Assembly: GCA_018645535.1 (NCBI GenBank)
Contig: JABGWN010000052.1
Span: 1 to 36,091 of the forward strand
DNA from: Methanobacteriota archaeon
GTDB lineage: Archaea > Thermoplasmatota > Poseidoniia > Poseidoniales > Poseidoniaceae
Direction of reading: 5' to 3'
DNA: 36,091 bases
The position numbers and the translations under genes were made by a program. The notes beneath the pieces are model-generated. The model was given only the letters and a program-made list of their open reading frames with translations, made no database searches and was not told the DNA's origin. Below are positions 1 through 36,091 of this stretch, one piece after another. Numbering within the stretch: the stretch's first letter is position 1; every line of letters starts with the position of its first letter.

Positions 1-804
1 GGACGATGTTGCTGAATATTCTGGGCGTAGAAAAGCGACATCGGCTGAAACTGGCTTATCAGAACTGTGGTGATCAATGATGATATGTGGGACACATTCC
101 TCAGGCAAGACATTGTTTGCACCAGGTTGGTGGAAATCAACAGTTACTATACAATCGGCTTCATTGAGAACATCATCCAGTTCCCAGTCGAGAATAATAC
201 GACGGAGAGGAATCTCAAGGAGACGAACCATTGCTTGATTTTGTTGATGTTCAATCAGACCACCATGGTAAATTGTTGGAATGTGATCTAGTGAGGAACA
301 CACTGCTTCCATTGCAAGTGCTGATGCTAAAGCATCTGGATCAGGATTGTCGTGACAAAAGATGGCAACTTTGGATTCTTTCGGTAATCCTTTGAGATAT
401 GTTTCAAGGACCTTTGCTCCAGCATGTCGTTCCCAAGCACGAATCTTTTCACGATAAGCAGCAGCAATAATTTCAGTTGTATCAATACCATCAACTGAAT
501 CATCAATGCCTTCTGCTTCAGTCGTGAGAAGAGGCACATCTGGCCATCGATCCCTAAGGGCGACCAAAGGTACAGAATCACTCAATACATTTGCATCGAC
601 AAGAATGACTGCCGTTGGATGATGCCCACTGTCTGGCAATTCAGTAGCTAGCATTGCAGATGGGAGTGGAAGTACTTCGCATTCCCCTACGTCCTCAACA
701 ATTCCCATCTTGTATGCAAGACCAACGATTCTCGTAAGACGTCTCCTAGAACACCAACGAGCCAACTCTATGGCAAGAGGACTGTGACCGATTACGAGGA
801 ACAT
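1..804 (-). CDS. DHH-family phosphoesterase (NrnA-like) with N-terminal Rossmann-like segment; C-terminus runs off the window
   Basis: Hand translation of the minus frame from ATG at 804 (MFLVIGHSPLAIELARW...) is open for all 268 codons to nt 1. DHH motifs seen: FCHDNPDPDALASA (motif I), TVDFH (motif II), IIIDHHSS (motif III). It is absent from the ORF track because no stop lies inside the window. Confidence 0.75.
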   Translation of the reverse strand, partial: MFLVIGHSPLAIELARWCSRRRLTRIVGLAYKMGIVEDVGECEVLPLPSAMLATELPDSGHHPTAVILVDANVLSDSVPLVALRDRWPDVPLLTTEAEGIDDSVDGIDTTEIIAAAYREKIRAWERHAGAKVLETYLKGLPKESKVAIFCHDNPDPDALASALAMEAVCSSLDHIPTIYHGGLIEHQQNQAMVRLLEIPLRRIILDWELDDVLNEADCIVTVDFHQPGANNVLPEECVPHIIIDHHSSDKPVSADVAFLRPEYSATSS

Positions 805-855
805 TAACGACTCTCCATACAACCAACTTGAGTTGATTTGCTTGAATCCTTACAC

Positions 856-1428
856 TCAAAAAGAGATTTGGACGTTCTCTCGCTCGATTCCTTTCACTTC
901 GAAAAGGTCTCTGCGTACGCATCCTTTCATTCCAGCAACGATGTTCGTAGGAATCATCTGAATAGCAGCATTGAAGTTTGTAGCAGATGCATTGTAGAAT
1001 TCTCTTCGATCAGCGACTTGGTTTTCAAGAGCGACAAGTTGTCTCTGAAGATCAAGGAAGTTTTCATTTGCTTTCAAGTCAGGATATTGCTCAGCGACCA
1101 TGTTGATTCGTGGGATAAGCCCAGCAAGTGTGCTTTCTGCAGCACCAACGCCTTTGATGTCACCTTGAGCTAATGCACCAGCTGCTGCTTGTCTTGCCAC
1201 AGCAAAGGCATCAAAAATTTCTTTTTCATGTGCTGCATATCCTTTAACAGTTGCAAGAAGGTTTGGGATCATATCATATCGTTGCTTGAGCAATACATCG
1301 ATATCTGCCCATGATTTGTTGACATTTTCTTCAAGACGTACCAATCGATTCCATGTTGAAAAGAACCAAATCACAAACACAAGAAGGACAAATCCTCCAA
1401 CAACTAAACCGATTATCATTGCAGACAT
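856..1428 (-). CDS. lemA: LemA family membrane protein
   Basis: There is an N-terminal TM helix (MSAMIIGLVVGGFVLLVFVIWFF), then a typical LemA core (WNRLVRLEENVNKSWADIDVLLKQRYDMIPNL...AEQYPDLKANENFLDLQ..L...EN.....R..YN). The start is placed at the internal ATG 1428; the track start at 1608 would overlap the divergent gene. ATG 1452 is an alternative. Confidence 0.8.
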   Translation of the reverse strand: MSAMIIGLVVGGFVLLVFVIWFFSTWNRLVRLEENVNKSWADIDVLLKQRYDMIPNLLATVKGYAAHEKEIFDAFAVARQAAAGALAQGDIKGVGAAESTLAGLIPRINMVAEQYPDLKANENFLDLQRQLVALENQVADRREFYNASATNFNAAIQMIPTNIVAGMKGCVRRDLFEVKGIERENVQISF

Positions 1429-1454
1429 GGTCTTTGCACAGGCGCAAACCATAT

Positions 1455-1472
1455 CAAAGTATAGCAATATTC
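1455..1472. promoter_or_regulatory. Candidate shared AT-rich TATA-like element in the divergent intergenic region (LemA / TauE genes)
   Basis: AAAGTATAGCAATATT lies about 20-27 nt upstream of ATG 1485 (+). Its complement lies about 27-34 nt upstream of ATG 1428 (-). The spacing fits leaderless or short-leader archaeal promoters, but the match to the TTTAWATA consensus is only approximate. Confidence 0.25.
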
Positions 1473-1484
1473 CGCTGATATGAT

Positions 1485-2309
1485 ATGCCGAAACAATATC
1501 CAACAAGCATGGACGCATTGACCATAGCCCTTGTGTTGGTTGGCAGTGCGTCCATTGGGTTCTTATTTGCTCCATTGGGATTAGGTGGAGGGCTACTTTT
1601 CGCCCCACTTCTTCACTATGGTGCTGGATGGGAAATTGATGGAGCGTTACTCATCGTTTCACTGGGCTTATCGGGAACTGTTGCGTATGGATCTGGATTA
1701 CGTCATCGAAAAGAGGGTTTTTATTCCGACCTTCGCCTCAAAGAAGGCCTATTTGGAGCGATTCCTGGAGCGATATTAGGCGTCGCCATAGTGGCATCCT
1801 TAAGCGGCTCATTTGACGCCCTATTCAAGACCCTAAGCCTTATTTTTGTTACGTGGGCAATCATCAAAACCCTACGCAGTGGCAGTAAAAAGGATTCAAT
1901 AGAAGAGAATCCATCAAAAACACCCTTGCGCATAGGTGTTGGAATAGGAGGGATGTTGTCATCTGTTCTTGCAATAGGAGCGGGCGCAATATACGTACCA
2001 GTACTCAGAGCATATGGCTCCCTTCCATCCCGAACAGCTATTGGAACCAGCCTTCACTTTATGATGTGCGTAATACCTCTCTCAATCATCGCTCATTTAT
2101 TCGCTCTGAAACAGGGTCAATGGGATGTTCTTGAATCAAATATTATCCTAATTCTCATATTACCATTTGTGGTAATCATTGCGGCTAATACTGGAGCACG
2201 TGTCGGAATCGCCAAAGTTTCAGAACAAAGAATTATGCAAGTCTTCGTTGCAATCCTCATCATTATAGGAATACGGTATTCTATCGATCTCACGAACCGT
2301 TTATTCTAA
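1485..2309 (+). CDS. TauE/SafE (TSUP) family anion/sulfite exporter-like permease
   Basis: 274-aa multi-pass membrane protein with the N-terminal FAPLGLGGGLLFAPLL glycine motif and internal duplication typical of DUF81/TauE proteins. Confidence 0.7.
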   Translation: MPKQYPTSMDALTIALVLVGSASIGFLFAPLGLGGGLLFAPLLHYGAGWEIDGALLIVSLGLSGTVAYGSGLRHRKEGFYSDLRLKEGLFGAIPGAILGVAIVASLSGSFDALFKTLSLIFVTWAIIKTLRSGSKKDSIEENPSKTPLRIGVGIGGMLSSVLAIGAGAIYVPVLRAYGSLPSRTAIGTSLHFMMCVIPLSIIAHLFALKQGQWDVLESNIILILILPFVVIIAANTGARVGIAKVSEQRIMQVFVAILIIIGIRYSIDLTNRLF

Positions 2310-3067
2310 GAGAATATTGCTTGATTAATTTCATCCCGAGTGACGGTACAGAACTCTCCATCATCAAGGTTAAAATCGTCCAACTGCATACCTTCAGTAC
2401 CAAGGCGATGTAATTGAGTGACATGGTTATCAAGTGAAGTGAACATTCTTCGAATCTGACGTTTCTTGCCTTCATCAATGGTGAGAATTGCGCATGATCT
2501 GTGTTCCAGTTCAATGATTGCTGGACGAGTTCTAAACATTTCACGAGAACCGTATTCTACAACAGATACAGATACCCCTTTTCGTATTGATTCGAGTTGT
2601 CGTTCTGTAATTTTCGATTCTGTTTCAACCCGATATGTCTTCCTTATTTTCTTATCAGGATCTGTTATGGAATGGACTAACTTTCCATCAGTTGTAACCA
2701 AAAGAAACCCTGTTGTCTCTTCATCTAGCCTTCCAACGGTGACCAGCGTTTCATAGACAGATGGCTCTACTGCATCTCGAAAGAGTTCATACACAGAAGT
2801 CTTGTTGAGTTCAAGTTCCTGTGAATTTAATCGGGAACAGATATATCCTGCAGGCTTGTTGAGGAGAAAATACAAATCATTCGAGGGCAGGATTAATTCA
2901 ACACCTCTGTATTTGACTGTACGTTTAGCTGGCTTGAATTCGTAAGCAATATTCTTGATGACTGAATCATTGACTGTTACATCTCCATCCCAAATGGCTT
3001 TTTTGACATCCCCTTTGGATGAAAACTCTCCACATTTGGAGAGAAACTGATGGAGTCTAATCTTCAT
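2306..3067 (-). CDS. RsuA/RluB-family (S4-domain) pseudouridine synthase
   Basis: N-terminal S4-like segment (MKIRLHQFLSKCGEFSSKGDVKKAIWDGDVTVN), then YFLLNKPAGYICS and the catalytic motif VGRLDEETTGFLLVTTDGKLVH, then KTYRV. ATG at 3067. Confidence 0.8.
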   Translation of the reverse strand: MKIRLHQFLSKCGEFSSKGDVKKAIWDGDVTVNDSVIKNIAYEFKPAKRTVKYRGVELILPSNDLYFLLNKPAGYICSRLNSQELELNKTSVYELFRDAVEPSVYETLVTVGRLDEETTGFLLVTTDGKLVHSITDPDKKIRKTYRVETESKITERQLESIRKGVSVSVVEYGSREMFRTRPAIIELEHRSCAILTIDEGKKRQIRRMFTSLDNHVTQLHRLGTEGMQLDDFNLDDGEFCTVTRDEINQAIFS

Positions 3068-3139
3068 TAAACAGCCGTGAACTTCGTTTGTTCATAGCAG
3101 TTCCTCTACGAAAGGTGAGTACATACCCTTCATCAAATC

Positions 3140-4663
3140 TTAACTTGAACAAGATAACATCGAGCAGCCTACTTTATGACGAGCCCATTCTGGTCGTTTT
3201 TGGAACCACTTCTCTTCAAACTCGACTTGCTCATCGTATGGATTTTTGAGTAATGTATAGAGTTCCTCACAAATAGAAACATCTCCAGATTCTGCTGCAT
3301 CGATGGCTAACTGTGCCATCCAGTTTCTCAGAACATACTTGGGATTAGAAGAACGCATCGCATCTTTATTAGGATCTGAATTGACCCTCTCCCACCATAA
3401 AGAAAGCCACACATTCCATTCGTCTGTAGGGATAGTATCTGTATCATAAAAGGCATCAGACAACAAAAGAACTTCGGGTTCTTGAATCGAGGAGAGCAAT
3501 CGGAAAAACAACGTCATGTCTGTTTCGACACGTTGAAGCAATTCGTTGAGATCTCGAATTAATGATTCATCATCATTTCTAAATTCGTCTAAACCAAGTT
3601 TTGATGCCCACATTTCATTTTGATGCGCTGAATATGCCTCTGTATACCCTTCAAGTACATTATGCAATAATTCTGGTTCATCCATGAGGGGGACCATGGC
3701 TTCAAGCAAACGAGCAACATTCCATGCACCAATTTGTGGTTGTTGCCCATATCGATAGCGGCGAGTACGCAAATCCGTTGTATTCGGCGTCCATCCCGGA
3801 TTGTAATCTTCTAGCCAACCATATGGACCATAATCGATTGTAAGGCCATGAATGGACATATTGTCAGTATTCATAACGCCATGAACAAACCCAACCCTCA
3901 TCCAGTGAGAAATCATCAAAGCAGTTTGTTCTGCAACATGACTCAACCATTTCACACGTCCTGCATCATTCGTTACATCATGACCTGAGAAATGATGTTT
4001 CACTGTATGTTCAAGTAGGGATTTGAGCGTAGGAATATCACCCATGGCTGAATGGATTTGAAAACTTCCAAAGCGAATGAAACTTGGAGCAACTCTGCAA
4101 ACAACTGCTCCCTGTTCGTGTGCTTGATTACCGTCATACATCATATCTCGTAGAACCATTTCCCCTGTTGAGACCAATGAAAGTGCTCGTGTAGTTGGAA
4201 CGCCGAGATGATGCATTGCTTCACTGCATAAGAATTCTCGAATAGAGGATCGCAAGACGGCTTTTCCATCTGCAAATCGAGAATATGGAGTCGATCCTGC
4301 TCCTTTCAATTGTAATTCTAGAACTTCATTGGGTAATTGCACTTCACCAAGGGTAATTGCTCTCCCGTCACCAAGTTGTCCAGCCCAATTACCGAATTGA
4401 TGGCCGCCGTAGCGTTGTGCATAGGGATCCATTCCATCCACGACTTTCCCTCCACCAAGAACGATCTGATCCAACGTATCAAGACCCAATTGAGTTGCCA
4501 TTACAGACGACGAGAGCAAGAGTTCAGGATTTGGAGCCGGAGTAGGTTCTACTCGAGACCAACAGGCTTGTGGAACTTGCCGTGCACGTCCACCAATTTC
4601 GGAATCCCCTGGTGTTTCATCGAGAAAACGACGAACCCATGTTAGTGATTCAAGGGTGCCCAT
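3140..4663 (-). CDS. selO: SelO/YdiU-family protein adenylyltransferase (AMPylase, UPF0061)
   Basis: YAQRYGGHQFGNWAGQLGDGRAITLGEV, LQLKGAGSTPYSR, DGKAVLRSSIREFLCSEAMHHLGVPTTRALSLV and FVHGVMNTDNMSI.GLTIDYGPYGW are hallmark SelO blocks. It ends ...CSMLSCSS. Confidence 0.85.
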   Translation of the reverse strand: MGTLESLTWVRRFLDETPGDSEIGGRARQVPQACWSRVEPTPAPNPELLLSSSVMATQLGLDTLDQIVLGGGKVVDGMDPYAQRYGGHQFGNWAGQLGDGRAITLGEVQLPNEVLELQLKGAGSTPYSRFADGKAVLRSSIREFLCSEAMHHLGVPTTRALSLVSTGEMVLRDMMYDGNQAHEQGAVVCRVAPSFIRFGSFQIHSAMGDIPTLKSLLEHTVKHHFSGHDVTNDAGRVKWLSHVAEQTALMISHWMRVGFVHGVMNTDNMSIHGLTIDYGPYGWLEDYNPGWTPNTTDLRTRRYRYGQQPQIGAWNVARLLEAMVPLMDEPELLHNVLEGYTEAYSAHQNEMWASKLGLDEFRNDDESLIRDLNELLQRVETDMTLFFRLLSSIQEPEVLLLSDAFYDTDTIPTDEWNVWLSLWWERVNSDPNKDAMRSSNPKYVLRNWMAQLAIDAAESGDVSICEELYTLLKNPYDEQVEFEEKWFQKRPEWARHKVGCSMLSCSS

Positions 4664-4713
4664 GGTTGACTGACCGATGGTCGAGATTTGAATGTGTCAC
4701 TCCAACCAGAAGG

Positions 4714-7700
4714 TCAAGCTTGGAATCCAGGGAAGTACTGTGCAGTATAACTTGCAGCAGATTCTGAAGGATATCCTTGAGCAATTAGTCCGTTGTAGTA
4801 TTCTCTCGCTGGATCAGGTTGAGCCACAGGTGGTGCAACAGCAGCCTGAGCATAGGTTTGAGTTGGAATCGGTTGAATATACGGATTCTGTTGGGCAGCA
4901 GGCATTACCACTTGTTGTTGCATGGGTTGATGCATAGTAACATCTGGAATTTGTTTCACCATCGGATCTCCTTTTCGAGTCATCATGAAACCAGTTCCTG
5001 CCAAAATCACAACAACAAGCCCATAGACGATGAGCATGAGAGGGCTGACGAAGAAGTTCTCTTCGTCTGATTCAACTGGTTCTGGTTCAACGAACACATG
5101 TGTAAACGGATCCTCTGGATACGCATCAGCTCCATCAGCAAGTGTCCAGTTTCCATCTGGGTCTGAATAACCATCTCGATCTGTATCAGGGCATCCAAAT
5201 CGATCTGATTCAGAGAATCCAGAGACATTCGGGCAGCTATCGCCTTCAAATCCAGTAAGTTCATCCCCATACCCATCACCATCGGTATCAAACCATTGTG
5301 TGGATTCAAGTCTAAACTCATCTGCACCGTTTACAACGGTCCATGAGAGTTCAGGGTCTGAGCGACCATCACCATCGGTATCGGTACAACCTAAGCGATC
5401 GATGGTTGAATTTCCAGCTATGTTTACGCAACCATCTGGATTGACACCAGATTGATTGTCTCCATAGCCGTCACCATCAACATCGACCCATTGTGTTGCT
5501 TCTCCAGGGAATGCATCTTGCACATCCCACCATCCGTCACCATCTGAGTCGGGACAGCCAAGAATTCCATTTTGCCAACTTGCACCAGGTTGCATAGGAC
5601 ATGCATCCTGATCGGTTGCACCTGAGATGAGTGCACCAACCCAGTTCTCAGGTCGGTCGAACCAAGTTCCGTTCGCATAATTGTCACCAAAGCCATCCTC
5701 ATCGAAGTCTGACCATTGTGTGGCGTCACTTGGGAAGGCGTCTGCTCCACTGTCAACTCCCCATCCTTCAGTAGGAGTTGAAAGCCCATCACCATCGGCA
5801 TCAACGCAACCAAATCGATCTACAGTAGAGGTTCCTGGAGTATCTGGGCAAGCATCAGCAGGGGTGCTGCCGAGGTTATCCCCGTAGCCATCGTCATCAG
5901 AATCACTCCAAACGGTCGGGTCTGTAGGTAGATCATCGATGGTGTCTGCCCATCCGTCACCATCACCATCTGGACAGGCATTAAGGCCGCCTGCAGTGGA
6001 GTTACCTGCTTGATTCGGACAGTCATCCATTGTATCTGACCACATGTCGCCATCAGAGTCAAGACATCCTTCTGTACCTAGGGTGGAAGTTCCAATCACT
6101 GTTGGACAATCATCAGCAGCATCCTCAAATCCGTCGCCATCATCGTCTGTATCTTCATCAGAATCTCGGCAGCCATCGCCGTCAATATCTGTTGCTGAAT
6201 CTGAAACCCATGTTGGGCGAGGTGGAGAAAAACTTGTTCTTGGACACGTATCGTCTCCATCGACAACTCCGTCATTATCGTCATCATTATCTTCATTGGA
6301 ATCGTCTTTACATCCATCATTATCCCAATCTGTTGAGGAAGCTGGGTCATTGAAATCACGGGAACTGGTCCAATTGAATTCACCACCACGAGGACAATTA
6401 TCTGGGAAGTTATCAGTCAGTCCATCGTTGTCATCATCTGAATCACAAGCATCACCTTGCGAATCACCATCAGTATTTGCTTGATTTGAATTCGGAACTG
6501 TTGGACAATTATCTGGGGCTGAGTCTAGGACACCATCCCCATCAGTATCTTTGAGAGAAGAAGGATCAAAAACCCAAGCATAAAGATCATAGTTACCTCC
6601 AGATGAAATCTGTTTGCCTTTGTGTGTCATAGAACCTGTGAACGCCCCTGCCAATCCAATATAATCCGAATTGTTCAATGACATAGAGAATACGTAGTCG
6701 TATCCAGAACCACCAATTCGTTCAATCCAATCCACAGCACCATTTGGAGATAGGCCAACTGCGAATCCATCATGATTTTGATTAGAAAGGGATTTCGAAC
6801 CAGCATAAAATGTGGCAGTAAGGAAACCTCCAAAGACAACTCCACCATTGGAAGTAACTGCCATTCCTTGCGGTTGATCTGTTGAACTCGTACCTGAAAC
6901 CATAGCCCAACTGTTTGCTTGATTTGTGGCACTTTTAGCTACAAAAATATCATTTCCACCGTAAGCAGCAGTCGCTGTCCAACCACCGCTTGATAGAGTC
7001 CCTCCAAAGGTTCCTGAAAGATAGGTATCACCGCTTCCGCTGACTCTTATCTGCAAGACAAGTGTTTCTTGATTGGATGTACCCATTGCAGTTGTTCCCA
7101 AAACAGCAGCATTCGCATCAATTTCTACAATAACTGCATCAGCTGTTCCTATTGCAATGTGGGTATTTGAGCCCCATTGAGAGATACCATTGGTTGCCGT
7201 TGATATTTTGACACCGTTTGATGGAGTAATCGCCATATCGAAAACGCTGTCTGTACCAATGCCACCACCGTAGATGACCCAACTAAGTGTTCCTTGGTTT
7301 CCATCATACTTTGCAACATAGATGTCTTGGCTCGTGGCGTTAAGACTCATACCACCAAAATCAGTTTCTCCTTGGAATGTACCAGTTACGAATAAATCTC
7401 CCATCATATCAACTTGCATAGCAGTTGTACGACTGTTTTCTCCTGTTCCGTTAACTAAGGTAGTGAAGCCTTTCGCCCACATCCAGTTGCCGGTTGGATC
7501 CGCTTTTGCAATGAATCCTTCTAGATGGAAACCTGAATTTGTGTTGGATATGAGCGTATTAGGATTAGGAGGGCCAAAGGCAATTTCACCGTAAAAGTAT
7601 CCGGAAACAAATATTTCACCTGCCATTCCGATTGTAATATCCGATATGAAAGAAAGTCCACCGCTTCCGTAATTATGATCAGCACCTACAAGATTTGACC

Positions 7701-8061
7701 AAACACCTTGATCGTCCATGATGCCAAGGAAAAACTCCCCAAGTCCATTGTTTTGGCGATAAGGGGAAGTTGGTGCTAGTGTTTTTGTCCCATATGAGAG
7801 GGTTGAATTGAATTCAGAGCCAACAACCCATCCACCGTTGGGCAGAGCTTCGATATGATCTCCAAACTCGTTATTTGCACCAACACCAGATGTGAGAATA
7901 GATGCACTTGAGGAACGAGCAGAAGTGAGCAGAGGTTCATTGAAACTCATATCTTCTTCTGGTAATAGTTCAGAAGGAACTGGTTGCGGCATTGCAAGAA
8001 GCGATGTCAGCATTAAAGCTGTCAGAATTAGGGCAGTTACTGCATTCATATGCGTGCGCAT
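4714..8061 (-). CDS. Large cell-surface protein: signal peptide, beta-propeller-like repeats, thrombospondin type-3 / Asp-rich Ca-binding repeats, C-terminal TM anchor, P/Q-rich cytoplasmic tail
   Basis: 1115-aa uninterrupted ORF. N-terminal hydrophobic leader (AVTALILTALMLTSLLA). Repeated G(D/E).FV(S/T)G.F.G...FGG units in residues ~60-500. Classical TSP3 pattern DTDGDGVLDSAPDNCPTVPNSNQANTDGDSQGDACDSDDDNDG. TM helix FFVSPLMLIVYGLVVVILAGTGFMM at residues ~1003-1026. Confidence 0.8.
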   Translation of the reverse strand: MRTHMNAVTALILTALMLTSLLAMPQPVPSELLPEEDMSFNEPLLTSARSSSASILTSGVGANNEFGDHIEALPNGGWVVGSEFNSTLSYGTKTLAPTSPYRQNNGLGEFFLGIMDDQGVWSNLVGADHNYGSGGLSFISDITIGMAGEIFVSGYFYGEIAFGPPNPNTLISNTNSGFHLEGFIAKADPTGNWMWAKGFTTLVNGTGENSRTTAMQVDMMGDLFVTGTFQGETDFGGMSLNATSQDIYVAKYDGNQGTLSWVIYGGGIGTDSVFDMAITPSNGVKISTATNGISQWGSNTHIAIGTADAVIVEIDANAAVLGTTAMGTSNQETLVLQIRVSGSGDTYLSGTFGGTLSSGGWTATAAYGGNDIFVAKSATNQANSWAMVSGTSSTDQPQGMAVTSNGGVVFGGFLTATFYAGSKSLSNQNHDGFAVGLSPNGAVDWIERIGGSGYDYVFSMSLNNSDYIGLAGAFTGSMTHKGKQISSGGNYDLYAWVFDPSSLKDTDGDGVLDSAPDNCPTVPNSNQANTDGDSQGDACDSDDDNDGLTDNFPDNCPRGGEFNWTSSRDFNDPASSTDWDNDGCKDDSNEDNDDDNDGVVDGDDTCPRTSFSPPRPTWVSDSATDIDGDGCRDSDEDTDDDGDGFEDAADDCPTVIGTSTLGTEGCLDSDGDMWSDTMDDCPNQAGNSTAGGLNACPDGDGDGWADTIDDLPTDPTVWSDSDDDGYGDNLGSTPADACPDTPGTSTVDRFGCVDADGDGLSTPTEGWGVDSGADAFPSDATQWSDFDEDGFGDNYANGTWFDRPENWVGALISGATDQDACPMQPGASWQNGILGCPDSDGDGWWDVQDAFPGEATQWVDVDGDGYGDNQSGVNPDGCVNIAGNSTIDRLGCTDTDGDGRSDPELSWTVVNGADEFRLESTQWFDTDGDGYGDELTGFEGDSCPNVSGFSESDRFGCPDTDRDGYSDPDGNWTLADGADAYPEDPFTHVFVEPEPVESDEENFFVSPLMLIVYGLVVVILAGTGFMMTRKGDPMVKQIPDVTMHQPMQQQVVMPAAQQNPYIQPIPTQTYAQAAVAPPVAQPDPAREYYNGLIAQGYPSESAASYTAQYFPGFQA
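5107..6549 (-). repeat. Coding tandem-repeat region: Asp-rich DxDxDG (TSP3-like) units with a higher-order ~65-75-aa period
   Basis: Recurrent blocks DR(F/L)GC.D.DGDG (residues ~748, 888, 953; a related GILGCPDSDGDG block lies at ~832), (A/E)F....(A/S)TQW.D.D.DG(Y/F)GD(N/E) (TQW at ~781, 856, 921) and NCP/CP motifs. At DNA level it is GAY-rich and imperfect. Confidence 0.7.
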
Positions 8062-8097
8062 GATTGAGCCATGTGCTTAACAGACATCAAGCCTTTC

Positions 8098-8116
8098 ATT
8101 TGTCGAGTAGACAAAT
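8098..8116 (-). terminator. Inverted repeat (7-bp stem, 5-nt loop) abutting the rpl30e stop codon; possible operon-end hairpin
   Basis: The plus strand reads ATTTGTC-GAGTA-GACAAAT at 8098-8116. No oligo-T tract follows on the minus strand, so a terminator function is uncertain. Confidence 0.2.
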
Positions 8117-8415
8117 CAGGACATATTGTCATCGAGTTGAAGCAACTCACTATCGCCTGCATCGAGAACGCAGAGTGTTGAGATACTGAATGGCTTACCG
8201 CAAGCGACACCAAGGTCACGGTTGACAATGTGTGCTTGATGCACAGTTACTTCAGGGTGTTTTGCCCGAAGGTCGTCGATGTACTCTGTTGGGCAATTAG
8301 CGGCTATGACCACCAATCTTGCATCCCCTCGAGCACAAGCAGCGAGAGTTTGTCGTTGTCCAAATAGTAGGCTACCAGTTGTAATTGCTGTTTTTAATTG
8401 TCGGCTTAGATCCAT
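8116..8415 (-). CDS. rpl30e: 50S ribosomal protein L30e
   Basis: MDLSRQLKTAITTGSLLFGQRQTLAACARGDARLVVIAANCP...VACGKPF.IS.L.V.D.G.S matches the L30e/L7Ae-fold pattern. It sits in the canonical position after rpoA2. ATG 8415 is preceded by GGAGG 7 nt upstream, and the track start at 8436 contains that SD. Confidence 0.85.
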   Translation of the reverse strand: MDLSRQLKTAITTGSLLFGQRQTLAACARGDARLVVIAANCPTEYIDDLRAKHPEVTVHQAHIVNRDLGVACGKPFSISTLCVLDAGDSELLQLDDNMS

Positions 8416-8457
8416 TTTACTTCCTCCATTCTCCACATGTGTTTCTCATGGTTGAAA

Positions 8458-10023
8458 TCATTCCTCAGGGATATAGAACAACTCAACGCTACCTGTTCCC
8501 AGGGAAATTGGTTGTCCAACGATAATGTTCTCTGCAACACCGGTAAGACGGTCTGTTTCACCGATGATACCTGCCTTAAGCAAGTGGTTTACAGTAACTT
8601 CGAAAGCAGCACGAGCAAGAATACTGTGCTTGGTTCCTGAAACACCGTGTCGGCCAATTGCACGTACCTCACCTTCAGAGGTCATGACGTCTGCAACCAT
8701 GAGAAGGTGGCGAACGTCGACTTCAAGACGAGCACTGAGCAAAGTTGCTTCAAGTTCGTTGATAATTGCTTGACGAGCAGATTCAATACCAAGATAGTTG
8801 AAGATCTCAATAATGTTGTTCGTATAGGTACGAGAACGGTCAATTGATTCGATTTCACTCACTCGTGATAGATTTGAACCAATGGTTGAGAGATAGTATT
8901 CTCCGGCTTTGTCATCGAATTGAACGTTTGCACGCTCGATGCTTGGGATACCCTTCAAACGCATGTCACGAATCTTTTCTTCAAGTTGTAGAAGCATGGT
9001 GTACGAAGGAGGATTATCCTGCAATTCAGCAAGATCCTCTTCGTTGTGAACGCCAGGAATAATGGTAAGAGTACCTGGATTCTTTTCCTTGTCTACTTGT
9101 ACATAGAGGCGAAGTGCTCGCTCAAGCTTGTCCTTAACTTCCATTCCAGTCATGTTCTTTTGCTTGAGGTTTCCTTTATTCAATTTGAGAACAAGTCGTC
9201 GTTGAGCAACGTCGGTCTCGATTTGAGCGATGTTGGCAGTCGTTGTAATCTCGAGAGAAGCAGCAAGTTTCTGTGCTTCTTCTGGAGAATTCTTGTCAGG
9301 CATCAAACGAATGATCATTGTAGGCGTACTTGGTACCTTACGTGCATCGACAATCTCAATGATACGAGGTAGACCTTGTGTGACGTTGACAGTCGCAACA
9401 CCCGCATAGTGGAACGTACGCATGGTCATCTGTGTTCCAGGCTCACCAATAGATTGAGCAGTGATAATTCCTGCAGCTTCGAATGGATCGATACTGGCTT
9501 TGTCCAGAGCATTGAATGCATCGTTGATAACAGCAGCAGCTTGCTTCTTGGTCAATTTCTTGAGTCCACGCTTGTGGATTGCAAGAGTCATATCATGAAT
9601 GATTTTGCCGCTGAAGCGGTTTGTACCCATGTCATCGACGGCTGCATGAAGAGCCTGGAAGACCTTGTCATCTGCAAGAACATCATCAAAGGAACGTAGT
9701 TTCTTTTCAACGTTGTAGACATCGAGGTCAACTGCTGTCTTTGCACGAGAACGGGTTCGAGTTCCTCTTGCTCGCATCTTACGAACTTGAGTTACTGGAC
9801 CTGTTGCTTCAGAACCGCTTGCACGGTTCTTCTTCATAGCTCCATCAATAGTTCCACGGATTGTGGCTGATGTTTCTGAATCAGTTTCGCAGATTTGAGC
9901 GATTTCTTGAGCAGTGAGAATCTTGACGTCATCCCACTTTCGATCGTTTGCTAGTGTGTGAGCAAAGTTTTCTGCAATGCCCAAATCCATGAGCTTCTTC
10001 TTGGTTGCACTCTTAACGACCAT
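8458..10023 (-). CDS. rpoA2: DNA-directed RNA polymerase subunit A'' with ~100-aa N-terminal extension
   Basis: [38 protein letters not shown] and [32 protein letters not shown] are canonical A'' blocks. The start ATG overlaps the rpoA1 stop (TGATG at 10021-10025). Confidence 0.95.
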
Positions 10024-13000
10024 CAGTCCTCACCTCCATCGTAATCGACCTCGGTTGACTCATCGTCCCATGCACCAAGATCTTCCTCACGTTCTTCACG
10101 CTCTAGACTTTCACGAGTAACAACAGTTACTCCATCGGTACCAAGAGCACCATCGATGATAACATCGATGTTGAAGGCAGATCCGTGGACACCACGGCTT
10201 GGGTCAATTCCGTCTTCTCCATAGGAGAATTGGATGATACGGTTTGCAGTGTTTCGTACAGAGAGCATATCATCATTGAAGACCTTGAGATCATCCATTG
10301 CGTTAATCAATCGGCGTTGCATGTATCCAGACTTGGAAGTACGAACCGCTGTATCGACCAGAGATTCTCTTCCAGAAACTGAGAGCATAAAGAACTCAGT
10401 TGGTTCAAGTCCACGCTTGAAAGAACCGGAAATGAATCCACGGTCTTCTGCACCACGGCCACCACGCTTGAAGTGAGGAAGAACACGGTCATCGTATCCA
10501 CGTTCAAGACGCTTACCACGAACCTTTGCTTGACCGATTGAACCAGCCATCATGTTCAGGTTATCCATTGAACCGCGAGCACCAGATATTGCCATGTTAA
10601 CAGCAGCATTGGTTGAACCGGATTGGTTCAGCTCGTTCTTAGCAACGTCACCAGCTTCTTGCTTTCCTTCATCGAGCATTACCATGATGTTCTCTTCAAG
10701 AGTTTCACGCATTGTTCGGCCAGCACGAGGTTCGTACTTTCGAGGATCGCCCTTAGCGGATTCAAAGTGTGCAAGTTCTTTGTTAACAAGTTCACCAGCT
10801 TCAGCATTTGCCGCATGGATTGCAGCAAGTGCTTCTGAAGACAAATCTTCATCATCAATACCCGTTGTAAATCCAAGCGATGTACAAGCAGCGATAGAGA
10901 GTCGTGTGAATTCATTCAAGAATTGAGCACCCTTTTCGGAACCATTTGTTTGAACGATAGCATCCAACAAACGACCGTCTTCAGCACCAATTGCACGCTT
11001 GTCAAGAGTTCCCGTAACGTTTCCGTTTCGGACGTGAACTTCGTCTCGGCTTCTTGACATGAAGTGCAGGTTGATGTTGTCAGGAATGATCAGAGAAATC
11101 AAGTCGTGTCCTCTGAATGCATCTTTTCCGTTTTCGTCCTTGATGATTTCAGGCAGTTGACCAGTGTAGTCAATACTTCCAAGCATCTCAAGACCATGGG
11201 ATTTTAGAACTGTTGTTCCAGGACGTGATAGGAGATAAGCACCAGAAATGTGGTCGTGAATACCACCGATAACTGCTCCACCGTAACGAGGTGTGAGGAT
11301 GTGCTCTTGCACTCTCATCAGAATCTTAGCTTCAGCACGAGCTTCTTCAGATTGAATAACGTGAAGGTTCATCTCGTCTCCGTCGAAATCTGCGTTGTAA
11401 GGAGTACATACAGCCAAGTTAAATCGGAATGTTTTTCCTTCCATGACACGCACTTCGTGAACCATCATCGACATTCTGTGAAGAGATGGTTGTCGGTTGA
11501 AGATTGCAACGTCTCCATCGATAAGGTGACGCTCTACTTGCATACCGGGCTTTGGATTTCCGCGTATGTCAACAGTTGAAAGTCGGTCTTCGACAGGTGT
11601 TGGCATGTCGTATTCATCGTCAGGGCTGCCACAGTGAGGGCAACGGATTTCAAGATGCGCTGGAAGTGGCTCAGGGTCAAGTTTGTCTGCTTGACCGAGT
11701 TCATGCAACCATCGATAATGGAGAACTGCACGAGGATCGTCTTCAGGCAATGGGTGACCGTGAGCATCTTCACCACGAAGGTTACGAATAGTTGCTTCAT
11801 CATCAACCAAGTAAGTCAAATCATCGAGACCGCTTCCTTCAAGATTCTGAATTTCACGAATAACCAAACCAGGTAGGAAGTTTGGAGCGAAGAGAACTTC
11901 GTTCAGATCATGACGTAGGCCAGGGTATGGTTGGCTCTTGAGAGCGTCGCCAGAGTGGCATTCAGGATTATGGCATCGGAAACCTGCGTTAATCAAACGG
12001 CTTCGAGCATTAATTCGGACACGTCGGCCGTCACCACGAACAATGTAGTTGACACCAGGGTGAACATCAGGTCCACGAAGAATCATCTGTCGCATTTGTT
12101 CTCGGTTACGTAGAGTAACACGGATAGGTACGGTCAATTCCTTTGCAATCTTCTTAGGGACACCAACTTCGTTGATTCCAAGGTACGGGTCAGGAGAGAT
12201 AACTGAACGAGCACAGAAGTTAACACGCTTACCGGATAGGTTAGAACGAAATCGTCCTTCCTTACCCTTGAGTCGTTGCGTCAGAGTCTTCAATGTACGG
12301 CCAGATCGATGACGTGCTGGAGGAATTCCAGATGTTTGGTTATCGAAGTAGGTTGTTACGTGATACTGTAGAAGTTCCCAAAGGTCTTCAACAATCAATT
12401 GAGGTGCACCAGAGTCACGATTCTCTTGCAGACGTTGGTTGATACGTAGAACGTCAACCAGCTTGTGTGTCAAGTCGTCTTCTGAACGATCTCCACTGTC
12501 AAGTGTAATCGATGGTCGAACGGTGATCGGAGGAACCGGTAGAACCTTCAAAACCGTCCATTCAGGTCGGTTTTGCTTATCCATTCCAATGAAAATCAAG
12601 TTTTCTGGAGGGATACTTGCTAGCCACTCACGAACGTCCCGAGGATTCATCTTTCTCTCAGTCTCTTTTCCGCCAGTAGTTGCATTCTCAGTCTTCTCCT
12701 TGAATGTCGTTGGCTTGTCAAGACGGATTTCTCCTTGCAGAGATCCGCAGTGCATACAAGTACGTCGGTTCTTAGCAGATGCAATCTTTTCGACTTCCTT
12801 GATGATGCTTGAGAATTCTGTTGAACCAACACCGTGCTTGGTGATGATATCACGGATACGTGATCGGTAGTAATCCTGTTCAGAAAGTTCTGGGTTGGAA
12901 GGGTGAGTTTCCTTTGCAGAGTGAAGTAGAACGTTACTGCAAGAGTTACATGTCGACTTCAGTGCTGTCTTGATGAGGTTTACGAAACCGATGTGAATAA

Positions 13001-13259
13001 CCGGAAGTTCAAGTTGGATGTGTCCAAAGTGACCTGGTGATTCGTCATACTTACAGTTGTCAGTTGGACAAACCAAACCAGGTTCGATAACACCCATGTG
13101 GGAGTCCATCAATCCTTGATTGTATGGGCGTCCATCATCCTTGTAGGTGTCAGGAGTCTTAACTTCGACAGATGACATCTTACGGATTTCACTCGGGTCC
13201 ATTAGGCTGAAACGAATCTGTGCGATTCGCTTTGGGATTAGTGTCGTTCTTCTGCTCAT
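10023..13259 (-). CDS. rpoA1: DNA-directed RNA polymerase subunit A' (with lineage-specific insertion and acidic C-terminal tail)
   Basis: Zn motifs CPTDNCK...GHFGH and CNSC...CMHCG are present. So are [28 protein letters not shown], the catalytic [12 protein letters not shown], and [26 protein letters not shown] overlap with rpoB at 13256-13259. At 1078 aa it is longer than the roughly 880-900 aa I recall for typical A'. Confidence 0.95.
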
Positions 13260-16200
13260 CTTCGGTCCTCCAGTTCTAGTCGCATAGCAACCCCGAGACT
13301 CTTCATCTCATCCAGCAAGAGCTTGAATGCGTAGGAAGTCTGTACCTTGTAGACTTCTGCACCATCTCCATGAACTGGACTGACGTAGGTTCGGCGTTTT
13401 GGATCGTACCATGCAATGTGCCCAGATTGAGCACATACAAACATGTCAATTCCGTCAGACTCATCGAGCAGACGGTCCTTGATGACCATTGAAGCACCGT
13501 GTGCAATCAGACAGTCACGTTCCATCTCACCAAATCGAAGACCACCTTGACGGGCACGACCTTCTGTTGGTTGACGGGTAAGAATTTGAACACGTCCACG
13601 GGAACGGGCGTGAATCTTGGAACTGACAAGATGGTGGAGTCTCTGATAGTAGATACATCCAACGAAAATCTCTGCAGGGTATGATTCTCCAGTTTCACCG
13701 TTCACCATGATTTCACGGCCTGTGTGGTCAAGTCCATTTCGGACAAGTCCGTCACGTAGGCTGCTTTCCTTTTCTCCACGGAATGCAGTACCGTCAATAC
13801 GACGTCCTTCCATAGCACCGACTTTACCACCGATCATTTCCAGAACGTGAGCTACAGTCATGCGGGATGGAATAGCGTGAGGGTTGATAATCAAATCAGG
13901 AACAACACCGTCTTGTGTGAATGGCATATCTTCAGGCTCTACGAGTCTACCGATAACACCCTTCTGTCCGTGACGTGAAGCGAATTTGTCTCCAACTTCA
14001 GGAATCTTGTGGCTTCGAACCATGACACGAACGAGACGACCTGAGTTGTCTGATTCTGTGACATATACGTTGTCGACCCATCCCTTCTCGCCATGGCGAA
14101 CAAGCATCGAGGATTCTCGGCGTTCTTGAGCCATAAGGAAAGCTCCACTGTTCGATTCTTCGAGGAATCGAGGTGGACTTGTCTTTCCAACGAGGACGTT
14201 TCCGCCTTCCAAGTATGTTTCTGGGAGAGGCAATCCGTCGTCTTCGAGATGAGAGTAGGCTTCAGTAGGCTTCAATCCCTTGACTTCAGTTAGCTTGTTT
14301 CCAGGCTTTTCAATCTCTTCAACTTGACCACCTGGGAATCGGCGGCGTTCTGCGTTGTAGGTTCGGTTGAAGGTTGAACGGCCAAGGCCACGATCAACTG
14401 ATGCACGGTTCATGATGACAGCGTCTTGCATGTTGTAACCGTGTAGAGACATGATTGCAACAATGAAGTTCTGACCACCAGGTCGCTCATCGAAGTTTGT
14501 GGTCTTCATAGCGGCAGTACGGACAATTGAGCGGTGAGGGTAGTGCAAGATGTGAGCACGTGTGTCAGGGCGCAGACGATAGTTTGCGCTTGGCAGACCA
14601 AGTGATTGCTTGACCATTGCAGTACCACCAGTAACACGAGGAGTCGAGTTGTGTTCTGGGTATGGAATCAGAGATGCACAAACACCGAGAACCAATTGTG
14701 GGTCGATTTCAACGTGCGTGTGTTCTGCTCCGAACAAGAGTGGAACTTCCAACTTAGCGACTTCAATCGAACCATTAGGCATTCGAACTTCTGCTTCAAG
14801 AACGGCATGTGATTCACCAGGCTGTCCGAGGTTGACCCATCGAATCTTCTCGTGTGTCACTGGACGTCCAGAGAATTTCCCATCTGGTACAGATTCAGGA
14901 AGAACGAACGGTCGTGGAGCGATGTAGAGGTCTTCTTCTTCCTCAGCATCTACCCACTCGACAATACCATCATTGACAAGATCCTTGAAGGTAATGTTAC
15001 CTGCAGCGAGATCAACAAGATGGTGGTTTTCTAAACGAGGCGTACCGTCATACAATACGAGCAATGGGCGAAGAATTCGTCCTTTGTCTGTGTTGATGAA
15101 GATGTCACGGTTCTCAAGATCGTGGCGGATGGAAACTTCCGATGGAATGGTTCCACGACGACGTGCGTTCTTGAAGTGATTTACAAGGTTCTTACCTTTC
15201 TTGTGCATACCGTAGATGTCACCGTTGACGTGAACTCTGTCACCGTCAGTCCAGTCATCTGGTTGGTATACATCCAACTCATCAAGACGTTCGCGTACTT
15301 CATGCGGGTCGACTTCTTCTGAGACGTCAATCATTTGAGCTGCGTTCTTTACAAGACCACAGTTCTGGCCTTCAGGCGTCTCGTTTGGACACAGACGTCC
15401 CCATTGTGTAGGGTGAAGGTCACGAGCTTCGAAGTGAGGTTGGCTTCGAACAAGAGGAGATGTAACTCTCCTCATGTGAGAAAGAGAAGCCAAGTATGTT
15501 GTTCTGTCAAGAAGTTGGCTTACACCAGATCGTCCTCCGACCCAGTTTCCAGTCGCAAGTGCGTGGAGAATCTTGGACGACAAAACATCCGGTCGTAGAC
15601 AGGATGTAATCTTGAGTTCTCTCTTACGGTTGTGATGGCGTTCGAGTTGATACTTCAAGTCACGAGCGAGTTGTCCAGATGATACACGGAACAAGTCTTC
15701 GATAAGGTCACCTGCAAGTCGAACACGCTTGTTTGCGTAGTGGTCCTTGTCGTTTGGTTCCTTGTCGTTAAGTGCCATTTCAAGAACTTGACGGACAATT
15801 CTTCCGAGGAAGATAGCCTTCTTCTTGCGGTCTTCTGTTTGATCGCCAAGGTGAGGTAGGAGTTCTCTGTCAAGGAGTTGGTTTACTCGTGCTTCACGGT
15901 ATTCCTTTTGTTGTCCAGCAGCGAATTTCTTTTGGAGCCATTCGTATGCTTCATTGGTACTCTTAACATCGTAATCGCCTTCTTGCTTTTCATCACCGTT
16001 AACTTCGTTGATGTTTGCGACGATGTACTTGAATGTCTCTTGAGGGCCTGAGATAGCAGTAAATACTTCTTGGTCATTTTCGATTCCAAGGGCTCTCATA
16101 AGGAGAACGACTGGAATTGGAGTTGTACCTGCAGTACTTACTTTCACCATGAGCATACCGTCACGTCGCTTTTCGACGGTGAGAGGTTTGCGCATACCGT

Positions 16201-16876
16201 TTTTCTGTGAGAAAATCTTCGCAACTTCAGTACGCTTTGCAGTGCGCTTGTTGATTTCAACAGTTACTCTGTTTGGTGCAAGATCTTCCATGGAGATGAG
16301 GACACGTTCTGTACCGTTGATGATGAAGTAGCCTCCTAGGTCAAGTGGGTCTTCGCCACGAGAGCGAAGAAGTTCTGCAAGAAGAGCAGAATCTTCGCTT
16401 GACTTACTCGGCTCGAGTGTGCGGCCATCAGCGATGTGGCTTGGGTGAAGATGACAGCGTTGTGAACGGACCATGATCGGAATTGAACCGACTTGTACAC
16501 CTTCTTCTGGGAAAGATGCGACACCGTTTCGATAGATTGTGAAATCGATGCTGACCGGGGATTGGTAGGTCAACTTACGAAGTCTGCATTCCATAGGGGA
16601 AGCATGGTGGTAAGAACCGTTAGCTTCACGGATATTTGGTGCACCGAGTTTAATGTCTTTCAAGCGAATGACGATTTCTTGGTCAGCAACGTCGAGTTTG
16701 ATGTAGCCGCCAAGGTCATCGATGATCTCTTCGTCAGTTCCGACACGGATGTTACGAATGATTTTCTCCATTCGAGAGAGTTGGTTGACTGTGGATGGGA
16801 TACAGTCGTTGTATGAAGCAAGTTGGTGGTTTACTAGGCTTCGTTCTTTGAAAAATGATTCAATAATTTCTTGCAT
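13256..16876 (-). CDS. rpoB: DNA-directed RNA polymerase subunit B (unsplit)
   Basis: Blocks seen: SYNDCIP...; GYFIINGTERVLIS.EDLAPNRV; ETPEG.NCGLVKN; GDKFASRHGQKGV; PDLIINPHAIPSRMT; the Zn-ribbon-region C-terminus; and GGLRFGEMERDCLIAHGA. The start is placed at ATG 16876 (GGAG 9-12 nt upstream, 16 nt after the rpoH stop). The track start at 16924 is a TTG inside rpoH. Confidence 0.95.
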   Translation of the reverse strand: MQEIIESFFKERSLVNHQLASYNDCIPSTVNQLSRMEKIIRNIRVGTDEEIIDDLGGYIKLDVADQEIVIRLKDIKLGAPNIREANGSYHHASPMECRLRKLTYQSPVSIDFTIYRNGVASFPEEGVQVGSIPIMVRSQRCHLHPSHIADGRTLEPSKSSEDSALLAELLRSRGEDPLDLGGYFIINGTERVLISMEDLAPNRVTVEINKRTAKRTEVAKIFSQKNGMRKPLTVEKRRDGMLMVKVSTAGTTPIPVVLLMRALGIENDQEVFTAISGPQETFKYIVANINEVNGDEKQEGDYDVKSTNEAYEWLQKKFAAGQQKEYREARVNQLLDRELLPHLGDQTEDRKKKAIFLGRIVRQVLEMALNDKEPNDKDHYANKRVRLAGDLIEDLFRVSSGQLARDLKYQLERHHNRKRELKITSCLRPDVLSSKILHALATGNWVGGRSGVSQLLDRTTYLASLSHMRRVTSPLVRSQPHFEARDLHPTQWGRLCPNETPEGQNCGLVKNAAQMIDVSEEVDPHEVRERLDELDVYQPDDWTDGDRVHVNGDIYGMHKKGKNLVNHFKNARRRGTIPSEVSIRHDLENRDIFINTDKGRILRPLLVLYDGTPRLENHHLVDLAAGNITFKDLVNDGIVEWVDAEEEEDLYIAPRPFVLPESVPDGKFSGRPVTHEKIRWVNLGQPGESHAVLEAEVRMPNGSIEVAKLEVPLLFGAEHTHVEIDPQLVLGVCASLIPYPEHNSTPRVTGGTAMVKQSLGLPSANYRLRPDTRAHILHYPHRSIVRTAAMKTTNFDERPGGQNFIVAIMSLHGYNMQDAVIMNRASVDRGLGRSTFNRTYNAERRRFPGGQVEEIEKPGNKLTEVKGLKPTEAYSHLEDDGLPLPETYLEGGNVLVGKTSPPRFLEESNSGAFLMAQERRESSMLVRHGEKGWVDNVYVTESDNSGRLVRVMVRSHKIPEVGDKFASRHGQKGVIGRLVEPEDMPFTQDGVVPDLIINPHAIPSRMTVAHVLEMIGGKVGAMEGRRIDGTAFRGEKESSLRDGLVRNGLDHTGREIMVNGETGESYPAEIFVGCIYYQRLHHLVSSKIHARSRGRVQILTRQPTEGRARQGGLRFGEMERDCLIAHGASMVIKDRLLDESDGIDMFVCAQSGHIAWYDPKRRTYVSPVHGDGAEVYKVQTSYAFKLLLDEMKSLGVAMRLELEDRR

Positions 16877-16892
16877 AATATCAACTCCAGCC

Positions 16893-17540
16893 TCAGCTGC
16901 CCTCCACAATAAGCCGGTAAGCAACAGCAGTACCAGCAGATTTGGAATGTCTCTTTACTTTCAGAACACGGTCTGCAATCCATCCCGCTGCGAGTGGGCG
17001 GTGTTCAGGATTTGCTGCAAGTGTTGCATTGTCGAGGAGTTCACAAGCCTCTTTGATGGCTTGAACAACGGGGTCTGAGATTAGGACTTTCGGGAGAAGT
17101 TCCTTTGCAAGACGTGGTTTTCCGTCTTCGTCGAGTTCTTCAAGACCCCAAGGAAGGAGTTCTTCCTTTTCCAAGTCATATTGCTCTTGTTCGCTGATGT
17201 TTGCCTCGCCGAGAAGTTCCTGATGAGGGACCAGTTCGTGGTTCAGGGGGTTGAAACGACTGGTTGCTTCAGGACGATCGAACTCGTCGATTGCTTTGGA
17301 GGAAATTGTGATTTTCTTGCTTCGCTTGTTACGAGAACGGCGGTTCCCTTGCTCGGCAATAATTTGCATAACTTTGGTGAAGGATTCGCTGTCTTTTGCG
17401 ATTCCAAGAATTTTTGCGACGTCGTCAGCAGGCATGGCCTTAATGTCGGCCATGTTTCTGTCCGTAGCCAATTTGTGGGCGTATTCGTCGGATACTCCGA
17501 GTTCGATTAGTCGCTTTTTTGTTGCGCTCTTTACTACCAT
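16893..17540 (-). CDS. rpoH: DNA-directed RNA polymerase subunit H, expanded (~215 aa) with N-terminal extension and two internal insertions
   Basis: The C-terminal part matches the RpoH/Rpb5 C-domain: HELVPHQELL ... LPKVLISDPVVQAI ... DRVLKVKRHSKSAGTAVAYRLIV. It is in first position of the rpo operon. ATG 17540 gives an [10 protein letters not shown]-terminus identical to that of RpoA''. The track start at 17555 is GTG. Confidence 0.85.
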   Translation of the reverse strand: MVVKSATKKRLIELGVSDEYAHKLATDRNMADIKAMPADDVAKILGIAKDSESFTKVMQIIAEQGNRRSRNKRSKKITISSKAIDEFDRPEATSRFNPLNHELVPHQELLGEANISEQEQYDLEKEELLPWGLEELDEDGKPRLAKELLPKVLISDPVVQAIKEACELLDNATLAANPEHRPLAAGWIADRVLKVKRHSKSAGTAVAYRLIVEGS

Positions 17541-17587
17541 CTCATTCAACCCCACTTCGCCCCAACGTCGTACTGCAGCGCATCAGG

Positions 17588-17661
17588 CGGGCCCGACGGG
17601 GTTCGAACCCGCGACCATCGGATTAAAAGTCCGACGCTCTACCTGACTGAGCTACGAGCCC
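17588..17661 (-). tRNA. tRNA-Lys (anticodon UUU), no encoded CCA
   Basis: The minus strand reads GGGCTCG-TA-GCTC-AGTCAGGTA-GAGC-G-TCGGA-CTTTTAA-TCCGA-TGGTC-GCGGG-TTCGAAC-CCCGT-CGGGCCC-G. This is a 74-nt cloverleaf with a 7-bp acceptor stem (one G-U), a GG in the D loop, and a TTCGAAC T loop. The anticodon loop is CU-UUU-AA. Confidence 0.88.
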
Positions 17662-17757
17662 AACGTTGCTTCTTGGGCTTTCAATGCGAACTACCACCCC
17701 TTCATATACCTTACCGATGAGATTGCACCCATTGAATTGATTGGAAAGTCTCTTCAA

Positions 17758-19206
17758 ATGCCGACATTAGGGCAAAACGATTGGAATATGTTTGATGAAA
17801 AGAAAGCATTTCGAGAAATCGAATTGTTGGGTGGTGAAGCCAGAGAAATTCACTGGAAGAATTTCGACTTGATCGTACCTCATACTGTATATCCACCAAG
17901 AGAGGATACCGATCTTCTCGCAAGTGTCCTCGAGAAGGTCACACCCTTTGCCAAAAAGCGGCTTCTCGAAATCGGCAGTGGCTCGGGCGCTCTCTCGATT
18001 TTAGCAGCATCTATTGGATGGGAAGTAGAAGCCTGTGACATCAATCCGTTTGCAGTTGCTGCAACCCGATTCAATGCTCTTGAAAATAAGTTCCAAATCA
18101 TATCATCAGAGGGAGGTATCGGCCCGACCAAAGATGGACGTTCTTCACAATGGATGAAACCCGGCACCTATGACCTCGTGATGTGGAACATGCCTTACAT
18201 TCCTGCAGAGGAGATTGAAGAGTATCTTGGACCGTTGGAAGATGCGGCTTTGGTCGACACACATCCATCAGGTTTGTTGAGCAAGTTTGCTGATATGATG
18301 CGACGATTCCAAATTATTTCCCCTACAGGTCTCGCTCTCATCTTGTGCAGAGAGAACATCGGGGCGCTTCGAACACAAGACATACTTCTTGCAAATGGAT
18401 TAGCAACCCGAAAAGTATCAAAACGTACATTCGATGATGATGAAACCATCCAAGTACTTGCAGCATGGCATCCGTTTGTGAAGTCTAAGAAACAACAAAT
18501 GCATACTGTCCCTTCAACAAATTCGGAAATGCTTGAAGGATCCTACAAGCCAGGCGATTCCCTCCGAACAAGATTCCAAACTGGCGGAAAAGGACGCCAT
18601 GGTCGAACATGGGATGACCATCTTGACTCCTTCAAGGGAAGTTGGAAACTCAATCCTGACCGAATACCGCACATTTCGTCCCAATTGCAGTGCAAAGTTG
18701 CTCTTGAGATTGCTTCATTGCTGCAATCGATGGCGGCTGAGGAAGATGTCCTTCGAGTAAAGTGGCCAAATGATCTCCTCGTGCGGGACAGTAAATCCAA
18801 ACAATGGAAAAAAGCAGGGGGTATTCTCTTCCAATCACTCTCGAGAGGGACAGAACAATCTCTTGTTCTCGGCATCGGGATTAACACAAAAACAACCACT
18901 GATGTTCAAGGACGAGGCTCATTAGAAGAAATAGGGGTTGACCTCGACAATACTGAACTTTTTACCCTTCTTGACACCATTGTATCTTCCCTGTTTGAAA
19001 ACAAATCCAACTTGATGAATGTCTCGAGTGAAAGCACAGAACTCAACCTTGATTTATTACTTAGAGATTGCATCTATAGAAATAAAGAATGCACAGTTCG
19101 TGGTGTTTCTGATGAAGGAGAACTTCAAATTGAATCAGACAAAGGAGAATCCTTCGATATCTCTGATGATCTTAGTCTTCTTTGGCCTCATCTTCAACTT
19201 CAATAA
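17758..19206 (+). CDS. Fusion protein: HemK/Mtq2-like class I SAM-dependent methyltransferase (N-terminal) + biotin--protein ligase BirA-like catalytic and C-terminal domains
   Basis: MTase part: LIVPHTVYPPREDTDLLASVL, the SAM motif LLEIGSGSGALSILAA, and an NPPY-like VMWNMPYIP. BPL part: STNSEML..., the signature RFQTGGKGRHGRTWDD, KWPNDLLV, KKAGGILFQS and LGIGINT. One uninterrupted frame. The first ATG is at 17758; the track start at 17737 is TTG. Confidence 0.75.
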   Translation: MPTLGQNDWNMFDEKKAFREIELLGGEAREIHWKNFDLIVPHTVYPPREDTDLLASVLEKVTPFAKKRLLEIGSGSGALSILAASIGWEVEACDINPFAVAATRFNALENKFQIISSEGGIGPTKDGRSSQWMKPGTYDLVMWNMPYIPAEEIEEYLGPLEDAALVDTHPSGLLSKFADMMRRFQIISPTGLALILCRENIGALRTQDILLANGLATRKVSKRTFDDDETIQVLAAWHPFVKSKKQQMHTVPSTNSEMLEGSYKPGDSLRTRFQTGGKGRHGRTWDDHLDSFKGSWKLNPDRIPHISSQLQCKVALEIASLLQSMAAEEDVLRVKWPNDLLVRDSKSKQWKKAGGILFQSLSRGTEQSLVLGIGINTKTTTDVQGRGSLEEIGVDLDNTELFTLLDTIVSSLFENKSNLMNVSSESTELNLDLLLRDCIYRNKECTVRGVSDEGELQIESDKGESFDISDDLSLLWPHLQLQ

Positions 19207-19690
19207 TGGCATCCAGAATTTCTTCTGGTTCAACAGATTCGTTCATTCTTCTGTATAGACCATATCCTGCAAAAGCAAAACCAAGAAGATACGGGATGAA
19301 ATTTAATCCATAAGCACGAGACAAGTCTACGTCGACCTCTGCATTAACGCCTTCCTCTAGAGTAACAATCCATTCTAATTCTCCTCCATCTGATTCATGT
19401 TCGAGCTCAATATCCCCATCTGCAGAGACAATTTCCTTTTTTTCTTCGACTTCTTTGCCATCCTCAAAAATTTGAATTCGAACTTCAGATTCATTTTCTA
19501 CTAGGACAACAATTTTTACGAAATCCCCGTTGAACGAATTAGACATTCCTTCGAATAGTCCATCATCACCGTTGATTTTTGCAGGTTGATCCCATTCTTG
19601 AATGAATAATGTACCTATGATTAGCGTAACGCCAACGAGCAGAAACACGTCGCTAATCTTCAAAGGGGGAGCAGTCCCACCACCGGCCAT
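19172..19690 (-). CDS. Hypothetical bitopic/2-TM membrane protein with acidic extracytoplasmic domain and acidic C-terminus
   Basis: The ORF has TM helices VFLLVGVTLIIGTLFI and FIPYLLGFAFAGYGLY flanking a D/E-rich segment. ATG is at 19690; the track start at 19702 is TTG. I recognise no family. Confidence 0.45.
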   Translation of the reverse strand: MAGGGTAPPLKISDVFLLVGVTLIIGTLFIQEWDQPAKINGDDGLFEGMSNSFNGDFVKIVVLVENESEVRIQIFEDGKEVEEKKEIVSADGDIELEHESDGGELEWIVTLEEGVNAEVDVDLSRAYGLNFIPYLLGFAFAGYGLYRRMNESVEPEEILDAIIEVEDEAKED

Positions 19691-19726
19691 AGAACACTCC
19701 AAGAGGAATAGAATGAAAATGTTGTC

Positions 19727-20095
19727 CTATTTTTTTCTGACCTTAGGAAGACCCAAACGTTGCCGTACAAGTCGTATCTTTCCAGAGGAAGAGAGCGAAT
19801 ATAGTGTCTCATCCCCATCGTTTTTTGAAAAGGAATCCCGAACCAAGTCATAGTCCACCAAATTTACGCAGACAATACCGATTCCAATCTCTTCTTTCAT
19901 CGATTGAAGTTCGCAATAATTCGTAACAACTTCTGAACCGAAAAAATGTGCGTCATAAAGTCGAAAATGAATTGTTTCGGGAAGGAATTGTCCAAAGTGG
20001 ATCTCAAGTTCTTTCCTAGATTGTATTGAAGAGGGGAATGAGAAACCAATCCAACGTCGTTTTGGCCGTTTTGCTTTTGACAATTTAGCAGCCAT
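19727..20095 (-). CDS. RNase P protein component 2 (Pop5/Rpp14-like)
   Basis: The pattern resembles archaeal Pop5: a basic N-terminus with KRPKRRWIGFSF (cf. KKRYIAF), GIGIVCVNLVDYDLV (cf. GIIRC.R..V..V), and C-terminal SSSGKIRLVRQRL (cf. SGTIK.LK.K). ATG 20095; the track start at 20110 is GTG. Confidence 0.55.
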   Translation of the reverse strand: MAAKLSKAKRPKRRWIGFSFPSSIQSRKELEIHFGQFLPETIHFRLYDAHFFGSEVVTNYCELQSMKEEIGIGIVCVNLVDYDLVRDSFSKNDGDETLYSLSSSGKIRLVRQRLGLPKVRKK

Positions 20096-20179
20096 GGCTT
20101 GCCGTAGCACTCATGATTGAAGAGGATGGCGGAAACGAACCTCAAACAGCCTAAAGAACCCCAACTTTGACGGCATTCC

Positions 20180-21469
20180 ATGGAAGAAGAGACGCCACTT
20201 ACCAAAATGGCCATCATTCGGAGTCTCCTCTCACCATCAACAGCCCCGCACCTCATTCTTCTCGTGATTGCAGCAAGCCTCCTTCATATCATGGCCAAGG
20301 TTGGATCAGAACAGGCGGCAAGCTTCGGATTTATTGCCTTCTCTACAGCCTATATTTTGCTCGCACCTGCATCCAACAAGGAAGTGTTTCGCAAATTAAT
20401 CACATTTGAAAAACAAGAGGATTCGTCATTTGCTGATTCAATGAAGCAGCGATTAAAAATCCTAATCGTACCCACTTCCTTTGGTTTGGTCTTGTGGGGA
20501 ATCATGTCTTTTACCATGGGCGAAGGTAATACCCTCTCTGACGTTGGAACAATCATACCCCCTACGCTGGGTTTCTTATTCGTGGCTTGGGCTGCAGCAC
20601 AAGGATGGTTTTTTGCTTATGCAACCTCAAATTCGATTAAGTCACCAGAGACAGGGACTGTTAAGGATACCTCTACGCACTCCCCAATTCCGTCTTTGAT
20701 AACAACTTCAACGCTGATGGTTGCTATGACGATTCTCGTCACAGAAGCCTTCAGATTCAGCCTTGGAAACAGTTCTTTTAGCGTCTGGCCATATGTTGCT
20801 TCATTTGCAGTGTTTGCCATCAGCGTGAGGATTACCTGGCCCCTTCGGCAAAAAGCCTCTGCCCATACTGCAACGCATGCAGTTGCAAAACGATGGTTTC
20901 ATGTGACTCAACTTTTCATCACTTGGCACGTTCTAAGCATCGTGCGTAGCATCGATTCTGCTTCATCGAATACACTCATATTTATCGAAGAACTCGTATT
21001 GATGATCTTGACTGTTTTCATGGCTATTTGGGCACTAACGAGTAAAGCAGACGGACGCAAATCCACCCTTTTCACCAAAGATAACGCCTTGTTCTGGGGT
21101 GTAGCCTTTGGATATGCATATGCTGGAAGTGTGGCAATGATCACTTCAGTTTTCGATGACTTGACTGCAGTCCTCATCGGAGGACACATCCTTGTTGTTG
21201 CAACAGTTGTATGGGCACAACGCTCGCTACTTGACTCAAGAATCAACCGTATGTTCAAGGATTTTGATATCAAAGAGTCTGTCGAATCAATCGATATCGC
21301 ACCTCTAAAAGAGGAAGAGACTGAGGAGACGACACCTGAAGAAATCCAAACTTCAACAGAAGAAGATGAAACGTTAGAGAGTATAGGCGACCCGGTCGAT
21401 TGGAACCAAAAGCCAGAATCTATTGGTGACGAAACAAACTGGGAAGAGGATGTTGAACTTCTGGATTAA
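20180..21469 (+). CDS. Hypothetical polytopic membrane protein with long acidic C-terminal tail
   Basis: 429-aa ORF with about 9-10 hydrophobic helices. The tail is rich in E/D/T and contains a duplicated ESIGD...W motif. I recognise no family. Confidence 0.55.
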   Translation: MEEETPLTKMAIIRSLLSPSTAPHLILLVIAASLLHIMAKVGSEQAASFGFIAFSTAYILLAPASNKEVFRKLITFEKQEDSSFADSMKQRLKILIVPTSFGLVLWGIMSFTMGEGNTLSDVGTIIPPTLGFLFVAWAAAQGWFFAYATSNSIKSPETGTVKDTSTHSPIPSLITTSTLMVAMTILVTEAFRFSLGNSSFSVWPYVASFAVFAISVRITWPLRQKASAHTATHAVAKRWFHVTQLFITWHVLSIVRSIDSASSNTLIFIEELVLMILTVFMAIWALTSKADGRKSTLFTKDNALFWGVAFGYAYAGSVAMITSVFDDLTAVLIGGHILVVATVVWAQRSLLDSRINRMFKDFDIKESVESIDIAPLKEEETEETTPEEIQTSTEEDETLESIGDPVDWNQKPESIGDETNWEEDVELLD

Positions 21470-22374
21470 TCGTCTGCAATTCCTGATAAAAGCATTACAA
21501 CTCGGATAACTCCCTCGAGTTCGGGAGTTACTCGAGCGCCAAGAATGACTTGTGCTTCTGAGTCTACTGCTGATGTCAACGCCGTTGCAATCTCATCGAC
21601 TTGTCCGATTGTCATGCCGAGTCCTCCTTCAATTTGAAGCAGACAACCTCGTGCGCCGCCGACGTTCATAGGAGCCAGTGGTGCTTTGATTGTGGCTTCA
21701 AATAATTCGTTCAAGTTATCGTGATGCCCCGAACCGACCAGCATAGTCGAGGCTCCAGGCTGACGTACGATTGCCCTCAAGTCCATTAGATCTAGATTGA
21801 TTAAACCCATTGAGAGTAATGTTCGAACCAAGCCATCGACCAAATCCTCGACCCATTCAGAGCCCATACTCCAATCCTTCCCTCTTGTACGAGCCTGTCG
21901 CGCTAGACGTTCCAATGAGAGTTGCACACATACATCCGAATGATGTTCAAGACGTTTTAGTTCGGTTGTAGCAATTTTTAGGCGAGTAGGTTGTTGGGAA
22001 AACGGCAAGGCTGCAATAGAGAGAACTGTTGCTCCGTGAAGTTTAGCTTGTCGTGCAAATTCATGCGAGGCCCCGGTTCCTGTCCCTCCACCAAGTCCGG
22101 TAACGAGAATCACAAGTTCAGCGTTCTCTAAGAATGGGCGTGTACGTGAGGCAAGGCCTCGCATCCTCTGCTCGGCCAGTGGAGGCAAGGCAGCGCAACC
22201 AAGTTGGTCCAGAGTGTGCCCAAGTCTCATGATGTGTCCGTCTTCAGTTTGAGGAAACGATTCATCCGCATCGATCATGAGAAGAGATGCGCCTCCGCCT
22301 CTTGCATGTGCCCTAGAAGCCCATGTGCATCCTAGACCACCAATCCCAACAATGAGGATTTGCGAGGACTCCAT
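21466..22374 (-). CDS. Divergent short FtsZ/tubulin-superfamily protein
   Basis: The tubulin signature LVTGLGGGTGTGAS is intact. The protein is collinear with FtsZ throughout: ILIVGIGGLG (G-box region), LSIAALPF, GLINLDLMDLRAIV (cf. INLDFADV), ASTMLVGSG, GARGCLLQIEGG, IRVVMLLSGI. A strong SD (AAGGAGGGTTC) precedes ATG 22374. At 302 aa it has no C-terminal linker or tail. Confidence 0.75.
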   Translation of the reverse strand: MESSQILIVGIGGLGCTWASRAHARGGGASLLMIDADESFPQTEDGHIMRLGHTLDQLGCAALPPLAEQRMRGLASRTRPFLENAELVILVTGLGGGTGTGASHEFARQAKLHGATVLSIAALPFSQQPTRLKIATTELKRLEHHSDVCVQLSLERLARQARTRGKDWSMGSEWVEDLVDGLVRTLLSMGLINLDLMDLRAIVRQPGASTMLVGSGHHDNLNELFEATIKAPLAPMNVGGARGCLLQIEGGLGMTIGQVDEIATALTSAVDSEAQVILGARVTPELEGVIRVVMLLSGIADD

Positions 22375-22409
22375 GAACCCTCCTTGGGCACAACGCCCTT
22401 GAACTTACC

Positions 22410-22712
22410 TTACTTTTCGATAAATCGCATGTATCGACGACGAGCATCTCGAGCCCAAGCATTATCTGGCTCCAACCCGAGAACTCGATCATAATATCGA
22501 ACAGCGGTCTCGAATTCGGATAGATGACGACCGTAAAGGTGCCCCAGATTAGAGAGTACGGGAATGCAATCATTGTCCACTTCAAGCATTTGTAACAGGA
22601 GTTTTTCTGCAGCACCAAGACTGTTTCGAATCATGAATTCTTCAGCCTCGTCGAGTTGCTCAAGTTGTTCGGTTGATAGGTCATAGATGTTGTCAAATGG
22701 TGTCTCGGCCAT
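22410..22712 (-). CDS. Small TPR-like repeat protein (~100 aa)
   Basis: MAETPFDN...AEKLLLQMLEVDNDCIPVLSNLGHLYGRHLSEFETAVRYYDRVLGLEPDNAWA fits about two TPR units (the LG.LY...A...Y...L...P.N pattern). ATG 22712; the longer track ORF from 22811 has no supporting features. It lies 35 nt upstream of the FtsZ-like gene on the same strand. Confidence 0.5.
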   Translation of the reverse strand: MAETPFDNIYDLSTEQLEQLDEAEEFMIRNSLGAAEKLLLQMLEVDNDCIPVLSNLGHLYGRHLSEFETAVRYYDRVLGLEPDNAWARDARRRYMRFIEK

Positions 22713-22855
22713 GCTTCTGCGAGGCAGGTTGAAGCAATGAATCCTTGCTTTGTTAAAATTTGAAGGCAAAACGCTACACTGCAAGACAATAATATTGTGC
22801 TCCACCAACAATGTTTAAGGGGTCCTTGTTAGTCGAGAACCCATAGGGTATAGCC

Positions 22856-23680
22856 ATGCTAACAACCTCATTCACCAAGCGACGCCCCATTGTCGTCGCA
22901 GTGTTGCTCTTGCTCCTCTTACCAGGGCTCGCCACGTCTCTGCCGACAGGTATTGGCGGTCAACAACAGAACGGAGGGGAAACAATCGACGATGTTGCCA
23001 AAGAAGGTTGCCTTTGCCACAATGGCGTTCCCGCAAATGAGGTTCAAATTATTCTTGATGGCGTTCCATTCGCATGGACTGCTGGAGAAACCTACGATTT
23101 GGATCTCCACATTATTGGCGGGCCAGATGCAGGAGGTCAATACTCGGCAGGATTCGCAATGAGAGTATCGAGCGGAATTCTTTCCGGCATTGGCGCTGAC
23201 AACTGGCAAGAAGATGAACAATCACTCACCCACACTTCTGCATCAGCTGCTGAGTCCGATCGAATGTGGGAAATCTCATGGGTCGCTCCTGCGGAAGGTG
23301 AAGGAACAATCGTTTTCTGGATAACCGGGAACAGTGTTAACGGCGACGGAGGCCTAGGAAATCAAATCGAAGATATGTGGAATCAACTTACGTTTGCACT
23401 CATCGAAGGCGACGAAGAAAGTCTGGCACGAGGCACACGAACTCTCTTCGCTGGTGATGGAAACGTCAGCCCGCCTGAACCATCATCTCTCGGAACTGAC
23501 CTTCACCACATGGGAGCCAAACTCCGAGCCCACTGGCTTGGATTACTGGGCTTCGGAGCGGTCATCATGTGCATTGTGTTTGCAGGACTCATGCTCCGCT
23601 ATGGCTTCTCTACTTCTTACGAAGGGCGAAGCAACCAACTCCGACTACGGTACAAACTCATGAGAAGAGGTGATCAGTGA
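22856..23680 (+). CDS. Secreted, C-terminally anchored Reeler/DOMON-like beta-sandwich protein
   Basis: Signal peptide (RRPIVVAVLLLLLLPGLATS). The order and spacing of GCLCHNG ... AGETYDLDL.I.G ... AGFAMRVSSG ... LTHTSAS ... ISWVAPAEGEGTIVFWITG resembles the Reeler-domain consensus (C..H.G / GF..qA / tH. / .W.AP). C-terminal TM helix WLGLLGFGAVIMCIVFAGLML. The family call is tentative. Confidence 0.45.
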   Translation: MLTTSFTKRRPIVVAVLLLLLLPGLATSLPTGIGGQQQNGGETIDDVAKEGCLCHNGVPANEVQIILDGVPFAWTAGETYDLDLHIIGGPDAGGQYSAGFAMRVSSGILSGIGADNWQEDEQSLTHTSASAAESDRMWEISWVAPAEGEGTIVFWITGNSVNGDGGLGNQIEDMWNQLTFALIEGDEESLARGTRTLFAGDGNVSPPEPSSLGTDLHHMGAKLRAHWLGLLGFGAVIMCIVFAGLMLRYGFSTSYEGRSNQLRLRYKLMRRGDQ

Positions 23681-24126
23681 TGTACGACGATACAATTGAG
23701 AATCTACTGAAGGGTGTTGCTGATGGTTCCATCTCTGTCAAAGATGCACGTACTGCTCTCGAAGGCGTTGAGCTCACAGAAGAGCAAATGGATGCTGCAA
23801 TCGACCATGGAGTCCACAATGTTGCAGAATCAGGTACAATCGTTAGCGCTTCCCTCGCACCATCGGGAGCATCTTACCTCACTATGTTCTTCTTCGCTTG
23901 GGGAATCTTTTGGATATGCTATTGGTCCTTTTCACTCATTTACGGATTGGCCAATGATTGGGATCAACAGAACATGGCATTCCATCTTGCCATGGTCCTA
24001 ACAACGCTCATACTTATGGGGCTGGTTTATCTGAAATTCATCATACCAGACACCATTATCGTAAAACATTCTCAGAACAAATATGTTCCTGAACATCAGA
24101 AAGACTGGAAGGAGTACAAGTGGTGA
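23680..24126 (+). CDS. Hypothetical small membrane protein (soluble N-terminal ~55 aa + 2-3 TM helices)
   Basis: ATG 23680 overlaps the upstream stop (TGATG). The TM segments are YLTMFFFAWGIFWICYWSFSLIYGL and FHLAMVLTTLILMGLVYLKFII. It lies between the Reeler-like and Rieske genes. Confidence 0.5.
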   Translation: MYDDTIENLLKGVADGSISVKDARTALEGVELTEEQMDAAIDHGVHNVAESGTIVSASLAPSGASYLTMFFFAWGIFWICYWSFSLIYGLANDWDQQNMAFHLAMVLTTLILMGLVYLKFIIPDTIIVKHSQNKYVPEHQKDWKEYKW

Positions 24127-24131
24127 TTTCT

Positions 24132-24974
24132 ATGGCAAAAGATTACGATTTAGTTATCCCCGAGTCAAAGACTGGGGCACTCGAAGTTGCAGGAAACGTC
24201 ATCAATCGAAGACAGTTCTTGCGCTACGGGTTTAACACCGCTACAGGCGTTCTTGCTGCATCATTGGGCGTTCTTGGATTTGCATCTATTCTCCTCCCGC
24301 CTGGTGGAGGCACTGCAGGTGACCTGTCTGTCAAATTCTGGGCAAAGGGTCGAGAAGACACAGCATGGTATGGTGCAAAGCACTTACAGACGATGACGAA
24401 GGCTGACTTCGTTGCAGAGGCTGCAAAGACAAACACAGTCACATCTGGAGCCTCAGGTGTTTGGAATGGCGTCCCTGTTGTCGTCACATATGTTGAAAGC
24501 TCAAAGTGGGAAGGAACACCAGAAGACAACAACAAAGCCCGATTCATCATGATGGAAGGTTACGATGAAAGCGGGAAATATGTTGGCCACTTCGAAGACA
24601 TGGTTGCTCAAGACGAGCGAATTTATCCTTCTGACGATCTCATCATGGTTTTCGGAAGATGCACTCACCTTTGTTGCATCCCAGGATGGCAACTCGTTTC
24701 GAACCAATACACAGATGACTCATGGACACCAGGAGGTACTGATGACGGAGGAACCAAACTGTTCTGCATCTGCCACTCATCTCGATTTGATACAACAGCT
24801 CTTGAGATGAATACAAACAGAAACCGTTCAAACGGTTCAACATTCAAGTATGCTGGTGTTCGAAAAGCTGGAGGGCCTGCTCCCGTTGGACTTCCGCTTA
24901 TTCCGATCGTTCTGAACAATGATGTCGTAGAGGGCATTACCGATTATGTCGACTGGCTGACATACTGCGACTGA
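24132..24974 (+). CDS. Rieske [2Fe-2S] iron-sulfur protein with twin-arginine signal/anchor
   Basis: The RRQFLRYG Tat motif is followed by a hydrophobic helix. Cluster boxes are CTHLCC (box I, C-x-H) and CICHSSRFD (box II, C-x-x-H). ATG 24132 is preceded by GGTG; the track start at 24120 is GTG. Confidence 0.85.
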   Translation: MAKDYDLVIPESKTGALEVAGNVINRRQFLRYGFNTATGVLAASLGVLGFASILLPPGGGTAGDLSVKFWAKGREDTAWYGAKHLQTMTKADFVAEAAKTNTVTSGASGVWNGVPVVVTYVESSKWEGTPEDNNKARFIMMEGYDESGKYVGHFEDMVAQDERIYPSDDLIMVFGRCTHLCCIPGWQLVSNQYTDDSWTPGGTDDGGTKLFCICHSSRFDTTALEMNTNRNRSNGSTFKYAGVRKAGGPAPVGLPLIPIVLNNDVVEGITDYVDWLTYCD

Positions 24975-24984
24975 GGTGAATAAT

Positions 24985-25851
24985 ATGACAACAATGTTCT
25001 GGATTCTTTGGTTCTTTATTGCCTTCATTATCGTCTTAGTGGCCTTCACTCTCCGTAAAGAGACTGAAGAAATGCCCCGCCGTGAAATTCTACGTGCAGT
25101 AGAATCAACAGGAGGCATGGGTGTTTCCGAACGAGCATTCCTGTGGGTGTTTTCTTGGATGGATACCCGATTCCGTATTCAAGATTACTGGAACATGTCA
25201 AAAGGTGCCTATTACAACATGCATCGACAAATGCCTCTCACACACGCCGAGAAATACAAACTTCGAATCATTTGGTATTGGTACCCGCTCTACTGTCTTG
25301 GTGGAATTTCCTTCCTGAGTTTCATCGTTCTCGTCATCACAGGAACCGTTCTTGGAATTTACTATGTTCCAGGTGGAGAAGGCGATCCTTCGCCTGCGTA
25401 TGCCTCGATGGAATTCATTATGCTTGAGCTCCCATTCGGGTACATTATCAGAGCAGTGCACCATTGGACGACGCACTTCATGGTAGCATCAGTCTTCCTA
25501 CACATGTGTCGCGTCTACTTCACAGGAGCATACCGAAACCCTCGTGAACTAAACTGGTTAATCGGTGTAGCGCTCATGGCTCTTACAATCGTCTTTGGAT
25601 ACTCTGGCTATCTCCTTCCGTGGGACAGTCTCGCATACGGTGCTGCTGTCATTGGAATTAACCTTGCCAATTCATCTCCATTGATTGGAAAATACATTGC
25701 AACTCTTTTGTTTGGAGGTTCTTCACTGACGCCTCGAACCGTAACCCGTATGTATTTCATACACGTCTTTATTCTACCAGTGATAGTGACCACATTGATC
25801 ATTATTCACTTGTTTATTGTTTGGGTACAAGGCATTGCGGAGCCGCATTGA
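24985..25851 (+). CDS. Cytochrome b6-type (N-terminal half of cytochrome b) with extra N-terminal TM helix
   Basis: Blocks seen: YCLGGISFLSFIVLVITGTVLGIYYVP; helix B RAVHHWTTHFMVASVFLHMCRVYFTGAY; GYSGYLLPWDSLAYGAAVI; helix D RMYFIHVFILPVIVTTLIIIH. It ends ...VQGIAEPH like b6. GAGGTG lies 6 nt upstream of ATG 24985. Confidence 0.9.
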   Translation: MTTMFWILWFFIAFIIVLVAFTLRKETEEMPRREILRAVESTGGMGVSERAFLWVFSWMDTRFRIQDYWNMSKGAYYNMHRQMPLTHAEKYKLRIIWYWYPLYCLGGISFLSFIVLVITGTVLGIYYVPGGEGDPSPAYASMEFIMLELPFGYIIRAVHHWTTHFMVASVFLHMCRVYFTGAYRNPRELNWLIGVALMALTIVFGYSGYLLPWDSLAYGAAVIGINLANSSPLIGKYIATLLFGGSSLTPRTVTRMYFIHVFILPVIVTTLIIIHLFIVWVQGIAEPH

Positions 25852-25866
25852 TACGAGGTGTGACAA

Positions 25867-28683
25867 ATGGGATTAATGGAAAATTTTGGTAGAGTAGCTA
25901 CATCCTACATGGATGAGAAAGCAAAGCTCGAAGAAGCAGGCGAGAAGCGAACACGTACACGAATGGGTCACGGATTCTGGCCTCATGAAGTGCTGCGAGA
26001 TACAATTCTCTTTTCATTCATGGCAGCAGTTCTTCTGTTCTATGCGTGGTTGATTCCACCGCCACTTCACGGTGCTGCAGATCCATATGCGCAAGCAGGA
26101 TTCGTATTCCCTGATTGGTACGTTCTGTTCTCATACGGATACTTGCGTTGGGGAGAATATCTCCCTCAATTTACAGTCCCTACAGGATTCATTGGTGATA
26201 TTGTTGGCCAACCTGTATTTGCATGGAACGCTGCATGGTGGGGCGCTGCTCTAACTGGAATCCCTATTGGCATCCTCACACTCCCACCTCTAATTGGAGG
26301 ACGTGAAAAGAGACCTGTCGAAGACCCGTGGTTTGCCGCTGCAGGAGCAGTTTATTTGGCACACATTTGGTTTATCTCTGTATTCTCGATCAACATCTTC
26401 CTTGAACTGTACGGGAAAAACCGGTCTGATTATTGTAAACTGGATTCACATGGAGACTTACTGTGTGGTACAAGAGCGCCTTGGATGGCAGATATTTTCA
26501 ATGCAGTACCTTGGATTCTGACGGGTTTATTGTTGTGGATTGTGATTTACTTCATTGCCCGAAACGTGATGGTCAAGGCCTGGGGTTCTGGATTCACCCC
26601 TGCTCATGGAAAGCGCCTCATCGTCGGCGCACTGGTTATCTCTGCCGGAGCATCTGTTGCAACATTCGACACATACGACAACGGTTTCTGGGAAGCTGGC
26701 GGTCTTTTGACCATCAAAGGGCTAACGCACGATTATTATCCTGAACTGGAAGCAATGCGAACTCAACCAACTGATGTACACGTACACGAAATAAATGAGT
26801 TCACTGATGACCGGGGGTACTCCGATGATGGTATTGTGCCTGCCGCTGCATGGACAGACTGGCAAATCTACCAGCCAGCGCGAGAAGTGCTTATCGATTT
26901 CAGTGACGCAAATAATCACCAAGATGCGGAAGAAGGCCTCAATGCAGCTGGAACAACAGCATCCTTCTATGGTGGAGACGGATTCACAATGAGTGGAACA
27001 TTCACTGTAACAGAAGATACGAACAACTTCCCAGACGGACATCATGAATCTGTTGAATCACTTACAACGGACGTCGTTTGTGAATATCGATCGAGTGAGC
27101 GCAAAATCGATGGTGTCAATACTGCAACAATGCTCACCAGTTCGCTCAGCGTCACAGATGCGAAGGGGAAGGTCATGACCTCCTTCTCCGGATGTGTAGG
27201 GGATGAGATTACTCTTGAACCAGGTGTCTACGACTACGAATACAGTCTTCAAGCATCAGGAGCTCTTGCACAGAACAATTCGATCATGACCGAAACAACA
27301 TTCTCAATTCGTGCATATCAACCACTCCTTCTATGGAACAGCAATGCTGGCCCACTCGCTGGAACTGTTGTCAATCTCAGTGATACCGCTACAATAGCAG
27401 CATCCTCTGGAACATACAGCGATGTTGTCAACCCATCATACCACGTCAACCCGAAGGCACTCGATGCAAAACTCACGTATGCTATGTTCATTCCATGTTT
27501 GACATTTGGTGCAATCGTCGTCGTTGTCTTGAGATCAATGGCACGAGGATATGAATTCGAAATGAACAAGTGTTACGGTTGCGATTTGTGTGACGACGCT
27601 TGTCCAGTTCGATTGTTCAATGGTGGAGACAAACTCAACATCATTTACAATTCGTGGAACAATGAAGACGATGGTGTACCAATGTACTCCTGTCTGACGT
27701 GTACTGCCTGTACTAATGCATGCCCACAACTCGTCAACTATGACTCCTATGTTGATATTCGTAGAAGCCTCATCGTAGGCGGTCCGGCGGCTGAAATACC
27801 TCACACAGTGTTGCAAGCAGTCTTGGCTGCAGAAGCTGAAGAAGCATCAAACGAGGACTTCATCCCAGTAGAAGAGTACCCAATCACATCCAATGTTGGC
27901 TATTATCCAGGATGCGTTGACTATCTCGACCAAGAGATGGTCTTCTCCCACGTCAATGAAGGAGATATGAATCTTGGAGATTCGACAACTGCTGCCTTCA
28001 CTCTCTTCGAAGAAATGGGGCATGATGTATCGTACCTCGGCCGTGATTTCTTGAAGTGCTGTGGACACGATCAAAAGTGGCAAGGACTCACTGAAGTATT
28101 TGATAAACTCAAAGCCTACAATCAAAAGAAGATTGAAGCATCAGGCATTGATACACTCGTCTCATCATGTGCTGAATGTTTCCGAACCTTTGCTCGAGAT
28201 TACGAACTTGAAGGAGTCAAGGTCATGCACACAACAGAGTATCTCATCGAAAGCGGATTCGACATGGAACTCTCAACTGATGCTACAACAGTTACCTATC
28301 ACGACCCATGTCGACTTGGTCGTCAAATGGGAATCTATGATGAGCCTCGTGAACTGATCAACGCTGTAGAAGGTGTAGATCTCGTCGAGATGGAACACAG
28401 TGGAGAGGACGCTATGTGCTGTGGCGTCTCCAGTATGATGTCATGCAACGAAAATGCACGTGCTCTACGTGTGGCTCGTATGGAAGAAATCAAGTCCACT
28501 GGTGCTGACACCATGCTCACCTCATGCCCGAAGTGTGTTTCACACTTTGAGTGCTTGAAGTTTGAAGGTGATGAGCGATACGAAGACATTGAGATTCTCG
28601 ATGTTGTATCCTTCCTCGCACGAGAAGTTAACGCAAAGAAGAGCGAATTGACTCAACCTACACTCGGTGAAGTTGAAGCTTGA
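25867..28683 (+). CDS. Fusion: cytochrome b C-terminal half/subunit IV-like membrane domain + ~270-aa extracytoplasmic domain + HdrD/GlpC-type module (2x[4Fe-4S] ferredoxin motifs + 2 CCG domains)
   Basis: The FWPHEVLRD...PDWYVLFSYGYLRW (PEWY-type Qo motif) region has TM helices through residue ~265. Another TM helix is at ~536-555. Ferredoxin motifs are CYGCDLCDDACP and CLTCTACTNACP. The CCG domains are GC(683)...KCCGHD(731/732)...SCAEC(768/771) and PC(815)...MCCGVS(851/852)...SCPKC(887/890). It is a single 938-codon frame. GAGGTG lies 8 nt upstream of ATG 25867. Confidence 0.85.
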   Translation: MGLMENFGRVATSYMDEKAKLEEAGEKRTRTRMGHGFWPHEVLRDTILFSFMAAVLLFYAWLIPPPLHGAADPYAQAGFVFPDWYVLFSYGYLRWGEYLPQFTVPTGFIGDIVGQPVFAWNAAWWGAALTGIPIGILTLPPLIGGREKRPVEDPWFAAAGAVYLAHIWFISVFSINIFLELYGKNRSDYCKLDSHGDLLCGTRAPWMADIFNAVPWILTGLLLWIVIYFIARNVMVKAWGSGFTPAHGKRLIVGALVISAGASVATFDTYDNGFWEAGGLLTIKGLTHDYYPELEAMRTQPTDVHVHEINEFTDDRGYSDDGIVPAAAWTDWQIYQPAREVLIDFSDANNHQDAEEGLNAAGTTASFYGGDGFTMSGTFTVTEDTNNFPDGHHESVESLTTDVVCEYRSSERKIDGVNTATMLTSSLSVTDAKGKVMTSFSGCVGDEITLEPGVYDYEYSLQASGALAQNNSIMTETTFSIRAYQPLLLWNSNAGPLAGTVVNLSDTATIAASSGTYSDVVNPSYHVNPKALDAKLTYAMFIPCLTFGAIVVVVLRSMARGYEFEMNKCYGCDLCDDACPVRLFNGGDKLNIIYNSWNNEDDGVPMYSCLTCTACTNACPQLVNYDSYVDIRRSLIVGGPAAEIPHTVLQAVLAAEAEEASNEDFIPVEEYPITSNVGYYPGCVDYLDQEMVFSHVNEGDMNLGDSTTAAFTLFEEMGHDVSYLGRDFLKCCGHDQKWQGLTEVFDKLKAYNQKKIEASGIDTLVSSCAECFRTFARDYELEGVKVMHTTEYLIESGFDMELSTDATTVTYHDPCRLGRQMGIYDEPRELINAVEGVDLVEMEHSGEDAMCCGVSSMMSCNENARALRVARMEEIKSTGADTMLTSCPKCVSHFECLKFEGDERYEDIEILDVVSFLAREVNAKKSELTQPTLGEVEA

Positions 28684-28688
28684 AGCGT

Positions 28689-28979
28689 TTAATCTTCGGT
28701 TGGAGGAGTTCCTTCCTCATCCATCCCCACGATCTCATAGTTTGATGGGAAGAGCGCAATGATGACTCCAGCGATGAGACTGATCAATCCCCACATGAAC
28801 TCTTGTTGAACAAATAACAGTTCAAGAGCGATAACACAGAGAACAAGACCGCCGATGTTTGAAGTCCAAACAAGCGTCTTGAACGTGCCGAGCGATACAC
28901 CAGTTGTACCATCTTTCCGATATGGTCCAAACTCTCCACCGAAACGTTGTGCTGATGGTTCTTTTCCTTTCTTTGACAT
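28689..28979 (-). CDS. Hypothetical small 2-TM membrane protein
   Basis: 96-aa ORF, last in a tightly packed minus-strand gene string. TM helices are IGGLVLCVIALELLFV and GLISLIAGVIIALF. No family recognised. Confidence 0.4.
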   Translation of the reverse strand: MSKKGKEPSAQRFGGEFGPYRKDGTTGVSLGTFKTLVWTSNIGGLVLCVIALELLFVQQEFMWGLISLIAGVIIALFPSNYEIVGMDEEGTPPTED

Positions 28980-28989
28980 CGTTCATTCC

Positions 28990-29322
28990 TCATCGGTCTA
29001 TCATGGTGATTGCATCTGTTGGACAAGCGAGAACACATAGCCTGCATCCAGTGCAAGCATCTCTGATAATTTTCGCTTTCTGATTGCTTTCAACATTGAG
29101 TAAGGGGCTTCGCATGGCCATCTTGTACATCTCAATGGCATCATCATCACATACGATTGTGCATTGATCACAGCCGATACATAATGATTCTTGGACAAAA
29201 GCGACAGCAGTCTCACCTCCCTTGAGGGATGAATGCTGTACACCTCGCTGACGATTGAGGCTGGAGCGTATACGCTTCGCCTCTTCTTCGCGACGACGCT
29301 TAAGGTCATCCGAGGACGTCAT
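28990..29322 (-). CDS. 2x[4Fe-4S] dicluster ferredoxin with basic N-terminal extension
   Basis: CIGCDQCTIVCDDDAI and CTGCRLCVLACPTDAI are two CxxCxxCxxxC(P) motifs. The N-terminal ~40 aa are rich in R/K/E. ATG 29322 overlaps the upstream gene end by 17 nt. Confidence 0.8.
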   Translation of the reverse strand: MTSSDDLKRRREEEAKRIRSSLNRQRGVQHSSLKGGETAVAFVQESLCIGCDQCTIVCDDDAIEMYKMAMRSPLLNVESNQKAKIIRDACTGCRLCVLACPTDAITMIDR

Positions 29323-29965
29323 GTTCTACCTGACCAATGGGTTGGCCTTCAAACTTGGCAACGCTCAGATTTACAAGAAGATCTCCAAAGCAGTAGAATG
29401 CTCCAACCAATAATGGTGGATTCCAAGCAGTTAATCCGGTATATGGTACAGTAGAAGCCCAAGTCCAATTGCACAGGTAAGTCCCCCACAATTCCATTGC
29501 AAGAGCAAGCCAAACCATTGTAGCATAAAGTCGGGGCTCTGGACCCCATCGAATGAAACCAAAGGTGAGAATCAATAACAAGACCGCTGAGGTATCAGTT
29601 CCTTTTAGGGCCCCATACAGAACAAGCGGTAGAAGAGCGAGAATGAGATAAACTGGAGATGAGGAGGGAATCCTCTTGGCCACTCTACGTCCTAAATCAA
29701 ACAAGAAATAATGACCGACTGGAACAAAGAGGGGCATTAATCCTCTTTGATATTCATAAATTAACCATACCTCACTGAAGAACAATTCCATTGGCGTTGC
29801 AAATGCCAACACCGCAATCATTTCGATTCGTTCTTTACGATCTGTTATGATGAAAAGATACAGAAAAGTTCCAAGGCACCAGATATCAACAGGCCATTGA
29901 GCATACTTAGCTGAAACAAAGAGACCTACAGCGATGGTCGTGATGTAAAGCAGTTCACGACGCAT
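29306..29965 (-). CDS. Hypothetical polytopic membrane protein (~6-7 TM)
   Basis: 219-aa hydrophobic ORF between the GshA-like and ferredoxin genes. No family recognised. Confidence 0.45.
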   Translation of the reverse strand: MRRELLYITTIAVGLFVSAKYAQWPVDIWCLGTFLYLFIITDRKERIEMIAVLAFATPMELFFSEVWLIYEYQRGLMPLFVPVGHYFLFDLGRRVAKRIPSSSPVYLILALLPLVLYGALKGTDTSAVLLLILTFGFIRWGPEPRLYATMVWLALAMELWGTYLCNWTWASTVPYTGLTAWNPPLLVGAFYCFGDLLVNLSVAKFEGQPIGQVEHDVLG

Positions 29966-29996
29966 GGTTTTGCTACAGGCATCTCCTTTATGAGAA

Positions 29997-31199
29997 TCAT
30001 GACGTTTTCATCGCTTCTAATTCAAGTCCCATAGCGAGCATTGAGATTTCAGCAACCAAGGCGTGCCAATTATGTGCATGAGTCATATATCCAGGCTCTT
30101 GATCAGAAGTGACAAATTGTGCGCTCGGAGAATTAAGATTACCAATGTCATCTCGTTTTGCATTAACTCTGTAAAACCAGGAGGAAGCATCACCATCGAC
30201 GAGATAGACCACTGGCTCTACTGGAAATCCTTCTTCTGTTTTCATAAGAGTCGGAACGCCTTCTTGTATCAAGAAATCTTCAACATCCGTGGTTCCTTTC
30301 CCATACATTAGTTTCTTCATCTTGCGGTTCGATAGATTGAGAAGTTGCTCACCTGAAGTCACAGTCATAATGCCTAAGCCATAAGTTCCACGATTATTTT
30401 TGACATACACAACGGGCTCTCTGTCAAGACCAAGTGATTGATACCGCTTTGAAAGAAGGGCGATAAAATCATCAACCTCTTTTGCTAATTTTACTCGACA
30501 GGCTTCTTTTTCCAAACATTTATTCTCAGAGACGAATGAATCACAAAGTAAGTGCCATGGTTCTATTCCAATTATTTCGCTTACTTCTTCAACAAGGGGA
30601 CGGAGGTGTTCAAAATGCATGGATTTCTTTCTCTTGTGCCAACCCATTTGTGGATTTGGCAAGATATGGGGGGATGAAAGGCCCTGCAAACCTTCGTCAG
30701 TTAGATCGTTGTTGAGCAGAATAAAGTCTGGTTGTTCTCCGTTTACCAGAAGAACATCGTTGATAATCTCGACTTGATTCAATGGAAGGGGACCAAGAAG
30801 TCCATTGAGTGTTTCGAACCCATCAAGTTCGGGATTACCGACTGTACATCGGTATCCTGCCGATTCAACCAATTTACACAACGTTCGAAGATTCTCAACA
30901 TATCCTTGATTTCTCGTATGAGATTCGGGATAGATATGAACCCATTTGCAATTGGGATTATTTCGTTTAATGTGTTCTGAAATACGATTTGTGAGATGAG
31001 GTAAATCCGAGTCCGAGGTATTGTTGAAACCAGCAGGGAATTGATTCGCATCGACAACAGCTATTTTCCATCCAGCATCTCTGACATCTACACTTCCGTA
31101 AATTGGGACCTCTATTGACGAACGCTTTTCATTCATCCATTTCGTCAATTCATCACGCTTTTCTTCTAGTCGATTGCTTAGTTCGTGTAGGAATGTCAT
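29997..31199 (-). CDS. GshA-type (Acidithiobacillus-type, PF08886-like) glutamate--cysteine ligase candidate
   Basis: These blocks resemble my recollection of the rare proteobacterial GshA family: PIYGSVDVRDAGWKIAVVDANQFPAGFNN, YPESHTRNQGYVENL, LLNNDLT, GWHKRKKSMHF, RGTYGLGIMTVTSGE...LSNRKMKKL, IQEGVPT, EPVVYLVDG...FYRV....D.GNLNSP. It is not verified by search. Confidence 0.5.
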   Translation of the reverse strand: MTFLHELSNRLEEKRDELTKWMNEKRSSIEVPIYGSVDVRDAGWKIAVVDANQFPAGFNNTSDSDLPHLTNRISEHIKRNNPNCKWVHIYPESHTRNQGYVENLRTLCKLVESAGYRCTVGNPELDGFETLNGLLGPLPLNQVEIINDVLLVNGEQPDFILLNNDLTDEGLQGLSSPHILPNPQMGWHKRKKSMHFEHLRPLVEEVSEIIGIEPWHLLCDSFVSENKCLEKEACRVKLAKEVDDFIALLSKRYQSLGLDREPVVYVKNNRGTYGLGIMTVTSGEQLLNLSNRKMKKLMYGKGTTDVEDFLIQEGVPTLMKTEEGFPVEPVVYLVDGDASSWFYRVNAKRDDIGNLNSPSAQFVTSDQEPGYMTHAHNWHALVAEISMLAMGLELEAMKTS

Positions 31200-32974
31200 T
31201 AGATCACCTCATTCAATAAATCATCAAGAGTTCGGTTCTGCAAGTTAAGCCCATGTCCTTGCAAGTGGATGGATTCAAACAATCCAAGCCCTAAGGCAAT
31301 TTCTGGTTGTTTGTGTAGAACCTTTTCACACATAGTCCATTTTGACGCAATCTCTTGTATTTGAGATGCATATTCGTCAAGACAAGAAGTAAGCAGTGTG
31401 GGCGATGTAGCAGTTCCAGCAGGCAACTTCTTTCGATAAACAACAGATTCAGGGAGGTTTGTCAACGCTGCAGCTGAACGTAAAGCCTTCTTTTCCAGAC
31501 CCGTCGATGGAAGTCGTTGGTCCATTGGAAGTTGCATTGCCTCTTGCCGATGTGCACGGGAAAGGAAAGGAACTCGAACTTCAAGTGAATGAGCCATAGA
31601 GTGGCGATCTACAAGACGAAGTTGAAAATTACTGAGTTGACCATGATCCATCTCGAATTGTAATGTCTTTTGCAGCGTACTCAAGTGCGTTGAAGGGCGA
31701 TGGTCTTGGGTCCACCAACGTGAATCCTCTGACATCGATTCGGTTTGAAGAGTTGCAGCAAAGGGGTGATCTAGATCAGACATGCGTGCTTCAAGTTGTT
31801 GTTGATGATTTTTCAAATCGACATATCGGGGGTATCCAGCATGTATCTCGTCTGCTCCTTGACCGCATAACCCAACTCGAACAACCTTCGACATTTCCTG
31901 AAACAATGGTTGGAAGAATAATACTGAGACGTCTAAGTCCTCACCATGCCAAGAGAGAGAAGGCAAATGACGCGAGAATGAATCAGAATCCATGATGGAT
32001 TGATGATGTTCTAAATCCAATGCAGATGCTACGAGTTCAGCTGCCATCCAATCAGGATTATCTTCGCTTTCTGCCACAGTCCAGCAAGCGGGAGTTGGAC
32101 GACCATACCTCTTAGCAGCATCACTCGCAACGGCAGCGACCAAGGAGGAATCAAGTCCACCTGAGAGAACAATACCCACTGGTACGTCAGACATCAATCG
32201 TTGACCAACACTCTCAATAAATCCATCGAGAAGAAGGCTTGAACCTTGGTTCACATCCCATGATTCCGTGGGATTAAACATGGGGCTGGAGAATCGAGCA
32301 TGACTTTCTAATGTTGCAATACCATCATTCACAGTCCAAACTTCAACAGTTCCTGGTCGAACTTGATGTACACCCTGAAACAATGATGTTGCATCAAGAG
32401 GGTATTCCCAAACAAGTCGGGCAAGGAGAGCCTCCATGTCCATTTTAGGACTGTATTGCGAATGTGCATGGAAAGCTTTGGCTTCACTTGCAAAGAGTAG
32501 CGAACGGTCAATGGTTGTTCTCAAGAGAGGTTTAATGCCCATTTCATCACGAGCAAGAATCAATTGTTTATTCACAGGATCCCAAAGACTCAATGCGAAC
32601 ATTCCATCAAGTCGTTTCAACCACTTGCAATGGTCCTCAGCGTCTGGATGTTTTATTCCGTGTGTTGCACTTTTATGCAGTGCAAGAATTGTTTCACTAT
32701 CACCCATGGTCTTCCAAGGATAGGTCTCATTACTCTGTCTAAGGTTCTGATAGTTGTAGATTTCACCATTGACAATGAGAATGCAACCATGATTAGAAGA
32801 GATGGGTTGAGGACTTCCCTCCAAATCGACAATTGCGAGTCGTGAATGCCCGAGAGAGATGTGTTCATCATCCCAGAACCCAGTGCCATCTGGCCCTCGA
32901 TGATGTTGAAGTCGTGTCATACTTTTGACAACAGAAGGTTCTGGCGAACCAAACATGCCAGAAATCCCACACAT
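31199..32974 (-). CDS. Asparagine synthase-like glutamine amidotransferase (AsnB family)
   Basis: There is an N-terminal Ntn nucleophile (MCGISGMFG), then RGPDG, IVNGEIYN, and the PP-loop VGIVLSGGLDSSLVAAV in the synthetase domain. Its stop overlaps the downstream start by 1 nt (31199). Confidence 0.85.
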   Translation of the reverse strand: MCGISGMFGSPEPSVVKSMTRLQHHRGPDGTGFWDDEHISLGHSRLAIVDLEGSPQPISSNHGCILIVNGEIYNYQNLRQSNETYPWKTMGDSETILALHKSATHGIKHPDAEDHCKWLKRLDGMFALSLWDPVNKQLILARDEMGIKPLLRTTIDRSLLFASEAKAFHAHSQYSPKMDMEALLARLVWEYPLDATSLFQGVHQVRPGTVEVWTVNDGIATLESHARFSSPMFNPTESWDVNQGSSLLLDGFIESVGQRLMSDVPVGIVLSGGLDSSLVAAVASDAAKRYGRPTPACWTVAESEDNPDWMAAELVASALDLEHHQSIMDSDSFSRHLPSLSWHGEDLDVSVLFFQPLFQEMSKVVRVGLCGQGADEIHAGYPRYVDLKNHQQQLEARMSDLDHPFAATLQTESMSEDSRWWTQDHRPSTHLSTLQKTLQFEMDHGQLSNFQLRLVDRHSMAHSLEVRVPFLSRAHRQEAMQLPMDQRLPSTGLEKKALRSAAALTNLPESVVYRKKLPAGTATSPTLLTSCLDEYASQIQEIASKWTMCEKVLHKQPEIALGLGLFESIHLQGHGLNLQNRTLDDLLNEVI

Positions 32975-32985
32975 ATCTCACAGGA

Positions 32986-33006
32986 AACGTCCATGACGTT
33001 TATACC
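32986..33006 (-). promoter_or_regulatory. Candidate leaderless archaeal promoter (TATAAA at -30..-25 from the asnB-like ATG) overlapping a perfect palindrome AACGTC-ATG-GACGTT (-26..-12)
   Basis: The minus strand reads GGTATAAACGTCATGGACGTTTCCTGTGAGAT-ATG. A TATA centred about 27 nt upstream of the start codon matches archaeal TATA-to-TSS spacing. The 6+3+6 palindrome lies between the TATA and the start. Confidence 0.4.
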
Positions 33007-33028
33007 ATCGCTTTTGCAATGTATAATT

Positions 33029-33139
33029 TCACCACAATGGGTACTTGAATGCAACAACCGCTAAGAGAATAACAGCGATTCCAAAGAAGGCATAGTAAAC
33101 CGATTGCGGCGGGTCGGAGGATGAATTATCGTCATACAT
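33029..33139 (-). CDS. Possible 36-aa single-TM micro-protein (MYDDNSSSDPPQSVYYAFFGIAVILLAVVAFKYPLW)
   Basis: Hand-translated ATG-to-TGA ORF in an otherwise unexplained 222-nt intergenic region. It has one clear hydrophobic helix. It is below the ORF-track size cut-off and has no other support. Confidence 0.2.
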   Translation of the reverse strand: MYDDNSSSDPPQSVYYAFFGIAVILLAVVAFKYPLW

Positions 33140-33196
33140 GGGTATCAACAACCATCCGTAAACGACCAGATTCTTCAATATGGCGGCTGTTCAACC

Positions 33197-33820
33197 TCAC
33201 ATAACTCCCAAAAATGGTTCGAGAACTAAGACCAAGGCCAATGGAATGAGCAACATAGTAGCGTTGTCATCGATATATCGTAAACGAGGCCATTCTGCAG
33301 CAACACACATTGGTCCCATCAATGCTACAAGAAGCCATGGAGTCCCAACCCATATTGCACAGCAAGCCCAAATTGTGGCAATACCAAGTGTTCCTGCCCA
33401 AATAACTGCAGAAACTGAGAAGTCCTTTCTTCGCATCTCACCGAGGAGTGGATCTCCGAGTGAGAGACTCAAAATGAGTGGATATGCATACGCCTTTTCG
33501 GGTGTCAAAAGCAAGACCATACCGATGGCAATAGCGCCCCATGCTAAGGCAGATACTTGCTTTGCCTCATAGGCACGTTGACCGATTATAGTGACGCCGA
33601 ATTTGAGTCGAAGAGCCTCTCCTACGATGGCAACGAGAATAACAACAGAAACAAGTCGAGCCAGTGAAAGATTTACAGCATCTGCAGTACGTTCTCCATA
33701 TTCAAAATACAGAACTGGAATAAAGGACATTCCGAGGTGTATTCCTCTACGAAGCAGGTGTCCTGACATGCCACCAACCGATTGATCAACAGGGTTCGTC
33801 ATCTCAACTTGGTCACTCAT
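33197..33820 (-). CDS. Polyprenol (dolichol/phytol) kinase / CTP-transferase-1 superfamily-like membrane protein (divergent)
   Basis: The pattern RRGIHL..., E.LR, SLSLGDPLLGEM and YIDDNATMLLIPLA resembles COG0170/SEC59-type proteins (RK.iH, lgD..A..vG, DNl.iPl). The usual G.GK/KS.EGS block is not evident. ATG 33820 overlaps the meaB stop by 8 nt. Confidence 0.4.
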   Translation of the reverse strand: MSDQVEMTNPVDQSVGGMSGHLLRRGIHLGMSFIPVLYFEYGERTADAVNLSLARLVSVVILVAIVGEALRLKFGVTIIGQRAYEAKQVSALAWGAIAIGMVLLLTPEKAYAYPLILSLSLGDPLLGEMRRKDFSVSAVIWAGTLGIATIWACCAIWVGTPWLLVALMGPMCVAAEWPRLRYIDDNATMLLIPLALVLVLEPFLGVM

Positions 33821-34700
33821 CTACTTCCCTCAGTTTTGCATATGCTTCATCGAAACCAATCAAACCTTCCTCCAGATTGGTAAGGATAACATTGAATTCG
33901 GAATGGTTCAGGATTTTCCGTTCATGATGAGATAGAATGCGCTCTCTCCAACGTGCTCTCTCTGCTCGAGAGGTCTGTTTCAATTCCATTAAAAGAGCCG
34001 CAGCCTCATCAATCCCATCTCCCCTTAATGCACTAACAAGTTGTACTTCTGGAGGATTTGGGTTGCCAAGTTGAAGGGATTCTCTCAGTTCATTCGCATG
34101 GCGTTCAGCTCCTGGGAGATCTGATTTGTTGACAAGTATGGCATCAGCGAGTTCGAGCAATCCTGCTTTTTCGGCTTGGACACCGTCACCTCTGGCAGGA
34201 CCTTCGATCAATACGATTCTATCAGCGACTGCTGCACATCGAACTTCTGATTGTCCTGCACCTACGGTTTCAATAATGACACGATCCCAACCAGTCATCA
34301 ACAGACAAGCCGCCATCTCTTGAACGACAGATGGTACTGAACCACTCGATTTCCTTGTAGCAACCGATCGAACGTACACCAAGTCTTTCTTTTCAGGATG
34401 ATCGACCACTGTCATGCGAACACGGTCACCCAGTAATGCGCCTCCAGATCGTGGTGATGATGGGTCCACTGCTAGAACTCCTATCTTCATCCCATTATTC
34501 GTCCAAACGTGAAGTAAGCGATCAAGAAGACAGGATTTGCCAACACCCGGGGGTCCTGTAAGTGCTAAAATCCGCCATTCGTCCGATTCTTCTATCTCGG
34601 ATTCCAGTATAGTTTCACCATTTTCGATGGATGATAATAAGCGGGCTAAGGCCCTTCTATCTCCTTTACGAGCAAGCGACACCAACTGTTCCAAGAACAT
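33813..34700 (-). CDS. meaB: Methylmalonyl-CoA mutase-associated G3E GTPase MeaB/ArgK
   Basis: Blocks seen: GDRRALARLLSSIE; the P-loop LTGPPGVGKSCLLDRL; VLAVDPSSPRSGGALLGDRVRM; IIETVGAGQSEV; LVNKSDL. ATG 34700 lies directly after TGA-GGTG of the upstream gene. The track start at 34817 would overlap that gene by 113 nt. Confidence 0.85.
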   Translation of the reverse strand: MFLEQLVSLARKGDRRALARLLSSIENGETILESEIEESDEWRILALTGPPGVGKSCLLDRLLHVWTNNGMKIGVLAVDPSSPRSGGALLGDRVRMTVVDHPEKKDLVYVRSVATRKSSGSVPSVVQEMAACLLMTGWDRVIIETVGAGQSEVRCAAVADRIVLIEGPARGDGVQAEKAGLLELADAILVNKSDLPGAERHANELRESLQLGNPNPPEVQLVSALRGDGIDEAAALLMELKQTSRAERARWRERILSHHERKILNHSEFNVILTNLEEGLIGFDEAYAKLREVDE

Positions 34701-34704
34701 CACC

Positions 34705-35151
34705 TCAGGAAAAGCCTGTCCAATGCCAATCTGTATCTCCGCCAACACCCGAATCGCTTCTTTCAACTGCGGTTTCGATAAAAGCGACCATTTCTTGAGT
34801 AGAAGTTCCAGGCCCAAAGATTGCCTTTACACCTGCTTGAAACAATGCTGCCCGATCATCCTCAGGAATAATCCCGCCACCAAAAACAATTACGTCACCC
34901 ATATCGTTTTCTCGAAGTGTTTCACAGATTCGGGGGAATAGATGTCCATGGGCTCCAGATAATGATGAGAGACCAAGTAAGCGAGCATCCTCATCACGAA
35001 CTGTTTCAATAATTTGAGCAGGAGTTCGTCGCAGACCAGTGTAAATGACTTCATGCCCTGCATCTCGAAGCGCTCGAGCGACAACCTTTGCACCCCTGTC
35101 ATGACCATCCAGTCCGGGTTTGGCAATAACAATCCTCAACGGTTTGTCCAT
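34705..35151 (-). CDS. Methylmalonyl-CoA mutase, separate B12-binding (small) subunit
   Basis: Blocks seen: [34 protein letters not shown] (the DxHxxG cobalamin-binding motif); GLSSLSGAH; [13 protein letters not shown]...AGV.AIFGPGT. Confidence 0.85.
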
Positions 35152-35248
35152 GCTTTGTCCAGTAGCACGTGGGTTATGAATGGCTCGTCCAATCTATGTA
35201 AAGCAGACACTTTTCCTTAATCTGACATGAAATCGGCGATGGGATGAA

Positions 35249-36091
35249 ATGCGAGAAAGGAAAACGATGAGCATGGCATGGGAGAAAGACCCGGATGTTC
35301 TCAAGCCAAGCAAGGGCTATACACGAGTACGAAGGGTTAACCGAGCTCTTATGGATACATGGTTCAGGGAAATATCCTTGGTTGACCTTGACACACTGCC
35401 ACAAGAAGGTGGTATCGTATTCACGGCATGGCATCCTGGCGGGTTAATTGATCCGATGCTGATGATGGCCGCTTTACCCGGCGGGCTAACATTTGCTGCG
35501 AAAAGCCCATTGTTCAAGACGCCAATTTTAGGGCATATACTTCGAGCGATCGATGCGAAACCTGTCTTTCGACCACAGGATAACGTTGGCGATAAAGAAG
35601 AGAGAAAGAAAGCCAATTCAGGGCTTATAGACACCCTTTCCTCAAGTGTTGCAAACGGGCAACGTGTTGCGATTTTCCCAGAAGGAATCTCACACACCAA
35701 GGCCCATCCTGTAAAAATGCGAACGGGTGCTGCACGTATTCTTCTTGATTCGATTCGAAAAGCGGATGAGATGGAAAAACCAAGACCACATCTCGTTCCT
35801 ATTGGGTTACATTACAGCGATCAACATCAATTCCGAGAACGGGTCAGTTTGCAAGTCAATCGCCGCCTTTCTTATCCGCCGCTTCCTGGCGAAGAAGGGG
35901 CTTTACAACCATCATCTGAAGAACTTGCAGAACACGGGGACTTAGCTTACGACAGAGTTTGGTGTGAAGAAATGACAAACTTACTCCATACTGAAATCCA
36001 ACGTTGCAATCAAGCCCAAGAGACATGGGAAGACAGAGAACTTGTATGGCGTGCACGACGCATGATACACACTGCTCGCAGTGGAGATGAA
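35249..36091 (+). CDS. PlsC-family (lysophospholipid/glycerol-3-phosphate) acyltransferase; 3' end runs off the window
   Basis: The hand-translated frame is open from the stop at 35228 to the window end. It has the HX4D motif (AWHPGGLIDP), FAAKSPLFKTPILG, and the FPEG motif (VAIFPEGISHT). Possible starts are ATG 35249, 35267 and 35273. It is absent from the ORF track because no stop lies within the window. Confidence 0.75.
   Translation, partial: MRERKTMSMAWEKDPDVLKPSKGYTRVRRVNRALMDTWFREISLVDLDTLPQEGGIVFTAWHPGGLIDPMLMMAALPGGLTFAAKSPLFKTPILGHILRAIDAKPVFRPQDNVGDKEERKKANSGLIDTLSSSVANGQRVAIFPEGISHTKAHPVKMRTGAARILLDSIRKADEMEKPRPHLVPIGLHYSDQHQFRERVSLQVNRRLSYPPLPGEEGALQPSSEELAEHGDLAYDRVWCEEMTNLLHTEIQRCNQAQETWEDRELVWRARRMIHTARSGDE

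Follow-up and report, generated by a model that had tools for sequence, protein, structure and literature searches.

The question raised by this locus is which small molecule is made by a compact minus-strand gene cluster of a Poseidoniaceae (Marine Group II) archaeon, and how many of the clustered genes take part in its synthesis. Members of Marine Group II rank with the most abundant microorganisms in the sunlit ocean; they have not been cultured and experience strong oxidative stress. The window, i.e. the whole stretch of DNA that was analyzed, comprises 36,091 nt of contig JABGWN010000052.1 (GCA_018645535.1). A sequence-only reading had described five packed minus-strand genes as one operon for a possibly amidated gamma-glutamyl-cysteine-type thiol. 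Re-reading of the open reading frames together with HMM searches confirmed all five genes along with the junctions between them and the domain assignments; a single conserved five-gene operon did not emerge from the comparison of related genomes, since the two last genes flip as a pair and the middle gene is restricted to one family.

The first two genes encode an AsnB-family amidotransferase (31199–32974, minus strand, 591 aa; GATase_7 and Asn_synthase domains) and a GshA-type (PF08886) ATP-grasp carboxylate-amine ligase (29997–31199, minus strand, 400 aa). They overlap by 1 nt at position 31199 in a TAATG junction, by which, as judged from the sequence, the ligase gene is translationally coupled to the amidotransferase gene. 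A promoter region was read directly upstream (32975–33006, minus strand), with a TATAAA at about −30 from the AsnB ATG, and the transcript is likely leaderless. An A/T-rich box of the TTGAWA/TATAWA type stands at the same distance upstream of AsnB in 30 of 30 related loci, among which the palindrome AACGTC-ATG-GACGTT of this promoter region recurs only in the nearest relative, L032. Each of the 20 Poseidoniales loci examined that contain GshA shows the order AsnB–GshA, the genes overlapping by 0–4 nt or standing no more than 17 nt apart. Furthermore, the two genes are adjacent in 9 of 10 loci of distant high-GC Thermoplasmatota (families f29 and f48 and relatives), where the GshA proteins are 31–35% and the AsnB proteins 37–39% identical to those of the cassette and no other neighbour is shared. 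In the tree the GshA sequences of archaea fall into a single clade (SH-like 90). Because the adjacency recurs in relatives, the tight packing is not due to chance, and the proposed co-occurrence of the pair extends well beyond local synteny. On this comparative evidence the functional unit is the two-gene cassette and not the five-gene cluster.

The remaining genes start 31 nt beyond the ligase gene with mem219 (29306–29965, minus strand, 219 aa), which encodes a multi-pass membrane protein of no known family (no match in Pfam or NCBIfam). It overlaps by 17 nt (29306–29322) with the gene of a 2x[4Fe-4S] dicluster ferredoxin (28990–29322, minus strand, 110 aa; Fer4_21 and Fer4), followed after a 10-nt gap by the gene of a small membrane protein with two predicted transmembrane helices (28689–28979, minus strand, 96 aa), likewise unmatched in Pfam and NCBIfam. 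The latter gene converges, with a gap of 5 nt, on a neighbour outside the cassette that encodes a cytochrome b subunit-IV/HdrD fusion (25867–28683, plus strand; 2x CCG, Fer4) and is the last gene of a Rieske/cytochrome b operon. Given the tight spacing in the window, all five genes might belong to one pathway, the ferredoxin and the membrane proteins acting in the service of the thiol and its disulfide being reduced by the HdrD module. In methanogens, CCG domains of the HdrD type are known to reduce heterodisulfides, and in the f29 locus L155 a CCG-domain gene lies 2 kb from GshA.

The comparative data already largely refute such a pathway, which we regard as very improbable. The ferredoxin (Fer4_21, 52.7 bits against a cut-off of 35; motifs CIGCDQCTIVC and CTGCRLCVLACP of the CxxCxxCxxxC type; basic N-terminal extension) has its gene on the strand of the HdrD-fusion gene in f2 and f3, 14–400 nt downstream of it; there the ferredoxin and the small protein go with the HdrD-fusion/cytochrome b operon, and a position downstream of the fusion gene is the one seen in most families. 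Of 40 loci inspected, 39 have the pair co-linear, whichever way it points; it is inverted only in f1, the window's family. The ferredoxin thus probably works with the complex III/HdrD arm and not with the cassette. The homologues of mem219, all MGIIa proteins without an assigned name, occur only in Poseidoniaceae and are absent from the f2, f3 and genus g7 loci; a TATA-like box stands about 28 nt upstream of mem219 in all f1 loci, and about 1 kb separates it from GshA in L037 and L038. mem219 probably opens a unit of its own, followed by the ferredoxin and small-protein genes. Neither these three genes nor the HdrD fusion accompany the cassette in f29 and f48 loci. The HdrD-fusion gene was present in all loci with or without GshA and, together with the ferredoxin and membrane genes, was kept in 10 of 10 inspected GshA-negative genomes. 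The HdrD fusion is therefore not dependent on the GshA product, and the earlier ideas that this module acts on a thiol or disulfide of the cassette and that the ferredoxin and membrane proteins are part of a thiol operon found no support.

The 400-aa protein was placed, as proposed, in the GshA family, a rare type of glutamate-cysteine ligase, matching PF08886 over residues 10–364 with 308 bits (gathering cut-off 25) and PDB 3k1t with an E value of 1.2e-72. Its AF2 model (pLDDT 80.5) aligned in Foldseek with 3k1t at a TM of 0.87, followed by glutathionylspermidine synthetase, YjfC/YgiC and eukaryotic GSH synthetase; the modelled fold is the ATP-grasp fold seen in peptide and thiol ligases. It keeps 41 of the 44 residues that are conserved family-wide (at least 90%). 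Family, fold, conserved residues and the ATP-grasp acyl-phosphate chemistry are thus in common with the Acidithiobacillus ferrooxidans-type GshA (3k1t, from Methylobacillus flagellatus). In contrast to that enzyme, the protein scores below the TIGR02049 equivalog cut-off (272.8 versus 293.9 bits), is not paired with gshB and is encoded in an operon with an AsnB-like gene, which no sampled bacterial context shows. The other Poseidoniales GshA proteins reach 248–252 bits in TIGR02049, and clade-specific changes, N290S and G359S, were found at two family-conserved sites. Other PF08886 members stand in unrelated gene neighbourhoods, one of them a natural-product cluster.

The expectation that GshA stands here without its usual partner was borne out: TIGR01380 was exceeded in none of 30 Poseidoniales genomes, and the matches below its cut-off were RimK-like ATP-grasp proteins of 47–87 bits, present regardless of GshA. 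A complete glutathione pathway of gshA and gshB is therefore not indicated, glutathione synthetase being absent. In Halobacteria gamma-glutamylcysteine is the end thiol and its ligase is of the GCS2 type. The cassette resembles this system in having a candidate gamma-Glu-Cys ligase without GshB and differs from it in the ligase family, GCS2-type ligases being found in 0 of 39 genomes.

HMM searches likewise supported an intact AsnB-type enzyme. The protein starts with MCG, so that the cysteine nucleophile follows removal of the methionine, and contains NGEIYN, the SGGLDSS PP-loop and, in YRKKLP, the lysine equivalent to human Lys-466. Its Asn_synthase domain scores 162.9 bits and the TIGR01536 cut-off is passed (343.6 versus 267.1), but the protein falls below the equivalog of AsnB proper (NF006949, 257.3 versus 499) and far below that of AsnO (TIGR03104, 233.8 versus 570.1); the best PDB match is the hydroxyamidotransferase 7ylz.

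The match to TIGR03104 brings the asnO-ngg system of Sinorhizobium and Pseudomonas into consideration, in which an AsnB-type amidotransferase gene is followed by that of an ATP-grasp dipeptide ligase whose product is amidated, yielding N-acetylglutaminylglutamine amide. By the same gene logic the cassette might make a non-thiol dipeptide amide, e.g. a compatible solute, from glutamate joined to an amino acid other than cysteine and subsequently amidated. This would fit the marine hosts, the score of the Poseidoniales GshA below the gamma-Glu-Cys ligase equivalog cut-off, and the N290S and G359S changes. However, the AsnO cut-off is missed by a wide margin, and the cassette ligase belongs to another ATP-grasp family and carries a PF08886 domain only, without the GNAT domain. 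The f29 GshA homologues, at 302 and 422 bits, exceed the cut-off for gamma-Glu-Cys ligase and are paired with the same AsnB clade. In soil Thermoplasmatota the cassette contains a thioredoxin-fold gene with a CxxC/CxxS site: in genus g60 and one more distant MAG a GST_N_3 gene of 76–78 aa (CHEC or CFES) comes first in the cassette and touches or overlaps the start of AsnB. The context, this glutaredoxin-like gene included, points to a thiol over an osmolyte, and we consider a non-thiol product improbable. In G081, one gene separates a second GshA copy from a CPYC glutaredoxin. Across the genomes, glutaredoxin genes are present with or without GshA, and the distribution of glutathione peroxidase genes is patchy; neither tracks GshA.

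The synthetase pocket of the AsnB-like enzyme bears on what is amidated. Compared with asparagine synthetase B and human ASNS (1ct9, 6gq3), the enzyme shares the domain architecture, the Cys1 glutaminase, the PP-loop and the equivalents of Asp-367, Glu-368 and Lys-466. It differs in having Gln at the positions of human Glu-364 (E. coli Glu-348) and Asp-400, in the motifs CGQGADE and NFQLRLVDR; all cassette AsnBs show C-G-Q-G-[AS]-D-E and N-F-Q-L-R and thus Gln at both. In human ASNS, Glu-364 and Asp-400 surround the aspartate moiety and the E364Q variant is inactive (PMC6748925). The pocket is, by its sequence, atypical for an aspartate-specific enzyme. An unrelated AsnB paralogue with DGQGADE also has Gln at the Glu-364 position, so this residue is not diagnostic. 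Pro382, beside the pocket motif, is invariant in 23 of 23 AsnBs of GshA-positive Poseidoniales, whereas 9 of 10 GshA-negative counterparts have S, T, E or D instead.

Whether the AsnB-like enzyme works on the ligase product at all was judged from genomes without GshA. At least 23 Poseidoniales genomes have AsnB without the ligase, among them those of several MGIIb genera that deleted it, and in 10 of 10 inspected GshA-negative genomes the AsnB orthologue stands at the same syntenic position with intact catalytic motifs. In the tree the GshA-negative genera form one clade with one GshA-positive genome nested inside, which implies 1–5 GshA losses, each sparing AsnB. The AsnB-like enzyme is consequently not dedicated to the GshA product and must have a GshA-independent function. 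It is the only PF00733 (Asn_synthase) gene in the genome and AsnRS was found in 30 of 30 genomes, which makes a plain asparagine synthetase role plausible; the possibility that it is the organism's only asparagine synthetase is to that extent upheld. The cassette could then consist of two independent housekeeping enzymes on one promoter, an asparagine synthetase with an unusual pocket and a GshA that by itself makes gamma-Glu-Cys as final thiol, their adjacency being an inherited operon layout and no sign of a common pathway. This would agree with the intact glutaminase, PP-loop and synthetase residues, the TIGR01536 score, and the lack of general relaxation of AsnB in GshA-negative lineages, in which 15 of 120 invariant columns are changed (controls: 10 of 115 and 16 of 121).

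Against such independence, adjacency and coupling outlast class-level divergence in which all other neighbours changed, both genes are present in three g60 genomes and both absent from three others, a glutaredoxin-like gene shares the operon, and Gln replaces a Glu that human ASNS needs for activity. Moreover, genera g11 and g12, which do have AsnRS, and the three g60 genomes lack any AsnB, so an in-house asparagine synthase is dispensable in these lineages. We hold independent enzymes to be the main rival reading, credible at well below even odds.

With a probability of roughly 40%, we favour the reading that the cassette makes a gamma-Glu-Cys-type thiol, possibly amidated. From a bicistronic asnB-like/gshA-type transcript with its own, probably leaderless promoter, the ligase would, going by fold and family, activate the gamma-carboxylate of glutamate as an acyl-phosphate by ATP-grasp chemistry and join it to cysteine. 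Without GshB, the resulting gamma-glutamyl-cysteine-type dipeptide would be the end thiol or its precursor. The AsnB-like enzyme, going by linkage and altered pocket, would hydrolyse glutamine at Cys1, adenylate a carboxylate at the PP-loop site and amidate it; in the cassette its likely target would be one of the dipeptide's free carboxylates, and the product a low-molecular-weight thiol of amidated gamma-Glu-Cys type. It would also need a second, GshA-independent substrate, possibly aspartate. The genes of mem219, the ferredoxin and the 96-aa protein would form a separate unit of the Rieske/cytochrome b-HdrD complex that became co-oriented with the cassette by inversion in Poseidoniaceae. 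Of the amidated product proposed earlier, the GshA family, the absence of gshB, the conserved pair and the altered pocket thus speak in favour, while a dedication of AsnB to GshA did not hold. A more far-reaching proposal appears rather unlikely: here the AsnB-like enzyme would be a gamma-Glu-Cys amidotransferase, and its new amidated thiol would act as the chief redox buffer in Marine Group II and in some soil Thermoplasmatota, with a glutaredoxin-like protein dedicated to it in some lineages.

An amidated glutathione-type thiol has a precedent in the glutathione amide of purple sulfur bacteria (Chromatiaceae), for which, to our knowledge, no amidating enzyme has been assigned to date. A full-text literature search yielded no paper naming PF08886 and none on glutathione synthesis in Marine Group II. 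The cassette is the only candidate thiol-synthesis locus for this group. If the two enzymes are independent, Marine Group II probably uses gamma-Glu-Cys like haloarchaea via a different ligase family, a useful but modest result. Should the dipeptide be amidated by the AsnB-like enzyme, this would define both a new thiol and a specificity new to the asparagine-synthetase family, and the enzyme would be the first one assigned to amidating a thiol of the glutathione type. In that case the patchy ligase loss in the streamlined MGIIb genera would signal an ecological divide in redox physiology.

The window corresponds to contig C171, part of a host genome of 1.74 Mb that is 76% complete, and its proteins are 90-95% identical to those of MAGs named Candidatus Poseidoniaceae/Poseidoniales (Marine Group IIa). 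The five minus-strand reading frames proposed from the sequence were recovered at exactly the same coordinates: an AsnB-like amidotransferase (31199-32974, 591 aa), a GshA-type ligase (29997-31199, 400 aa; GshA400), a membrane protein (29306-29965, 219 aa; mem219), a two-cluster ferredoxin (28990-29322, 110 aa) and a small membrane protein (28689-28979, 96 aa). The AsnB and GshA genes meet in a TAATG junction with an overlap of one base, the remaining spacings being, in order, a 31-nt gap, a 17-nt overlap and a 10-nt gap, and a convergent gap of 5 nt separates the small membrane gene from the gene of the HdrD fusion (938 aa). The earlier family calls hold as well (GATase_7 plus Asn_synthase; PF08886 GshA with 308 bits; two-cluster ferredoxin), and for the 219-aa and 96-aa membrane proteins no family match was obtained in Pfam or NCBIfam. 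A further multi-pass membrane protein of 207 aa without family match (33197-33820) is conserved across the order in a position between MeaB and AsnB, its gene overlapping the end of the MeaB gene by 8 nt.

The tight spacing had been read as a single five-gene operon, an arrangement not borne out by the comparison of 20 GshA-positive loci that represent 15 genera in three families of the order. The genes for the B12-binding subunit, MeaB, the 207-aa membrane protein, AsnB and GshA were co-linear in all 20 loci, and the Rieske/cytochrome b operon ending in the HdrD fusion was located near the cassette in every one of them. The ferredoxin and the 96-aa protein form a pair that is always found between GshA and the HdrD fusion, with a strand that varies by family: in Poseidoniaceae it is encoded on the GshA strand, opposite the HdrD fusion and behind the mem219 gene, and in the other two families (f2 and f3) directly 3' of the HdrD-fusion gene, sharing its strand and convergent with GshA (28689-29322 in the window; compare 7998-8631 in locus L043 and 7703-8333 in locus L032). 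Furthermore, mem219 is confined to Poseidoniaceae, where it is missing in genus g7 and about 1 kb away from GshA in two genera; every one of its homologues is an unnamed Poseidoniaceae protein. In 30 of 30 loci, an A/T-rich TATA-like box precedes the AsnB ATG by about 30 nt, a distance consistent with leaderless transcripts, and a comparable box stands upstream of the 219-aa gene in every Poseidoniaceae locus. Based on the strand switch, the family-restricted mem219 and the two TATA-like boxes, the five genes most likely constitute two units, AsnB-GshA and mem219-ferredoxin-small protein, of which the second most likely belongs with the respiratory complex and appears inverted in Poseidoniaceae. 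The full five-gene redox pathway of the sequence-only reading is consequently very improbable. Given the inversion of the pair between families, the ferredoxin can be regarded as a candidate redox partner for the HdrD arm of complex III. A palindrome between TATA box and AsnB start (AACGTC-ATG-GACGTT, within 32975-33006) was discarded as a conserved operator, being shared with the closest relative L032 only. In one MGIIb lineage (L144-L146, 8591-9826) a GT4 glycosyltransferase gene splits the otherwise constant pair of small membrane gene and ferredoxin.

All GshA-negative loci inspected contain the HdrD fusion, the ferredoxin and the small protein, none of which accompanies the cassettes of the distant high-GC families f29 and f48. 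The proposal that a thiol or disulfide made by the cassette serves as substrate of the HdrD module thus finds no comparative support, and the fusion was rejected as product reductase: all GshA-negative genomes inspected retain it, and it forms part of the Rieske/cytochrome b operon. In f2-like genomes (L148, 8838-12842; L149, 8829-12863) the subunit IV-HdrD fusion measures 1334-1344 aa versus about 940 aa, with an extracytoplasmic insert that is accordingly some 400 residues longer.

GshA400 scored 272.8 bits against TIGR02049, slightly below the equivalog cut-off of 293.9. A profile of the Poseidoniales GshA homologues retrieved one solved structure, 3k1t (E 1.2e-72), a structural-genomics 'putative gamma-glutamylcysteine synthetase' from Methylobacillus flagellatus, on which the AlphaFold model of GshA400 (pLDDT 80.5) superposed with a TM score of 0.87. 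The next structural matches were glutathionylspermidine synthetase, E. coli YjfC/YgiC, eukaryotic glutathione and homoglutathione synthetases, trypanothione synthetase and RimK. Judged by these matches of the predicted structure, the PF08886 family is an ATP-grasp carboxylate-amine ligase family whose nearest folds are enzymes acting on glutathione-type peptides, and it is unrelated to the classical GCL of the glutamine-synthetase fold. In an alignment of 149 homologues, all from outside Poseidoniales, 44 sites were conserved at >=90%; the window's protein retains 41 of them, and the clade-wide departures of Poseidoniales GshA are two, N290S and G359S. GshA400 looks like an intact enzyme with the same chemistry as its family, and family membership is the sole guide to its probable substrate. 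In genome G081, a 4.3-kb contig bears an additional GshA copy (L051, G081:C24, 1417-3823), one not preceded by AsnB. Nearby lies a divergently oriented, classical CPYC glutaredoxin, with one gene (218 aa, HTH-type, HFX_2341-like) in between; this proximity provides weak support for a thiol context, and the copy itself may have arisen by duplication, represent strain variation or stem from a binning error.

In agreement with the sequence-only reading, in which AsnB and not GshB was the partner of GshA, no gshB was found in 30 genomes, where ATP-grasp matches reached only 47-87 bits and were present with or without GshA. The GCS2-type ligase, the sole alternative ligase family searched, was dismissed as a replacement of GshA, with no member among 39 genomes including the GshA-negative lineages. 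PF08886 is the only candidate gamma-Glu-Cys ligase. Glutaredoxin (PF00462) occurs in 34 of 34 genomes and glutathione peroxidase (PF00255) patchily; neither tracks GshA, and their co-occurrence is uninformative as a marker. A literature search returned no paper mentioning PF08886 and none discussing glutathione synthesis in Marine Group II.

The AsnB-like protein exceeded the cut-off of TIGR01536 (343.6 versus 267 bits) and remained far below the equivalog for AsnB proper (257 versus 499 bits); in the PDB, the hydroxyamidotransferase 7ylz matched best, by a narrow margin over ASNS and AsnB. Cys1, NGEIYN and the conserved Asp of the glutaminase domain are all preserved, and so is the PP-loop together with the counterparts of Asp-367, Glu-368 and Lys-466 of human ASNS. 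According to the alignment to 6gq3, however, Gln replaces human ASNS Glu-364 (C-G-Q-G-A-D-E versus S-G-E-G-S-D-E) and Asp-400 (motif N-F-Q-L-R-L-V-D-R), and neither substitution varies among the cassette-linked AsnBs examined from Poseidoniales and f29/f48. The human ASNS variants E364A, E364Q and D367A are inactive, and the two replaced residues are located around the aspartate moiety (PMC6748925). Gln at the Glu-364 position was rejected as unique to the clade, since an unrelated 687-aa paralogue in genome G277 has it too. For Glu-348 of E. coli AsnB, a study reportedly reached the same conclusion as for human Glu-364. A DNA pattern for CGQG[AS]DE, which AGY-coded Ser variants escape, was used to trace the AsnB clade through the phylum and proved partly misleading, because its MGIII matches are a stand-alone PP-loop protein of about 310 aa. 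This Asn_synthase/PP-loop protein combines the CGQGADE motif with a Pcc1-like C-terminus and lacks a glutaminase domain (L164, 5745-6674, in G314; G014:C1:161908; G024:C12:23751); it was found in all eight sampled MGIII genomes within a conserved gene string, and full-length AsnB and GshA are absent there.

Adjacency of AsnB and GshA within the order says little, because the whole 15-kb region is syntenic there. Contexts outside the order were drawn from genome and encoding-contig searches, the related-locus search having returned Poseidoniales only. In a phylum-wide scan, PF08886 outside Poseidoniales was detected in only eight high-GC genomes of f29 and f48, with GshA scores of 302 and 422 bits against TIGR02049, above its cut-off. 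The pairing recurs in these distant relatives: in seven of the eight, GshA follows immediately downstream of an AsnB orthologue (37-39% identity), often with a 4-nt overlap and with none of the Poseidoniales neighbour genes, and two further metagenomic loci exhibit the same order. A FastTree phylogeny built from 167 GshA family members recovers a Poseidoniales clade (SH-like 98), which with the f29/f48 clade makes up one group (SH-like 90) containing a single long-branch intruder. At the exceptional f29 locus (L155, G320:C35, 7860-12044) AsnB resides on another contig (L171), and a CCG-domain (HdrD/GlpC-like) gene is located at a distance of 2 kb from GshA. The sampled bacterial PF08886 contexts differ, being beside CstA, beside an SSF transporter or within a radical-SAM/MbtH cluster. 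Genus g60 holds AsnB and GshA together in three genomes and neither full-length AsnB nor GshA in three. There and in a more divergent MAG, a thioredoxin-fold gene of 76-78 aa (Pfam GST_N_3; weak glutaredoxin-like NCBIfam match) heads the cassette, abutting or overlapping the AsnB start. The two lineages differ in its active site, C-H-E-C versus C-F-E-S; the first Cys is retained and the second can be missing, in line with monothiol glutaredoxin mechanisms.

We tentatively favour, at a probability of about 40%, the reading of the cassette as one unit in which a gamma-Glu-Cys-type dipeptide would be made and then amidated, with a second activity kept by the AsnB-like enzyme. As family and fold suggest, the ATP-grasp ligase would form the dipeptide via an acyl-phosphate, and the AsnB-like enzyme would channel ammonia from glutamine to its adenylated carboxylate, a step to which the gene linkage, the joint presence or joint absence of both genes and the modified aspartate pocket point. 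The product would be an amidated thiol usable by glutaredoxin-like proteins, and the second, GshA-independent activity of the AsnB-like enzyme would explain its retention.

It is also quite possible that an asparagine synthetase and a gamma-Glu-Cys ligase act independently and merely have a promoter in common. Against a dedicated two-step pathway speak the AsnRS scoring past its equivalog threshold in 30 of 30 genomes, the AsnB kept, with no general relaxation, after GshA loss, and its status as the sole PF00733 gene in the window's genome (76% complete). This bears out in part an objection foreseen from the sequence, an AsnB-like gene that is the organism's only asparagine synthetase with ordinary context elsewhere. 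AsnB is kept without GshA in at least 23 Poseidoniales genomes; in 10 of 10 GshA-negative loci inspected, the orthologous AsnB occupies the same site with GshA cleanly gone, and no GshA remnants were detectable in the empty slot. In MGIIb loci L052-L061 this slot harbours an O6-methylguanine-DNA methyltransferase-like ORF (e.g. L053, 9210-9783; TEFQIKVW...PxGxxxxY motif region). The GshA-negative genera form one MGIIb clade with the GshA-positive G081 nested within, a tree position that implies between one and five GshA losses, AsnB being spared each time. General relaxation of AsnB was not seen, since 15 of 120 otherwise invariant columns were changed in the GshA-negative set, with control partitions giving 10 of 115 and 16 of 121. 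Retained and still constrained, AsnB therefore has a GshA-independent function. The plain asparagine synthetase reading is nevertheless softened by the absence of AsnB from genera g11 and g12 (AsnRS present) and from three g60 genomes, which indicates that an in-house asparagine synthase is dispensable in these peptide-consuming archaea. It is further softened by Pro382 of AsnB (window about 31829-31831, right after GQGADEIHAGY), which is found in 23 of 23 GshA-positive Poseidoniales and replaced by Ser, Thr, Glu or Asp, varying even within a genus, in 9 of 10 AsnBs from GshA-negative genomes. Pro356 behaves similarly (6 of 10 GshA-negative). The tracking of GshA by Pro382 carries low weight, as only one position is involved and the genomes compared are nearly monophyletic.

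Compared with known systems, the asnO-ngg pair of NAGGN synthesis described in the literature follows a like operon logic, an AsnB-type amidotransferase preceding an ATP-grasp ligase; both cassette proteins, however, fall outside these families in membership tests (AsnB-like against the AsnO equivalog, 234 versus 570), and a non-thiol dipeptide amide on this model is unlikely. Something else altogether takes whatever probability these readings leave. For the favoured amidated thiol, the expected chemistry would have a parallel in haloarchaea, where gamma-Glu-Cys is the end thiol, although their ligase family differs and is absent here. The glutathione amide of purple sulfur bacteria would resemble the expected product; to our knowledge, no enzyme has been assigned to its amidation. 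While a serious ordinary alternative stands, the cassette is a concrete candidate for thiol synthesis in the very abundant, uncultured Marine Group II.
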